Shown in pieces: positions 1 to 64,000 of a stretch of DNA of 64,000 bases (its first letter is position 1; every line of letters begins with the position of its first letter). The stretch is from Candidatus Babeliales bacterium (GTDB lineage Bacteria; Babelota; Babeliae; Babelales; JBFXEV01), in contig JBFXEV010000001.1 in NCBI GenBank assembly GCA_050179755.1, positions 1,061,940-1,125,939 of the forward strand, written 5' to 3'. The notes below the pieces were generated by a model, which did no database searches, was not told where the DNA came from, and saw nothing but the letters and a program-made list of their open reading frames with translations. The position numbers and the translations under genes were made by a program.

Positions 1-735
1 GATTTAAATTCATTATTATTTGCTTTTTATTGGCCTATTCTCGATGTGCTAGTCTGGGGGTTCATGGGTGCATGGATACAGAGCGCGCAGACTGACGGTT
101 TTCAAAACTATCAAGCGGTTGCATTGCTTGGCATATTGCTTTGGCAAACGGCATCGCGTGGAGCTAACGTTATTGGTATTGCCTTTATGGAAGAGTTATG
201 GTCGGCAAACGTGGTGAATTTATTTTCACTGCCCATACGCATTAGGGAATGGATTATGGGAGTAATTCTGTATACTATGATCATGATGCTCATGACCACG
301 CTGTTTTCTATGGTTCTTATTTATCTATTGTATACTGTTTCAGTGCTGCAAGTCCTCAAAACATTTCTTATTTTTTTTCTTCCCATGTTTTTTTGTGGTA
401 TTTGGCTTGGGTTTACTATTTTGCAGCTTTTGGTGCTTTTGGGTAAACGTGGCATGGAACTTGCCTTTGTGATTGCTTGGTTTTTACTGCCATTTAGTGG
501 AGCGTTTTACCCTATTGATGTGTTGCCCTACTGGCTGCAAGTGGTGAGTAATGTATTCCCTATGAACTATGTGTTTGAAGGAATGCGTGGTTATTTGATG
601 CATCAACAAGATCCGACGCTCTATCTCATTAAAGGCTTTGTTTTAAGCGTCTTGTATGCTGCCTTTGCGATCGCTATGTTTGTGTATTGCTTTAACAGAA
701 GTAAGCAAAAAGGGCTTGCTCGATTAGTGGATTGA
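1..735 (+). CDS. ABC-2 type transporter permease (5' end outside window)
   Basis: Frame 1 is open from nt 1 with no stop before the listed GTG at 46. The protein is multi-helix and hydrophobic, typical of ABC-2 exporter permeases. Confidence 0.55.
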   Translation, partial: DLNSLLFAFYWPILDVLVWGFMGAWIQSAQTDGFQNYQAVALLGILLWQTASRGANVIGIAFMEELWSANVVNLFSLPIRIREWIMGVILYTMIMMLMTTLFSMVLIYLLYTVSVLQVLKTFLIFFLPMFFCGIWLGFTILQLLVLLGKRGMELAFVIAWFLLPFSGAFYPIDVLPYWLQVVSNVFPMNYVFEGMRGYLMHQQDPTLYLIKGFVLSVLYAAFAIAMFVYCFNRSKQKGLARLVD

Positions 736-821
736 GCGTGGAGAAATGCTCACCTGCCAGGCTATTTACTCTATTGAAAACTTAGAATGCATAATGGACA
801 TGTTGCTTTAGAGAATTAACG

Positions 822-1463
822 ATGCGCAAAGTTTTTTGGGATAACCCCTATCAACATACTCTTGTTACCAAAGTTGTCTCTGTAGATCGCGATATACTAC
901 TTTTTGAGTCAACGATTGCTTATTCTTTTGCTGGTGGACAGGAAAGTGATAAGGCTTTTGTTAATGGGATTTCTGTCTTAGATTCCAAAAGTGAGGGTAA
1001 TCTCATTTACTATACTTTACCTGACGGTCATGAACTTAGAGTGGGCGATGAAGTTACCATGATAATTGATTGGCCACGTAGGCATAAACTGATGCGATTA
1101 CATTTTGCGGCAGAACTAATTTTGGAAATAGTAACGCAAAAATATGGGCTAGAAAAAGTTGGTGCTCATATTGCAGAAACTAAATCTCGCATTGATTTTA
1201 TCTCAGATACTAATATTTCTACACTATTTGATGCAATATTAAGCGAATATAGTCACATAATTAGAAGTAATCTCCCTATAGAAAAAGGGTATTCAGATGT
1301 CCTGAATCAAAGGAGGTATTGGAAGATTGACAATTTTGCTCAGGTGCCTTGTGGTGGTACGCATGTTGACACAACAGGTGAAGTTGGATTTGTAACCTTA
1401 AAAAGGGACCGTCCGGGTAAATCAATTGAAAGAATTGAAATTAGGTTAGTTGATTCATACTAG
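822..1463 (+). CDS. AlaX-like alanyl/threonyl-tRNA synthetase editing-domain (tRNA_SAD) protein
   Basis: 213 aa with a C-terminal CGGTHV (CxxxH) motif and an upstream LHFAAEL region at the position of the HxxxH motif of AlaRS-type editing domains. Confidence 0.55.
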   Translation: MRKVFWDNPYQHTLVTKVVSVDRDILLFESTIAYSFAGGQESDKAFVNGISVLDSKSEGNLIYYTLPDGHELRVGDEVTMIIDWPRRHKLMRLHFAAELILEIVTQKYGLEKVGAHIAETKSRIDFISDTNISTLFDAILSEYSHIIRSNLPIEKGYSDVLNQRRYWKIDNFAQVPCGGTHVDTTGEVGFVTLKRDRPGKSIERIEIRLVDSY

Positions 1464-1710
1464 TTGTTGTAGCACTTATTTTTCTGGTGAAGTTGTATGG
1501 AAGATAGCATTTTGATTATACATTAGAACCCAACGATTACATGATGTTCGTGTTCTTTGCGAATGCTGTGGCATACCTGTTTTTTGGCTTTTAACGCCAC
1601 CCTTAGATCATAGACTAAGTCGTAATTGGATATTTGCGGGTATAATCGGGTATAATCGGATACATAGTTATACGCTTGGTAATCGCAACTATTTGTAAAG
1701 ATAATAAAAA

Positions 1711-2142
1711 ATGTTAGCAAAAACCGTAGCAAAAATTCTTATTTTTTATCTTAAAGATGAAAAGCCGCTCCTTTTGGTTCTTACGCGTTCTGCAAGTTCC
1801 TCTGCACCAGGTCTTGGTGATTTGCCTGGTGGTAAAATTGAAGATCATGAATCGATAGAAGAGGGTGCAAAAAGGGAAGTGATTGAGGAAACAGGCCTAT
1901 GTTTGCAGGAACTGCACTCTATTTGTTCTTACACTATGCCGCATCCTTCTGGCATTGATAAAATTGAACATTTATTTTGTGCCATTAGTGATATAAAAGA
2001 TATCAGGCTTAATCCAGATGAGCATAGTGAGTATGATTGGATTACGCTTGATTACTTATCAGCAAGCAAAATACATCCGGTAACACTTGGTGCAATTAAA
2101 GATCAGATCTCATCTATTGAGGACATGTTGCTTAAAAATTAA
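1711..2142 (+). CDS. NUDIX hydrolase
   Basis: Nudix box GGKIEDHESIEEGAKREVIEETGL (Gx5Ex7REUxEExGU). Confidence 0.8.
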   Translation: MLAKTVAKILIFYLKDEKPLLLVLTRSASSSAPGLGDLPGGKIEDHESIEEGAKREVIEETGLCLQELHSICSYTMPHPSGIDKIEHLFCAISDIKDIRLNPDEHSEYDWITLDYLSASKIHPVTLGAIKDQISSIEDMLLKN

Positions 2143-2155
2143 CTGCTTCTGTGAA

Positions 2156-2881
2156 TCATTTTAGGTGATTTGCAAGTTCGGCAAATGCTTTTGGCGCTCG
2201 TTCATGCGTAATAAAGTTATAAATCTTGTGTGCACATTGCTCTGCTGTTAATTTGGAAGTATCAACGCGCAGGTCATAGTTGTTATCAAAGTGATCATGC
2301 ACCGTTATATAATGGCTGCGCGCATGGCCTTCTACAAAGCTTCTACCGCGTGCTTTTTCACGCTCTTCTAATATTTCAATTGGGCAATCAACACCAATAA
2401 GGTATACGGTGGCGGCAGAGTGCCATGCTGCGTATAAATTGCTTATCCATGAACGTTTATATGCAATGTAATCAACAATACAATTACTGCCTTGCTGTGC
2501 ATAGGCTGCTATGGCATAATGCATGCCGTGCATTACTTTATCACCTTCGGGGCCCACGAGTAAAGTAAATAAGCGATTGCCTTGATCATCTTTCCCCACT
2601 TCGCCTTTCATAACAAGTTCGTGACTAATATCGTGGGGCAATTGTGGGCCAGTAACAAATCGTAGGGGCAATACGCCTACAAAAAAAGAATCAAGCCCCA
2701 TGCCTAAATAGGGTGTAGAAAAAAGTTTTTGTAATTCTTTTTGTATACTTGATTTGCCACTTGCTGATGCACCATTTAAAAGAATAATAATGGGTTTTGG
2801 TTGTTCAAGTTTGTTGCAGAGCACAAGCAGTGTTGTGAGAGCGCAGATGCTTAAAGCAATACTAATACTATATTTTTTCAT
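2156..2881 (-). CDS. Chloramphenicol-phosphotransferase-like P-loop kinase with N-terminal signal/anchor
   Basis: P-loop LLNGASASGKSS directly after a hydrophobic N-terminus. Size and layout resemble the CPT family. Confidence 0.5.
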   Translation of the reverse strand: MKKYSISIALSICALTTLLVLCNKLEQPKPIIILLNGASASGKSSIQKELQKLFSTPYLGMGLDSFFVGVLPLRFVTGPQLPHDISHELVMKGEVGKDDQGNRLFTLLVGPEGDKVMHGMHYAIAAYAQQGSNCIVDYIAYKRSWISNLYAAWHSAATVYLIGVDCPIEILEEREKARGRSFVEGHARSHYITVHDHFDNNYDLRVDTSKLTAEQCAHKIYNFITHERAPKAFAELANHLK

Positions 2882-3036
2882 ACTAAATAGTTGATCATTG
2901 GGTGAAATGTGGCTACCTTCTAATAATGTAACTTAGCATGTGGGAAACTGCAAATGTGATAATAAGTTACCAATCGAATATTGGTGAGTGCGCACAGGTG
3001 ATTGTTACAAAAGGCCACAATGAATTCTTTTAAAAT

Positions 3037-3092
3037 CCAGCCTACGCTGAGGTCCGCTCATGCTGAGCTTGTCGAAGGAAGGCGGACTAGAG
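3037..3092. repeat. GC-rich palindromic dispersed repeat copy
   Basis: Contains CCGCTCATGCTGAGCTTGTCGAAGGA (3054-3079), 25/26 identical to the reverse complement of 32847-32872. GTCCGC/GCGGAC arms flank it. Confidence 0.55.
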
Positions 3093-3104
3093 AGTGTCAC
3101 TAAT

Positions 3105-3866
3105 ATGTGTACGCAACAATTTTTATTAACATGTCTTCTTTTTTTAAATGAAGGTACGGGGTTTAACGTTAACCAGATAACAGAAAATTGCCGTTTGTTT
3201 AATAGTGGTAGTGCTGTAGAAACATGCAATAGAGTGTTGCATAATGGCATACCCACGTCTGCTGAAATATCGCTTATTAAAGAACAGTTTGGTAAATTGC
3301 CTTTTACGTGGGCAACTAATCCTGCGGATAAAAAGACGCATGCATTATTAGCAGCGCATGGCTTTACTTTGATTAATACGTTCCCCGCTATGTCAGTTTC
3401 TCTTACTGATTTTACGTGCTCTCCTTGTGATAATGATATTAGCATCCAAGAACTTACGCTTGCAGATCCAGAATTAATTGAATGGGCTTCAATCTTGGTG
3501 AGTTCCTTCTCTAATTTTGGGCATACCAAGCACGTGCTAAAAATGTTGCACACATTCCAAGAACAATTAGGTTCAAAGACTTATACTATTTTTCTTGCTC
3601 GCTATAATGGTGAGCCTGCAGCAGCGGGGCTTGTAGTAATTCATGGGGAGATTGCGAGCTTGCATAAAATTGGCACGCGGCCAGAATTTCGCCATAAAGG
3701 ATTGGGGTATGCAGTAACGCAAGCGCTCTTGGTACATGCAAAGAATAGAGGGTGTAAACAAGCTTTATTGATAGCATCTCCGCTTGGTAGGCCAGTATAT
3801 GAACGGTTAGGGTTTAGAGAATATGCAACATATACGTTTTATCGCTATGGTAAATTGCCTGAGTAG
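3105..3866 (+). CDS. GNAT family N-acetyltransferase (start uncertain)
   Basis: C-terminal acetyl-CoA binding region RHKGLGYAVTQALL...RLGFRE. The longest ORF starts at 3060 inside a dispersed repeat, so the ATG at 3105 is preferred. Confidence 0.6.
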   Translation: MCTQQFLLTCLLFLNEGTGFNVNQITENCRLFNSGSAVETCNRVLHNGIPTSAEISLIKEQFGKLPFTWATNPADKKTHALLAAHGFTLINTFPAMSVSLTDFTCSPCDNDISIQELTLADPELIEWASILVSSFSNFGHTKHVLKMLHTFQEQLGSKTYTIFLARYNGEPAAAGLVVIHGEIASLHKIGTRPEFRHKGLGYAVTQALLVHAKNRGCKQALLIASPLGRPVYERLGFREYATYTFYRYGKLPE

Positions 3867-3929
3867 GCACACTGTTGTAGTATTCTTGCTTTCGGAACAG
3901 TTTTTTTTTACGGAAAATGAAGGAGTTTT

Positions 3930-5114
3930 ATGATTGAATATATGGTTCGTCAAGTAATATTAGTAATAATAGTAGCGAGTCTTTTTGCAAATGTAACAGC
4001 TCAGACGTTGCTGCATTTATTTGAAGCGTTTCCTCAATTAAAAGCACAGATCCCGCACATTACGTTATGTGATTTGCCAACACCGGTTATGCAGCTTGAG
4101 AGCTTTGGTAACTACATTGGGCATGAAAATATCTATATTAAACGCGATGATCTTTCAGGCACTTATAAGGGAAATGGATTTCGGCTCAATGGTGGTAATA
4201 AACCGCGTAAATTAGAATTTCTGCTTGCTGATGCCATTGCTCATGATGCAGAAACTATTATTACTTATGGTTGTGCGGGCTCTAATCATGCTTTGGCAAC
4301 GGCAGTATATGCAAAAACATTGGGATTAAATTCCATATTGATGCTTAAGCCACAACCAAATTCATACACTGTTCGGCATAATTTGTTATTGGATTTGGCA
4401 CAAGATGCAGATATTCGTTGGTTTGCAAATAATACAACGCGCGCGGATGCTGCGCAAGAACTATTGTTTGAAGATCCGCATGCATATTTAATTCCGACCG
4501 GCGGTTCAAATGCAATTGGCGGGTTAGGGTTTGTAAATGCGGCGTTTGAGCTATATGAACAAGTTAAGCAAAATGAAGTGCCAATGCCAGACTATATATA
4601 TCTTGCAACAAGTAGCTGCGCAACCACCGCAGGGCTGCTTTTAGGATTTAAATTACTTGATATGCCTACCAAGGTGATGGCAATATGCATTGAACCAGAA
4701 GATTATCCAGGTCAGTTATTGCACACGCTTGAACAACTTTTTAAAGCGGTAAATCAAAAGTTACACGAGGCCGATGCATCAATTCCAGTGGTTGATTTTC
4801 CTCATGATCACCTGATTATTAATAAAAAATTCTGTGGCACTACGTATGGCTTATTTATTCCGGAGGGTCAAAACGCGGCGCAAGTTTTTAAAGATACAGA
4901 AAACATTCGCCTTGACGGTACGTATAGTGCAAAGCCTGTTGCAGCTATTATTGATGATGTACAAGCTGGCTTGCTCCAAGACAAAGTGGTATTATTTTGG
5001 AATACGTATTGCGGTATTGATTATTCTTATATGACGCATATGGCGCAGTTTCATGCATTGCCGCACGAGTTTCATTGCTATTTTGAAGAACCGGTGCAGC
5101 CATTTGCAAATTAA
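3930..5114 (+). CDS. PLP-dependent D-cysteine desulfhydrase / ACC deaminase family protein with signal peptide
   Basis: GGNKPRKLEFLL motif and a fold-type II PLP enzyme layout. Strong SD (GAAGGAG) upstream of the ATG. N-terminus VILVIIVASLFANVTAQ. Confidence 0.7.
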   Translation: MIEYMVRQVILVIIVASLFANVTAQTLLHLFEAFPQLKAQIPHITLCDLPTPVMQLESFGNYIGHENIYIKRDDLSGTYKGNGFRLNGGNKPRKLEFLLADAIAHDAETIITYGCAGSNHALATAVYAKTLGLNSILMLKPQPNSYTVRHNLLLDLAQDADIRWFANNTTRADAAQELLFEDPHAYLIPTGGSNAIGGLGFVNAAFELYEQVKQNEVPMPDYIYLATSSCATTAGLLLGFKLLDMPTKVMAICIEPEDYPGQLLHTLEQLFKAVNQKLHEADASIPVVDFPHDHLIINKKFCGTTYGLFIPEGQNAAQVFKDTENIRLDGTYSAKPVAAIIDDVQAGLLQDKVVLFWNTYCGIDYSYMTHMAQFHALPHEFHCYFEEPVQPFAN

Positions 5115-5210
5115 GACATTTGCTTTTTGACCATTTGCGCGCGATTTTACTCTGGAGTACTCTAACAGTAAAGAAGTAGTAAGATTAACCTTTAAAACTA
5201 AGGTGCGTCA

Positions 5211-5708
5211 ATGAAAAAGCACGTCTTTTATAATTCTATTTTTCTCTTATGTGCACTATGTATGTATGCTCATGATAGTATGTGCATGCGTAAAGTTAGC
5301 GCACAAGCAAGTGCATTGCAACGTTTACTAATGCCAAACGTTTTGCAGCGCGCGTATTCACTGCCCACCGTGCCCAAAGAAGTTGCTCCTCACATTATAG
5401 CTCTTGATGAGCAGATTAAGCAGCGTGAACAAGCGGTGAAAGCAATTAAGCGAACCAATTGGAAGGTGCGATTACAAGATATAGAATATATAAGTTACCT
5501 TCCTCTGCTCGTTGAATCTTGTTTTATTCTAAAATACGGGATTAAAGCAATGCTGCATCCTATAGGAATGACGGCACTGGCTGCAAGCTTGTTTGTTATG
5601 GCAGTAACGCCATTGACTCCTTATGATAAGCGTTTGATTGTACAACATAAAGCAGCAATTTCTGTATTGCAAGAAGAAAAAGTAGGGCTTTTCAAAAAAC
5701 ATACCTAG
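5211..5708 (+). CDS. Hypothetical membrane/secreted protein
   Basis: ORF with an N-terminal hydrophobic segment and an internal TM region. No recognisable family. Confidence 0.4.
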   Translation: MKKHVFYNSIFLLCALCMYAHDSMCMRKVSAQASALQRLLMPNVLQRAYSLPTVPKEVAPHIIALDEQIKQREQAVKAIKRTNWKVRLQDIEYISYLPLLVESCFILKYGIKAMLHPIGMTALAASLFVMAVTPLTPYDKRLIVQHKAAISVLQEEKVGLFKKHT

Positions 5709-5778
5709 CTAAATTAATTTGCCGTGCTAAAATTTGGTGATTGATTAACGTGAACTTACTACTAACAAAAGGTGTTTT

Positions 5779-6453
5779 ATGATATCATTGCAAAAACAAG
5801 CGCGTTATACAAGTATTTGGGTAGTGCTTATAAGTGGCACTTTGTATGCGCAACAAACTACTGAAATTAATCCTGTTACGTTAGAATATAAATACATGAA
5901 ATTAACACCAAAATCATTTTATTTTATTCGGCATGGGCAAACTGATTGGAACAAAATCCATCGTTTGCAAGGCCAAATTGATATTCCGTTAAACGAAGAA
6001 GGCCGCAGCCAAGCGCGCCAGCTGCAGCAACTTTTGCATAATCTGGATATTTGCCATGTTTATTATAGCCCATTATCCCGTGCGCAAGAGACCATGCACA
6101 TTGCGTGCGCGCATTTAGATATTCCTAAATTTGAGGTTGATGCGCTCAAAGAACGGCATTTTGGTGAATGGCAAGGCACAGAGTGGGATGAAGTTAAAAA
6201 GGATACGCATATGCATGTAGTGCCACAAAATGGTGAATCATATGCAGCATTTCATGAACGCGTGCTTACCACCATAAATGGGGTGCTAGAAGCTTCAGAA
6301 GGCACCGTGCTTTTTGTGGCGCATGCAGGAACATTTAGAGCCTTGTGTAGAGTTATTGATACGCATTTTGAGGCAGCAGTGCATAATTGCCAGTTATTTC
6401 ATTTTGTGGCACCAGATGCAACATGTGATCAATGGATGATTTATCAAATATAA
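5779..6453 (+). CDS. Histidine phosphatase (phosphoglycerate mutase) family protein with signal peptide
   Basis: Catalytic RHGQTDWN motif in FYFIRHGQTDWN. Paralog of 7068-7634. Confidence 0.8.
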   Translation: MISLQKQARYTSIWVVLISGTLYAQQTTEINPVTLEYKYMKLTPKSFYFIRHGQTDWNKIHRLQGQIDIPLNEEGRSQARQLQQLLHNLDICHVYYSPLSRAQETMHIACAHLDIPKFEVDALKERHFGEWQGTEWDEVKKDTHMHVVPQNGESYAAFHERVLTTINGVLEASEGTVLFVAHAGTFRALCRVIDTHFEAAVHNCQLFHFVAPDATCDQWMIYQI

Positions 6454-6468
6454 ACTTTAGGATAATTA

Positions 6469-7080
6469 GTGAAAAGATATATTTTTTTAGGCAGCATTTT
6501 ATTGTTTCAAACAATGTTTCTGCATGGTGAGAGCTGCCTGGATCAGGGGTCTAGTACTTTTGAAAGAGAAGCATCATGTGGCAAATTTATTGATGAGAAA
6601 GTAACTATGGTGGAACGGAATCTAGAAGAATTAGTGGGTGATTGGCAAACATTTTTTCAAACACATGACTGGCGCTCATTGGTTGCTGGAAGAACCGGGC
6701 TAAATCTAGGATGTGGGCTTGTATATGAATTGCCAAACTTTTTGAAGTATCCAAATGAAGATCTGGCCATTGTTGATATGACCGGTATTTCTATTTCGGA
6801 ACCACATTATCATCCTAACATGACAGAAATTTACTTTATGGTAGAAGGGTCAGGATGTGTCTATGTTGAAGGGGAAAAATATTGGCTGCAGCAAGGTGAT
6901 ACACTGGTAATTGCACCAAATAAAGCGCATTTTACCGTTCCTGATAAACAATGTGTGCTTGGCTGTGTGTGCACGCCGCCGTTTCACCCAGATAATTATA
7001 TTCCGCTTATGCAAACCAATTCAGAAGTAGGCTTTGATTTTGAACAGTTTAAAAATTTGCAAGAAAATTGCCGCACATGA
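6469..7080 (+). CDS. Cupin domain protein with signal peptide
   Basis: Cupin motifs HYHPNMTEIYFMVEGSG and GDTLVIAPNKAH. GTG start. Confidence 0.55.
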   Translation: MKRYIFLGSILLFQTMFLHGESCLDQGSSTFEREASCGKFIDEKVTMVERNLEELVGDWQTFFQTHDWRSLVAGRTGLNLGCGLVYELPNFLKYPNEDLAIVDMTGISISEPHYHPNMTEIYFMVEGSGCVYVEGEKYWLQQGDTLVIAPNKAHFTVPDKQCVLGCVCTPPFHPDNYIPLMQTNSEVGFDFEQFKNLQENCRT

Positions 7081-7634
7081 AATTAGTTCCTAAATCTTTT
7101 TATTTCATTCGCCATGGTCAAACTGATTGGAATGAAGAACAGCGTTTGCAAGGTCAGACAGATATTCCTTTAAACTTTATGGGGAAACAGCAAGCAGAAA
7201 CATTGCAGGCATTGGTTGCTACTATTCCTGTTTCTCATGTGTATTATAGCCCGCTTTCGCGTGCACAAGAAACTATGCATATTGCCTGCAAACATTTGCA
7301 TGTGCCTAAGGTGGTGTTAGAAGGGCTTAAGGAACGGCATTGTGGCGAGTGGGAAGGGGTAATACTAGATAAGGCAAAAAAAGAAACATTATTTTTCCAT
7401 CATGTTCCAGTAAAAGGTGAATCATATCAAGTTTATCATGATCGGGTGATTGGTGCTATAAATGCCGTGCTTAATGAAGCAGAAGGCCTTGTATTATTTG
7501 TAGGGCATGGTGGCAATTTTAGAGTATTATGTAAGGCAATTGAGACCAGCTTTGCTTTAGCAGGCAATTGTCAGCTTTTTTATTTTGAAGCACCAGATGA
7601 TGCAAATGATCAGTGGCGAATTTATGTGTTATGA
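7068..7634 (+). CDS. Histidine phosphatase (phosphoglycerate mutase) family protein
   Basis: FYFIRHGQTDWN motif. Clear paralog of 5779-6453. Overlaps the cupin gene stop. Confidence 0.8.
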   Translation: MPHMKLVPKSFYFIRHGQTDWNEEQRLQGQTDIPLNFMGKQQAETLQALVATIPVSHVYYSPLSRAQETMHIACKHLHVPKVVLEGLKERHCGEWEGVILDKAKKETLFFHHVPVKGESYQVYHDRVIGAINAVLNEAEGLVLFVGHGGNFRVLCKAIETSFALAGNCQLFYFEAPDDANDQWRIYVL

Positions 7635-7688
7635 CACATTGAAACGCTTGAAGATTATGCAAAGGATCGGCATTGTTGTTTGCACGCT

Positions 7689-8156
7689 TCAGTCAATGAT
7701 AGTTCCACCGTCTTTTGGTGAAGATAGCACTATATGTGTCAATGACCTCACTATCCCCAGTTTGCTTTTAAGTGAATCAGTAATAAATGATTCAAGTTCG
7801 TGAGTGTTCTTTACGCGGACTTTAAGAACATACGAGTATTCACCGGTGATATGATGGCATTCCATAATAGAAGGATTTTTTATTATTTCTTTTAAAAAAA
7901 ATTTATTATGTTGTGGCGTGTCTATAAGTACATAAATAAAGGCACACAGTGATTTTTCAATAGCAGTAGCTTGTACAAAGGCTGCTATTTTTTTTATAAT
8001 TCCCTGCGTATGCAGTTTGCGGATCCGCTCATGCGTTGCAGACGGGGAGAGGTTTATTTTCTGGGCAACTTCACTGTTGGTGAGACTTGCGTCTTCTTGC
8101 ATTGTTTCTAAAATCTTCTTGTCTATCTCGTCTATGGGCGTATTTTCTATTGACAT
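7689..8156 (-). CDS. Lrp/AsnC family transcriptional regulator
   Basis: Internal start MSIENTPIDEIDKKILETMQEDASLTNSEVAQKINLSPSATHERIRKL gives the wHTH plus RAM domain at the expected ~155 aa. The 235-aa ORF-track version is an upstream over-extension. Confidence 0.85.
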   Translation of the reverse strand: MSIENTPIDEIDKKILETMQEDASLTNSEVAQKINLSPSATHERIRKLHTQGIIKKIAAFVQATAIEKSLCAFIYVLIDTPQHNKFFLKEIIKNPSIMECHHITGEYSYVLKVRVKNTHELESFITDSLKSKLGIVRSLTHIVLSSPKDGGTIID

Positions 8157-8250
8157 TTTTTTATTTCTCCGTATAATATTCTGTATACTATGTGTTCCGT
8201 AGTAAATTATACTAAAATTAGCAGGTTTTGTCAACTTATGGAGGTTATTT

Positions 8251-8856
8251 ATGAGTTTAGTTACAGAAGGCATTGCTGTAGGCTTTTCTATTGCAGCTCC
8301 AGTGGGTGCTATTGGTTTGCTCTGTATAGAACATACCATAAATGGAGGGATTAGGCGCGGAATTGCTGCTGGATTAGGTGCTGCTACTGCTGACATGTTG
8401 TATGGTGTTTTGGTTGCACTTGGTTTTACCGCATTGCAAACAACGCTGCTTGAATATAAAGCGCCCTTAACTGTTATGGGTGGCTTATTTTTATGCTACC
8501 TTGGGATTAAGAAATTTTTCTCATCGCCAAAAAAGGCGGTGGCGCGTCCATTGAGTGGAGGGCTACTGGCAGCATTTGTGGTTACTTTTTTCTTAACGCT
8601 TACTAATCCTGCAACAATATTAGATTTTATGGCTCTTTTTACTGGTCTTAATATAAATATGTCTGGATTTATGGAATCTCTTAGTTTTGTTGCCGGTGTC
8701 TTTTTAGGATCCGCATTATGGTGGTGTATATTGTGTTTCGTTGTTAATGCGTTTAGAGTAAAAATTACTACACAAATTCTTAAGTATATTAATTATGTTG
8801 CTGGAATAGTAATTTTTGGTTTTGGCGTGTATGCCTTAAGTAAGTTATGGAATTAA
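8251..8856 (+). CDS. LysE/RhtB family amino-acid exporter
   Basis: ~200 aa with 5-6 TM helices, divergent from the Lrp-type regulator (a classic arrangement). Confidence 0.7.
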   Translation: MSLVTEGIAVGFSIAAPVGAIGLLCIEHTINGGIRRGIAAGLGAATADMLYGVLVALGFTALQTTLLEYKAPLTVMGGLFLCYLGIKKFFSSPKKAVARPLSGGLLAAFVVTFFLTLTNPATILDFMALFTGLNINMSGFMESLSFVAGVFLGSALWWCILCFVVNAFRVKITTQILKYINYVAGIVIFGFGVYALSKLWN

Positions 8857-9458
8857 ATATGATAAAATATATAATGGGATACGTAAACGTTTTTATTTTG
8901 GTAGTAACTATAAATTTATTTGCGCAACCGCACATGCAGTATGTGATTAGAAATGTTGACTATTCAGATAAAGAAAATTTAATGGCTCTTTACAAACGGG
9001 TGACTGCTTTGCCTGGTGGATTGATTCGCACGCCGTCAGAAGTTACTGACGGGTACATTGATGATCTTCTTAAGAATGGCATTAATCAAGGATTATGTTT
9101 AGTTGTTGATTGCAACGGTCTATTAATTGGTGCCATGACTAAATATAAGTTGGGTCCTCAAAATTTTGCACATGTGTTTTCCGGAGGAAGCATATTAGTG
9201 GATCCTGCGTATCAAGGAATAGGCGTGGGCACTCATTTGATCACTACATTTTTAGAACAGATTAAAGAGCAGTACCATGATATTTTACGCGTTGAAATTG
9301 TGGTGCGTGAGTCTAATCCTGCAATTTCTTTATACAAACGTCTTGGCTTTATAGAAGAGGGCAGATTAGAAAAACGATCACATACAAAAACAGGTAGTTT
9401 GGAAGCTGATATACAAATGGTTTGGTTTAATCCCAATTATAAACATAACAACGAGTAA
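8847..9458 (+). CDS. GNAT family N-acetyltransferase (hydrophobic N-terminus, start uncertain)
   Basis: QGIGVGTHLI...YKRLGFIEEG acetyl-CoA binding motif. Confidence 0.65.
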   Translation: MELNMIKYIMGYVNVFILVVTINLFAQPHMQYVIRNVDYSDKENLMALYKRVTALPGGLIRTPSEVTDGYIDDLLKNGINQGLCLVVDCNGLLIGAMTKYKLGPQNFAHVFSGGSILVDPAYQGIGVGTHLITTFLEQIKEQYHDILRVEIVVRESNPAISLYKRLGFIEEGRLEKRSHTKTGSLEADIQMVWFNPNYKHNNE

Positions 9459-9462
9459 AAAC

Positions 9463-9840
9463 ATGAAAAGAATTACCTTTTTTGCGCTCAGCATTATGAT
9501 TTTTAAAACTATGCACGTGTGCGGTATGGATCGAGAATCTATTACCAAAGTCACACCCCAAGAAATTAGTACGTTGCTTGAAAAAAAAGCATACGACTAT
9601 CAAAGAGCAATGTTTGCATCGTATACTGCTAGTGGCAAATTTCTTGATGGGCATATAAACCCAATAGAAGTGGATTATGACATTCTTCTGAAAGAGCAAG
9701 TTATTCCGCTATTGATAGCACAAAGAATACAAGGTGCAAAAGCGCAGGGAATAGCAATAGAAGAAACTGAAATTAGTAATGGAGTTACTGCGCAGGTTCA
9801 TGCACTATGGAATGCACGCAAAAAAACACGTAAACAATGA
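9463..9840 (+). CDS. Hypothetical secreted protein
   Basis: Signal-peptide-like N-terminus. No family recognised. Confidence 0.4.
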   Translation: MKRITFFALSIMIFKTMHVCGMDRESITKVTPQEISTLLEKKAYDYQRAMFASYTASGKFLDGHINPIEVDYDILLKEQVIPLLIAQRIQGAKAQGIAIEETEISNGVTAQVHALWNARKKTRKQ

Positions 9841-9855
9841 TACTTTAAGGGGTGT

Positions 9856-10827
9856 ATGAAAATAAAACCCATAATCATAAGTTTGCTAGTACTTGCTTGT
9901 TTTTCTCTGTATGCATCACAAGATGCGTATACAATAATCAAGCGACTGCCCAAAGCAGAATTGCATATACATTTAGGTGGTGCGTATCCTCTTAGTTATT
10001 TACGCACAATTGCAACGCCAGAGCAATTTGCAGCACTTCAAATGGGTCTAGATAAAGTAGCAGATAAAGTTGAGTATCAAAATATATTTTCTGCATTTGG
10101 TCTTGTCAGCCAAATTGTTAATTCTGAACAAAAGGTTGAAGATGGCACGTATGCTCTATGCAAAGAATTGCAAGCTGATAGCGTGGAATACGTAGAAATT
10201 CGTACGGGCCTTAAAAATATGGGTAATGGATATCAAAGTTATTTAGAGGCCGTACTGCGTGGTATAGAACGTGCAATGTGTGCAAACTTTAGAGCATGCG
10301 TTATTTTAAGTTTGCAACGCAATGCGACTATGGCATATGCACAAGCCACGATTGATCTTGCACGCGCGTATAAAGATCGCGGCATTGTGGGTATAGATAT
10401 TTCTGGCGATTCAGCCATTGGTGATATAAGGCCAATTTTGCCAATAGTGCTTCAAGCCAAAACTGCAGGTCTTAAAATTCTCGTGCATATTGGTGAATCC
10501 CAATTTGAAACTGACCAAATGCTGTTGCTGGAGACATTGCAGCCAGATAGAGTTGGCCATGCAGTGCATTTGTGTGATGAGGCATATCAATGGATTATTG
10601 CCCACAAAATTCCAGTAGAAGTTTGCTTAACAAGCGCTGAATTGACCATGATGATCGACCATCATACTATGCATCCTTGGATTGCATATTATCGCAAAGG
10701 TCATCCAATTATTATTGGTACTGATGATCCATTACTATTCAGAACTAATTTAACTAATGAATATATGCTGCTTTATGATGCAGGGTTGCTTACACTTGAA
10801 GAAATAGCAAATCTTACGCACAATTAA
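9856..10827 (+). CDS. add: Adenosine deaminase with signal peptide
   Basis: LPKAELHIHLGG metal-binding motif, a downstream HAVH motif and GTDDP. SD AAGGGG upstream. N-terminus IIISLLVLACFSLYASQ. Confidence 0.8.
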   Translation: MKIKPIIISLLVLACFSLYASQDAYTIIKRLPKAELHIHLGGAYPLSYLRTIATPEQFAALQMGLDKVADKVEYQNIFSAFGLVSQIVNSEQKVEDGTYALCKELQADSVEYVEIRTGLKNMGNGYQSYLEAVLRGIERAMCANFRACVILSLQRNATMAYAQATIDLARAYKDRGIVGIDISGDSAIGDIRPILPIVLQAKTAGLKILVHIGESQFETDQMLLLETLQPDRVGHAVHLCDEAYQWIIAHKIPVEVCLTSAELTMMIDHHTMHPWIAYYRKGHPIIIGTDDPLLFRTNLTNEYMLLYDAGLLTLEEIANLTHN

Positions 10828-10854
10828 TAATTTTAAAGATGCCAAGTCTATATT

Positions 10855-11205
10855 TTAAATATCTTTTCTATCTGCCTGTTCTTGTTGCTCTTGGTATTTT
10901 AATGCCAATAGCTTATAAAGTTTGTCTGGATCGCCGGTAAGATTTCGAGTGTTTGTAGACATGCTTGCCCTGCACAGCCCCAAATGATTACGAGTTACCT
11001 CTATAAACTCGTTTTGACTATTTCTAGCGTCATAACCTGGGTAGTGATGACCGTAAATCTGAGTAATTTTTGTTATCTTAAATTCTTTGAGCGCCGTTTC
11101 TATGCGTTGCGTTTCATCCATGGCATACAGCGTTGTATTTTGAAAGTGAACACACATAATAACAAGAATTGCGTGAATAGAGAGATAACGTCTAACAATA
11201 AACAT
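10855..11205 (-). CDS. Hypothetical secreted protein
   Basis: ORF with a hydrophobic N-terminus. No family recognised. Confidence 0.35.
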   Translation of the reverse strand: MFIVRRYLSIHAILVIMCVHFQNTTLYAMDETQRIETALKEFKITKITQIYGHHYPGYDARNSQNEFIEVTRNHLGLCRASMSTNTRNLTGDPDKLYKLLALKYQEQQEQADRKDI

Positions 11206-11225
11206 GAATTCTGTTCTTTCTTTGT

Positions 11226-12197
11226 TTAGTTTTGAGTAAACAGATGTTGCAATTTGGTATTAATATCTTGCATGCTTGTTTGTGCGGTAAAATCACACAT
11301 AAATGGCACTATAGTAATATAGCCTTGTGCAAGAGCAAGGTTGTCTGAATGAGCGGCAGTATCTTTATAATCTACTACGCATAAATCAATACAAAAATTG
11401 TTATCACCTTTATCATACGCTCTAAACACTGTATTTCCTTTAAGATACGTATCATACACTGCGTGGCCTGATTTGCATAATGCAATTCCTTTAATAGGAG
11501 CTTGTTCTGTTGCGTCAGCTTGTAATGCGGGAATATTCATATTTAATAAAACGCCATCAGGCAGAAGTTGATCGTTATCATCACGCTGTGCATCAAGTAA
11601 TTCCACAAAATAAGTAACAAATTTTGCCGTTTCTTGTATACGTGATTCATTTGCTCCTAAATTAATGCTTATGGCAATACTGGGTAGTGATTTTCTCCCC
11701 ATGCATACGCTGCGTGCCACTTGTGCAGCACCCACGGTGCCAGAATGCACACAACGAATGCTTACATTTTCACCACGGTTAGGCCCAGAAAGCACAATAT
11801 CAGGCTCACATCCAGCGCGGTACATTAATTCTTCACCCACAAGCACGCATTGGCCCGGAGTGGCCGGCCAGGATTTCCCTGCAAGTGGCCCAGCAATGTA
11901 GCCTATTTCTGTGCTTTGTACTGCAAATTCTTGATGGCCAAGTGGGATTAATTGCACATGCTTGCTTGAAAGTTGTACTGAGGTGCCGCAACCACTTTGG
12001 TTTGAAGAAGGGGCCACTAAAAATACGTTGTGGCCAGCATCACGCAGAGTTTGTTTGAGTGCTTGTATTTCAAGCGTGTGATAGCCATCATCATTAGTCA
12101 GAAGAATATTGAGCTTGCGTGGTTCTTTTGCGCAGACAAAATTTATTATAGTGGTGTTTGTAAGCACGATGCTGAGTAGGAGAAACATTTTCTTCAT
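11226..12197 (-). CDS. surE: SurE-type 5'/3'-nucleotidase with signal peptide
   Basis: ILLTNDDGYHTLEIQAL N-terminal SurE motif preceded by MKKMFLLLSIVLTNTTIINFVCA. Confidence 0.75.
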   Translation of the reverse strand: MKKMFLLLSIVLTNTTIINFVCAKEPRKLNILLTNDDGYHTLEIQALKQTLRDAGHNVFLVAPSSNQSGCGTSVQLSSKHVQLIPLGHQEFAVQSTEIGYIAGPLAGKSWPATPGQCVLVGEELMYRAGCEPDIVLSGPNRGENVSIRCVHSGTVGAAQVARSVCMGRKSLPSIAISINLGANESRIQETAKFVTYFVELLDAQRDDNDQLLPDGVLLNMNIPALQADATEQAPIKGIALCKSGHAVYDTYLKGNTVFRAYDKGDNNFCIDLCVVDYKDTAAHSDNLALAQGYITIVPFMCDFTAQTSMQDINTKLQHLFTQN

Positions 12198-12211
12198 GTG
12201 GTTCCTTTAAA

Positions 12212-12397
12212 GTGAAAATTTTCTTGGTAATCGTATGCCAAACATAGTAGTAATTTCGCGTGCATTACCGTCTGGTAATGTGCTTGCCAATTCTTCAAGC
12301 GTTATTGTGTGATTGCCTTGTTTGCCAATGATAATTACTTCTTCATCATTATAAACTTCATCTTGCCCAATATCCACCATAAATTGATCCATGCAAA
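12212..12397 (-). pseudogene. Orphan 3'-terminal fragment of alr (left direct repeat of the island)
   Basis: 186 nt with 2 mismatches to 17947-18132. Encodes MDQFMVDIGQDEVYNDEEVIIIGKQGNHTITLEELASTLPDGNAREITTMFGIRLPRKF. Everything upstream in the 95-aa ORF is unrelated to Alr. Confidence 0.85.
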
Positions 12398-12500
12398 ATA
12401 GATGCATGCGCAATACATCCAATTGCCTCAAGAGCTTCATCGTTATTTTGAGCTGCTGATGCAAGCGCTTGCCCGCTTTTCTTATAGACCACATTAAGTT

Positions 12501-12529
12501 TTACAAAATCTGACCCTTTGCAATATAAT
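12501..12529 (+). promoter_or_regulatory. Sigma70-like promoter TTACAA-N17-TATAAT upstream of the giant ORF
   Basis: Hexamers at 12501-12506 and 12524-12529. Confidence 0.4.
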
Positions 12530-12564
12530 CAGAAAATCTTGGGATGCGCTCAGTCTCATATGTG

Positions 12565-12593
12565 TTGAACTAGTATACTTATTGGAGTATAAT
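12565..12593 (+). promoter_or_regulatory. Sigma70-like promoter TTGAAC-N17-TATAAT
   Basis: Hexamers at 12565-12570 and 12588-12593. The -10 overlaps the listed TTG start, which argues for a downstream start such as the ATG at 12632. Confidence 0.4.
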
Positions 12594-15500
12594 TGAATGA
12601 GTTTTTACATCATGGAAGTGTCATCATTCCTATGTTTCGCTTAAGCTTGTCGGTACGTTTTCAACTAATATTAAGTTTGATTTACTTAGGTCTGATTTTT
12701 TTTGTATGGCCTAGCAAGCTGTACACATATTCTGTGGATACAATAACTTTTTCAGGCTCTTCGTATCCAAATGATTCAAACACCATTAGAGATCAAAAAC
12801 CGCGCATTTCGCAAGAAACTGCAAACATTCGTAGTCGTATTGAAAGCATTAATAATCCTGATACTATCCCTTCTGGTACGTTTCCAAAAAATAACAATTA
12901 TAGTGAGTATGAATTTATAGAAGAACGAGACCGAGATAGAAAAAGAGCAGAAAAAGAAAGACGTGGGCAAGCAGAAAACCAAAAACAAAAAGAAGAAAAA
13001 ATTATACAGAAGGAAGTTGCAAAAAAGTTATTAGATCAATCAAATAGAATTTCATCTTTTACACAGCAAACATCTTCCTCATCTCACTACGCTAAACAAG
13101 ACAAATCACCTGACTATATAACAAAACGCGCCACGTATTTAAAAAAGTTCCATGATGATCCTGATTATTACTACAGATCTACCGTCTATTTAAGGTATTC
13201 AAATTACCAAACAAGATCTCTTCTCGAGCAACACACGATTGATACGGATGAGTTTTATAATGAATTCTTCGGCAATCACTTGCAACATGGAATTCATGAA
13301 GAATATTTAAACATTGTCTCTCGTGTAACTAAAATTAATTTTGATAAAAACAACTGTCAACTCAGATCATTTATTGTATTGGCTGTGCAAACTTCCCGCG
13401 ATAACAATGTAAAAGGCAATTGTGTGACATCTTTAGAAATTAATGATTTTTGTCATCATATCCTGAATCCTAATTATCATGGTTTTCTTGCAGGTCAAAT
13501 TGCTCACTTACAAACAACTATTACCTATTATGAATCAAGTCATTGGAAACAAGCTCTAGGGTATCTAGCAGACGCTGCTCTAGGTGATCAAGAAATGCGC
13601 GCTTGCTTGAATGCTGCTCAAAAGTTTACTGAACAATTCAACATAATAAGGGATTCTCAATATAATGTGCAAGTTATAGAAATTATGGAGCAATTAAGCT
13701 TCAATGAACTTTCTGATCTCACGGCGCAGCGCCAATTTGAATTGTTAGAAAAACATCATGAAGCGATTGCCATAAAAGCATTACGAGCGCTAAATCAACA
13801 AAATATAAAAGATTTGCCAATTTTTGGTTATGCAGTTTCTATTCTTAAATTAGATAATCCACATAATGCATCAAATAGAAAGCTCATTGATTATTTATTA
13901 TATTCTAATGATTGTCTACATCGCGTTCATGAGCTCACGAATACGCCATATAGCTCTTTTCAGCAAAAAAATCCTTTCTTCACCGATAAAGGTATTCTTA
14001 AAGAATATGCTATTATTGCAGATATTGATAATTTGCCTATTCCGCCATTAGATCATTTAAAAAGCCCCGTATCTGCCCACGATTTATTATACACCTATTG
14101 TACAACTAATAAACTTGAGAAAAAAAAATTGGCTTATAGTGGCCTTTATCATGCAACCTATGCAACGATTCATCATCATTCTGAACGCTCAAAAGGCCAT
14201 GAGTTGCTTGCCGATAAGTATTATAAAACACTCTATAGTAGTGTGTTCAGTAAAAATGAAAAACTTATTGATTGGTGTGATGATCTTGCGTGCAGTTATG
14301 AAAACGTGTATCAACAAGAGGTGCACGATGAGCTTGTTTGGCTAACTAATTATTATATTGATACTCAAGAAAAAAGTATTAAAAAAGATGCAATCACCCT
14401 CAGATTGCTTGATGATATTGAGGATACTTTAATTACTGCCCATGGTTATAATCAAGATAATCAGTCAGAAAAAAGTCATGACCTTATTGCAAATATCGTA
14501 CATAACTTTGGTATGCTGCCAAAAGAAAATCAAAAAACACCCGATCTATTTCAATCACTCAATCTACTAGATGTTTCTAGAAATATAAGTAATAAAATAC
14601 AAGCAAGAGTTGCACATATTAAAGTGCATGCATGGTTAAATGATTATAATCTTGAAGAAACACTAGAGTATGCTCGGCATGAGCTTTCAAAAATGGAAAT
14701 ACAGCATGGCAAATTAATATGCCAAGCCGATTCAATTCAAGAAAGACCTGATGAGGTAATTCAATCACTATGTTTAGCAGAAGTTCTTGGATTTAGCGTA
14801 AAAACTGATGCAGATACTATTGATATTGGTTGCATTCCTAAAAAAGATCTTGCAACATTTAAAGACAATTGGCCAGAAGAAGAAGTGGTACAGAATGTAT
14901 TCAACCTTTGGCCTGAAGAAGTCCCCTTGTGTTCTGCAGGGTCACAAGGTGCAGCATATGAACGATATGCTGATCGCTATGATGCCTATCAAGAAACCAA
15001 ACTCACGCCGTATGTTTTTTTTGAAAGAACGTATGAAATTTCGAAAGAAGCTCAACAATTGCTTGATAAAAATGGAATAGATAGTGATTATTTAAAAGTT
15101 GGAACATACAATCGTATACAACATCAATTACATATAGAACTCATTGATATTCTTGAACAAACAACATCTTTAGACGCTCATCAAGAAGTGTGCGATTTAT
15201 TACGCTCGACAAACACTATGATGCTTGATTTTATATCAAGTGCAGCATATGAGAATAAAAATGGCAATATTTTACGCACGTGGACTATTGCTGATTTTTG
15301 TTGGGCAACGCTAGATTGTGGTCAAGCAATTCTTGAGGGAGCTCTTGAGGGCGGTGCTAATGCATTGATCTATCCTTTCAATTGTCCTGTTGAAACAATC
15401 TTGTTTACCGTAGCAGGTAAATATATGTTGTATTATCAACTTACAAAGCTTACTTATGAACTTGGCAGTGCGGTGTACGATCATCTTTCAAAAGAACAAG

Positions 15501-16516
15501 AAGAAAATACATCCAGCGAAACAAAAACTGCAATACAATTACGCGATATTTTAAAAGCTGCATCTTCTTTCGGTGCACAATTTTTGGTAGACCATAAAAT
15601 AGTAAATCCTATAGTTACGCAACGTATTAATTTAATGCAAAGTAAATTGGTCGATAAGTTTGTATTAGAAAATACGACTCAATGGTCTAAAATGAGACCA
15701 GAGGCTATTAAAGCTCCACAGACAGCGCAAGTGCAATTGGCAAGTGGTGAAAAAATTGAAGTAACTTTTCACAATGAAAATTTAGGGCAACGGCCGCAAG
15801 GCTTAAATTCTCCACAGAAACCGCGGAATTCATCGGGTGATAAAAAAGAATATCCAAGACCATCACCTGAAGAAATAGATCGCAATAGAGTAAATAAAAA
15901 TTTAGCAGATAAAGCTCGTAAACAAAAAGCTATTGATAATGCATCTCAAAAAGTGGAAAGAACCAATCGTCAAAAAATTAATACTGCCCAAAATATTCAA
16001 GATGCACAAATTTGTATCTTACATAAATATGACGAATTAGAAAAAATTTTTTATAAACATCTTTCACCTCATGCTGAATTTTTATATAAAAAATTTGGGA
16101 TAAGGATAAAAGGAATTGATTTTTATCATCATATGGAAAGAGATTTTAATCAAAATATAAAAGGTTATACAGGTTTTCATTCGGCACGCAATCATCCTGA
16201 GCATGTTTTTAAACTATTAGATGGTCCTAATGAGCATGGATTTGAAAATATTATTGTTGGTAGTGCAAGAAAAATAAAAAAAGCTCCTACCAGTACGTAT
16301 CCAAAAAACTGGGATGAAATTACTATCGGCCAGAGAGTTATTGAAGGGTTGCTTTCAGGAGAAGTTCATAAAAATAAGGGTGGAATCTTGGAAATACATG
16401 GAAAAGCTCAAAATTATTTACCTCATAGGGGTGTTGTTCCGTTTGATATTACAATTTTTTTAGAACCTAGTGGAATGATAAGGTCATCATTTCCACAATT
16501 AAATTTTAGGAAATAA
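12593..16516 (+). CDS. Giant (about 1300 aa) membrane-anchored protein with EndoU-like C-terminal toxin domain (polymorphic-toxin-like)
   Basis: N-terminal TM helix (LILSLIYLGLIFFVW), a KE-rich region and a long helical body with an internal repeat (HLQHGIHEEY.../RIQHQLHIEL...). The C-terminal ~168 aa (nt 16010-16516) carry GFHS...STYPKNWDEITIGQRVIEGL...IRSSFP, resembling bacterial EndoU nuclease toxin domains. The start may be the ATG at 12632. Confidence 0.65.
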   Translation: MNEFLHHGSVIIPMFRLSLSVRFQLILSLIYLGLIFFVWPSKLYTYSVDTITFSGSSYPNDSNTIRDQKPRISQETANIRSRIESINNPDTIPSGTFPKNNNYSEYEFIEERDRDRKRAEKERRGQAENQKQKEEKIIQKEVAKKLLDQSNRISSFTQQTSSSSHYAKQDKSPDYITKRATYLKKFHDDPDYYYRSTVYLRYSNYQTRSLLEQHTIDTDEFYNEFFGNHLQHGIHEEYLNIVSRVTKINFDKNNCQLRSFIVLAVQTSRDNNVKGNCVTSLEINDFCHHILNPNYHGFLAGQIAHLQTTITYYESSHWKQALGYLADAALGDQEMRACLNAAQKFTEQFNIIRDSQYNVQVIEIMEQLSFNELSDLTAQRQFELLEKHHEAIAIKALRALNQQNIKDLPIFGYAVSILKLDNPHNASNRKLIDYLLYSNDCLHRVHELTNTPYSSFQQKNPFFTDKGILKEYAIIADIDNLPIPPLDHLKSPVSAHDLLYTYCTTNKLEKKKLAYSGLYHATYATIHHHSERSKGHELLADKYYKTLYSSVFSKNEKLIDWCDDLACSYENVYQQEVHDELVWLTNYYIDTQEKSIKKDAITLRLLDDIEDTLITAHGYNQDNQSEKSHDLIANIVHNFGMLPKENQKTPDLFQSLNLLDVSRNISNKIQARVAHIKVHAWLNDYNLEETLEYARHELSKMEIQHGKLICQADSIQERPDEVIQSLCLAEVLGFSVKTDADTIDIGCIPKKDLATFKDNWPEEEVVQNVFNLWPEEVPLCSAGSQGAAYERYADRYDAYQETKLTPYVFFERTYEISKEAQQLLDKNGIDSDYLKVGTYNRIQHQLHIELIDILEQTTSLDAHQEVCDLLRSTNTMMLDFISSAAYENKNGNILRTWTIADFCWATLDCGQAILEGALEGGANALIYPFNCPVETILFTVAGKYMLYYQLTKLTYELGSAVYDHLSKEQEENTSSETKTAIQLRDILKAASSFGAQFLVDHKIVNPIVTQRINLMQSKLVDKFVLENTTQWSKMRPEAIKAPQTAQVQLASGEKIEVTFHNENLGQRPQGLNSPQKPRNSSGDKKEYPRPSPEEIDRNRVNKNLADKARKQKAIDNASQKVERTNRQKINTAQNIQDAQICILHKYDELEKIFYKHLSPHAEFLYKKFGIRIKGIDFYHHMERDFNQNIKGYTGFHSARNHPEHVFKLLDGPNEHGFENIIVGSARKIKKAPTSTYPKNWDEITIGQRVIEGLLSGEVHKNKGGILEIHGKAQNYLPHRGVVPFDITIFLEPSGMIRSSFPQLNFRK

Positions 16517-16517
16517 T

Positions 16518-17318
16518 ATGAATTCATTAATATTAAAGTATAATGATGGTTTTTATCGTTATAATGCATTCCAAATAACGAATGAATTGCTTGATTTGGC
16601 TGTGAGTCTGTTAACTACCGAAGAAATATGTACATCGGATTATTATAAAGAATTTATATACGAATTACCCTATAATACATACTCGGGTAATGCATATTAT
16701 ATGGAAAGAATAGATGATTATATCATTTTGGGTTGTCAATATAGCTTTGAAAGAGCATATTTGCATTTATATCAATTTGAAAATCTTATGAGTCAATGGC
16801 GAAAAGCATATGAAGATAAGCCAACTGAAATGATAATTTCAGTTGATGATAAAAATTTTATTATCTCGTATGAAAAAGATAGTAAGAGTATAAAATTAAC
16901 TTCAACATCAGAATATATAACATCAACATCGTTTTTAAGCGAATATCCTTATGCTGATAACTATGTTGAAATAGAGCCAATCTATGATGAATTACATGTG
17001 TTTGAATCTGATGATCGTAGGTTTAACGTATTTGCTTATTTACTGACAAGCAATATTCCTTCTTCAGATTATGTAGAAAAGTTGCAACAACCTCCTTATG
17101 AATATTATGATGATCGGTACTATTTAGCAATTGTTGAAGATAGAATTCTTATCTATGATAAAACAATGGAAATAAAAGTATTGCCAGCCTATAATAAATT
17201 TCTTGATCTTATGAAACAATGGCCACTAGCAGTACATAAAAAACCAAAACTTATTCGTATATATATTGAAAATGACTATGATCTTAAGATTTTTATATTG
17301 CAGCCAGTTTCTTTATAA
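16518..17318 (+). CDS. Candidate immunity protein (two tandem homologous domains)
   Basis: ATG lies 1 nt after the toxin stop. Acidic and Tyr-rich. The halves align (YYMERIDDYIILG...FENLMSQWRKAYEDKP vs YYLAIVEDRILIY...FLDLMKQWPLAVHKKP). Confidence 0.55.
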   Translation: MNSLILKYNDGFYRYNAFQITNELLDLAVSLLTTEEICTSDYYKEFIYELPYNTYSGNAYYMERIDDYIILGCQYSFERAYLHLYQFENLMSQWRKAYEDKPTEMIISVDDKNFIISYEKDSKSIKLTSTSEYITSTSFLSEYPYADNYVEIEPIYDELHVFESDDRRFNVFAYLLTSNIPSSDYVEKLQQPPYEYYDDRYYLAIVEDRILIYDKTMEIKVLPAYNKFLDLMKQWPLAVHKKPKLIRIYIENDYDLKIFILQPVSL

Positions 17319-17569
17319 TAGTTTTTGCATGGCTTAAACAATTGAGTTAAATCTTAGAAAGACAAAAAGTTAATGAATAGCGGATTGAACTTTATATTAT
17401 TTTTTTAACCAGGTGAAAATTTTATCTGGTAGGTTGTCGTTTGATGATCTAGTCGTTTGTATGTTCTGTGTATACGCTGTGACTGTATATAATCACATTT
17501 AATATGATAAAATAGATGTTAAGAGCATTTCTTAATTTTAATAAAGAGTAATACAATGAAAAAAACTAT

Positions 17570-17890
17570 ATGGTTGGTTGTTGTCCTGAGTGTAAATATT
17601 ATTTCTCCGTAATGGGTATGATGCGTTATGTGTATTGTGCAGAAGATGATACAACTGCTTCCTATTCAGCGATTTTATTAGCGACTGGCGTTGAAATTGT
17701 GACATGTGACAAAGAAAAAAAAGTATATCGTGCTTGTTTGACTCGTGTTGTATTATCACAAAAACCGGGTCGATTTACATTTGAGGAACAAGACCTTGAT
17801 TTTCCGCAATCAGTGTATGAGCAGTTAAAAGATAGGTATGAAGCAAATAAAACACGTGCATTGCAGACTTTTCAAACAAATATAGATTAA
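17570..17890 (+). CDS. Hypothetical protein (possibly frameshifted; see findings)
   Basis: 106-aa ORF. An 18-codon signal-peptide mini-ORF (17556-17612) sits in another frame over its 5' end. Confidence 0.3.
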   Translation: MVGCCPECKYYFSVMGMMRYVYCAEDDTTASYSAILLATGVEIVTCDKEKKVYRACLTRVVLSQKPGRFTFEEQDLDFPQSVYEQLKDRYEANKTRALQTFQTNID

Positions 17891-17941
17891 CAAAAACAGG
17901 AAGGCTTGAAATTGAAGAGATTGCGTGCGCATTTTCTTTTT

Positions 17942-19066
17942 TTATTGTAAAAATTTTCTTGGTAATCGTATGCCAAACATAGTAGTAATTTCGCGTGCAT
18001 TACCGTCTGGTAATGTGCTTGCCAATTCTTCAAGCGTTATTGTGTGACTGCCTTGTTTGCCAATGATAATTACTTCTTCATCATTATAAACTTCATCTTG
18101 CCCAATATCCACCATAAATTGATCCATGCAAATGCGCCCAATTATAGGGTAACGTTTGCCACGAATGATCACTTGCCCGCCATGCATAAATTGCCGATTA
18201 AAGCCGTCACCATAGCCAAGCGGCACCGTGATTACACGAGTATCTTTGGGTGCCTTCCACGTAAGGCCATAGCTCACGCCAGCACCCTCTTTGACTACTT
18301 TAAAATACACCACGCGTGAGCTGAGCGCCATAACTGCCTTTAATGCAATGCTGGTATGCATATGGGGTGCAGGTACTATGCCATACATAATGAGACCTGG
18401 CCGCACCATATCTAAATGGCTTTCTGGAAATTGTAAAATTGCGCCAGATGCTGCTATATGAAAAAGAGGTTTATTAGCAAAAATATGTGCATGGGCAACG
18501 CTTTGTTTAAAACGTTCAAGTTGTGTGCGAGCAAAAGTAAGGTCTTGTTCTTCACCCATTGCAAAATGAGAGAAAATGCCCACAACATCGCACCATTGTG
18601 TGGTGCTTGCATACTCGATGAGTTTATGCGCATTGTAATAATGAATGCCCGTGCGCTCAATGCCGGTATCAATTTCAAGATGTATGCGTGCGCGCTTTCG
18701 TGCGTGCTTTGCATGTTGTTCAATAGATTCTAGCTTGTTTAGTGATGCTGCGTTAATATCAAGATCATACTGTAAAAAGAGTTCAATTTGCCGGTGTAAA
18801 ATACCGCCAAGCACCACAATGGGCACTTTAATGTTTGCTTTTCTGAGTGCTATTCCTTCTTCAAGTAGTGCTACACCAAGCCATGAGGCTCCAATTTTTT
18901 GTAAGTGCTGAGCACATTCAATAAGGCCGTGCCCATACGCATTGCCTTTTACAATGGGCATAACATGCGCAGAGCCTACAAACGCTTGTATGGCGTGGAA
19001 GTTATGCTCAAGAGCAGAAAGATTAATGTTAATATAGGTGGGCCGTTGTTGCAGTTCTTCATACAT
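17942..19066 (-). CDS. alr: Alanine racemase
   Basis: PLP-lysine motif VKGNAYGHG, C-terminal beta domain and full length of 374 aa. Confidence 0.9.
   Translation of the reverse strand: MYEELQQRPTYININLSALEHNFHAIQAFVGSAHVMPIVKGNAYGHGLIECAQHLQKIGASWLGVALLEEGIALRKANIKVPIVVLGGILHRQIELFLQYDLDINAASLNKLESIEQHAKHARKRARIHLEIDTGIERTGIHYYNAHKLIEYASTTQWCDVVGIFSHFAMGEEQDLTFARTQLERFKQSVAHAHIFANKPLFHIAASGAILQFPESHLDMVRPGLIMYGIVPAPHMHTSIALKAVMALSSRVVYFKVVKEGAGVSYGLTWKAPKDTRVITVPLGYGDGFNRQFMHGGQVIIRGKRYPIIGRICMDQFMVDIGQDEVYNDEEVIIIGKQGSHTITLEELASTLPDGNAREITTMFGIRLPRKFLQ
17947..18132. repeat. Right direct repeat of the island (functional alr 3' end)
   Basis: 184/186 identical to 12212-12397 by manual alignment. 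Confidence 0.85.
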
Positions 19067-19092
19067 GGTTTATTTCTTTCCGCTCATCCCGA

Positions 19093-20148
19093 TCAAACCT
19101 TTAGTTGAGTTGAGGGACCAAAATAGTCACGCGCTCTTTCTAGCATTGCATTAAATTCATGCATATTGGTTTGCGTATCACGAACACCTTCAATATAAGT
19201 AATTCCTAAAATTCCGGAAGCTTTTGGTGCAAAATAAATATAGGCGGGTTTGCCGTGTTGCATTACGCGTACGTGTATAATGTATGTTAATGCGGCAATG
19301 GGCTGCTCTTTAAGGCGAATCAGATGGCCTTGCACAGGAATAATGCCCGAGTCATTGTTAAGTTGTTGTGCGCCTAGCCCGGTACAGTTAATAATAATTG
19401 ATTCATCTAGTTCATCAAAGGAAGTAATAGTGCGTTCATGCAACGAAATGCCAAGCTTTTGAGCGTGTGCTTTCATCTGTTGCATCATGTGATATGTGTG
19501 AATAAAGAGCGTGTTATATTCTCTTACCGCGTGCTGTTTGCCGTTGCCAAAATCTAGAGTGGCAAGCTTGGGCAATCCCCAAAAATTAAGCCGTGAATAT
19601 TTGCTTGTTAGATCTACATATTGCGGCAAGCGTTGTGCGGCAGAGGGTGCAATAAAAGGATGCTCTCCGTTGATAATGGCAGTATACTCTCGTAATGAAA
19701 CTTCTTGTGCGCGTTGGTATTTATTATACACGGGCGTAAAAGCAGTGTAAGGGAAAAATAAACCGACGGCGTTTTGCGACGTGGTGTTATCAAATTGTTT
19801 GGCAACTATTGTTACGGCATAGCCTTTTTGTGCGAGCGCAATGGCGCTTAAAAGCCCCATGCAGCCTGCACCAATAACGCAAATAGGTTTACTTTTGAAT
19901 GAGGGATGTTGCGTAAGTTGCGCTTCAAATTCTTCGAGCACTTGTTCTATAACGCCAAAAAGGAGTGTCCACCCCGATCCGCTGTGGCCATAATTGTGAA
20001 TAATAAGTTTATCATTTTTTACTTCCCCATAGAGTTGATAACCGTTTGCATGCTTAGGGCGAATGCATGATAAAAATTCTTCAATATGATCGGCTGAAAG
20101 AATGGGGGGTGTTAAATGGATTGTTTCCATGTAAGATTCTTGTTGCAT
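19093..20148 (-). CDS. D-amino-acid oxidase family FAD oxidoreductase, apparently circularly permuted
   Basis: HNYGHSGSGWTL (normally C-terminal) lies at residues ~51-62, ahead of the Rossmann motif ICVIGAGCMGLL (~89). INCTGLGA and PVQGH follow. 26 bp upstream of alr on the same strand. Confidence 0.7.
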   Translation of the reverse strand: MQQESYMETIHLTPPILSADHIEEFLSCIRPKHANGYQLYGEVKNDKLIIHNYGHSGSGWTLLFGVIEQVLEEFEAQLTQHPSFKSKPICVIGAGCMGLLSAIALAQKGYAVTIVAKQFDNTTSQNAVGLFFPYTAFTPVYNKYQRAQEVSLREYTAIINGEHPFIAPSAAQRLPQYVDLTSKYSRLNFWGLPKLATLDFGNGKQHAVREYNTLFIHTYHMMQQMKAHAQKLGISLHERTITSFDELDESIIINCTGLGAQQLNNDSGIIPVQGHLIRLKEQPIAALTYIIHVRVMQHGKPAYIYFAPKASGILGITYIEGVRDTQTNMHEFNAMLERARDYFGPSTQLKV

Positions 20149-20258
20149 AAGTAATAAAAGAATATTTGTTCAAGTATACAAAGAGTACCATGTGTCATGA
20201 AGAATGGGAATATGATATGCTAGTACTACTATATATTGGGATCTCTATAGGAAAATTA

Positions 20259-21884
20259 ATGAGAAAATTACACATTTTTTTAATTGTTATAATTTTAAGC
20301 CTTGGTGTCTATTGGGTTTGGTTTAAGCAATCTACGTTATCTCCATATGAGCTCTATAAAAATGAAATCCCTTATACATATCGTCTTGGACTTACTTCGT
20401 TAGAGCAAGAAATAATTATAGATAAGGTATCTATAATGGGGCACATTCCTGCATGGCTTTCTGGTACCTTGTTTCGTAATGGACCAGCCAAATTTACGCA
20501 AGGATCTAATTGGGTTTCCAATTGGTTTGATGGGCTTGCTATGATTCATGCTTTTTCCTTTCATGATGGCAAAGTTTCTTATGCCAACAAATTTTTACGC
20601 TCCGATGATTATGATTTTGTAGAGAAAACTGGAACTATGTCATATGCTGGTTTTGCACAAGATCCCTGTAAATCATATTTTAAACAATTATTTTCTTTGT
20701 TTGTGCCCGAAAAGAAGATAAAAAAAGAGTACGCATTGCCGAATGCAAATGTTAATATTGCATGTTATGGGCATCATATGGTGGCACTCACAGAAACACC
20801 TTTACCTATTGAATTTGACCCAAAAACTTTAAAAACAATTGGCGGTTTGCTTTACGATGATAAACTTCCAAAGCGTAGTATTCACGATACTGCTCATCCA
20901 CACTACGATAAAGAACGTAAAGAACATTTAGGGTATTATTCTCAATTTGGTAGAATTAGTACGCATAATCTTTTTCGTATACAAGATGGGTCTACTACTC
21001 GGGAAGTTCTGGCATCTATAGAAGTGCAAGAGCCTTCATACATGCATAGTTTTTTCTTGACAGAACATTATGCAATATTGACATTGCTGCCTTTGGTGGT
21101 GAATCCTCTTGATTTATTAACGAGTAAGAAGTCATTTATCAAGAACTTTAGATGGAAACCAGAGCTTGGAACCAAGCTAGTAGTCATTGATAGAATTAAT
21201 AATAAGATTCAGGGGTCATATAACACGCATGCGTTTTTTGCCTTTCATACGGTAAATGCTTTTGAGCAAGGTGACTCTCTTATAATGGACATTGTTACCT
21301 ATCCTGATGGTTCAGGAATTGGACAAGCAAAAATAGCCACAATTTTTGAAGGGAAGAATCCGGGAAACTTAGAACGCAATAAAGTATATACCGGAGAGCC
21401 AGACACAGATATTCTTGAGGTAGGTCAGCTAAATCGATTAACAGTGAATCTTTCGAGTGCGACTGTTGCTGTGCGTACGTTATATGATAACTTTATTGAG
21501 TTACCTCGTATTAATTATGAGCATTATAATACAAAACAATATTCCTATATCTATGCCTATGGAAAAAAGTATGCACCATTATTTGTTGCCGATAGGCTTG
21601 TAAAGGTTAATGTGAATACGGGTAAGTCTATTGAATGGTGGCAAGAGCATTGTTACCCCGGAGAGCCGATATTTGTAGCAGCTCCTTCGTTAAAATCGGA
21701 AGACGATGGAGTTATTCTTTCTGTTGTGCTTGATACACAAAAACAGACATCATTTTTGTTAGTGCTAGATGGTGAAACTTTTAAAGAACTGGCGCGAGCT
21801 TATGTGCCACATCATATTCCTTTTGGGATTCATGGACTCTTTATGGCTAATTCTTTCTTTTTAGGTGCGCCCAGCCGGGGTTGA
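20259..21884 (+). CDS. Carotenoid cleavage oxygenase (RPE65/CCD) family protein with N-terminal TM anchor
   Basis: FDGLAMIHAF, HPH.D, MHSFFLTEHY, FHTVNAFE and the terminal FGIHG motif (four-His iron site pattern). The ATG at 20259 is preferred over the TTG at 20166. Confidence 0.8.
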   Translation: MRKLHIFLIVIILSLGVYWVWFKQSTLSPYELYKNEIPYTYRLGLTSLEQEIIIDKVSIMGHIPAWLSGTLFRNGPAKFTQGSNWVSNWFDGLAMIHAFSFHDGKVSYANKFLRSDDYDFVEKTGTMSYAGFAQDPCKSYFKQLFSLFVPEKKIKKEYALPNANVNIACYGHHMVALTETPLPIEFDPKTLKTIGGLLYDDKLPKRSIHDTAHPHYDKERKEHLGYYSQFGRISTHNLFRIQDGSTTREVLASIEVQEPSYMHSFFLTEHYAILTLLPLVVNPLDLLTSKKSFIKNFRWKPELGTKLVVIDRINNKIQGSYNTHAFFAFHTVNAFEQGDSLIMDIVTYPDGSGIGQAKIATIFEGKNPGNLERNKVYTGEPDTDILEVGQLNRLTVNLSSATVAVRTLYDNFIELPRINYEHYNTKQYSYIYAYGKKYAPLFVADRLVKVNVNTGKSIEWWQEHCYPGEPIFVAAPSLKSEDDGVILSVVLDTQKQTSFLLVLDGETFKELARAYVPHHIPFGIHGLFMANSFFLGAPSRG

Positions 21885-21991
21885 CACGTTCAGGCGGGTT
21901 TTCTTCAATTGCCGGCATAAATTTTTTTTGTGTATTTAGATAACATTGTTAGTATAAAGTAAAGTAACATTTCCGCGTGGCATGCCATGAA

Positions 21992-22453
21992 TTACCTATA
22001 TTTCTCATAAAAATAATTCGTGAATAGTTCATGAGGATCATGCTGCTTTCTTAAATTAAGTAATTTGTGTAGAGAAGGATAAGCAGCTTGTATGTGCTTT
22101 GCGTCAGCATGAAGTTGGATTGGCAAGTAATAGGTTCCGTTTAAAGATATAGCAGTATTAATTAATTGCTGCGTCCATAATTTTGTAGTCGTGTTAGCAT
22201 CTTCTGTCATTGGTTGATTGAAAAATACTACAATACCAACACGATCTGTTGTGGTATAAGAAAGAAAGCTTTCTGTATTGCGGGGAATAAAGCGAAATGC
22301 CGCATGAAACCCTATTGTTGGGTCTTGCGATACGATTTTTAGATGTTCTACATATGCGGGCATTGTTAAATGTACCGTTTCTTGTTTGTAGAAGCTATGC
22401 CCGCCATTGGTAAGGCGAAAAAGTTCAGCGTTTTCACTACGGCTTGCGGTCAC
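21992..22453 (-). pseudogene. C-terminal remnant of an FAD-linked oxidase (DprE1/ALO-like)
   Basis: Only ~150 aa, ending NGTYYLPIQLHA...AYPSLHKLLNLRKQHDPHELF. The FAD-binding domain is missing. A signal-peptide mini-ORF (MQKKLIFIILFALSLSLY...) lies upstream in a different frame. Confidence 0.45.
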
Positions 22454-22757
22454 GATTGTGCCGTCAGCTTCATAATCTTGAGCGAATGTACAGACTCAAT
22501 GAGAGAGCAAAAAGGATAATAAAGATCAGTTTTTTCTGCATAGTTTATTTTGGCATAAATTGGTAAAAAATCTATATTTATCAATTTCAAATAGAATTTC
22601 CACATGACTGAGATGATTGATAAAAGAGCAGAAAATATAAGGACTTACTACACGAGAGAGGACAATTTTGTATGCTTGATTGCTTTGTTTACTTTGTGAT
22701 GTTTATCATTGTATCTTAAGTATTGGTATTAACTTTTTTTAATTTGAAAGGATTATT

Positions 22758-22982
22758 ATGTTTAGACAACTGATTACACGGTTTCATGATCTGGAATCGC
22801 ATCATCAAATAATAATTACGGTGATTGTGGCATTTGCTGCGATATGCGTGTCATGGGGAATAGAGAGATTATTAGAGCAATATTTTTTTCCTAATAAGCC
22901 AGCTCTTAGATATTTGATTGCAGTGATTGGTGGCTTATTAGTTCTTTATTTGGTTAAACATTTTTTATTGCGCGAAATATAA
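22758..22982 (+). CDS. Small two-TM membrane protein
   Basis: 74-aa ORF with two hydrophobic helices. Confidence 0.4.
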   Translation: MFRQLITRFHDLESHHQIIITVIVAFAAICVSWGIERLLEQYFFPNKPALRYLIAVIGGLLVLYLVKHFLLREI

Positions 22983-22998
22983 TAGAGCATAACGCGTT

Positions 22999-23071
22999 TA
23001 TGCATTTTTTGCTTCAAGTTGCTGTGCAGCTTTTGCAAAGTATTTTGCCCGCGTTGTGTGCGAAGGATGTG
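22999..23071 (-). pseudogene. Orphan 3'-terminal fragment of an M48-like peptidase paralog
   Basis: About 90% identical to 23741-23811 (5 substitutions and one 2-nt indel by manual alignment). Encodes ...HPSHTTRAKYFAKAAQQLEAKNA*. Confidence 0.6.
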
Positions 23072-23096
23072 CTAAATTAATTAACATTTAAGGGGA

Positions 23097-23735
23097 ATGA
23101 TAATGAGTAACGCAGCAATGCAAACTGGTAAATATAGATTATCGGTTGATAATGCAGTTCTTTTGCTGGTTGATCATCAAACAGGGCTTTTCCAATTGGT
23201 TCGGGATTATAGTCCAGATGAATTTAAGAATAACGTATGTGTATTGGCAGCTATTGGTAAAATGTATAATTTGCCTACTATTTTGACAACAAGTTTTGAA
23301 TCTGGGCCCAATGGCCCCTTGTTCCCCGAAATTCGTACATTACATCCTCACGCTACATTTATTGCGCGACCGGGTGAAATTAATGCTTGGGATAATAAAG
23401 ACTTTGTTGATGCGGTAAAAGCCACCGGCAGAAAAAAATTGCTCATTGCAGGCATTGTTACCGACGTGTGCGTGGCATTGCCAACACTTGCAGCACTTGC
23501 CGAAGGCTTTGATGTATATGTAGTAGCAGACGCTTGTGGCACCACAAGTGTTGCAGTGCGTGAACTTGCGCTCATGCGTATGGTACATGCGGGTGCAGTC
23601 ATTACTAATTGGTTTGCAGTATCATCTGAGTTACACCGTGATTGGCGGCATAATGGAGAGGCACTTGCAGCGCTATTGGGCCAGTACTTTGTGCCCTATG
23701 CTAATTTAATGAGCAGTTATAAAGCTAAGAAATAA
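23097..23735 (+). CDS. Isochorismatase / cysteine hydrolase family protein (YcaC-like)
   Basis: LLVDHQTGLF and IAGIVTDVCV (catalytic Cys) motifs. Confidence 0.8.
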   Translation: MIMSNAAMQTGKYRLSVDNAVLLLVDHQTGLFQLVRDYSPDEFKNNVCVLAAIGKMYNLPTILTTSFESGPNGPLFPEIRTLHPHATFIARPGEINAWDNKDFVDAVKATGRKKLLIAGIVTDVCVALPTLAALAEGFDVYVVADACGTTSVAVRELALMRMVHAGAVITNWFAVSSELHRDWRHNGEALAALLGQYFVPYANLMSSYKAKK

Positions 23736-24730
23736 TGTGCTATGCATTTTGTTTCAAGTTGTTGTGCAGCTCTTGCAAAGTATTTTGCGCGTGTTGTGTG
23801 CGAAGGATGTGGATCCATAATATCGGTTACTACTTGCGCTGGTGAATGATCATGCTCCGATAAAGCATTAAAATACTCACTGCGTGCTTTGAGTATTTCT
23901 GGGTCGCGTGTACGCTTGATAGAATCTTGATCGGCGCGATATTCTTGCCAATAAGTCCAAGCAGCGTTACATACTGCAGTGATTCCTATTTTGCCAAGTA
24001 ATGAAGGAATATGAGCAAGTCCGTGTAATACGGTATCTACAATGGTTGGGTCTGAAGCTAAGGTGTGTATATCAAAATAGCTTTTTAATTTTTCAGTTGT
24101 ATAAAGTGCCACTAAAACACTTGTGCCAAGGATTGCTATTCTTGTACGTGCATCTTTATGCAATAAATGTGAGCCTTCATGCAAAAGGGTGCCTTTCCAT
24201 AGAGCAAGCGTAGAGGCATCAATTGCAAATCCTGCTTGCTTTGCATTGGCAATAAAGACAGCAACAGGTAATTTGTTGAGTGCACTTTTTTGTGTAAGTT
24301 CTATTTCACTAAATCGTTGGGCATCTTGATTTTCTAATGCTTGTGCTTGATGCAGTTCAGCATCAGTTAAGTGTTCAGGTATGCTGATATATGATTTATT
24401 GTTGTAGTTTGTTGCAGCAAAATGAGATTGTGGTATTTTTACCACTTCAATATCAGCGCCTTGTAATTCAGGGTATCCTGCAAGTAACTGCTCACGCACG
24501 AATTTTTGGGTTTTAGGTTCCACGGGGCGTGCCTTGGCAACAAAGTCTTGCCGGTCTTGGAAGACCAAATACGCAGGAAGTGCCATAGGTATAACATAGT
24601 CAAGAGCTTGCATAGTTACATTAAAGCCAGAGGCTGCCAGATGGCCAACCCAGTCCATTGCTTTTGATTGCTGGATTATAGTAGATGCTGCTAAGAAGAT
24701 GAATCCGTAAAGTAGAGATTGCTTTTTCAT
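23717..24730 (-). CDS. Secreted HExxH zinc metallopeptidase, M48-like (paralog 1)
   Basis: Signal peptide, HEGSH, and EYRADQD ~80 aa downstream (the ExxAD third-ligand region of M48-type enzymes). Confidence 0.55.
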   Translation of the reverse strand: MKKQSLLYGFIFLAASTIIQQSKAMDWVGHLAASGFNVTMQALDYVIPMALPAYLVFQDRQDFVAKARPVEPKTQKFVREQLLAGYPELQGADIEVVKIPQSHFAATNYNNKSYISIPEHLTDAELHQAQALENQDAQRFSEIELTQKSALNKLPVAVFIANAKQAGFAIDASTLALWKGTLLHEGSHLLHKDARTRIAILGTSVLVALYTTEKLKSYFDIHTLASDPTIVDTVLHGLAHIPSLLGKIGITAVCNAAWTYWQEYRADQDSIKRTRDPEILKARSEYFNALSEHDHSPAQVVTDIMDPHPSHTTRAKYFARAAQQLETKCIAHYFLAL

Positions 24731-24880
24731 AGATTTACCCTTTTTTTACCCTGTTGCCAGAGATAATGCCTTTTTTATATTACTAATAGTATATATTATC
24801 TGGCAAATTTTGCAAGTTTTAGAGGGGGGGCCACATAGGGCAATTGCACTTAAAAGTCTTTATTCAAAAGATGCATTCAT

Positions 24881-24985
24881 ACCGCTCACCCTTCCCTCGA
24901 TACTAATCGCTGCGCGATTCACTCGGGATGAGCGGTTTATCGACTTGTCCTCCGTAGCTTTATGCGTAGGAGAAAAGGTCAAAGC
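24881..24985. repeat. GC-rich palindromic dispersed repeat copy
   Basis: ACCGCTCA (24881-24888) pairs with TGAGCGGT (24929-24936), with a nested AATCGC-tgc-GCGATT hairpin. Shares the CCGCTCATCC core with other copies. Confidence 0.5.
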
Positions 24986-25112
24986 GGGAAAATGAATGAG
25001 ATTAATCCCTATCTACACAATTTTAAATACATCTGCCTGAGGGGAAAGGTTTAGAGAAAAAAGCAAATTGAAACTGAAAGCTTACATTAGGGTAATTCCC
25101 GATTTGTGGTGG

Positions 25113-26162
25113 TTAATCACGCTTTATTAGTGCTTGTTTTTTTTCAAGCTTTTGTGCTGCATCAGCAAAATACTGAGCACGAGTCTTGAAGTTGAGATGA
25201 CTATCACCTAAATAATAATTTATTTTTTCTGGGATAGTTACAGGGCATGGCTGTGGTAAGGTAGCAAAATTACTACTAATTGCTTTTAATAAATTAGGAT
25301 TTTGTGTTCTTTTTATTGCATCTTGATCGGCACGATATTCATGCCAATAACGCCAAGTGCTAATGAGTAGGCCACAAGCTGCGACCTTGAGTGGTAATGA
25401 AACAATAGATCCTATTCCTCTTATCATATTATTGGCAGTTATGTTCTTAGGGTATTTTAGTGAAGTTAAACCAACAATTTTTTTAATTTTTTCTGTACCG
25501 AGAAGCACCAGAATATGCGGAGTAGGATTATATACAGTGCTAGGATCATAATGCAAAATGTGAGATCCTTCGTGTAAAAGAACGCCTTGCCAAAGGTTAA
25601 TAGTGGTAGGAGTCATCGCTTTGCCTTCAAGTTCACATTTGCTAATATATTCAGGCAATGTGAGTCTCTCTTTCCATCGTTCATTACTTGCAACTTTTCT
25701 CGTATAACCTAATACATTTTTTTCTTTAAGCGCACATGCTTTCCTATACTCTCGCTCATTAAAAGCAACGCTTATATACGCTGTGTTATTATGATACATA
25801 GCACCAAATGAATTGTTTTCAATAATTTGTATTTTAGTATCATTTAATTCTGGATAGGCATTTTTGATAAATGCTATTATTTTTCCTGCAGACTGTTCAG
25901 ATAGGCCTAGTAACGGATCTCGTGAACTTAGATCTTCATTATAGTCTTTTATGCTTATGAGTGCCCTTTGCCTTTCTTTATTCACTTTGTCGACGGTATA
26001 GCCAAAATAACCTATTACGCCCGCATAATTAAGCGCTTTCATGCCAAGCCTAAACCCATTACTGGCTTTTGGTGCAAAGCCTTTCATGGCATATGTTTGT
26101 TGGCCGAGAAAGGTCACTAGTAATAAGGTGAGTCCGTAGAATAAAGATTGTTTTTTAATCAT
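25113..26162 (-). CDS. Secreted HExxH zinc metallopeptidase, M48-like (paralog 2)
   Basis: Signal peptide, HEGSH and EYRADQDAIKRT. Overlaps the upstream paralog's stop by 8 nt. Confidence 0.55.
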   Translation of the reverse strand: MIKKQSLFYGLTLLLVTFLGQQTYAMKGFAPKASNGFRLGMKALNYAGVIGYFGYTVDKVNKERQRALISIKDYNEDLSSRDPLLGLSEQSAGKIIAFIKNAYPELNDTKIQIIENNSFGAMYHNNTAYISVAFNEREYRKACALKEKNVLGYTRKVASNERWKERLTLPEYISKCELEGKAMTPTTINLWQGVLLHEGSHILHYDPSTVYNPTPHILVLLGTEKIKKIVGLTSLKYPKNITANNMIRGIGSIVSLPLKVAACGLLISTWRYWHEYRADQDAIKRTQNPNLLKAISSNFATLPQPCPVTIPEKINYYLGDSHLNFKTRAQYFADAAQKLEKKQALIKRD

Positions 26163-27213
26163 GACTTATTTCAACTTTGTTCATTTCATGTGCTTGTTTT
26201 TCTTCAAGCTTTTGTGCTGCATCAGCAAAATACTTTGCACGAGTTTTAAATGCTGGGTGTGGATTACGAAGCATCATAAGTTTTGCAAATAAAGTAAGAT
26301 CCTGTGTTTTTTCAGCGCGTTCGTTGACGTAATGCATTTGTTCAAAAAAGTTACTCATAGCTTTTAGAACTCTTGGATCTTGCGTTTTTTCAATAGCATT
26401 TTGGTCAGCAGCATATTCACGCCAATTATCAAATGGCCATCGTAGGATCATGCAACATGCTATTTTGAGTGGGGTTGAAGGAATATAGCCTAATCCTTTT
26501 AGGATATTATTGGTGAGCGTTGGCTTTTGCAATAAATTACCAAGCCCGGTTGCGCGTTTTAAGATAGAGCTGCCAGCAATTACGAAAAGCGGTAGAGTAT
26601 TGCAAAGGCGATTTCTATTACGACAGTCGTTATGTGCAATGTGCGAAGCTTCATGAAGTAGCGATCCAGTCCACAAGGGCAGGGTTTGCGCTGTCATTGC
26701 GGTTCCCTCTGCTTCACACATAGCAATATATTCTGGAATGCTCATGCCATAATCTTGACCGATTAATTCAAGTTTTTCAGGCGTATAACGAGAAGTATTA
26801 AGCCTATTATACGTAAGAGCTGAGATGAGATCTTTATCACTGCATGGAGCAACTAAATAATCTTGATTGTTATGTAGTACTGCAGCCCATGATGTAAATG
26901 GTGCATGCACTACTTTAATATCTCTGTCTTTGAGCTCTGGATAAGCGTCGCGCATGGTGCTGAGAATGTATTCTTTTGATTCAGCGCCCAGTTTGTGCTC
27001 GTGTGGATTATTTGCCAAGTAGTCACTAAAAAGGCTTGCGCCGAGCTTATGTTCGTAAGCATAACATCCAGCAACTGCTGCTATGCTGAGTGCTTGCATG
27101 CCAAGCCTAAAGCCATGACTGGCTTTGTGCCCAAAGCCTTTCATGGCATGGGCTTCTTGGCACGTAATAATCAATAGGAATAGAATTGCGTAAAACGGGG
27201 ATTTTGTGTTCAT
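26155..27213 (-). CDS. Secreted HExxH zinc metallopeptidase, M48-like (paralog 3)
   Basis: Signal peptide, HEASH and EYAADQNAIEKT. Confidence 0.55.
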   Translation of the reverse strand: MNTKSPFYAILFLLIITCQEAHAMKGFGHKASHGFRLGMQALSIAAVAGCYAYEHKLGASLFSDYLANNPHEHKLGAESKEYILSTMRDAYPELKDRDIKVVHAPFTSWAAVLHNNQDYLVAPCSDKDLISALTYNRLNTSRYTPEKLELIGQDYGMSIPEYIAMCEAEGTAMTAQTLPLWTGSLLHEASHIAHNDCRNRNRLCNTLPLFVIAGSSILKRATGLGNLLQKPTLTNNILKGLGYIPSTPLKIACCMILRWPFDNWREYAADQNAIEKTQDPRVLKAMSNFFEQMHYVNERAEKTQDLTLFAKLMMLRNPHPAFKTRAKYFADAAQKLEEKQAHEMNKVEISHD

Positions 27214-27383
27214 ATATACGCTTTTAGTATTTTGGTAGGATTCAATCTATTTTAAGATATTTTATACTCTTAGTGTATATATACCAAAAAATTATACAAA
27301 TAAAATAAGGATATAATTTCACACTGTAATTTTTAAAAAGGGTGTTTGGCTGAACGATCTAGAAAATTGGTACATAGGGCAGC

Positions 27384-27411
27384 AAAAAAAGGGCGGGTAT
27401 AAGCCGCCCTT
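27384..27411 (-). terminator. Rho-independent terminator
   Basis: GGGCGG/CCGCCC stem with a 7-nt loop, followed on the minus strand by T7. Lies 19 nt after the stop of 27428-27862. Confidence 0.7.
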
Positions 27412-27427
27412 ATGCCAAATACTTTAG

Positions 27428-27862
27428 TTATGTTGGAAGAATTGGTCCTACCGCAGGAACTGGAGCTGTGGTAAGATCTGGTCGAGTTGAAACAGTTGGC
27501 AAGCTGCGTTTAGCATTTGCAATTTGTGCACGTAGTGCATTAATTCTATTTACAAAGGCAGGATTAGTATCTGTTTTTGCAAGTTCTGCAAATTGTGCAT
27601 CAGCCTTATCAAGGGCTTGATATAACTTAAGTACTAAATCATCTCTGTCTTTACCAGCAGGCATCGCTTTAATTTTGTCTACTGCAGCTTGTTGTAATGA
27701 CATTGCTTTTTCTGCAACCCATAATACGCCTCTTTGCAATAGCGTTGGTTCTTGCTGAGAGGGAGTTGGTTGCTGTTGGCCGCCAGTTGCTATAAGTTGG
27801 TTAGAGCCTAGTGCTCCTATAACAAGTGCAAGTAATGCACTATATACTAAATTTCTTTTCAT
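27428..27862 (-). CDS. Hypothetical secreted protein
   Basis: Signal peptide followed by a Q/A-rich helical region. Confidence 0.45.
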   Translation of the reverse strand: MKRNLVYSALLALVIGALGSNQLIATGGQQQPTPSQQEPTLLQRGVLWVAEKAMSLQQAAVDKIKAMPAGKDRDDLVLKLYQALDKADAQFAELAKTDTNPAFVNRINALRAQIANAKRSLPTVSTRPDLTTAPVPAVGPILPT

Positions 27863-28025
27863 GGAACTTCCTTTTTATTATATTTTTTCAACACCATGAG
27901 TGTGCCGAAAGCCTCTCCTATCCCTTATATTCTAGCATATTCAGGGTGAAATTCGCAATGGTTCAGGTTTATTAGAAAAGTTTTAATAAGTCGGTCAGGA
28001 AGGATTTTGCATAATGCAGGGCAAG

Positions 28026-28748
28026 TTATGTGGCTTTACTCTGCAGCCCAGGTTCAAGGCGCAAAGTATAGCCTTGCGCAGATTTCGCCAGAGGCTTCCA
28101 TTCAAGCAAATTAGGCGTATTAAGCATAATGGTTATAGCATCGTCTTCTGGTGAGGACGTGAGAAGGACTGGCTCCTCTGATGCTGCATGTTGTTTGAGC
28201 ATATTTTGAAGAATAGACACGATGTTTTTACCCTCACGCGCATTGGTGAGCAGATAAAGTTCGCGTTTCAATTTTAAGGTGAATGAAAAATTGAGCGTAA
28301 TATATTCATTCATACTTAATTCGCTGCAAAGAATATAGGCAACGTCACTTTTGGTAAGATGTGCTAATTGATTTTGCTTGGGACAATTTGGCAGTAGCGT
28401 GCATAGCTGTTCATATTGTGCAATGGTAAAGTAGAAAATACCTCCATTAAGGCTATAAGGGTATTTAAGATCATAACCATAAACAATAGTGCCAAAAGTG
28501 TCAGCGTCGCAGTGATCGTAATTATATTTTTTGAGTCTTGCATAATCAGGAAGTATAACTACATAATCACCAGCATTTTTTATACAAATGAGTGCATAGC
28601 AGCAGGGGCAATCTTCATCGTCAGAAACGGTATACACTTGCCCTGCTAGTACGCCAATTGAATTAATAAAGTCTTTATCATTCAAAAAAATAACAGGAGA
28701 GCGCTCATGAGCAAGTTGTTTTTTCTCAATTTTGAATATGGGTGTCAT
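28026..28748 (-). CDS. Hypothetical protein, last gene of the argR/ABC operon
   Basis: The ATG at 28748 has AGGAAG upstream and lies 10 nt after the ABC ATPase stop. Confidence 0.45.
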   Translation of the reverse strand: MTPIFKIEKKQLAHERSPVIFLNDKDFINSIGVLAGQVYTVSDDEDCPCCYALICIKNAGDYVVILPDYARLKKYNYDHCDADTFGTIVYGYDLKYPYSLNGGIFYFTIAQYEQLCTLLPNCPKQNQLAHLTKSDVAYILCSELSMNEYITLNFSFTLKLKRELYLLTNAREGKNIVSILQNMLKQHAASEEPVLLTSSPEDDAITIMLNTPNLLEWKPLAKSAQGYTLRLEPGLQSKAT

Positions 28749-28758
28749 GAGTCTTCCT

Positions 28759-29496
28759 TTATGCTTGAGGAATGGATCTTTGCTTACCAGCAATAAATTG
28801 TGCAATTTGTGGATATTGTTGCGGATTATTGAACAATGCGTGTTGAGGCGCTGATTCTATAATAGCACCGTTTTCCATTAAATGAATAGTTGCCGTTTTC
28901 AGGTGATTGACTAATGACGTATCATGCGTGGTTATAAGCACGGTAACACCATGCTGTGCAAGTTCCATAATGGTTTGTGCAACATGTGCGGTCAGCACAG
29001 GATCAAGTGCCGACGTAGGCTCATCAAGGCACAAAATGCGCGGCTTGAGCGCAAGCATACGCGCAAGAGCAAGCCGTTGTTTTTGCCCTCCGGAAAGATC
29101 TTGGGGATACATATGCGCTTTATCGGCAAGATCATACTGAGCAAGAAGAGCTTTTGCCTGTTCTTCTGCTTCTTGTTTTGCAACGCCTTGCACCTTTTCT
29201 AATGCGAGCGTGATGTTTTGGAGCGCACTCAAATGATCAAATAAATGAAATTGCTGAAACACCATCCCAATGATATGCGTGTTTGTTATGGTATCTTGAT
29301 TAAGTGGTTTGCCGTCAAACGTTATGGTGCCTGCGTCATACGTTTCTAAATTATTTAAAATGCGTAGCAACGTTGATTTGCCTACGCCAGATGATCCTAA
29401 AAGAATTGCAATCTCTCCTTGCGTGACGGTAAGCGATACGTTATTAAGAATCTTTTTTTTTCCAAACGCTTTGGAAAGATTAGTGATCGTAAGCAT
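28759..29496 (-). CDS. Polar amino-acid ABC transporter ATP-binding protein
   Basis: Walker A GSSGVGKST, signature LSGGQKQR and Walker B ILCLDEPTSALD. Confidence 0.85.
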   Translation of the reverse strand: MLTITNLSKAFGKKKILNNVSLTVTQGEIAILLGSSGVGKSTLLRILNNLETYDAGTITFDGKPLNQDTITNTHIIGMVFQQFHLFDHLSALQNITLALEKVQGVAKQEAEEQAKALLAQYDLADKAHMYPQDLSGGQKQRLALARMLALKPRILCLDEPTSALDPVLTAHVAQTIMELAQHGVTVLITTHDTSLVNHLKTATIHLMENGAIIESAPQHALFNNPQQYPQIAQFIAGKQRSIPQA

Positions 29497-30139
29497 AATG
29501 CATTTTCCTTGCTGCATACGATGCAGCAATTGATAAGAGGGTTGTTATTAGTAAATATATACATGCCATAGCGATATACACCGGTATTGGCTGATAAGTA
29601 ACGCTTATTATTCGTGAGCTTGATTTAAACAGTTCTACCACCCCGATAGTAGATGCCAGGCTTGAATCTTTAATGAGCGTAATGCTTTCATTAAGGAGTG
29701 CGGGAATTACCACGCGTAATGCTTGGGGCAGAATGATATACCGCATTGTTTGCGTTTTGGTAAAGCCTAAAACATGCGCTGCCTGCCATTGCCCTTTGTC
29801 AATCGATTGAATGCCACTCTTTATAATTTGGCTAATGTAGGCGGCGCTATTAAGACTTATTGCAAGAACGGCGCAAGTAAAAGCGGAAAGAGTAATGCCC
29901 AGCTGCGGGAGCAGTAAATAAATGCATGAAATTTGAATAAGCATTGGCGTGCCACGAAAAAGTGTTACATACAATGTAATAAGCGGATGCAAGAATTTAT
30001 TTGTTAGTGTGTGTAATGCGCCAAGTATGGTGCCACCAATAAAGCCAAACGTTGTTGAAAGCGCTGCAATTTTAAGTGTTGTAATGGTGCCTTCAATAAG
30101 TTGAGGGAGTATGGTAGTGATAAAAGAACTATCTATCAT
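29480..30139 (-). CDS. Polar amino-acid ABC transporter permease
   Basis: His/Glu/Gln/Arg-type permease layout with an EAA-like loop. The start shares an ATGA overlap with the binding-protein stop. Confidence 0.8.
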   Translation of the reverse strand: MIDSSFITTILPQLIEGTITTLKIAALSTTFGFIGGTILGALHTLTNKFLHPLITLYVTLFRGTPMLIQISCIYLLLPQLGITLSAFTCAVLAISLNSAAYISQIIKSGIQSIDKGQWQAAHVLGFTKTQTMRYIILPQALRVVIPALLNESITLIKDSSLASTIGVVELFKSSSRIISVTYQPIPVYIAMACIYLLITTLLSIAASYAARKMHYAYDH

Positions 30140-30891
30140 GAAAGCCCCCATTTTTTTGCAAGTTTTGAGATGGTGCCATCAGCAAACAAAGCATTGAGTT
30201 GTTGTTGAAGATCATGATGTAACTCAGGATATTTTTTTGAAACTGCAAGAGCTGCTGTATCTTCTGTATTTGGTATGTTGGTTACTAACCATTGTTCTTT
30301 GCCATGGAGAGCAAAAAATGGTTGCACAGAAGATGCTGCAGAAACAAAAGCGTCTGCTCGCCCACTATTCAATGTTAAAAATGCATCAGCTACGGATGGT
30401 AATCGCACGATATGGATATCATCTAGCGTTGAAATAAATGAATCGGCCGTAAACCCTTCATTTACAATAACTGTTTTTCCTTTGAGATTATTAAGTGACG
30501 TAACGCCTGAGCCTTGTGGTGTGATAAGTACTAATGGATCGCCGCTGTGATGCGGCGCTAAAAACAAGACATGCTGTGCGCGCTGTGCAGTGGGCGACAT
30601 TCCTGCAGCAATAACGTGAATGCTTCCCATTTGTAATTCAGGCAGCAGCGTGGTAAACGCCATATCTTTGAGAACTACTTTTTTGCCCATGCGCTGTGCA
30701 AGCTCGCGCACAAGATCAATATCAAAGCCAGTGATGTTGCCATCTTTTACGAAGCTATAGGGTTGATATTCAGCATTAGTGCCTACAATGAGCGTGTTAT
30801 GCATATCTAATGCTTCTTTTTTAAAATAATTCATCATTAAAGCTGCCGATAGTGCGGCAAGCACGAGTGGGGTTACGTATTTAAGCTGCAT
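30136..30891 (-). CDS. Amino-acid ABC transporter substrate-binding protein (family 3, Arg/His-type)
   Basis: Signal peptide, then YQPYSF...GFDIDL, typical of SBP_bac_3. Confidence 0.8.
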   Translation of the reverse strand: MQLKYVTPLVLAALSAALMMNYFKKEALDMHNTLIVGTNAEYQPYSFVKDGNITGFDIDLVRELAQRMGKKVVLKDMAFTTLLPELQMGSIHVIAAGMSPTAQRAQHVLFLAPHHSGDPLVLITPQGSGVTSLNNLKGKTVIVNEGFTADSFISTLDDIHIVRLPSVADAFLTLNSGRADAFVSAASSVQPFFALHGKEQWLVTNIPNTEDTAALAVSKKYPELHHDLQQQLNALFADGTISKLAKKWGLS

Positions 30892-30893
30892 GA

Positions 30894-31367
30894 TTAATCC
30901 TTAATTTGTTTAATGAGTAATAATTTACATACTTGATCATAAACTTTTGCTATCTCTTTAATGCTGTTTGGTGTTACAAACACCACATTTTCTCCGGCGA
31001 GCGTGCCAAGTATGTTAATGGTAGTGCCGTGTGCATCAAGATAATCACCTACAAAATCGGCAAGGCCAGCTAACGTATGCACTACAATGAGTGTTTCATT
31101 GTGCACCACTTTGGTGATGGCAAGGCGCAAAATTTCTTTTGCAGGGTCAGTTTTTTCCTCTGGTAGTTCGTAAATTAATTTATTTTCTATCGGTGTTTTG
31201 GTGACTCCCAATTTATGTAACTCGCGGGAAACAATTGTCTGATTGGTATCTATGCCATATTTAAGCCTAAGCAACTCTATGAGCTTATGCTGATCGGTAA
31301 TCTCATACGTTTGAATGAGTTCTTTTATGGCCTTTTGGCGTTCGGTTAATTTGATTTCTTGTTTCAT
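30894..31367 (-). CDS. argR: Arginine repressor
   Basis: N-terminal wHTH with QTIVSRELHKLGV. C-terminal oligomerisation domain with GTLAGENVVFV. Confidence 0.8.
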   Translation of the reverse strand: MKQEIKLTERQKAIKELIQTYEITDQHKLIELLRLKYGIDTNQTIVSRELHKLGVTKTPIENKLIYELPEEKTDPAKEILRLAITKVVHNETLIVVHTLAGLADFVGDYLDAHGTTINILGTLAGENVVFVTPNSIKEIAKVYDQVCKLLLIKQIKD

Positions 31368-31577
31368 ATTGATTGCCTTTCTTCCACTTTTGATAAATAC
31401 GGCAATTTCCGCATTGTAGTGTGAATGTTGCGTAGTATAACCCCTCGCAATTCACTTTCTGTCCACGGGCCACGAGAGAGAAATTTTTGTACTAACATCA
31501 TATGATCCTCTACTATACACAGGATTAATTTTTCAGTGATTAGTTTGCCCACATCTCTACCAAAACTTTTTCGGTTA

Positions 31578-31889
31578 TTAAAGATAATGAAGCATGGAAT
31601 AATATGTTGTACTTCTGCGGGGACACACCGTTGTTGCTAGTACTTTGCGTGTATGCCAGTGTATTCCTATGTTTGTAGTAATTGCTAATAAAGAATCATT
31701 ATTGGCAGAATTGCTTGAGAGCGCAGTGCTCAGAGCATCAGGACGTTCTTCAATAAGTGCTTGTATTTCATTATAGGCGTTTGCTTTAACTGCTTGTGTG
31801 AGAGCACAGGTAGTGCTCTTCATAGCATTAATTATGCACACTTGAAGGCCAATTAAGGTGGCAAAAGCCAATAAAAGTAATTTTTCCAT
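31578..31889 (-). CDS. Hypothetical small secreted protein
   Basis: ORF with a signal peptide. Confidence 0.35.
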   Translation of the reverse strand: MEKLLLLAFATLIGLQVCIINAMKSTTCALTQAVKANAYNEIQALIEERPDALSTALSSNSANNDSLLAITTNIGIHWHTRKVLATTVCPRRSTTYYSMLHYL

Positions 31890-32027
31890 GAGTTTTTCTC
31901 TGTAAATGAATAAATATTATCTTCTACTTAGAATAATAATTCATTTTGCGTTAAAAGTCAAGTAATAAGTGTTGATTGTGAGGAGAAGCCCAGTAATCAG
32001 GGCATTACTAGGCTCACAAAAGGTGCT

Positions 32028-32957
32028 CTAAGGCTTAGATTGCATTTTTGGTGATGTGGCGATCATTTTATGTATCGTTTGTAAAATAGTAATTTCTAAT
32101 TCTTTGGCGGCAACTTGCGGGAGCAATTTTTTGCCTAATGTTATCTTACTTTTCATTATTGCAGGAATTAATTGTGTGGCAATCAGTAAGGCAACATCTT
32201 TACCAAAGATAGTTTTCTTGCCTGGATCATTACAGGGGTTAGTTAAACTAATGAGTGCCGGAATAATATGCTTAATTTCTTGTGGAGCTAGTGTTGTTGC
32301 TAATGCTTTTCTAGTACGTTGGCTTCGCTTTGAGGAAATTTCCAGTAAAGTAGTGCCCGTGGCATCGGCAGTGTTTATATCAGCGCCAGCTTCAATGAGT
32401 ATTGGAATCGCTTGCCATACGTCTTTTTTTACTGCTAAAAATAAGGGTGTTTCACCGCATCCGTTTGGTGTGTTTACGCGCGCTCCAGAGTTTATGAGTG
32501 TTTTTATGCCAGAAAGAGCACATACTCGCACGGCAGCGTGTAATGGCGTATTAAGCCTTTGATCTTGCGCATTGGGATCAGCACCCCACGCAATTAATAT
32601 TTGTGGCGTGATTGGACTGGTAGTTGTTTTGCTAGGTGCACTATAAAATGCATAGTGTAAAGGTGTTGCTCCGCGTAAATCACGAATAGTTGGCTTTGCC
32701 CCTGCATCTAAAAGACATTGTGTCTTTACACTATCATTATTGCGGGCTGATTCAAATAATGAGTTATCCATCAGCCGTCGCTCCTCTGGAGCTTCCGCTA
32801 CGCCTAAGCTAGAGCATGTCCAGATGGCGTAATTGGTATCACGACGTCCTTCGACAAGCTCAGGATGAGCGGATTTTGGCGAAGTCTGATTCATTGCCTT
32901 AACTTGCCCTGACAAAATGTAGGCAAGAATGGCTGCTAATTGAAAAAATGGTTTCAT
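32028..32957 (-). CDS. Ankyrin-repeat protein with signal peptide, carrying a repeat-derived insert
   Basis: ANK motifs (GATPLHYA, NTPLHAAV, GETPLFLAV). Residues SAHPELVEGRRD...AEAPEERR are encoded by a dispersed GC-rich repeat. Confidence 0.8.
   Translation of the reverse strand: MKPFFQLAAILAYILSGQVKAMNQTSPKSAHPELVEGRRDTNYAIWTCSSLGVAEAPEERRLMDNSLFESARNNDSVKTQCLLDAGAKPTIRDLRGATPLHYAFYSAPSKTTTSPITPQILIAWGADPNAQDQRLNTPLHAAVRVCALSGIKTLINSGARVNTPNGCGETPLFLAVKKDVWQAIPILIEAGADINTADATGTTLLEISSKRSQRTRKALATTLAPQEIKHIIPALISLTNPCNDPGKKTIFGKDVALLIATQLIPAIMKSKITLGKKLLPQVAAKELEITILQTIHKMIATSPKMQSKP
32770..32880. repeat. GC-rich dispersed repeat copy embedded in-frame in the ankyrin ORF
   Basis: 32847-32872 is the reverse complement of the 26-mer at 3054-3079 (25/26). 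The block is GC-rich in an AT-rich gene. Confidence 0.55.
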
Positions 32958-33038
32958 GAATTATTAATTTCTCTGTTAATTAAGATATTCCGTGCTATTG
33001 TATTGCAGTTTTGTAAGTGAAGTAGTTATGATGCATCA

Positions 33039-33737
33039 TCATTCAATAAATTGTGTAATCTTTGAACAAATATTCAGCGTTTCTTTGCTTGCGCAATATT
33101 CAGTAATCTTGCCACGTTCAAGATAATACACCCGGTCAATAACTTGGCGTATAAAACTTGTGTCTTGGCTTGAAAGACCAATAGCAATTCCTTGTGTTGC
33201 CAAATTTTGCAAAATGCTCACTAAAATAGTGGTGTTTTCAGGATCAAGTGATGCGGTGGGTTCGTCGAGCAATAAAACTCTTGGATTCAAGCATAATGCT
33301 CGTGCAATGGCAACGCGTTGCTGCTGACCGCCAGAAAGTTCTTGCGGATATTTTTGCGCATATTCTTGCATGCCAAGTTGTTGCAAAGTATCATGTGCAC
33401 GTTTTTCGGCTTCTGGCGTGGCTACGCCTTGCACGAATAATGGGTCACTGCAATTTTGCAGGGCCGTTAAGTGTGGGAACAAATTAAAATCTTGGAATAC
33501 AAAACCAATCTGTTGTGAGCGTTCTTTTGCAGAAAGTGAACTTAATTGCTTGTTGTTAATTGTAATGCTTCCACGAGTTGTGGTGATAAGCCCTGCAAGG
33601 GCTTTTAGTAACGTTGTTTTGCCCGCACCACTTTTACCAATACATGCGGTAATGCGCCCTGGCTCTAGTGCACATGACGCTTCAGAAAGTATTGTTTGAT
33701 TGTTTATGAGTAACGTAATGTTATTAGCGATAACCAT
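33039..33737 (-). CDS. Amino-acid ABC transporter ATP-binding protein
   Basis: Walker A GKSGAGKTT, LSGGQQQR and LLLDEPTASLD. Confidence 0.85.
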   Translation of the reverse strand: MVIANNITLLINNQTILSEASCALEPGRITACIGKSGAGKTTLLKALAGLITTTRGSITINNKQLSSLSAKERSQQIGFVFQDFNLFPHLTALQNCSDPLFVQGVATPEAEKRAHDTLQQLGMQEYAQKYPQELSGGQQQRVAIARALCLNPRVLLLDEPTASLDPENTTILVSILQNLATQGIAIGLSSQDTSFIRQVIDRVYYLERGKITEYCASKETLNICSKITQFIE

Positions 33738-34392
33738 ATGATGTCCTTTGTTCAGTGTAAACTAAAGCGCCTTGGAGCACTGCAGAAAGTAGTAAGTACA
33801 GACAAGCAATTAAAATATAAACGGGCACGGGGTTAAGTTCCCGCGAAATAATATTCATACCAGCACGCGTTAGATCCATCACGCCAATTGCTGCAAAGAG
33901 AGCAGTGCTTTTTAGTATTTGTTCACCTTCACCAAAAAGTGCTGGCGCAATGGTGCGTATCGTTTGTGGCAAGATAATGCGTTTGAGCGTCGGTAATAAT
34001 GGATAGCCAAGTACGCTGCATGCTTGCCATTGCCCTTTGGGGACGGCATTTATGCCAGAGCGAATAATTTCAGTAACATAGCCGCTTGAACAAAAAGCAA
34101 GTGCGCCAGATGCCGCTATAAATCCGGATAGATTAATGCCAAGGAGCGCAGGTAGCGCAAAGTATGCAATAAGAATTTGCACGTAGGCAGGAATACCTTT
34201 TGCAATAAACGTGTAGATCCTTATGCACGTTTGCAGTCGTTTATATGCCAAGTATCTGCAGCTTACAATGCCAAATATGGTGCCGATGCTGATGCTAATA
34301 AGTGCCACTAATAGCCAGGCTGCAACAGTTGTTGCAGCGCCAGTCATAAGTAATGATGTATAAGGAGCTATACTTTGCATGAGATTCCCCAT
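33724..34392 (-). CDS. Amino-acid ABC transporter permease
   Basis: Paralog of 29480-30139. The start could be the ATG at 34380. Confidence 0.8.
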   Translation of the reverse strand: MGNLMQSIAPYTSLLMTGAATTVAAWLLVALISISIGTIFGIVSCRYLAYKRLQTCIRIYTFIAKGIPAYVQILIAYFALPALLGINLSGFIAASGALAFCSSGYVTEIIRSGINAVPKGQWQACSVLGYPLLPTLKRIILPQTIRTIAPALFGEGEQILKSTALFAAIGVMDLTRAGMNIISRELNPVPVYILIACLYLLLSAVLQGALVYTEQRTSYGYR

Positions 34393-35159
34393 TTTAGTTC
34401 AAAGGCCCGTAACATGCCCTGATTTTGTAACTGAGCAATGGCATCGGTTATTTGCTGTATGAGCTTTTTGTTTTCTTTCTTGATGGCAATACCGGTTCCC
34501 ATTACTTGAAATTCTTCTGCAAGAGGGACTTCAAGAATTTTGGTTTCAGGAAACCTGTTTTTAAACTTTGCAGCAATTGCCGGTTCCACGAGCGCAGCTT
34601 GTGCTTTGCCATATTGAATCATGAGTAACGCATCATCAACGCGTTCAGTGCTGAGCTTTGTGATATTTGGATATGTGTTGAGCACAGCTTCTTGTGATGA
34701 AGCAGGCTCCACACATATGGTCATGCCATTCATATCAGCAATGCTTGTAATGCCTTGTGGTATCTCTTTCCAAAATAGAAGTGAATAAGCGTTTACATCA
34801 TCACCTTGATAGCGCACCATGGCAACTTTTTCAAGTCGTGCTTTGGTGATAGATAATCCCCAAATTATTGCATCAATGCTGCCTTGTTCAAGTGCAATAA
34901 AAAGTGGCGCCATAGAACCTAGATCTTTGAGCACTAATGTTTTGCCCATTTGCTGTGCAAGAGCATTGGCCACATCAATATCAAAGCCTTCGTAATCGCC
35001 TTGCGCGTTTACGCTTACAAAGGGTGCATAATTACCCACGGTGCCAACAACAAAAACATCACCTTGCGATGATGGTAATGTTGCTTTTTTAAATAGCAGA
35101 TAACTACCAATTAAAGAAATAAATGCCACAAAAAGCATTATATTTGTTTTATAGTTCAT
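34368..35159 (-). CDS. Amino-acid ABC transporter substrate-binding protein (family 3)
   Basis: Signal/anchor, then YAPFVSV...GFDIDV. Confidence 0.8.
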   Translation of the reverse strand: MNYKTNIMLFVAFISLIGSYLLFKKATLPSSQGDVFVVGTVGNYAPFVSVNAQGDYEGFDIDVANALAQQMGKTLVLKDLGSMAPLFIALEQGSIDAIIWGLSITKARLEKVAMVRYQGDDVNAYSLLFWKEIPQGITSIADMNGMTICVEPASSQEAVLNTYPNITKLSTERVDDALLMIQYGKAQAALVEPAIAAKFKNRFPETKILEVPLAEEFQVMGTGIAIKKENKKLIQQITDAIAQLQNQGMLRAFELKWGISCKV

Positions 35160-35499
35160 AATAAATCCTCTAGTGATATTTGCTCTAAAAGAGTTTACGC
35201 AAATAAAACTAACTACAATGTGCGTATTAAAATTAAAATTAAGTTAAATAAAGTGAGATAAGATGACTTATCCCGAATGAGTTCCATTGGAACGAAATGA
35301 GGGATTAATGATGATGTGGATGAGAGAAAGAAGAAATAGAGATAGAGAACGCAGAGAATGCGCTTGAAATTTGATTGCGGGAAAGAGGGTTGTTTTGAGT
35401 AGGTATCATGATTACTCCTTTGATTACCTAACGGAATTATACTGTACAGTAGTTACTATAATAAATAAACTTCTATTTGTCAATCTCATAAATTGTTTT

Positions 35500-35531
35500 A
35501 GAAAAGGCGAATGTCATTTTGTGCATTCGCC
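35500..35531 (-). terminator. Rho-independent terminator
   Basis: GGCGAATG/CATTCGCC 8-bp stem followed on the minus strand by TTTTCT. Lies just after the stop of 35553-35807. Confidence 0.6.
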
Positions 35532-35552
35532 CATTCAGATAATAATTATAGA

Positions 35553-35807
35553 TTAGCCTTCAGCAGGTGGATTTGAGTCTGAGTTGTCTCGTGGCTTTGG
35601 CTTAAAAAACTTACTTAAGCTCGGGCGGGGGTGATAATGATTGGGGGTCATGTTGCCTTGATTTTGCATAGTTGATTTACCAACAACATAACCAACTACT
35701 AAGCCACTCATGCCTAATGCCGCAGCAGTTTTCTTGGGTCCGCCAGCGTTTGCTGCTAAGGTAACAAGCGAGCTTGCAAGAATTATTGTTTTGAATATGA
35801 GATTCAT
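35553..35807 (-). CDS. Small secreted/membrane protein (Gly-rich helix)
   Basis: Signal peptide followed by GMSGLVVGYVVG. Confidence 0.45.
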   Translation of the reverse strand: MNLIFKTIILASSLVTLAANAGGPKKTAAALGMSGLVVGYVVGKSTMQNQGNMTPNHYHPRPSLSKFFKPKPRDNSDSNPPAEG

Positions 35808-35851
35808 GAAAATGTTCCTTTCTATAAGGTGTTGTACGATATGCTTGTTTT

Positions 35852-37273
35852 TTAAGTCAATTTTTGGTCATTAAATTTACAACGCGCAGATTTAAAGCCC
35901 TCTTGATATTCAGGACGCTTGTTTTCTAAATACTTAAAGAGCATTACAGTTGCGCAGGTAGCTGCGCCAAATATGAGCGTGCCTTTACCGAAAAATGAAA
36001 AGCATTTCCAGGCGAAAATGGCCTTCTTTGGTGTTGGTATTTTGTGCATTTGGGGTGCATATTTAATCAGGTCTGCTGTGGCAAGCAAAACAACGCTCAG
36101 GCAAGTTGAACCTACATAAAATGATCCAGCTGCAGTATAAGCAAGCACATCTTGAACCTTTTCGCTGACAATTGCTTTTTTTATAGTGCCTGTTGCTCTC
36201 TGAAAGTGAGTAGGAGTTATTGCATTTTTTATTTTTGTTATTTCTTCTTTACTCAAACGATTGCAGCTTAAATCAATTTTAATATTTTCAATGTTAGAAA
36301 ACGTACCATTTTCAATTTTTTCAATTTCATTGCTATGTAGTATAAGACCAAAGCCTGCAGGCATCTTTTTGAAGTCAATTCTTCTCAAGTAACGCATTTT
36401 ATTATTTGCAAGATTAAGGCATTGTAAATTAGGAAAAATGGCAAGTAATTGTGGCAAGTTAACTCTCGTTAATTGATTATCATGCAAATCAAGAAGCGTT
36501 ACTTCTTGCGGATTAACAACGGATGTAACTTTTTGAATATCAAATAGGCTAGTAAGTCCTTTACCTGCAAGAATAAGTGCTTTATGTTGGCCCTTTAATG
36601 TTATATGCCAGTGATTTGGAAGTTTTACCGTGCAATTTGATGTAATATCATCAGTACCTATTATTTCTTGAGCAATTAACTTCTCAATTTGTTTACTATA
36701 TCGTGCAAATAATTCATAGGTACTCATATCTTCTTTAATATTTTCAACTAGCAAGTTGTAATAATTACAAAGGGCGTGCATGAGAGTTGGTTTTATGGCC
36801 AAATATTCTGCGGTGTGTAATAGAGTGCGCGCTGTCTCGGGGCTTTGTAAACTTATTTCTTTGGGGTTGTGCACGCACTCAAAAAGTACAGTAAGAGTAG
36901 GCGCTGTTAAATCAATTGCGGGATTATCGTAAATATCTTTTTGTGTGTTAGGTGTTGCAAATGAGAGTGCGCAATCACGGTGTGTTTTAAATTGCTTTTT
37001 TAGTATACTTTTGATGAATTCGCTTTTTTGCGCTAATTTTGGTTCAATTTCAATAATTTGGTTGTCTGCGCATTTGATTCGTATGTTTGGATTATCAAAT
37101 CCAAATGTGGTTGGAACAACGCGAGTACCTATTGCAAATGGATTTTTGCCCTGGCCATATTTTTTTTCAAATACGCGCTTCAAGGCAGTAAGATTTGGGT
37201 GTTGCTCCATAGCTTGTATAATGCCTGTACAAAGCAAAAGAGTACTTATAATGGCTCGTAATGTTTTTTTCAT
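35852..37273 (-). CDS. Eukaryote-like effector candidate: Skp1/BTB-POZ-like domain + leucine-rich repeats + C-terminal TM helices
   Basis: The ATG at 37273 has an AGGAG SD. IRIKCADNQIIEIEPKLAQKSEFIKSILKK and LLHTAEYLAIKPTLMHALC fit the Skp1/BTB pattern. LRRs include LDLHDNQLTRV and NLQCLNLANNKM. Two C-terminal hydrophobic helices. Confidence 0.6.
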   Translation of the reverse strand: MKKTLRAIISTLLLCTGIIQAMEQHPNLTALKRVFEKKYGQGKNPFAIGTRVVPTTFGFDNPNIRIKCADNQIIEIEPKLAQKSEFIKSILKKQFKTHRDCALSFATPNTQKDIYDNPAIDLTAPTLTVLFECVHNPKEISLQSPETARTLLHTAEYLAIKPTLMHALCNYYNLLVENIKEDMSTYELFARYSKQIEKLIAQEIIGTDDITSNCTVKLPNHWHITLKGQHKALILAGKGLTSLFDIQKVTSVVNPQEVTLLDLHDNQLTRVNLPQLLAIFPNLQCLNLANNKMRYLRRIDFKKMPAGFGLILHSNEIEKIENGTFSNIENIKIDLSCNRLSKEEITKIKNAITPTHFQRATGTIKKAIVSEKVQDVLAYTAAGSFYVGSTCLSVVLLATADLIKYAPQMHKIPTPKKAIFAWKCFSFFGKGTLIFGAATCATVMLFKYLENKRPEYQEGFKSARCKFNDQKLT

Positions 37274-37598
37274 AATACTCCTATATGGCTTCTGTAAAAC
37301 CAAATATTATATTTCTAATTGTATATTAAATTTAATATTTGTCAAGCGGATTTGGTGGGTTAATAGGCGCATTAATGCAGGCTTGACAAGCAGATTTTAA
37401 GCGCAGCGGCTTAAGTTGCTTTTTCTTATAGGTTGCCAGACCTGCTAGAGCAGTTTAAGAGCCTTTACAAAGGGCATTTTTTGGGCAATACTTAACTATA
37501 TTTATATCATATAAACCTGTTCCTTCTTTAATCTGAAAGCTGATCTTGGTATTGACCCAGGGGGCCTATGGCAGAGGAACTTTCAAAGGATACACACC

Positions 37599-37817
37599 GT
37601 GAAAACAGGTATTCACCCAGAATTACATGAAGTGACAATTACATGTGCATGTGGCAATGCTATTACTACGCGTTCTACCATGAAAGATGTAACCGTGACG
37701 CTATGCTCAAAATGCCACCCGTTCTTTACTGGCGAACAAAAGTTTGTAGATACAGCGGGCCGTATTGAGAAGTTCCAAGCTCGTTATAAAGCACCAGAGA
37801 CGAAAAAGAAGAAGTAA
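37599..37817 (+). CDS. rpmE: 50S ribosomal protein L31
   Basis: MKTGIHPE..., CxCG...CSKCHPFFTG zinc motif. GTG start. Confidence 0.9.
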   Translation: MKTGIHPELHEVTITCACGNAITTRSTMKDVTVTLCSKCHPFFTGEQKFVDTAGRIEKFQARYKAPETKKKK

Positions 37818-37879
37818 CCGTCTCATCTAGCCTTTTGGCTAGCTAATTCGGTCAAGACTTAATGGAAATGAAACAATAG

Positions 37880-38950
37880 ATGCAGATTGATTGGAGCAGC
37901 CTTCAGTCACGATATCAAGCTATTAATGAGCAATTGATGTCTGGCGATATTGATAACCGTAAGCGGTCTGAGCTTCAAAGTGAAGCAAAGCACCTCAAGA
38001 CGTTACTTGATGCACACACGCATATTCAAGAAGTTGAAAAACAACTTTCTGATGCCCGTGAGCAAGAAGCTCAAGCTGCTGATCCTGAGTATAAAGAGCT
38101 ATTTACCCAAGAAATTACCGAACTCTCTGATAAATTACAGGTGGCACAAGATGAATTAGAATATCTTATTGTGCCTCCTGATATTATGGATGAACGGTCT
38201 GTGTTTCTTGAAGTCCGTGCCGGCGCTGGAGGCAAAGAAGCCTCACTATTTGCCTCTGATTTGGTGCGTATGTATACCAACTATGCAATTGCCAAGGGTT
38301 GGCAAGTTGATCTTGCCGATATGAGCAACACAGAGCTTGGGGGCGTGCGAGAAGCAACGCTTCACATTCAAGGCAAAGGTGCGTATGCGCATTTAAAAAA
38401 AGAAGCTGGCGTGCATCGTGTGCAGCGTGTTCCTAAAACGGAAACGCAAGGTAGAGTGCATACGTCTACAGCAACTATCGCTGTAATGCCTGAAGCAAAA
38501 GAAGTAGATATTGATATTAATCCTGCGGATTTGCGCGTTGATACGTACCGGGCAAGTGGTGCAGGTGGTCAGCACGTAAATAAAACAGATTCTGCCATTC
38601 GTATAACACATATTCCTACGGGCGTAGTGGTTGCGTGCCAAGAAGAACGCTCACAACATAAAAATAGAGCTAAAGCTCTTAAAATGCTGCAGTCTCGGTT
38701 GCTCCAAGCTGAGCGTGAAAAACAAGAAGCTCTAGAGGCAAAGCAACGCAAAGACCAAGTAGGGTCTGCCATGCGTTCTGAAAAAGTGCGCACCTATAAC
38801 TATCCTCAAAATCGCGTGACCGATCATCAGGTTGAATTGACGCTTAATAAGCTTGATATGATCATGGAAGGTCAGCTTGATGAAATTGTTGCTGCACTTA
38901 TGCAGCATGAGCGAGAAGAGCGCAAAAGACTTGCTATTGCAAAGGTATAG
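37880..38950 (+). CDS. prfA: Peptide chain release factor 1
   Basis: [20 protein letters not shown] and an RVP.TE.QGR.HTS region of RF1 type. Confidence 0.95.
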
Positions 38951-39085
38951 TCCTCATCGCTCAGAGCGCTGTGCCCGCCGTAGCCAGCCAAGTTTGAAGA
39001 CCTGGATTGGCGTAGGCCGGGAGTGTTCTTCAAGCCTTCAGGCTATGACGGATGTATCGAGGGGTTGCAAAGGTTTAACTACCAA
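38951..39085. repeat. GC-rich block, probable dispersed-repeat copy
   Basis: CCGCCGTAGCC / GGCGTAGGCCGG motifs resemble those flanking tRNA-Phe. Composition contrasts with the surrounding AT-rich spacer. Confidence 0.35.
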
Positions 39086-39231
39086 TATCTCCTGCTGATG
39101 CAGGTTTATAAACCTGACAAATAAACTATCAATATATCTATAAATATCAATATATAGATCTAATCGATGTATCCAAAATGTTATATTTAAACCTGTAAAT
39201 AAAAGTTTTTATAAAAACTTATCAAAAACCC

Positions 39232-39261
39232 TTGCTTATCGAGCTTTCAATAAGTTATAGT
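39232..39261 (+). promoter_or_regulatory. Sigma70-like promoter TTGCTT-N18-TATAGT in front of the stem-module array
   Basis: Hexamers at 39232-39237 and 39256-39261. Confidence 0.4.
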
Positions 39262-39264
39262 ATA

Positions 39265-39615
39265 AGTAGGAAGTGGCTTGAAGAGTAGTAACTTGATACA
39301 AGTTATGAGATCTCCCAAAAGAGAGGCCTTAAAGTCCACTTCCTACTAAAATTGACATATAAGTTGGAGATATTTAAGGTGTTTTTAACTGAGGTTAAAA
39401 GGCGAGTGAGTAATCAGCACAGTAAATATCTCCTCTAAATTGGGAAACGTTAACAGGCGTTCTTATGCATTTATCTTTAAAAGGAGACAATGAGTAATGA
39501 ATCTTAAGTGACGTTTCCCTCTAAATTGGGAAACGTAACAGGCGTTCTTATGAATTTATCTTTAAAAGGAGACAATACGTAATGAATCTTAAGTGACGTT
39601 TCCCTTTATTTTTTT
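39265..39615 (+). ncRNA. Candidate structured RNA: array of four stem-closed modules (strand inferred)
   Basis: Perfect closing helices: 39265-39276/39336-39347 (12 bp), 39366-39376/39423-39433 (11 bp), 39442-39450/39511-39519 (9 bp), 39528-39536/39596-39604 (9 bp). A CTAAA(A)TTG linker separates modules. TTTATTTTTTT follows the last stem. Confidence 0.35.
39442..39613. repeat. 86-bp tandem duplication (modules 3 and 4)
   Basis: Two near-identical units. The second overlaps the last codons and stop of the NUDIX gene. Confidence 0.8.
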
Positions 39616-40131
39616 AAACATTCTAAGCACTGATTGTTCGCGAGTGGGAAGCTCGCTCATATCTAATTTTATCCAACGTAATTCTTTTGATTCATGATTT
39701 TGTATAACTTGCTCATCGCTGGTTACCTGCAATAAAAACCGTATATCATAATGATCATGCGCAGGTTCATGTGTGCGCTCAGGGATTTGATGGATATCAA
39801 TATCAAAAATTTCCAATGAAACCGGCTCAATGCCGCGTATGCCAGATTCTTCTTGCGCTTCTCTGAGTGCTACTTTGAGTACGTCAGTATCGCCATCACA
39901 ATGTCCGCCAAGTTGTAGCCACTTATCAAGTTTGGTGTGGTGCAAAAGCAAAGCATGCGTGTGAGCTTTATTGAGTATAAATGCAGAGCCTGTAATATGG
40001 CCTATTGCAAGCGTACGTTCAAAGCAATTAGCATATGTGTTGATAAACTTGATCGTACGTTCTTTATATTCAGTTTCTTCATGTGTGGGATGATATGCCG
40101 CAAGAAGTTTAAGTAGTTGATTTCTATGCAT
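39589..40131 (-). CDS. NUDIX hydrolase
   Basis: Nudix box GGHCDGDTDVLKVALREAQEESGI. The ATG at 40131 is preferred; the longest ORF uses a GTG at 40167. Confidence 0.75.
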   Translation of the reverse strand: MHRNQLLKLLAAYHPTHEETEYKERTIKFINTYANCFERTLAIGHITGSAFILNKAHTHALLLHHTKLDKWLQLGGHCDGDTDVLKVALREAQEESGIRGIEPVSLEIFDIDIHQIPERTHEPAHDHYDIRFLLQVTSDEQVIQNHESKELRWIKLDMSELPTREQSVLRMFKKIKGNVT

Positions 40132-40246
40132 GAAATGTTCCGTATAATGCTTGAAAAAAGAGCGCACCTTTTAAATTGTTGACTATTGAAACGGCACTGG
40201 CCTATGCTTTGTTATGTATAGTATAAGGCACAAAAAAGGGATATCA

Positions 40247-41815
40247 ATGCAAAAGAGCATAATACGTATTGTAGGAGTGTTAGTTGTTTTATTATCATTG
40301 CCAAAAGCGCAAGCAATGTTTGCACTTGATGATGCGTTGTATCAAGCAGCAGCACAAGGTGACGTTGCCAAGGTAAACGAGCGGATACAGGCTCATGTAA
40401 ACATAAACGAGGTAGGCGTTAACAACGGTGATACTGCACTTCATCTTGCGGTGCGTAATGGACATCTGGCCGTCGTAAATGCTCTTCTTGATGTTAACGT
40501 AGATGTTGCTAAAGAAAACCATAAACGCGAAACTCCTTTGAGCATTGCGCGTGATGCCTATATAAAAGCTGTGGAGGCTGGTGATTTAGATAAGCAACAA
40601 ATCTATCTTGATATACTTAATGCGTTTTTAGGTAATAATACTGATACTGATCGAGATTTATTGCGTCACATAGTTCTTGAAAATATTCCAGGCATAAAAA
40701 GAGCGCTTAATCAGGGTGCAAATGCAAATTCACGTGGCAGAGGTCTGCATGGCATGATGCCTGTTCATTATGTTATTGCTCATTATCCCGTTGATCGCGT
40801 TTTGCCCATGGTAAAACTATTGCTTGAAAAAAATGCAGATAAAAATCAGCAAGATGATGATGGCATGACGCCACTTGCTCATGCTACTGTGCGGCGATTA
40901 CAGGAAGTTGTAGAATACTTGTTAGCGCAAAAAGTAAATGTTGATCAAGCTGATAAAACAGGTCAAACGCCCTTACATCATTATGCAGCTCGTGGTGATC
41001 TTGAAGGAGTTAATGCTTTGCTGAGTGCGCATGCCAATCCAAATGCTGTAGATCAATCCAACCAAACGCCGCTCTTTTTTGCTGCAATGCGTGGATATGA
41101 TGCGGTAGTTGCTGCATTGCTTGCGGCTCAAGCCGATCCCAATGCACAAGCGTCGGCTTATGCCTATACACAAGATAAAAAAGGTTTGACGGTGGTACAA
41201 GTGGCACAAAATTCAAATATCGTTCGTATGCTTGTGGAAAAGGGCGCAAATCCGCATCAGTTTATGAATCCTACTACCCATGAAACATTATTGCATTATG
41301 CAGTAAAAACAGGCGATGCGCAGCTCGTACGCTTATTACTTGAGAAAAATGTTGATGTAAATGCGCCAGATCACGTTCTGCGAACGCCCTTGCATTTTAT
41401 AGTACAGTATGCGAATGTTGCAACTAAGCCAATCGTTTCACTTTTGCTTGCAAAAGGCGCAAATCCTACATTAGAAAATCTCACTGGTGAAACTCCGATT
41501 GATTTTGCACGGCGTGGGCAATTGGCGCTTGCAGGCCGTATACTATCCCGTGGTGAGTTAGAGCATGAAGATTACGATGCGCTTATTGATGAGCTCACTC
41601 ATGCAAGTGCGCCTTTTGTTCAAACGGTAAAGACAACAAAACCGTTGCCAGAAAAGCCTGTAAAACCATTATCAACAAAACCGTTGCCCACTAAACCAAC
41701 GCAATTGCCGGCAAGTACATGCCCAATAAAGCCAGCATCGCCTCCTGAGCTCCAAGACGTATTAGAAGATTTAGTACGTGCGCTCGAAAAATTGGAAGAT
41801 CAAATACGTGCGTAA
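40247..41815 (+). CDS. Ankyrin-repeat protein with signal peptide and Pro-rich C-terminus
   Basis: Many ANK units (GDTALHLAVRNGH, GQTPLHHYAARGD, NQTPLFFAAMRGY). C-terminal KPLPEKPVKPLSTKPLPTKP. The longest ORF starts at 40214. Confidence 0.85.
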   Translation: MQKSIIRIVGVLVVLLSLPKAQAMFALDDALYQAAAQGDVAKVNERIQAHVNINEVGVNNGDTALHLAVRNGHLAVVNALLDVNVDVAKENHKRETPLSIARDAYIKAVEAGDLDKQQIYLDILNAFLGNNTDTDRDLLRHIVLENIPGIKRALNQGANANSRGRGLHGMMPVHYVIAHYPVDRVLPMVKLLLEKNADKNQQDDDGMTPLAHATVRRLQEVVEYLLAQKVNVDQADKTGQTPLHHYAARGDLEGVNALLSAHANPNAVDQSNQTPLFFAAMRGYDAVVAALLAAQADPNAQASAYAYTQDKKGLTVVQVAQNSNIVRMLVEKGANPHQFMNPTTHETLLHYAVKTGDAQLVRLLLEKNVDVNAPDHVLRTPLHFIVQYANVATKPIVSLLLAKGANPTLENLTGETPIDFARRGQLALAGRILSRGELEHEDYDALIDELTHASAPFVQTVKTTKPLPEKPVKPLSTKPLPTKPTQLPASTCPIKPASPPELQDVLEDLVRALEKLEDQIRA

Positions 41816-41845
41816 ATGCTAGGCAAATAAAACAATTTTAATTAT

Positions 41846-41897
41846 ACTCCTAAGCAGTTCGTTTAAAAATATAAACAAAATTGCTTAGGAGTTTTTT
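41846..41897 (+). terminator. 11-bp perfect hairpin + T-run; its 3' arm contains the nupC Shine-Dalgarno
   Basis: ACTCCTAAGCA (41846-41856) pairs with TGCTTAGGAGT (41882-41892), then TTTTT, then the ATG at 41899. Confidence 0.5.
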
Positions 41898-41898
41898 C

Positions 41899-43170
41899 AT
41901 GTCACTGCTTGCGTATTTGCTAGAACATAATCGTTATATGAACTTGCTTGGCATATTCGTAATACTATTTATTGCATTTTTATTTTCAAAAAGACGCAGC
42001 GCCATAAATTATAAGTTAGTAGTAAGTGCGTTGATTTTGCAATGTGCAATTGGTTTTGCCATTTTACGGACTACTCTTGGTCAGCGCGTTGTTGATTATG
42101 TGGCCCATGGCGTGAATCGTTTATATCAATTTGCAGAAGTTGGCTCTGGATTTGTTTTTGGCAAATTAGCACAAGCAGATGGCCCGTGGGGGTTTGTGTT
42201 TGGTATTAAAGTGCTGCCCATAATTATCTTTTTTGGAGCATTAATGGCGCTGCTATTCCATCTTGGCATTGTGCAACTGGTGGTGCGAGGTATCAGTTTT
42301 GTGGTGCGTCCTATCTTAGGAACGTCTGGTGCAGAAACGTTGTGCGCCATTTCAAATAGTTTTTTAGGTCAAACTGAAGCGCCTCTCTTGGTGCGCCCTT
42401 ACTTAAAAAATATGACTAAATCAGAAATGTTGGTGGTTATGGTGAGTGGTATGGCAACAATTTCTGGTGCGATACTTGCAGTATTTGCTGCTATGGGTGT
42501 GCCTGCAGAACATTTATTAACAGCAAGTGTTATGTCTATCCCTGCATCATTGCTTATTGCAAAAATTTTGCTTCCGGAAACAGAAAAACCACTTACGGCT
42601 GGCGATGCTCCTGTTGCCTTTGAAAGATCAACTAGCAACGTTATTGATGCAGTTTCTGCAGGAACCTCAGATGGTATGTATCTGGCGTTAAATGTTGGTG
42701 CCATGTTAATTTCATTTTTATCTCTTCTTGCGCTCATTAATTTTTTCTTGGGTTGGGGCACCGAATATATTAATGGGTTCTTACATTTCTTAGGTTTGGC
42801 AGTGCAGCTGCCCGTACTTACACTTAATCTTATTTTTGCCTATGTGTTCGCACCATTTGGCTATCTGTTGGGATTAACAGGCATGGAAGCACTGCAAGCT
42901 GGTGCACTTCTTGGCACTAAAGTTGCGGTGAATGAGCTTATTGCCTATGGTGAAATGGTTGCAATGAATTTGTCCCCTCGTGCTGAAGCGTTACTTACCT
43001 ATGCGCTGTGTGGTTTTTCTAATTTTTCCTGTATTGGCATTCAAGTGGGTGGTATTGGCGCGCTTGTGCCAGAAAAACGTTCATGGCTTTGTGAGCTTGG
43101 TTTATATGCAGTTCTTGGTGGCGCGCTTTCTAATTTGCTTAATGCTATGATTGCGGGATTATTACTGTAA
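41899..43170 (+). CDS. nupC: NupC/CNT family concentrative nucleoside transporter
   Basis: ~420 aa polytopic protein with CNT-like N- and C-terminal regions (GFVFG..., LCGFSNFSCIGIQ). TAGGAG SD 7 nt before the ATG at 41899. Confidence 0.75.
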   Translation: MSLLAYLLEHNRYMNLLGIFVILFIAFLFSKRRSAINYKLVVSALILQCAIGFAILRTTLGQRVVDYVAHGVNRLYQFAEVGSGFVFGKLAQADGPWGFVFGIKVLPIIIFFGALMALLFHLGIVQLVVRGISFVVRPILGTSGAETLCAISNSFLGQTEAPLLVRPYLKNMTKSEMLVVMVSGMATISGAILAVFAAMGVPAEHLLTASVMSIPASLLIAKILLPETEKPLTAGDAPVAFERSTSNVIDAVSAGTSDGMYLALNVGAMLISFLSLLALINFFLGWGTEYINGFLHFLGLAVQLPVLTLNLIFAYVFAPFGYLLGLTGMEALQAGALLGTKVAVNELIAYGEMVAMNLSPRAEALLTYALCGFSNFSCIGIQVGGIGALVPEKRSWLCELGLYAVLGGALSNLLNAMIAGLLL

Positions 43171-43179
43171 AGGCACAAC

Positions 43180-45048
43180 ATGAAAAAACAAAAGGTAGGT
43201 AGCATATGCATGTTGTTGTTACATGTTTCATGGAATTATGCTATGTACATGTCTGGCGAGCAGGCAAAAAGAATTGCACCACGTTTAGTGGCACGTGGTC
43301 AATTGGAGCAAGTTGAAGAGCCAGCTAATTTTAATACATTCAATGGCTATTGGTTTAAAGCTGAATTGCTAGAGCATCCGGCCATACAAAGGCTTGAGCA
43401 ACTTGATCAAGTAGTGAAAGATGCGGCGTTAGGTGTTGTGGGTGATCTTTCAACAAGGGGAAAGAAGTATCTTGCAGCTTGCGCAATGGCAGCTGGGGCA
43501 AATCATGAACAAACATGTGGAAAATTAGTTTCATGGCTTTCTGAAGCAATAGAAAGAGATGATATTAATTTTGTGGCGACTATGGCGCCTTTTAAGCCTA
43601 ATCCAAACCGGCGTGAAATGTGCTATAAAGAATCATTTGCGCAAGTGCCACTTTTTGCGACACCTCGTGTGTTTACCGCAGAAAGAATAGCGCATCATAT
43701 GGAAATCCCTCTTTTTTTCAAGGTGCAAAGCCCGCAAATGGCTTTATGGCTTTGGACGCTTAATGCTGATTACACGCAGCGAGGTGGTATAGATGATGGG
43801 ACGGTGCTTCATCATCTGTGCTCGTTTCCGCCAGAACGGCATAGCGATGCTGCTGCATTATGCGCATTTTATTTAAAAAAAGGTGCTGATCCCCACGCAG
43901 TAGATGCTGTTGGTCGTCTGCCCTTACATTGTATTGCACGTCGCGTGAATAATCTGAATATCGAGCAATTATTGCCATGTATGCTTCTTATGCTGCGCGC
44001 AGGTGCTGATACTGGCCGAAAGGATAATCATGGCATGTCATTTGAAGATTATATGCAACGAAGCTTATATAATTCAATTAGTAGTCGAATACAAATTAAT
44101 GTACTCAATGCATATCAAGAATCGCGAGACAAAAACAAATGCGGGCGAGCTGAATACTATACATCATATGAGTCAGATTTGCTGAAAGCAGAAGAGCCTG
44201 CATGCTATTGTGAGTGCCTGGAGACTGAACAAACAAGTGAAAGCAAAGACTTAGATTTTTTGCGTAGTTGCATAGTAAAAGCGGCTGAAAAGCCATTAGA
44301 AAAACGGGTTAATTTTAATTGTAGGGAACTCCAGCAACACCCTGCACTTTCACATTGGCGGCCCCTGTTGTTATCTGGCAAGAATTTGGAAGAGCTTTTG
44401 CCAGATATGAGGGTAGAAATTTGGCAAGCGGTTGTGGCTTCATTGCTTGATTATAATGTGGGACGCACACTTGCCGCATTTTTTGCCATTATTTTGCGTG
44501 ATGATGCATTTTTGGCACTTGGCGATGCTAACATAGTCATGGAAGATGACTATGATGTGACTTCATTCATGTTCCAACATGTCAAACCAAAACCAGATGA
44601 ATTTTGCACGTGTTTGTCTGCTCGCACTCTGCCTATGGCCAAGCTTTTAAAACGATATGGGTATTATACACAATTCGTTGACGCACAAGAGAACACGCCA
44701 TTTCATTATTTTGCGCGCCATGGCAAGTTGGTAGAGCCCGGACTTATTGATTTTTATGTAAAAGAAAATGTTGATCCCTGCGCTAAGAACAGTGAGGATC
44801 AAACAGCAGCGGACCTATTGGTAGAATATAGTTATCGTTTTGATGGACATGAAGAAAAATTAGCGGCATTTTTGACCATGTTAAAATTGCATGGTGCAGT
44901 GTCTAAACGTGCACATGAAAAAACTGGCAAAACGCTATTAGAAGCTGCGCAAGAGGCACATAGCGTGTGGGAATTGCCATGCACCGCGTTGGTTGTTACT
45001 ATGTTGCAAGAATTAGACGGCGAAAAAGAGCAGATTACCAAATTATGA
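43180..45048 (+). CDS. Large hypothetical protein with ankyrin-like repeats
   Basis: ANK-like units (GTVLHHLC, GRLPLHCIARR, NTPFHYFARHG). Confidence 0.55.
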   Translation: MKKQKVGSICMLLLHVSWNYAMYMSGEQAKRIAPRLVARGQLEQVEEPANFNTFNGYWFKAELLEHPAIQRLEQLDQVVKDAALGVVGDLSTRGKKYLAACAMAAGANHEQTCGKLVSWLSEAIERDDINFVATMAPFKPNPNRREMCYKESFAQVPLFATPRVFTAERIAHHMEIPLFFKVQSPQMALWLWTLNADYTQRGGIDDGTVLHHLCSFPPERHSDAAALCAFYLKKGADPHAVDAVGRLPLHCIARRVNNLNIEQLLPCMLLMLRAGADTGRKDNHGMSFEDYMQRSLYNSISSRIQINVLNAYQESRDKNKCGRAEYYTSYESDLLKAEEPACYCECLETEQTSESKDLDFLRSCIVKAAEKPLEKRVNFNCRELQQHPALSHWRPLLLSGKNLEELLPDMRVEIWQAVVASLLDYNVGRTLAAFFAIILRDDAFLALGDANIVMEDDYDVTSFMFQHVKPKPDEFCTCLSARTLPMAKLLKRYGYYTQFVDAQENTPFHYFARHGKLVEPGLIDFYVKENVDPCAKNSEDQTAADLLVEYSYRFDGHEEKLAAFLTMLKLHGAVSKRAHEKTGKTLLEAAQEAHSVWELPCTALVVTMLQELDGEKEQITKL

Positions 45049-45136
45049 AAGTGATACTAATGAGAATCGCTCGTAAGGTTATAAGCTTGTTTTGGGGCTA
45101 TGAGAAAGTTTTGATAGCAAGGTCTGAAGGAAAACA

Positions 45137-45622
45137 ATGACGCAAGAACAAAAATTGTATGAGCTATTTGATGAACTTGGCATAGCATATACAATCTACG
45201 AGCACGAGGCTTTATTCACCGTTGATCAAGCCCAAGAAGCAGAAAAAAATATTCCGGGAACGCATTGCAAAAATCTTTTTCTAAAAGATGATAAAAAGCG
45301 ATTTTGGCTTTTAGTAGCCTATAATAGAGCAGCAGTTGATTTACGCAAGATTGCACATGCTCTTAATGCAAAGGGGCTACGTTTTGCGCAACCAGAATTA
45401 TTGGATCAATACTTGGGATTAAAGCCTGGTTCGGTAACTCCGTTTGGCTTAATTAATGATACTGAGCGTGCAGTGCATGTAATTCTTGATGAAAATTTGT
45501 TGAAGTCTGAGTTAGTGGGCTTTCATCCACTCAGGAACACCGCAACGGTTACGTTAATGCCACAAGATTTGCTAAAATTTTTGAAGCATCAAGGTAATGC
45601 TCTCTCGGTGTATACGTTATAG
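45137..45622 (+). CDS. YbaK/ProX-type aminoacyl-tRNA trans-editing deacylase
   Basis: HCKNLFLKDDKKRFWLLV and GSVTPFG motifs, ~160 aa. Confidence 0.7.
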   Translation: MTQEQKLYELFDELGIAYTIYEHEALFTVDQAQEAEKNIPGTHCKNLFLKDDKKRFWLLVAYNRAAVDLRKIAHALNAKGLRFAQPELLDQYLGLKPGSVTPFGLINDTERAVHVILDENLLKSELVGFHPLRNTATVTLMPQDLLKFLKHQGNALSVYTL

Positions 45623-45647
45623 TGTGTTGGTAGTTTAAGGAATAATT

Positions 45648-46487
45648 ATGAGAAAATTATGTATCCTTGTGTTATTGATTTTTGGGGTGATGCATGCAAT
45701 GGACCATGAAGAACCGCAAGGATCGTCTTATCAAGAAGAGAAAACCTCTGAATTCAATAATCCTCTGTATGGACTCAAATGGGTTCGAGGCTGCCATGAG
45801 CAAAAGCTGCGTGAAAAATTAGACGCAGACTCGTTCCAACAAATGCTTGCTTGCCCGCGTATTATGCGCGATTCCGGATATGGAAAACTAAAAGATTGTA
45901 TTGAACGTCATGATACAAAGCGCGTAGCGCAATTATTAGTGGCAGGTTGTGATCCTGATGGCAGTAGATCTCTTTTTGAAGATAAAAAGTTACAGATATA
46001 TCTTGACGGTGTTGAAATGAAAGAGCCTGAGCAAGCTCCTGTGCCATCCCCCTTATTTTTGGCATGTCAAAAAGGCGCTGTTCACTGTGCACGGCTGCTT
46101 CTTAAGCATGGTGCAGATCCTGATGGTCCGGGTCTTTTTAAGCGAACTCCTTTGCATGCAGTGTGTACGCACCCACTTTCTTTTTTAGAGTCAAGTCGTG
46201 AGCTTGTTATGTTGTTATTAGCGTTTGGTGCTACTATAGAAGCGCGTGATATTAGTGAACAAACTGCGGTTGATTGTGCCGATGGAAATCCTGATTTCTT
46301 ACAATTTTTACGTGCAAGTATAGAAGAAGCTAAGAAAGTGCCATTTGATGTTCTTACGCACAGAGCACAAAAAAAGAAAGAGCGGGAGGCAATAATTAGA
46401 GAACTAATAGAGAAGTGGCAAAAAGATTCTCATAGCAGTTTTGGTTGCAGCAGTTCAGGCGGTGGTATGCGTGCACTATTAATGTAA
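45648..46487 (+). CDS. Ankyrin-repeat protein with signal peptide
   Basis: SPLFLACQKGAVHCARLLLKHGADPD and RTPLHAVC. Confidence 0.75.
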   Translation: MRKLCILVLLIFGVMHAMDHEEPQGSSYQEEKTSEFNNPLYGLKWVRGCHEQKLREKLDADSFQQMLACPRIMRDSGYGKLKDCIERHDTKRVAQLLVAGCDPDGSRSLFEDKKLQIYLDGVEMKEPEQAPVPSPLFLACQKGAVHCARLLLKHGADPDGPGLFKRTPLHAVCTHPLSFLESSRELVMLLLAFGATIEARDISEQTAVDCADGNPDFLQFLRASIEEAKKVPFDVLTHRAQKKKEREAIIRELIEKWQKDSHSSFGCSSSGGGMRALLM

Positions 46488-46578
46488 TTAAAGAGTAATT
46501 ATGTATTCTTGCGCAATGTCTTGTGGTCATGTTACGCTGGTGATGTGGGGTATACAGTTATAAAAAGGGAGGCATGTA

Positions 46579-46785
46579 ATGAAGAAAGCACTTTTATTTT
46601 TGATGGTGGCTGCGTTATTGATTGTAGGTTTATTAAAAATAACGCGAGCATTTAATGTTGAGCATAAGATCAAGCAAGATGTTAAACCTTGGTTGGTGCA
46701 ATCGCAAGATAATCGTGATCCAAAGGATGTAAATTCCAGTGCCGAATCGCGCAAGCGGCGGAGAGAAGATCAATTACAACGATAG
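46579..46785 (+). CDS. Small secreted/anchored protein
   Basis: SD GGGAGG upstream and a signal-like N-terminus. Preferred over the antisense ORF at 46527-46754. Confidence 0.4.
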   Translation: MKKALLFLMVAALLIVGLLKITRAFNVEHKIKQDVKPWLVQSQDNRDPKDVNSSAESRKRRREDQLQR

Positions 46786-46903
46786 TTACATGTTTTAATT
46801 AAAGATTTTTATCTTTGAGTGATATTGTTTAAATTATTTGGTGAGCTATTCTTTTACGGGGTAGCTCGTTTTTTTATGTAAGATATTTTTTTTAGGTATA
46901 ATT

Positions 46904-48145
46904 ATGCAGAAACGGTTTTTATTTATCGTAGCACATACGCTTTTTTTTGTTGTACGTTCAATGGATAATCCAGTAGATCCAGCAGTTCTGGAAATGCATA
47001 CAGGTATCGCAAAATTAGAAGTCGATCGCGTTAAACATGCGTTAGCACAGGGTGCAGATGTGTGGGCGGTCGATGAGAGAGGTGATACTTTTTTGCATCA
47101 TATTGTATATCGTGCCGAGCGGTGCAATGAGCAGCAGCAGCAAGAACTTGTAATTCCTATAATGCAGGTACTGCTCGATGCTGGAGCACTTGTAAATGCT
47201 GTAAATAGTATAGGAGTTGTTCCTTTGCATGCGGCAGTATATCAAGACGCAAAGTACATTATAGATTGCCTGCGTAAGCAAGGCGCAGACGATACGATAA
47301 AAGACAACCAGGGGCGAGGATTGCTTGATATCAGCTTACATGGTTGGAAGTGCCGTCGCTTGCTTACTGCTGCTAGTATTGAGGAAATGCAACAACTTTT
47401 AGAAGAGGGTGCAAATCCTGACGGCGCGCGTAATAGGCAAGGATTTGCATTACATCATGCAGTGCAAAAGTTGGATTGGGAAAAAGTTCAATTACTGTTG
47501 TATCATGGTGCAAACGCAAATGCGCAAGCAGCTGGTGGCAAAACACCACTGCATCATTTAGTTGAAGTAACTTCTCTTTATTGTGAGCAGGAGGGAGAGG
47601 TATTTGACCTGGCTCAATTGCTTGTGGAATATGCAGCAGACGTAGATGCAGTAGATGTGTTTGGTAATGCTGCATTACATTTTGCAGCAGAAAAAATGTT
47701 AGGAAATTGGCTTATTTTTTTGTTGCTTCATAACGCACGTTTAGTCGTTAAAAATAAAGCAGGGCAGACGCCTTTGCATTGTTTATTTCAAAATAATATG
47801 TTAAACAAGAATCAACGCGGATTTGTACAAAATATTTTGCTAATTGCTGCCCGTAATCAAATCAAAGCGATTGTGCCTCAAGAATATTCATTCGATGAGC
47901 TCGTTGCAATTTTTTTGGAAACAATAAGAGCATCAGTGGGCACAGGAGATGCGAGCGGCAGAACTTTGATGCAGCTTAGTAACAGTAATAGTATCTCTTC
48001 TTTGGTTGATCCATGTTTAATTACAGAAAATTTTTATGATGATGCCGTAACTTTTTGTGCGGGCCTTAGGCAAGATCATGTGCATGATGTTGCTTTTAAG
48101 AGTCGCAAAGATCAAAAATTAAAGCCACTGCGCAAGTCAAGGTAA
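46904..48145 (+). CDS. Ankyrin-repeat protein with signal peptide
   Basis: GDTFLHHIV, VVPLHAAV, GKTPLHHLV, GNAALHFAA and GQTPLHCL. Confidence 0.85.
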   Translation: MQKRFLFIVAHTLFFVVRSMDNPVDPAVLEMHTGIAKLEVDRVKHALAQGADVWAVDERGDTFLHHIVYRAERCNEQQQQELVIPIMQVLLDAGALVNAVNSIGVVPLHAAVYQDAKYIIDCLRKQGADDTIKDNQGRGLLDISLHGWKCRRLLTAASIEEMQQLLEEGANPDGARNRQGFALHHAVQKLDWEKVQLLLYHGANANAQAAGGKTPLHHLVEVTSLYCEQEGEVFDLAQLLVEYAADVDAVDVFGNAALHFAAEKMLGNWLIFLLLHNARLVVKNKAGQTPLHCLFQNNMLNKNQRGFVQNILLIAARNQIKAIVPQEYSFDELVAIFLETIRASVGTGDASGRTLMQLSNSNSISSLVDPCLITENFYDDAVTFCAGLRQDHVHDVAFKSRKDQKLKPLRKSR

Positions 48146-48150
48146 TGATA

Positions 48151-48774
48151 TTAAGTAATTTGGGTGACTTGTATACCTTTGCCAAGTCTTTCTAAAAGCT
48201 GTTGTACGGCAGCAGCATTTTGGCATCTAATAGCGAGTTGTGGCCGATTCTGTGCAAGCCGTGCGCCATGCTTCAGCAACCATTCTATCATGGCAAGTTG
48301 TTTAATTTGATCTATGCCGGGTAGCCCTTTCAACGCACATTCAAGTGGCGTCATGCCAAAAGGTGTTTCATGATTAAGTTCAGCCCCTGCGTCTTGTAAT
48401 GCTTGTGCCATTGCAATATTGCCTGATCGTGCAGCTTTAAAAATTGGTGTTTCGCCTAAATAATTACGCGCATTGGCATCTGCTTTTAGAGCGAGCAGGT
48501 GCGTTACAACTATCAATCGTTCTTGCGCTGCTGCTTGATGCAACGGAGGAGATGCATGGCCATGTTGCGTAATATCAGCAAACGTGGCAAGTCTGGTAAT
48601 CTCAGTAAGATCGCCTTTTGCAATAGCTGGAATAAGTGCATACTGCGCGTCAGTTTTTATAGGAAAATCAAATATAGTTTTTTTGGTACCATATGTTGCT
48701 GGGTGGTCATACATGCCAATTAGATTACATGCGTAGAATATGAGTGTGCTTAGCAAGAGTGTATGTACAAACAT
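48151..48774 (-). CDS. Ankyrin-repeat protein with signal peptide
   Basis: SPPLHQAAAQE, GETPIFKAARSGN and GMTPLECA. The ATG at 48774 is preferred over the GTG at 48828. Confidence 0.8.
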   Translation of the reverse strand: MFVHTLLLSTLIFYACNLIGMYDHPATYGTKKTIFDFPIKTDAQYALIPAIAKGDLTEITRLATFADITQHGHASPPLHQAAAQERLIVVTHLLALKADANARNYLGETPIFKAARSGNIAMAQALQDAGAELNHETPFGMTPLECALKGLPGIDQIKQLAMIEWLLKHGARLAQNRPQLAIRCQNAAAVQQLLERLGKGIQVTQIT

Positions 48775-48989
48775 AATAAGGATTCCTTGTGGTAATGCTG
48801 GTTGCTTGTAGCAGATACTATAGCACACTAAAAATGTAAGTATACCATGTATAATTGTTGGAATTGTGCGTGCTCGTAGTACGCATCTTTTATGTGTTAT
48901 ATTTGCTAATAGTCAACGTTTGTATATACTATGTAAGGTACTTTTGTAGGGCAAGAGGCACTGTTATAAAATTGTCTTGATGGAATCGC

Positions 48990-49553
48990 ATGCAAAAATT
49001 TATATTTCTCCTTTTATGGGCACAGCTGGCGAGCGTTTTTTTTGGGTCTGCTATGCAGTCAATAAAAGCAATGAGCCGTTCAGCTTCTCAGCCTAGCATG
49101 ATACGTAAATCTCCTATTCCTAAAGGTCAAATAAATAAGCCCGATAACGAAGGGAACGCTCGGCTGCATCTTGCCGTGTTAGATGGTAATTCAATGAGAG
49201 CAAAAGAATTGCTAACAGAAGAAGCAGAAGAAGCTAATCCAAATGTAGAACAATCGCTCAGTAAAAGAACACCTTTGCATTTAGCTGCTAATCATAAAAC
49301 TAAGCCAAAAAAATCTTTGAACATTGCTAAGTTATTGCTATTTCATGGTGCAACAGTTGATCCGGTAGATAGTAAAAAAAGAACGCCATTGCATTATGCT
49401 TGCAGAAGAGGCAGAAGAGAAATGGTCTTTTTGTTGCTTTCAGCGGGCGCAAAAACTGACGTTATAGATATCGTTGGAAAAACCCCCCGAGATCTTGATG
49501 AAAGCCAATTAATCAGGGCGTATGAAGAGTCATTGACCAAGCAAGAAAAGTAA
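48990..49553 (+). CDS. Ankyrin-repeat protein with signal peptide
   Basis: GNARLHLAV, RTPLHLAA and RTPLHYACRRG. Confidence 0.8.
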   Translation: MQKFIFLLLWAQLASVFFGSAMQSIKAMSRSASQPSMIRKSPIPKGQINKPDNEGNARLHLAVLDGNSMRAKELLTEEAEEANPNVEQSLSKRTPLHLAANHKTKPKKSLNIAKLLLFHGATVDPVDSKKRTPLHYACRRGRREMVFLLLSAGAKTDVIDIVGKTPRDLDESQLIRAYEESLTKQEK

Positions 49554-49844
49554 TATAAGGGCAAGCGATTTTTGCGTAATGATGCCTTAGCGAAGAGTAA
49601 AATTGTTAATGCTAGTACGGTAAATGAATAACTGAGCAAAGTTGTGGTTTAAAAATAACGTTCTTGCACTTAGAATTCTTCACACCATTTTCCCAAAACC
49701 CTCTACTTACATCAGTAAATTTGATATGTCATCAAGCAATAATTGTCTAATTGTAACTTTTTGTGAAAATGGGTACGTTAACCAAAAAGCCATTCTTTGG
49801 TACTCTTATACTATTGAGCATCCATTAAAGAATAAGGGGTATCT

Positions 49845-50450
49845 ATGGTTTCTAAAATTCGTGTGAAAAATTCAACAACGTTCTTAGTTCTTTCGTTAGT
49901 GATTCTAGCAGGTATGGTGGCTTCTCGTACCGTTTCCTTTAATGGTAATTGTGGTGCGATTAATACCTGCGCTGAAGGCAGACCATTTTCTTTTTCAGGT
50001 TCTGCAAAGATAGCAGACAAAACAATACCGTCTTTGAGTGGCGCGGGATCGGCAACACTTAAAGATGTTATCGTGCAAGGTGCAGCCAAGCACAGTGGTT
50101 CGTTCAAGGCCGAAGGCGGCAGTTTTGGTAGCTTAAAAGTCAGTGGCGCTGTAACGCTTAGTGAAACGTCTGTTGCAGGAAAAACAAAAATATCAGGTTG
50201 TCTTGATGGCAAAAAGACTACCTTTGCTGCTATTGAAATTGCTTCGAATAAAAGTGTTTTAACTGAATGTACTGCGGCTTCTATTGCCGTAAAGGCTTCT
50301 AGTTGGCCTATCGTTTCACCAATACTTGAATTAGATGGCACTACAGTTCTTGGTGATATTACTTTTGAAGGCACTGAAGGCCAAGTTATCATGCGCAATG
50401 GTGCTGTTGTTAAAGGTAACATAAGCAACGGAGTAATTGTTCAGGGTTAA
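49845..50450 (+). CDS. Membrane-anchored bactofilin-like (beta-helical, DUF583-like) protein
   Basis: N-terminal TM helix, then a G-x-hydrophobic periodic sequence (SGAVTLSETSVAGKTKISGCLDG...). Paralog of 51298-51900. SD AAGGGG upstream. Confidence 0.45.
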   Translation: MVSKIRVKNSTTFLVLSLVILAGMVASRTVSFNGNCGAINTCAEGRPFSFSGSAKIADKTIPSLSGAGSATLKDVIVQGAAKHSGSFKAEGGSFGSLKVSGAVTLSETSVAGKTKISGCLDGKKTTFAAIEIASNKSVLTECTAASIAVKASSWPIVSPILELDGTTVLGDITFEGTEGQVIMRNGAVVKGNISNGVIVQG

Positions 50451-50574
50451 TGCGTAGAGCGTAGCCTAGCCAGGATAATAGATTAAAATAATAACGTCTT
50501 GTGCAAAATGTTTGAGCGAGCTATTCTTAAATTGAATAGTTCGCTTTTTTAATTGTGTAAAAGGAGATAAGCAT

Positions 50575-51279
50575 ATGAAAATAGCCTTAGTGGTGTTGAT
50601 GCTTAGCGTATGTGGTAGTGCGTATAGCATGAAAGATAGCATAAATAAAAGGAGCCCACTTTTTGATGCAATTGATAAGGGGCAAGCAGAGCAAGTAAAA
50701 GAATCAGCTAAAAATCGTGATTTATTGGAGGAAAAGGATGATATTGGGCGTACTCCTTTGCAGTACGCAGTCTGTGTTTATCCCGAAAAATTGGCGATCG
50801 TTAGCGCACTTCTTGAATGTGGCGCAAATGTTAATAGTAAAGACCTTAATGGCTATACTGTGTTGCATTTTGTTGAATTGGAAGATCTTGCACGATTGCT
50901 TCTTGATCATGGAGCGCAGTTGCTGTCCGATGGTTTTGGCAATACGCCAGTTCATAGTGCGGCCTGGGCAGGTCATACTGGCATTGTTCGCGTATTGCTT
51001 ACCCATGTTACACCGGCAGATATTCCTGCAGATAGTCACAAGGCCCAAAAGAAAGAGGTTATAGAGAATATAATCAAAAGAAAATTAGAAGCTGCACGGC
51101 ATTGGCTTGCAACAGGCAATATGTTTAGTGAAAATCCACATGCTTATGCAGGATCACGCGGCGCCATTTCTTTTGGAGGAGAATCTGAACTGTCTCGTTT
51201 GATTGATGGTGCGCATATAGAGGGACTGAGAGAATGCATCCGGCAAAGTGCAAGTAAGGTTTTAAGTAAAAGAAATTGA
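50575..51279 (+). CDS. Ankyrin-repeat protein with signal peptide
   Basis: GRTPLQYAV, GYTVLHF and GNTPVHSAAWAGH. Confidence 0.8.
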   Translation: MKIALVVLMLSVCGSAYSMKDSINKRSPLFDAIDKGQAEQVKESAKNRDLLEEKDDIGRTPLQYAVCVYPEKLAIVSALLECGANVNSKDLNGYTVLHFVELEDLARLLLDHGAQLLSDGFGNTPVHSAAWAGHTGIVRVLLTHVTPADIPADSHKAQKKEVIENIIKRKLEAARHWLATGNMFSENPHAYAGSRGAISFGGESELSRLIDGAHIEGLRECIRQSASKVLSKRN

Positions 51280-51297
51280 AGCAATTAAAGGATAATC

Positions 51298-51900
51298 ATG
51301 CATGCAAAACGAGGAACATTTGTAGTGGCGTTGTTGGTACTAGCTGTAGCAGCTACATCTGGAGTTTTTTTAATGAAAAAGACTACTTTTTTAGATAATT
51401 TGTGTGTGGGGAGTGCACGAGTAACAAGCGATGGATTTTCGTTTGCGGGTGCAGCGCATCTTGCACATAAAACAATCGCATCATTGCATGGTGCTGGGTC
51501 AGTAATTCTTGACACGGTGATTGTACAAGAAGTGGCAGAAGTTAGTGGGTCACTAAAAGCAAAGGGTGGTGGCTTTGGCAGTATAAAAGTTAGTGGGTCA
51601 GTTATATTAGCAGATACAGCAGTTTCTGGGTTAACGCATGTGATAGGTAGTTTACATGCTACGCATACAGTGTTTGCAGATATTGAGTGTACATCAAACA
51701 AGATTATCCTCTCTTTTTGCACGGCAGATTCCATTATTATGAATGCGCCAGAGGGTTTTACTGAACCATTGATTGTTGAATTAATTGGTACAACCATTTC
51801 TGTTGATATTATGTTTAATGGCGCTCAGGGGAGAGTCATTTTGCAAGATGGCGCAGCAGTTAATGGCAAAATTATTAATGGTGTTTCAGTATATTCTTGA
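51298..51900 (+). CDS. Membrane-anchored bactofilin-like (beta-helical) protein, paralog
   Basis: Same architecture as 49845-50450, with collinear similarity to it (LKAKGGGFGSIKVSGSVILADTAVSG...). Confidence 0.45.
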   Translation: MHAKRGTFVVALLVLAVAATSGVFLMKKTTFLDNLCVGSARVTSDGFSFAGAAHLAHKTIASLHGAGSVILDTVIVQEVAEVSGSLKAKGGGFGSIKVSGSVILADTAVSGLTHVIGSLHATHTVFADIECTSNKIILSFCTADSIIMNAPEGFTEPLIVELIGTTISVDIMFNGAQGRVILQDGAAVNGKIINGVSVYS

Positions 51901-52080
51901 TTTCAAAATCATAATTACTAAAAACGATGCAACTTTGTAATTATGCGGAGATAAAGATCTTATATAGATACGTGGGTACTAATTGTGCAAGTACATTTAG
52001 TGAAAGTATAAAGAAGCCTTAGGTACGTTATAATTTAGCATTGATGAGATTCATAGACTGCAAATGAGCGAAAGCAAAAA

Positions 52081-52464
52081 ATGAAAGTGTTATTAATTGT
52101 ACTGATTTGTTCTCTATCTTGTTATGCTTACGGGATGCAAGAGAACTTGTGCGATGCTACAAAGAAAAGTAGTAAAGAAATAGTGAAAATGCTTATTGCT
52201 GCCAAACCCGAACAACAAACTCCAGATAATCTTGAAGATTCCAGACGTAGGCTTGTTGAAGCTGGTGTTATTGCTGTTGCTGCATTGAAAAAGAAGGCAC
52301 CTCATGCTAAAAAACGTGGATTATCGAGAGAAATCATTCAAAAAATTGCGAGTCACAAATACTTACCAGCTATTGTACATTTAGATACGTTTATTGGAGG
52401 CCCGGATTTAATTTGGGACATGAACCCCCGCTTGCAGCGCGTGGTGCAAATTATTGCGCAGTAA
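52081..52464 (+). CDS. Hypothetical secreted protein
   Basis: ORF with a signal peptide. Confidence 0.4.
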   Translation: MKVLLIVLICSLSCYAYGMQENLCDATKKSSKEIVKMLIAAKPEQQTPDNLEDSRRRLVEAGVIAVAALKKKAPHAKKRGLSREIIQKIASHKYLPAIVHLDTFIGGPDLIWDMNPRLQRVVQIIAQ

Positions 52465-53206
52465 ACGATCTGACCCATTTTTGCACTCGTTCTTCAACAA
52501 TATCCCAATTAATGGCATCCCAAAATACTTGCAAATATGGTGAGCGCTGTATGCCAAAATCAATCATATACGCATGTTCATACACATCTAAAACCAAGAG
52601 TGGCATTGCAAGCACGGGAACATGCTGATTATGTTCTTCAAGCACATAATTATGCACTAATTTATCATCGAGTGAATAGCAGGTGAGCACCCAGCCGCGT
52701 GCACTGTTGCCACTTGCCATAAAATCTTGTTTAAACGCTTCTAAACTACCAAAGCTATCGATAATTAATTTTTCTGTGAGCGGCCCCATTTTTGTAGGCT
52801 TTGGTGAAAGATTTTCAAAATATAATTCATGTAAAATTGAACCATTCACCGCATAGGTTTCTGCAATTTTGAGTGATCTAAAATGAGAGTATGTTCTGCT
52901 TTTTGCGTTTATACGGTCTGCTGTTTCTAATGCTTTTGCAATTTCATTGCGGCTTTTTACATAACCTGCGTAAAGTGTCATGTGCTGTTTGAGCTGGCTT
53001 GCACTTAAACCGTCAATTTTGCCTGCAATATCAAATTCTTTTACACTGTACTGTGTTGGAACATTCGTGATTGTTTCTTGTGTAATTGAGGCAGGAATTT
53101 CTGGTGGGGTTGCAGGATCATGTTTCCATTTGAGCGTGAGTGTGAGTGCAATAAGTGCAAAGAGTGCTGCAATAATAAGATAGGTACGTGATCCATTGAG
53201 CTTCAT
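52451..53206 (-). CDS. sodB: Fe/Mn superoxide dismutase with N-terminal membrane anchor/extension
   Basis: LHELYFENL and DVYEHAYMIDFG motifs, preceded by about 50 extra residues including a TM helix. Confidence 0.85.
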   Translation of the reverse strand: MKLNGSRTYLIIAALFALIALTLTLKWKHDPATPPEIPASITQETITNVPTQYSVKEFDIAGKIDGLSASQLKQHMTLYAGYVKSRNEIAKALETADRINAKSRTYSHFRSLKIAETYAVNGSILHELYFENLSPKPTKMGPLTEKLIIDSFGSLEAFKQDFMASGNSARGWVLTCYSLDDKLVHNYVLEEHNQHVPVLAMPLLVLDVYEHAYMIDFGIQRSPYLQVFWDAINWDIVEERVQKWVRSFTAQ

Positions 53207-53225
53207 CTTTTTTTTGTCCTTTTTT

Positions 53226-53256
53226 GTAAAAATAAGCCCTGCGTTATGCAGGGCTT
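53226..53256 (-). terminator. Rho-independent terminator
   Basis: AAGCCCTGC/GCAGGGCTT 9-bp stem followed on the minus strand by ATTTTT. Lies downstream of 53278-53523. Confidence 0.6.
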
Positions 53257-53277
53257 ACTCATAGTGTTCAAAATTGC

Positions 53278-53523
53278 TTATGCAAAATCTTCTTTTTCCC
53301 AATTTACATTGGCAGAATGTGACCCTGAAACGCGTTGTTGTTGAGGAGCTACGTGTGCTACTTCACATACTTCTTCTTTGCAACAGTCTGTTTGATTGTC
53401 GCAGCGTTCTTCACATGCTTGTTCGTGGCAAGCTTCAGGCGGGCAGCTACGCTTGTTGCAGCAACCGCAACCTGCTAGCAATGCAAGCAGTGAAAGGGTA
53501 GAAATTATTGAAAATTTTTTCAT
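53278..53523 (-). CDS. Small Cys-rich lipoprotein
   Basis: Lipobox LLAGC followed by 11 further Cys in 81 aa. Confidence 0.5.
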   Translation of the reverse strand: MKKFSIISTLSLLALLAGCGCCNKRSCPPEACHEQACEERCDNQTDCCKEEVCEVAHVAPQQQRVSGSHSANVNWEKEDFA

Positions 53524-53581
53524 AATGGTTCCTTAATGGTTAATTAATTTCATGTGTTAAAAGAATAAAATATTTTATTAA

Positions 53582-54754
53582 TTATCGCAAGTAGGTAAAT
53601 AATGAAAGTACTAATGTTGCAAGCACGGGTATCTTGACTGGTTTAAATCCAAATATTTTATAGGCTAGATTACAAAACATAAGCACTATCAATATGGGAT
53701 AACCAACTTCAATAAATGGTGCTGAATATTTAAGAATTGCATCGAGCCCCGAATATGAAATAACAAACGTTGCAATGAGCGTGATAAGTAGTGCGGTGGA
53801 ATATGCTAACTTTCGCTTAAATACAACTGTGTGTAGATAATCAGCAAATACAGCAGCAAGCGCAATAATGGTAGAAAAACATGCCATAAGAACCGCTGTG
53901 CTTATAACAAATGCTCCATGTGCGCCTAGAACTTGAAATGAAATGGCGCTAAACAGTTGCCCTTCATTCTTGGCAAGGGAGATTTGTTCGCCGCTGCCAA
54001 AGTAAGCGCCTAAATAGCTTAAGCCAAGATAAATCAGGCCAAGAAGAGCAGTTCCTATTGCGCCTGCTTTTAGGCTGATGAGCGCAAGCTCTTGTTGATC
54101 TGCTTTGTTATTTTTCTCAGCAAAGTTTTGCTTTAAAATAGTGAGTACTATTGAGCCAAAGAATATGCCCGCAAGCACGTCAAGAGTTTGATAGCCATAT
54201 TTAATATTTTGCCAGATTAAAGTAAGTGTAGGAATTTGAGGGTTTTGAGTTACGCCAATACCCATTATTGCTTTGCCAATAATAATGAGTAATGAAACGA
54301 GTAATATCGGGCTTATAATGTTGCCTAATACGTCCATAATTTTATTTTCTCGTACTGTTGCCAAGAACGTGGCCCCTAAAAATACAAGGCTAAACAGTTC
54401 CATAGATACTGAAGGTATAAAGGGTGAAATCATGGTATATGATAAAGTGACAATACGTGGCATAGCAATGAGAGGCCCTACGGTGAGCAAACAAGCAAGT
54501 GCCATAAGAGTGCCGGGATAGGTGCCAAGTCTATTAAAAAATGCTTCGTAATCACCATTAAATAAAATAATAGTTACAATGCCCACAAGCGGGAGTAAAA
54601 TCGCAGTGATCATAAACGCGCTGATAGCAATAAGATATTGTGAACCTGCTGTTAAACCCACATTGATAGGGAACATTAAATTACCTGCGCCAAAGAGCAT
54701 AGAGAATATTGCAAGACTTGTAGTTATTAAGAGAGAACTCATCAGTTTTTTCAT
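53582..54754 (-). CDS. brnQ: Branched-chain amino-acid transport system II carrier (LIVCS family)
   Basis: N-terminal MLFGAGNLMFP motif and ~12 TM helices. Confidence 0.85.
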   Translation of the reverse strand: MKKLMSSLLITTSLAIFSMLFGAGNLMFPINVGLTAGSQYLIAISAFMITAILLPLVGIVTIILFNGDYEAFFNRLGTYPGTLMALACLLTVGPLIAMPRIVTLSYTMISPFIPSVSMELFSLVFLGATFLATVRENKIMDVLGNIISPILLVSLLIIIGKAIMGIGVTQNPQIPTLTLIWQNIKYGYQTLDVLAGIFFGSIVLTILKQNFAEKNNKADQQELALISLKAGAIGTALLGLIYLGLSYLGAYFGSGEQISLAKNEGQLFSAISFQVLGAHGAFVISTAVLMACFSTIIALAAVFADYLHTVVFKRKLAYSTALLITLIATFVISYSGLDAILKYSAPFIEVGYPILIVLMFCNLAYKIFGFKPVKIPVLATLVLSLFTYLR

Positions 54755-54989
54755 TGGTATCCTTTAATCAAAACAATAGAGAATTTGGAAAAAGAGGGCG
54801 ATAAATTAGTATCAAATAATGAGCTTTTAGTATATCGCAACTTACCTATATCTGCAAACTACGCGTAATGCAAGATCAGTTCTTGATTTATACGCATGAT
54901 TGTTGCATTTATGCAGCCCGATATTTTATACTTACACTAAGTACGTTAAAATGAAGCGTATACGATTCAATCACTAATGGAGGTTAGTA

Positions 54990-57506
54990 ATGAAAAAAAG
55001 TTATATACTATGTATTGTGGTTATTGCCGCGATCAGAACAGGGTTCTGTTTTGGTCATCAACAAGATCTTGATCGTTTAGGAAATTTAAATATGCACTAC
55101 GTAAAACCATTTCAAGAACTGGGCATTGATGATGTACCTTTAGTTGGCGGTAAGAATGCTTCACTTGGTCAAATGATTCAGGGTCTTACAAAAGAAGGGT
55201 TGCGTATCCCTGATGGATTTGCAATAACCGCACAAGGCTATTGGCATTTTATTAAGCATAATAATTTAATTGAAAAACTTAAAAAAGTTGCGCAGCAGCT
55301 ACAAGATCCATCTGATCTTACCATGCTCCAAAAAGTGGGCCATGAAATGCGGGCGCTTGTGGAATCTGGTACCTTGCCCGAAGACTTGCGTACAGAAATT
55401 GTCAGTGCATATCAGGCACTTTCGCAAGAATATGGCACGCAAAATTGTGATGTTGCGGTGCGTTCATCGGCAACTGCCGAAGATTTGCCGGAAGCTTCTT
55501 TTGCAGGGCAACAAGAAACTTATTTGAATGTACATGGGCAAGATGATCTTCTTAAAAGCGTAATTAAATGTTTTGCCTCGCTTTTTACTGATCGCGCGAT
55601 TGTGTATCGCATGGAAAAAGGGTTTGATCAATTTGAAGTTGGCCTTTCGGTGGGTGTGCAAAAGATGATTAGATCTGATCTTGCCTGTTCAGGTGTAATG
55701 TTTACGCTTGATACGGAGACTGGTTTTAAAGACATGATTATGATTAATGGTGCCTACGGCCTTGGTGAAGCAATAGTACAAGGCATTGTAAATCCAGACG
55801 AATATCGTGTGTATAAACCAACACTCAAACAAGGGTTTTCACCAATTGTTAAAAAAAGTGTAGGCAGCAAAACAATTAAAATGGTGTATGCCGAAAAAGG
55901 TGCTTCGCTCATACAAAAAATTGATGTTCCTGACGAAGAGCAAGTGCTATTTTGTTTGAACAATCAAGAAATATTAGAACTGGCACGTGCTGGTTTGATT
56001 ATTGAACAATATTATTCTGATCGGAATGGCCGTTGGACTCCTATGGATATTGAATGGGCCAAAGACGGTAAAGATGGCAAGTTATATATTTTGCAAGCAC
56101 GCCCTGAGACCGTGCATGCTGCAGATCAAGATAACGTAGTGCATCAATATAAATTTATTGATGTGAAAGAAGACCAACTCAAGCAACAATTGATTGTGAC
56201 GGGCCAAAGTGTTGGTCAGGAAATTGCTTCTGGCAAAGCTCGAGTAGTAGAATCTATACATGATATAGCTCGTTTTAATAAAGGTGATGTTCTGGTTACC
56301 GATATGACCGACCCTGATTGGGTGCCTGTTATGAAAAAAGCATCTGCCATTGTTACCAATCGTGGCGGCAGAACGTGCCACGCAGCAATTGTTTCTCGTG
56401 AGCTTGGCATTAGTGCGGTAATTGGTGCTGATGGCGCTACTGATACGATTAAAGATGGCCAGGAAATTACTATAGATTGCAGTAAGGGTGAAACGGGTTA
56501 CGTATACAATGGGCTTATTCCTTTTGAAGTAGAGACTATAAAGCTTGATGCGCTTCCTGAATTGCCTGTAAAATTAATGGTTAATTGTGCTGATCCTGAT
56601 CGTGCATTAACTTTATCATTCTTGCCTGTCTCAGGTGTGGGCCTTGCACGACTTGAATTTGTTATTAGCAATTGGATTAAAATGCACCCCATGGTGGCTA
56701 TTAAACCAGACGTGCTTAAAGGCGCAGAAGAACAAGCTGCCATTAAAGAATTAACAGCTGCCTATAATGGTGATATTAAGAAGTTCTTTGTAGATTCTCT
56801 TGCGCAAGGTATTGCAAGTATTGCAGCAGCGTTTTATCCCCGCCCTATCATTGTGCGATTTTCTGATTTTAAGAGTAACGAATATTTTAACTTACTTGGT
56901 GGTAAATATTTTGAGCCCGATGAAGAAAACCCTATGATCGGCTTTCGTGGTGCTTCTCGTTATTATTCACCGCATTACCAGCCTGCTTTTGAGCTTGAAT
57001 GCCAAGCAATGAAAAAAGTGCGTGATGATATGGGGCTCACCAACGTATGGGCAATGATTCCATTTGTACGTACCGTAACTGAAGGGCAGAAAGTGCTTGA
57101 AGTTATGAAGAATCAAGGCCTTGAAAAAGGTAAAAATGGTTTAAAAGTGATTATGATGTGTGAAATACCTTCAAATGTAATTTTAGCCGATGAATTTCTA
57201 AAAACATTTGATGGTTTTTCTATTGGTTCAAATGATTTAACGCAAATGACATTGGCAGTTGACCGTGATTCTGCATTACTTGCGCCTCTTTTTGATGAGC
57301 GTGATGCGGCAGTTAAAAAAATGCTCGAGCTTGCAGTTGAAGCTTGCAATCGCCATGACAAATACAGCGGCATCTGTGGGCAAGCACCGTCAGATCATCC
57401 AGAGATTGCACAATTCTTGATTGATAAAGGGATTGGATCATTGTCGCTTAATGCTGACACGGTGATGCCGTTTATCGTACGCTTTAGTAAGCGCGGTAAG
57501 AACTAA
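54990..57506 (+). CDS. ppsA: Phosphoenolpyruvate synthase (pyruvate, water dikinase) with a hydrophobic N-terminal extension
   Basis: VGGKNASLGQM, GGRTCHAAIVSRELGI (phospho-His) and a C-terminal PEP-utilising domain. GGAGG SD 6 nt before 54990. Alternative start at 55092. Confidence 0.9.
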   Translation: MKKSYILCIVVIAAIRTGFCFGHQQDLDRLGNLNMHYVKPFQELGIDDVPLVGGKNASLGQMIQGLTKEGLRIPDGFAITAQGYWHFIKHNNLIEKLKKVAQQLQDPSDLTMLQKVGHEMRALVESGTLPEDLRTEIVSAYQALSQEYGTQNCDVAVRSSATAEDLPEASFAGQQETYLNVHGQDDLLKSVIKCFASLFTDRAIVYRMEKGFDQFEVGLSVGVQKMIRSDLACSGVMFTLDTETGFKDMIMINGAYGLGEAIVQGIVNPDEYRVYKPTLKQGFSPIVKKSVGSKTIKMVYAEKGASLIQKIDVPDEEQVLFCLNNQEILELARAGLIIEQYYSDRNGRWTPMDIEWAKDGKDGKLYILQARPETVHAADQDNVVHQYKFIDVKEDQLKQQLIVTGQSVGQEIASGKARVVESIHDIARFNKGDVLVTDMTDPDWVPVMKKASAIVTNRGGRTCHAAIVSRELGISAVIGADGATDTIKDGQEITIDCSKGETGYVYNGLIPFEVETIKLDALPELPVKLMVNCADPDRALTLSFLPVSGVGLARLEFVISNWIKMHPMVAIKPDVLKGAEEQAAIKELTAAYNGDIKKFFVDSLAQGIASIAAAFYPRPIIVRFSDFKSNEYFNLLGGKYFEPDEENPMIGFRGASRYYSPHYQPAFELECQAMKKVRDDMGLTNVWAMIPFVRTVTEGQKVLEVMKNQGLEKGKNGLKVIMMCEIPSNVILADEFLKTFDGFSIGSNDLTQMTLAVDRDSALLAPLFDERDAAVKKMLELAVEACNRHDKYSGICGQAPSDHPEIAQFLIDKGIGSLSLNADTVMPFIVRFSKRGKN

Positions 57507-57530
57507 AAAACGAGTAGTAAAAATACTAAT

Positions 57531-57568
57531 GGGCGGATCAATGCCTTAGCAAGATCCGCCCAATTTAT
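57531..57568. terminator. Hairpin between convergent genes (possible bidirectional terminator)
   Basis: GGGCGGATC/GATCCGCCC 9-bp stem with a 13-nt loop. Flanking U-tracts are weak. Confidence 0.45.
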
Positions 57569-57579
57569 TGAGAAGTTTT

Positions 57580-57897
57580 TTATCGATTGGTTCTGCAAAC
57601 AGAAGTGCATGCGCGTTGCTCTGGTTCACATTGTTCTGATGGTTGATAGCGCACAATTTCAAGAGCCCGCGGTGCGCGATAATGCCAACATTGCTCGCAG
57701 CGGCCACGATTGAATGAATGGCGGTATCTGCTGCATGGGCAATTACATTGTACGTGATGATATTTTTTAAAGTCAGGGCCACATGAACGATCTAAATGAA
57801 AGCTATTATCCATGCAATCAATATCAGCGCGCATGCGTGTACTAAAAAGAATTAATAAAATATTGAATAATAAAAAGAGCCAGACGTATCGCTTCAT
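57580..57897 (-). CDS. Small Cys-rich secreted protein
   Basis: The ATG at 57897 has a GGAG SD. Signal peptide, then a mature part rich in Cys, His and Arg. Confidence 0.45.
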   Translation of the reverse strand: MKRYVWLFLLFNILLILFSTRMRADIDCMDNSFHLDRSCGPDFKKYHHVQCNCPCSRYRHSFNRGRCEQCWHYRAPRALEIVRYQPSEQCEPEQRACTSVCRTNR

Positions 57898-57963
57898 GAT
57901 AATCTCCATTTAGATTTTGCTTCTACAATGAGTATATCACGAAAAAAATTCTAATAGCAATAA

Positions 57964-58881
57964 CTATAGGACGCGTTCCATAATTTTAGCGGGCTTCACC
58001 ATAAACTGCTCTAGTTGCTCAAGTTCTTTAAAGTATGCTCGAATTTCAGCGCTATACCGCGGATCTTGTAAAGCAAAGCTTATATTTGCTTTTAACCACC
58101 CTGCGGGTGTGCCAATGTCATAACGTGTACCTTGTACTTTATACGCAAATACTTTTTCACCATTGCGCATCATATTGGCAATACCATCAGTTAATTGTAA
58201 TTCGCCAGAGAAATCAGTTTCAATTTCTTCAAGCGCGGGAAACAGCTTGTGCGAAAGTATGTAACGCCCCACTATGGCCAAATTGGAAGGCGTATCTTTT
58301 TCTGCTGGTTTTTCAACCAAGTGAGATACTTGGAATAATTGTGGGGTAAATTGCTTTTTTATGCCTACCATGCCGTAGTGGTGTGATTTATCGGTAGGAA
58401 CTTCTGCTACCGCAATAACGCTGGCTTTTTCTTGACGAGCAATGCGCATAAGTTGATCAAGAGCGGGAATTTTTGAAACAATAATATCATCTGGCAAGCA
58501 AACGCCAAAATATTCTTTATTAATGGAATGTCGCGCGCGCCAAATGGCATGCCCTAGCCCGCGTGGTTCTGCTTGGCGAATATAGGTAAAGTTGGCAATA
58601 GTTGCAATTCGCTCTATATCGGCGAGTGCACTTAATTTTGCTTTATCTTTTAAGAATAGATCAAGTTCAAAATTATGATCAAAGTAATTTGCCATGTCAT
58701 GGCTGCGTTTGTTGGTGATCACGAAGAAATTATCAATGCCAGATTGCATGCCTTCGTCTACTATGTAATGGAGGGCAGGCTTATTGAGCAAGGGCAGCAT
58801 CTCCTTGGGTATTGTTTTGGTGCAAGGCATAAACCGTGTGCCAAGTCCTGCTGCAGGAATAATTGCTTTAATGATCTCCAT
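57964..58881 (-). CDS. galU: UTP--glucose-1-phosphate uridylyltransferase
   Basis: AIIPAAGLGTRFMPCTKTIPKEMLPL N-terminal motif. Confidence 0.9.
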   Translation of the reverse strand: MEIIKAIIPAAGLGTRFMPCTKTIPKEMLPLLNKPALHYIVDEGMQSGIDNFFVITNKRSHDMANYFDHNFELDLFLKDKAKLSALADIERIATIANFTYIRQAEPRGLGHAIWRARHSINKEYFGVCLPDDIIVSKIPALDQLMRIARQEKASVIAVAEVPTDKSHHYGMVGIKKQFTPQLFQVSHLVEKPAEKDTPSNLAIVGRYILSHKLFPALEEIETDFSGELQLTDGIANMMRNGEKVFAYKVQGTRYDIGTPAGWLKANISFALQDPRYSAEIRAYFKELEQLEQFMVKPAKIMERVL

Positions 58882-58897
58882 AAAAACTCCTTAATGA

Positions 58898-59932
58898 TCA
58901 AAATTGCTGTAGAAAATTTACTTTCGCGCTATGCAGCAAGCGAATGTCATTGATACCGTATTTAAGCATAGCCAGGCGTGTGATACCAAAACCAAAAGCA
59001 AAGCCGCTATATACTGTTGGATCAATATTTACACTTTTGAGTACGTGAGGGTGAATCATGCCCGCGCCAGCAATTTCAATCCAGCGAGATTGTTTGCAAG
59101 TTGCGCAACCATTTGAACAGAATGGGCATGACATACAAATATCAAGGCCAGGTTCTACAAACGGGAAATAGCTGGGTCCAACGCGAATTTCCAATTTTTT
59201 GTCTTCAAAAATAGCTTGTAAAAATGTTTTTACCGTAGCAAGTAAATTGCTTACTGATACATTCTTATCAATAAATAATCCTTCAAGTTGCATAAACACA
59301 AAATCATGCGATGCATCTGTAGCTTCGTGTCTATAGCATCTACCGGGAGCAATTACTGCAAGAGGTAATTCATGTTGTTCCATGGCATGCACTTGCACAG
59401 GAGACGTATGTGTTCTTAATAATAAATCAGGGACATTTAGATAAAAAGTATCCCACATATCACGTGCAGGGTGATCGGCAGGAATATTTAGTGCTTCAAA
59501 ATTATAAAAGGTTGTTTCAACTTCTGGACCATCTGCAATGCGATACCCCATAGAGATAAAGACGTCTTCTATATGATCAACAATTTGCGTAATAGGGTGT
59601 ATGCTGCCTGAAAGTGTGCCGGGCGTATAAGAAGTAACATCAAAATACTGCTGTTTTTTTAATTCTTCTTGAACGCTAAGTACATCTAAAGCTTTAAGTT
59701 TTTGGTCAAATGATGCTGTAAGCTCTTCTTTAAGTGCATTAAGAAGCGGTCCCATTTCTCGTTTTTCTTCGACTGATGCATTTTTAAGGTGGCCCATCAG
59801 CTCTGTAAGGGTGCCTTGGCGCCCCAGATAGGTCACGCGAACTGCTTCAAGAGCACTTGCATCTTGAGCTGCTGCGAGCGCATTATTAAAGGCTTTTTTT
59901 GTATTGGTTATTAATTCTTTAAGAGATTTCAT
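58898..59932 (-). CDS. pheS: Phenylalanine--tRNA ligase alpha subunit
   Basis: Class II motifs (HPARDMWDTFY, FRHEATDASH...) and 344 aa. No pheT follows it. Confidence 0.95.
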   Translation of the reverse strand: MKSLKELITNTKKAFNNALAAAQDASALEAVRVTYLGRQGTLTELMGHLKNASVEEKREMGPLLNALKEELTASFDQKLKALDVLSVQEELKKQQYFDVTSYTPGTLSGSIHPITQIVDHIEDVFISMGYRIADGPEVETTFYNFEALNIPADHPARDMWDTFYLNVPDLLLRTHTSPVQVHAMEQHELPLAVIAPGRCYRHEATDASHDFVFMQLEGLFIDKNVSVSNLLATVKTFLQAIFEDKKLEIRVGPSYFPFVEPGLDICMSCPFCSNGCATCKQSRWIEIAGAGMIHPHVLKSVNIDPTVYSGFAFGFGITRLAMLKYGINDIRLLHSAKVNFLQQF

Positions 59933-59934
59933 AA

Positions 59935-60130
59935 ATTCCCTGCGGGTGTTGTTGATGCAGTGAGTTTACCAAACAAAATGGTGATGAGCAAGCAATATAG
60001 GTCCGCCGTCGCGCTTACTGCGCTATGGCGTGACACTCTACGCCTTAGCTCTAAAGGAGCGGCGGCGAGTGAGTTTACCAAACAAAATGGTGATGAGCAA
60101 GGATCGAGGCTAGTAAACCTGCGGTAACGT
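59935..60130. repeat. Composite repeat block in the pheS/tRNA-Phe intergenic region
   Basis: 33-bp perfect direct repeat GTGAGTTTACCAAACAAAATGGTGATGAGCAAG at 59960-59992 and 60069-60101. GC-rich arm at 60003-60044. Confidence 0.6.
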
Positions 60131-60150
60131 GTTTGTTGGATGAAAAAACG

Positions 60151-60178
60151 TTGACAAAAGAACAGGGGCGGGTATGAT
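60151..60178 (+). promoter_or_regulatory. Sigma70-like promoter TTGACA-N16-TATGAT for tRNA-Phe
   Basis: Hexamers at 60151-60156 and 60173-60178, 22 nt before the tRNA 5' end. Confidence 0.5.
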
Positions 60179-60200
60179 ATATAACATATTTTTAAGTAAT

Positions 60201-60275
60201 GCCGAGGTAGCTCAGTGGTAGAGCGTAAGCCTGAAGAGCTTAGCGTCGGGGGTTCAATTCCCTCTCTCGGCACCA
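60201..60275 (+). tRNA. tRNA-Phe (anticodon GAA), CCA encoded
   Basis: Hand-folded cloverleaf. Acceptor GCCGAGG/TCTCGGC, D arm GCTC..GAGC, anticodon stem TAAGC/GCTTA with loop CTGAAGA, T arm GGGGG-TTCAATT-CCCTC, then ACCA. Confidence 0.9.
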
Positions 60276-60276
60276 C

Positions 60277-60345
60277 TCGCCTACGCTCCGTAGGAGCTAC
60301 GGCGTAGTGCCACGCCATAGCGCTTTGCGCGACGGCGGGCAGTCT
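60277..60345. repeat. GC-rich repeat copy; inverted partner of 60003-60044
   Basis: The reverse complement of 60301-60338 (CCGCCGTCGCGC..GCGCTATGGCGTG.CAC.TACGCC) matches 60003-60044 apart from a few changes. Confidence 0.6.
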
Positions 60346-60583
60346 GCCAACCCCCCAAGCAAAAGTTTGTTCACGGCACGGGTCAGTTCCGTATAAAAAA
60401 ACAACACGCTAAACGCGCTCAACATTTATCTATTTTTTAGGTATAATTCTTATGTTACTAAAAATATTTTGATCAAATACTATGCATTCTCTTGCAAATT
60501 GATTCTCAAATATACTATTATCTAGTTTGTAGCAACTTAAGCTAACATTTATTTAATTATTTAATCTACTGGAGAGTAAGATT

Positions 60584-61321
60584 ATGAAAACACTTTTTTT
60601 ATCAGTACTTTTAAGTTCTATAATGTTGACAATTCAGGTGAGTAAAGGAATGGATAAAGGTTCTGAACCAAAAGAACTAAAGCCACGAGCAAAAAGTTAT
60701 TTTATACGACGAGGTAAGACAGATAAAGTAGAAACGCGTCGTAATTCTGCATCGGCAATTGAAGGTGCAGCATCTCAAGGAATCATAAAAAAAAGAGGTT
60801 CATTTATATTTGGGCAAAAATCTTCTTCTCGAAGATCAGAATCACAACAAATTAATATTGAAGAAACACCTGACAATATAATAGAGCATGGTAGTCAAAT
60901 TGTTGCAGCGGTTGCATTGAGTAAAGGTGCTCGTCAATCATCGGTAGCTCAACCAGCTGATCTTCCAAAGAGTTTTCAGTTTCAGGTGCAACAAAGTGAT
61001 GGAACATTTACAACTAAAATAACAGATGTTGCTCCGGAAAAAAAACTGGCACTCCCTCCGCATTTACGTGCTGCACAAATTACATTAGCTCGCCGTGCTA
61101 ACTTATGCCATGTTGAATTAAAACGAACTGGTAGAGATAGTATGGCAGATCAATCTGCACAAGATCTTTTGGGTGAGTCTGGCAAAGGTGCATTGCTGCA
61201 AGGTCCTTTGCTAAAGCAATCACCGCGTAGTGATGATACGGTAACGCCGCGCAGCTCGGAATCTACTCCGCGCAGCGACGATAGTTCATCACCGCGTGTA
61301 GAAGATGCTGGGCCAAATTAG
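60584..61321 (+). CDS. Secreted, largely disordered protein with C-terminal S/P/R/D repeats
   Basis: Signal peptide. C-terminus SPRSDDTVTPRSSESTPRSDDSSSPR. Confidence 0.45.
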   Translation: MKTLFLSVLLSSIMLTIQVSKGMDKGSEPKELKPRAKSYFIRRGKTDKVETRRNSASAIEGAASQGIIKKRGSFIFGQKSSSRRSESQQINIEETPDNIIEHGSQIVAAVALSKGARQSSVAQPADLPKSFQFQVQQSDGTFTTKITDVAPEKKLALPPHLRAAQITLARRANLCHVELKRTGRDSMADQSAQDLLGESGKGALLQGPLLKQSPRSDDTVTPRSSESTPRSDDSSSPRVEDAGPN

Positions 61322-61431
61322 CCAATCGGTGACAATTAAAATACTACAAAATAATTTTAATATTTTTCTGTTGCGTAGTTTTTTTTTATGGTATCATGAG
61401 GGCATAGGGTAATTTTAAGCTGGGAATAACA

Positions 61432-61809
61432 ATGAAGCAACAACCTTCTGATAACTATTCAGTTGCGTGGTTTAAATTGGCAGAGTTTGTCAGCCGGGGT
61501 GAAAAGGTCCGGGCAATGGGGCTCTATCGTTTACTTGCGCATTCACTTGATGATCAAGCACTTATCCTTCAACTTGAAGGTGATTTATTACGTTCTTTTG
61601 ACGATGCAAATGCTATTGAGCGGTATGAACATGCAGCGCTTGCCTATAAAGCAAGTGGGCGCTATATGGAAGCAGTGTCTATATATGAACATTTGATGGT
61701 GCTCAATCCTCAACAACCACTCTATCGCCAAGCTGCTGTTAAATTGTATGCGTTGCTTGATATTCCAGAGCGTGCGGCAATGCATCAAGAGATCTTGGAT
61801 AAGAATTAA
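61432..61809 (+). CDS. Hypothetical helical (TPR-like) protein
   Basis: 125-aa ORF with Ala/Leu-rich helical-pair periodicity. Overlaps the convergent dnaE stop by 4 nt. Confidence 0.4.
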   Translation: MKQQPSDNYSVAWFKLAEFVSRGEKVRAMGLYRLLAHSLDDQALILQLEGDLLRSFDDANAIERYEHAALAYKASGRYMEAVSIYEHLMVLNPQQPLYRQAAVKLYALLDIPERAAMHQEILDKN

Positions 61810-64000
61810 ATTTCCAATGTTACACTCATGCCATGCGCATCTTCAAGTTCATGGAGCTGCTCTGGATCAAGTTTAATTTTTTTTCCCGTTTTTAAACGTA
61901 ATTTTTTGCCATTCTCATGAAAAATAATATGGAGCGGTGTATTGCCCTTTGTTAGATCTTCTTTTAGCGCTGCGATTAATTTTGGCTCAACAGTGGCGGG
62001 TAAATGGAACGCTGCATGATTAATTTCAGGCCATTCTTGGTAAAATAATTCTACCGGCACCATTTGATTTGCTTTAATCTTGCATTGGTGTGTTGATGTA
62101 ACATCCAAAAATCCTTTGATCACAAACACGTGATACTGTTCAAGCCATTCTTCAACTTTGGTAAATACTTTAGGAAACACTACAATCTCTGCATGTGATT
62201 CAGTATCCTCAAGTTGCACAAATGCCATGCGATCACCTTTTTTAGTGACAATAACTTTGCTTGATTTAAGTAACCCGCAGCCAAGCACCATAGGCTCATC
62301 AGTAGTTTGCTCATGTTTGGCGAGCGTGGCAGAAAATGAAGGGATTGCAAGTCGTTTTAAATGCCGTTTATACGTATCCAAAGGATGTGCACTTAAATAA
62401 AAACCAATAACTTCTTTTTCCTGTTCTAACTTTTCTTTATTGTTCCACGGCTCGCGCGGCGTAAAAGCATAGGCAGGTGTTTCACTTTGTTCGCTTGGGC
62501 TGCTCATTGAGAATAATCCCATTTGGCCCGTTTCAAGTTGCCGCTTGCGCTCAGTTGCTTGCTCGATAATAATAGATAGTTCATCATATTGTTGAGCGCG
62601 ATGGCCAGGTAGAGTATCAAAAGCTCCTGCACAAATTAAATTTTCAATGACGCGCTTATTGACCGTGCGTAAATCACAACGTGTACAAAAATCAAGTAAA
62701 TCAGTAAATGGTTTTTTAGTGCGCTCAAGCAGAATATTATCAAGCGCCGCATGCCCCACGTTCTTAATGCCAAGAAGACCAAACAAAATGCCACCGTCAG
62801 CAACGGTAAATTCTTGCTGAGATTGATTAATATTTGGTGGGCGGATAGTGAGCCCCATATCTTTTGCTTCTTGCAAATAGAAGCTCATTTTTTCTGCGTG
62901 CGTTGCTTCAAGCGAAATCAAGCATGCCATAAATTCGGCAGGGTAGTTTGCTTTGAGGTATGCCGTTTGATAGGTAATGAGGCTATACGCTCCTGCATGT
63001 GACTTATTAAAGCCATAGCCTGCAAAGTATTCCATCAAGTCAAAAAGCTGCCCCGCTTTTTTGGGGTCAAAATTACGTTCACCAGCTTTGGTTAAAAAGA
63101 TCTGGCGTTGTTCTGCCATAACTTCTACTTTTTTCTTACCCATGGCACGGCGTAGAATATCTGATTCACCAAGTGAATAACCGGCGATGGTAGAGGCTAC
63201 TTTCATAACCTGCTCTTGATAGACAATCACGCCATAGGTTTCTGCAAGGATTGGTGCGAGTTCTTCAAAAAGATAGGTTATCTTTTGTCTGCCATGTTTA
63301 CGCTCAATAAAATCGTCTACCATGCCAGAGCCTAATGGCCCGGGGCGATAGAGCGCGTTCACCGCAATAAGATCTTCAAATTTTTCTGGTTGCAGTTTGC
63401 GCAAAACATCTTTCAGGCCGCTTGATTCAAATTGAAACACGCCCGAAGTTTCGCCGTTTTTAAGCAGTTGAAATGTTTTTTCGTCCTCAAGAGGCAATCT
63501 ATCTATATCTATCGATACGCCATGAATGTTTTTGATCATTTTGACTGCACGGTCAATAAGCGTTAAGTTTTTAAGCCCCAAAAAGTCAATTTTCAAAAAT
63601 CCAATGCTTTCAAGCTCGGTCATGGCATATTGTGTTACAATATCATTGGTTTTTGGTGGAATATAAATGGGTAAAATTTGATCGATAGGATCTGGCGTAA
63701 TCACAATGCCCGCTGCATGCTTGGAGGCATGGCGTGTTAAACCCTCTAATTTAAAGGCAATATCAAATAAATGTTTAACCTTTGGATTACTTTCTATAAG
63801 ATCGCGAAGCCGTGGCTCTTGATCAACTGCTTCTTGGAGTGAGATTTTAAGTTGTTCTGGGATTAAGCGTGTAATGTGATTTGAATCTTCAAACGGAATG
63901 CCAAGTACGCGTGCCACGTCTTTGACCACGCCTTTTGCGGCCATGGTACCAAACGTAATAATTTGACCAACTTTATCGTGCCCGTATCTATCTTTGCAGT
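61806..64000 (-). CDS. dnaE: DNA polymerase III alpha subunit (C-terminal ~730 aa; 5' end outside window)
   Basis: The frame stays open to nt 64000. DnaE finger and beta-binding regions are present (GLLGLKNL..., FNKSHAGAYS, OB-fold tail). Confidence 0.95.
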   Translation of the reverse strand, partial: CKDRYGHDKVGQIITFGTMAAKGVVKDVARVLGIPFEDSNHITRLIPEQLKISLQEAVDQEPRLRDLIESNPKVKHLFDIAFKLEGLTRHASKHAAGIVITPDPIDQILPIYIPPKTNDIVTQYAMTELESIGFLKIDFLGLKNLTLIDRAVKMIKNIHGVSIDIDRLPLEDEKTFQLLKNGETSGVFQFESSGLKDVLRKLQPEKFEDLIAVNALYRPGPLGSGMVDDFIERKHGRQKITYLFEELAPILAETYGVIVYQEQVMKVASTIAGYSLGESDILRRAMGKKKVEVMAEQRQIFLTKAGERNFDPKKAGQLFDLMEYFAGYGFNKSHAGAYSLITYQTAYLKANYPAEFMACLISLEATHAEKMSFYLQEAKDMGLTIRPPNINQSQQEFTVADGGILFGLLGIKNVGHAALDNILLERTKKPFTDLLDFCTRCDLRTVNKRVIENLICAGAFDTLPGHRAQQYDELSIIIEQATERKRQLETGQMGLFSMSSPSEQSETPAYAFTPREPWNNKEKLEQEKEVIGFYLSAHPLDTYKRHLKRLAIPSFSATLAKHEQTTDEPMVLGCGLLKSSKVIVTKKGDRMAFVQLEDTESHAEIVVFPKVFTKVEEWLEQYHVFVIKGFLDVTSTHQCKIKANQMVPVELFYQEWPEINHAAFHLPATVEPKLIAALKEDLTKGNTPLHIIFHENGKKLRLKTGKKIKLDPEQLHELEDAHGMSVTLEI

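Follow-up and report, generated by a model that had tools for sequence, protein, structure and literature searches.

NrsZ of Pseudomonas is a modular small RNA whose processing into modules has been demonstrated (PMC4253122). Each module is a simple stem-loop, ~40-60 nt long, and all present one and the same loop seed, ACAGGCAG; their number varies by species, from 1 to 6 stem-loops in Pseudomonas (PMC4253122).

CsrB, RsmZ and RsmY are RNAs of several hundred nucleotides with a variable number of repeated structural units, their own transcription and multivalent protein binding. In tandem riboswitch aptamers, such as the glycine riboswitch, three-way junctions with conserved cores and varying helices stand one after the other. 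REP/BIME and MITE elements are short units bounded by inverted repeats and clustered between convergent genes.

Bacteria of the phylum Dependentiae (TM6) live in association with protists, inside their cells, and are uncultured or difficult to culture; a search of the literature turned up no paper on their non-coding RNAs. Here, an array of structured units from a Babeliales genome is described. It lies in the window, the whole 64-kb stretch of DNA that was analysed, and is very probably a real plus-strand gene for a structured non-coding RNA of ~350 nt, running from ~39265 to ~39615, with both predicted RNA ends taken from consensus signals. The sequence comparisons support a previously undescribed, unclassified RNA with its own predicted promoter, found in four Babeliales genomes so far. 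A sequence-only reading of the same DNA had proposed the array as a structured RNA; the orthologues, the strand, three domain types, the turnover of modules and the candidate regulatory sites are additions to it.

The array between prfA and a NUDIX gene

The gene prfA (37880-38950, plus strand) and a NUDIX hydrolase gene (39589-40131, minus strand) flank a 638-bp spacer that holds the array. Four consecutive units occupy 359 nt and are closed by perfect inverted repeats of 12, 11, 9 and 9 bp:

Unit 1: closing arms 39265-39276 and 39336-39347, 12 bp, perfect
Unit 2: closing arms 39366-39376 and 39423-39433, 11 bp
Unit 3: closing arms 39442-39450 and 39511-39519, 9 bp perfect, 11-12 bp with G.U pairs
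Unit 4: closing arms 39528-39536 and 39596-39604, 9 bp perfect, 11-12 bp with G.U pairs

The four stem-closed units with perfect helices were thus found where the sequence-only reading had placed them. Their number exceeds chance. Dinucleotide-preserving shuffles of the 359 nt, 2000 in all, were scanned for perfect inverted repeats with arms of 9 bp or more and spacers of 30-75 nt. No such helix was present in 91% of the shuffles, one in 9%, two in 0.3%, and three or more in none. Over the other 63.6 kb of the window, inverted repeats of this kind number only 18, or ~0.1 per 359 nt. The minimum free energy has a z-score of -5.6 on the plus strand and -5.8 on the minus strand; the energy itself is -103.6 kcal/mol on the plus strand versus -91.8 on the minus strand, so that the plus strand is better by 12 kcal/mol.

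The CTAAA(A)TTG linkers that join the units, the 7-bp inner hairpins and the strings TTAAAAGG(C/A)GA...TGAGTAAT common to units are all present as first described. Units 3 and 4 had been read as a tandem duplication, and Tandem Repeats Finder returns 39432-39605 with a period of 85, 2.0 copies and 95% matches. The two units are a recent duplicate, hence there are three independent helices rather than four. Their helices are identical because of this recent 85-bp duplication and not through covariation. The reported overlap with the NUDIX gene is real, as its last five codons and stop (minus strand) fall within unit 4, are carried by the 3' arm and thus come from the duplicated copy. This overlap is restricted to the genome of the window; the RNA and NUDIX do not overlap in two related loci, L002 and L099.

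Domain architecture of the predicted RNA

The units resolve into the following domains and linkers:

39265-39347, plus strand: u1, a three-way junction; the predicted transcript 5' end lies here
39348-39365, plus strand: linker AAAAUUGACAUAUAAGUU, A/U-rich and single-stranded, ending in the AAGUU↓GG junction motif
39366-39433, plus strand: u2, a second type of three-way junction
39434-39441, plus strand: linker UCUAAAUU
39442-39519, plus strand: T, a long irregular hairpin of terminator type with P1 GGGAAACGUUA/UGACGUUUCCC; homologues in L002 and L099
39520-39527, plus strand: duplicated copy of the linker UCUAAAUU
39528-39604, plus strand: T', the 85-bp tandem duplicate of T, 95% identical, in this genome only

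The closing helix of u1 is long and irregular (AGUAGGAAGUGG/CCACUUCCUACU plus an extension). Its outer part, AGUAGGAAGUG paired with C(A/U)(C/G)CUUCCUA, is the only helix with an unchanging sequence. P2 of u1 is GUAACUUG/CAAGUUAU and P3 is UCUC/GAGA; these hairpins are short and their loops are not conserved, with L099 having GNRA loops (GAAA, GCAA) there.

The helices of u2 are P1 (11 bp), P1b (GUGU/GCAC), P2 (UUUUAAC/GUUAAAA) and P3 (UGA-GUAA-UCA). It is paralogous to u3 and u4 of L002 and of a third related locus, L005, rather than to units 3 and 4 of the window, and to m2 of L099. The members of this second module type (u2 in the window, u2-u4 in L002 and L005, one copy in L099; 1-3 per species) are 68-78 nt long and have a P1 of 10-11 bp, a P1b of the GUGU/GCAC type, a P2 of 7-8 bp and a P3 of 3-4 bp. 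P2 is capped by UGAG, UUCG, GAAA, GCAA or a larger loop, CUUUAAAA also occurs among the module loops, and the junction sequences of u2 differ from those of u3/u4. T and T' carry a u2-like string, TTAAAAGGAGA...GAGTAAT, but without P3; the T hairpin shares a motif with u2 and has lost the P3 helix. Where four diverged copies had been proposed, there are three kinds of domain, and the upkeep of helices by compensatory change holds between species.

Each domain is preceded by AA(A/G)UU and begins with GG(R) or GAG. The P1 helices all have GGAG-like 5' arms and CUCC-like 3' arms. What stays constant in the array is the self-closure of its domains, along with its junction strands (GUG, AGUAAU, CAGC), its A/U-rich linkers and the closing helix of u1.

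Predicted promoter and terminator, and upstream palindromes

The signals around the array are as follows:

39101-39116: perfect 16-bp palindrome CAGGTTTATAAACCTG, ~165 nt upstream of the RNA start, candidate regulator-binding site
39186-39195: half-site TTTAAACCTG, ~75 nt upstream of the start, with the AAACCTG half as in the 16-bp palindrome
39203-39220: AT-rich perfect 18-bp palindrome AAGTTTTTATAAAAACTT, shortly before the -35 element
39226-39261, plus strand: predicted promoter (A-tract and CCC, -35, spacer, -10), from consensus match and conservation
39232-39237, plus strand: -35 element TTGCTT, followed by an 18-nt spacer
39256-39261, plus strand: -10 element TATAGT
39605-39615, plus strand: U-run TTTATTTTTTT / UUUAUUUUUUU after the T' closing helix, likely intrinsic terminator tail

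The putative TTGCTT-N18-TATAGT promoter, already pointed out from the letters of the window, ends 3 nt ahead of unit 1 and is conserved in the four species. In all four, an almost invariant sigma-70-like promoter of the form TTGCTa-N18-TATAGT is combined with a predicted start at AGUAGGAAGUG and, at the far end, a U-run terminator. Within the promoter, GAAAAACCCTTGCT..GCTT.CAAT..GTTATAGTATAAGTAGG is nearly invariant, as is the stretch GAAAAACCCTTGCT-N-TATAGTATAAGTAGGAAGTG.

At the other end, the U-run that had been noticed after the last helix was recovered as TTTATTTTTTT, and the predicted terminator is conserved in the four species. T/T' has the build of an intrinsic terminator, a G+C-rich stem (GGGAAACGU...ACGUUUCCC) followed by UUUAUUUUUUU, and the same combination is found in L002 and L099 (in T) and in L005 (in u4). 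CCC followed by a T-run also occurs in L002, L005 and L099. A terminator scan did not list T/T', whose enclosed 'loop' is longer than 8 nt. In 4/4 species the element ends in a G+C-rich closing helix and a U-run and faces a convergent gene.

The 16-bp palindrome has a single exact copy in the window. In alignments it is conserved in 4/4 species as (T/A)(G/A)CAGGTTTryAAnCC, the half-site is conserved in 4/4 as TTTnAACCyG, and the AT-rich palindrome keeps a T5-6 N2-3 A5-6 pattern. These conserved upstream palindromes suggest that transcription is regulated.

Orthologous loci and turnover of modules

Relatives were found by tracing close NUDIX and RF1 homologues to their contigs. A homologous RNA locus is present in three further species:

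Window: domain order u1-u2-T-T'
L002/L009: OY970310.1, NUDIX identity 73%, RF1 identity 89%, domain order in L002 u1-u2-u3-u4-T
L005: GCA_964479415.1, NUDIX identity 75%, RF1 identity 90%, domain order u1-u2-u3-u4
L099: ERZ25039473 contig_168409, RF1 identity 86%, domain order u1-m2-T

The number of units varies between the four species, with 1-3 copies of the second module type and 0-2 copies of T. L002 and L099 have one T each and the window has a tandem pair; the L005 array, without T, ends in u4 and a U-run.

The surroundings are less stable. The array adjoins prfA in the window and L099, ankyrin genes intervene in L002 and L005, and a 300-aa gene lies between the array and NUDIX in L005. 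As to synteny of the prfA-NUDIX spacer, which the sequence-only reading had proposed as a check, the array is kept in four species, and other genes interrupt the spacer in L002 and L005. No protein gene is consistently adjacent to the RNA among the four species. The neighbours differ while the promoter stays, and it is therefore the promoter that accompanies the element, rather than any gene beside it.

In two other near relatives, L093 (prfA/RF1 85%) and L100 (76%), the prfA/NUDIX region examined contains no RNA. L093 carries RelB/ParE in the slot corresponding to the array, and the prfA-NUDIX slot is variable, with toxin-antitoxin and ankyrin genes there elsewhere. A RelB/ParE remnant was considered, and tblastn of the L093 RelB/ParE proteins against the window spacer gave no match.

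A covariance model built from u1 and u2, R2, was searched against ~750 kb, including loci around NUDIX in other Babeliales, and found orthologous loci and modules only. A weak R2 match at a syntenic position in L020 (E=0.84) proved to be an unrelated GC-rich inverted-repeat element. The 80 genome loci around NUDIX homologues, searched with nhmmer and two covariance models, yielded the known species only. Searches with blastn and two covariance models turned up no further copy in the 64 kb of the window or, orthologous loci excepted, in another ~690 kb from related loci, which argues against a repeat or MITE family scattered through the genome. Viral contigs and a plasmid collection gave no match, a phage collection gave only one 38-nt RBS-like match, and of two metagenome pattern scans the first had no matches and the second had four chance matches. 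The distribution known so far is one narrow Babeliales (Dependentiae) clade of four species whose prfA is at least 86% identical.

Selection on structure and strand

Between species, u1 and u2 together are as similar (82-83% identity) as the coding sequence of the essential gene prfA (80-84%), and clearly more so than the NUDIX coding sequence (71%) or the third codon positions of prfA (56%). The alignments of u1 and of the modules (A3, A8, A9) are hand-made, N-padded and fitted to the structure, towards which they lean; in them, 94% of cells are paired in u1 (four-species alignment A8) and 97% in the second module type (eight copies). They replace a MAFFT alignment of the paralogous modules (A2) that left the P1 arms out of register. 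None of 500 shuffles of u1 paired as highly, and slid registers pair 36-48%.

Changes on both sides affect nine pairs in u1 (among them AAG/CUU to UGG/CCA, the entire P2, and C-G to G-C in P3) and nine pairs and 25 cells in the second module type, although four species of a narrow clade make the covariation statistics weak and do not suffice for a formal test of covariation. Seven of seven substitutions between L002 and L005 in u3/u4 lie in loops or keep or improve pairing. With its u2 portion, R2 picks up u3 and u4 of L002/L005 locally (E=7e-6 and 1e-3), and these matches independently support the homology of the modules.

Across three pair tables there are, by our tally, ~57 G.U cells and 3 A.C cells. 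Read on the minus strand, these G.U wobbles would become mismatches, and their excess therefore places the RNA on the plus strand. Together with the conserved promoter, start and terminator, this excess supports the single plus-strand transcript that had been proposed, as a prediction from sequence.

Known RNA families and coding potential

An Rfam 15 covariance scan of the window gave a tRNA at 60201 as its only match at gathering score. When E values up to 10 were admitted, only chance-level matches, far below gathering, came up for the locus and for its homologue in L002: Tetrahymena and trypanosome snoRNAs, MIR319, mt-tmRNA (17.9 bits), tmRNA (10.2) and T-box (13.8). The remark that the array is not recognisable as any known RNA family is consistent with these scans. 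ARAGORN found no tmRNA. For the housekeeping RNAs (RNase P, tmRNA, 6S, SRP), neither Rfam nor ARAGORN gives support, and a multi-domain fold does not fit them. A likeness to the 23S GTPase-centre RNA, the T-box or the glycine riboswitch has no model score behind it and was set aside.

Coding of a small protein was also considered. A GUG-initiated 19-codon frame in u2 is open in L002 and broken by a 2-nt loop indel in L005. The two mini-ORFs of the sequence-only reading, MSNES and MNLK, each followed by a stop, read as stated, but neither is conserved across species: the first is lost in the window's own duplicate, and the second lengthens to 11 codons in L099 and is missing from L002.

Possible function and alternative readings

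The preferred reading, to which a probability of roughly 0.4 is given as a whole statement, is that the locus is a gene for a chain-of-domains RNA that acts as a multivalent protein-binding scaffold or decoy and is perhaps cut at its linkers. Each domain is predicted to fold alone, closed by the pairing of its own 5' and 3' ends. The RNA would be stable and multivalent, every stem-closed junction providing one protein-binding unit. The transcript may also be cut at the AARUU↓GG linkers into separate, end-protected modules; the linkers fit the preference of RNase E, RN↓WUU.

Protein binding is suggested because the helices vary freely, the loops (P2 and P3 of u1, P2 of the second module type) swap tetraloops (GAAA, GCAA, GUAA, UUCG), the junctions, linkers and u1 helix stay constant, and the copy number varies. 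Such a pattern of constancy is typical of stable RNAs that proteins recognise by shape and junction nucleotides, and it is unlike that of small RNAs with an exposed, conserved seed. Both ends of a module lie buried in its closing helix, which favours protein binding over seed pairing. Several observations weigh against this reading. No protein gene is a constant neighbour of the RNA, and L093 and L100, both near relatives, have no copy in the prfA/NUDIX region examined. The species of the window has a single copy of the second module type, which speaks against multivalency as essential, and the invariant u1 helix AGGAAGUG/CACUUCCU resembles a Shine-Dalgarno/anti-Shine-Dalgarno duplex. This closing helix could equally point to a base-pairing role.

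A precursor of base-pairing small RNAs, similar to NrsZ, is the main rival and is considered unlikely. Modules released at the linkers, or the CUUCCU/CUCC strands, would pair with Shine-Dalgarno regions. The modular build, with a module number that varies by species as in NrsZ, agrees with such a precursor, as do the conserved AARUU↓GG linkers, the Shine-Dalgarno-like sequence of the only unvarying helix and the GGAG-like and CUCC-like arms of P1. However, no module leaves its CUCC-like strand even partly unpaired, and GNRA and UUCG loops are exchanged here where a conserved loop would be expected from NrsZ.

A more far-reaching version of the proposal, judged decidedly improbable, would make the array the founding member of a new RNA class: a 'polycistronic' array of end-protected three-way-junction particles in Dependentiae, cut at AARUU↓GG, with the modules acting as separate small RNPs or aptamers. 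The modules might then titrate a protein related to translation or RNA decay through their closing helices, which resemble Shine-Dalgarno/anti-Shine-Dalgarno pairs, or they might work as effector RNAs inside the protists that host these obligate intracellular bacteria.

Likewise improbable is a trans-acting or orphan ligand-sensing RNA, in which the three-way junctions would be aptamers for a metabolite or ion, as in tandem riboswitches. Three-way junctions in which conserved junction strands go together with outer helices that vary freely and end in tetraloops are a typical aptamer build, and the arrangement is tandem. Against this, the next gene is convergent in 4/4 species and none lies downstream on the same strand, no riboswitch family matches at E up to 10, and u2 and u3/u4 differ in their junction sequences.

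The array could also be a cis-acting structure at the ends of genes, with terminators, insulators or stabilisers for the prfA and NUDIX transcripts and no RNA gene. It does lie between convergent genes, T/T' and the U-run look like a terminator with an A-run on the other side, and the fold z-scores are similar on both strands. This explanation is nevertheless very improbable. Directly before the array stands a dedicated predicted promoter that differs at hardly a base among four species, and the array and promoter are retained though ankyrin genes (L002, L005) or, on the NUDIX side, another gene (L005) intervene. The G.U excess (57 vs 3 A.C) makes minus-strand folds much poorer, and three-way junctions exceed the needs of a terminator.

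A sponge for CsrA of the CsrB/RsmZ type is hardly credible, even though the array has many hairpins, its own predicted transcription, palindromes upstream of the promoter and several GGA and AAGGAG strings. The array contains 6 GGA against 4.8 expected (p=0.33), and 6/6 lie in predicted helices and 0 in loops or linkers. No CsrB, RsmY, RsmZ or RsmX model matches. GacA/UvrY-type boxes have the consensus TGTAAG-N6-CTTACA, and the upstream palindromes do not read this sequence.

Least credible of all are DNA-level repeats of the REP, MITE or attC type, inverted repeats serving a recombinase or transposase, for although the units are stem-closed, tandem and 70-85 bp long, one of them recently duplicated, and the prfA-NUDIX slot is variable, with toxin-antitoxin and ankyrin genes occupying it elsewhere, this is a conserved, orthologous locus that has a promoter, its wobble pairs are strand-specific, it lacks target-site duplications and a nearby transposase or integrase, and its only sequence match beyond the orthologues, in the window, the ~690 kb of related loci and the plasmid and phage collections, is the 38-nt RBS-like one.

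For the phylum, the locus offers an entry point to RNA-based regulation, with a conserved promoter, candidate operator palindromes and a constrained fold. Its two self-closing junction types, variable copy number and fresh duplication present module gain and loss as it happens. If the modules prove to bind a protein or ligand, repeats would be used here in a way unlike the CsrB and NrsZ patterns. The narrow distribution, four species in one clade, limits the immediate impact.

Comparison with known modular and repeat elements

Among DNA repeats, REP/BIME and MITE elements resemble the array in their short inverted-repeat-bounded units between convergent genes. The array differs in being a single orthologous locus with a conserved promoter, no dispersed copies and G.U wobble on one strand. 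ToxI-like RNAs of type III toxin-antitoxin systems also differ, as the array has no downstream gene on the same strand, hence no toxin gene there, and its repeats are not identical short units.

Tandem riboswitch aptamers share the tandem three-way junctions, conserved cores and varying helices. The array, in contrast, is free-standing with its own promoter and terminator, has no downstream gene or expression platform and matches no family. With CsrB, RsmZ and RsmY the array has in common its size, the variable number of repeated structural units, its own (here predicted) transcription and the multivalent protein binding proposed here. It differs from them in having no GGA in loops or single strands, three-way junctions in place of short hairpins, and no Rfam match.

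In both NrsZ and the array, a single transcript (predicted for the array) carries repeated structured modules separated by short spacers, and the module number differs between species. Both lie in intergenic positions; NrsZ has its own regulated promoter, and regulation of the array is suggested from its palindromes. The promoters differ, sigma-70-like for the array and RpoN-dependent for NrsZ, and the two RNAs show no sequence similarity. Processing into modules has been demonstrated for NrsZ and is only proposed for the Babeliales array. In place of an identical exposed seed, the array has loops that differ among modules and species. In place of simple stem-loops, it has 68-83-nt three-way junctions with closing helices of 9-13 bp and non-conserved loops, and it combines two module types with a terminator hairpin. 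The array belongs among modular non-coding RNA genes, with an unusual architecture.

Candidate regulatory sites upstream of the RNA

Three sites upstream of the RNA promoter are conserved in 4/4 species carrying this predicted structured non-coding RNA, and they look like candidate operator sites of a regulator.

39101-39116, palindrome CAGGTTTATAAACCTG
39186-39195, half-site AAACCTG, matching this palindrome
39203-39220, AT-rich palindrome

No second exact copy of the palindrome CAGGTTTATAAACCTG is present within the window.

The terminator-type hairpin and its duplicate

T is the terminator-type long hairpin domain of the RNA. Its apical part (39470-39507; TTTAAAAGGAGACAATGAGTAATGAA) resembles a ribosome-binding site with start codons and matches a gene start of Acinetobacter phage Acibel004 (38 nt, 92% match). 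The arrangement AAGGAG-N10-AUGAAUCUUAA is common to T of the window and the related locus L099, and the reading frames are unlike, with 4 codons in the window and 11 in L099. The 85-bp tandem duplication that generated T', the second copy of this domain, now supplies the 3' end of the NUDIX coding sequence (39589-39604), namely its five final codons (KGNVT) and its stop codon. Because the RNA and the NUDIX gene do not overlap in the related loci L002 and L099, the C-terminus of the NUDIX protein was remodelled by the duplication in the window genome.

GC-rich sequences near prfA and NUDIX

Immediately 3' of the prfA stop codon is a 145-nt stretch (38951-39095) with a G+C content of 54%, compared to ~40% for the genome. 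This stretch is highly self-complementary, with a minimum free energy of -49 kcal/mol (150 nt folded). No homologue was found by blastn and tblastx in any related locus compared; by eye, the short string GAGTGTTCTTC(A/G)AGCC is seen again 3' of prfA in L099. The stretch could be what is left of a palindromic element rich in G+C, or else another structured RNA.

A repeated palindromic GC-rich sequence is also located 3' of prfA in L100 (2840-3120), a near relative that lacks the RNA in this region. A 42-nt part of it is 81% identical to window 24897-24938, and the two may belong to one family of short repeats, rich in G+C, that Babeliales genomes carry. In L020, another Dependentiae MAG, two GC-rich inverted arms of ~125 nt each (76% identical) flank an AT-rich core downstream of NUDIX (10590-10960). 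This unrelated MITE-like element is the source of the weak covariance-model match in L020, which was rejected as a homologue of the RNA.

Gene content around the RNA locus

The content of the slot between prfA and NUDIX varies within the clade.

L093 (near relative without the RNA), 6537-7024, RelB-like/ParE toxin-antitoxin pair
L002, 6433-6645, orphan RelB-like gene and ankyrin gene
L005 (related locus with the RNA), 4530-7458, ankyrin gene and gene for 300 aa

In the window, eukaryote-like repeat proteins lie on both sides of the RNA locus, and several further ankyrin genes are found on the same contig.

35852-37303, leucine-rich-repeat protein, 483 aa
40214-41815, ankyrin-repeat protein, 533 aa

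Such eukaryote-like proteins, with ankyrin or leucine-rich repeats, are typical of protist-associated Dependentiae.
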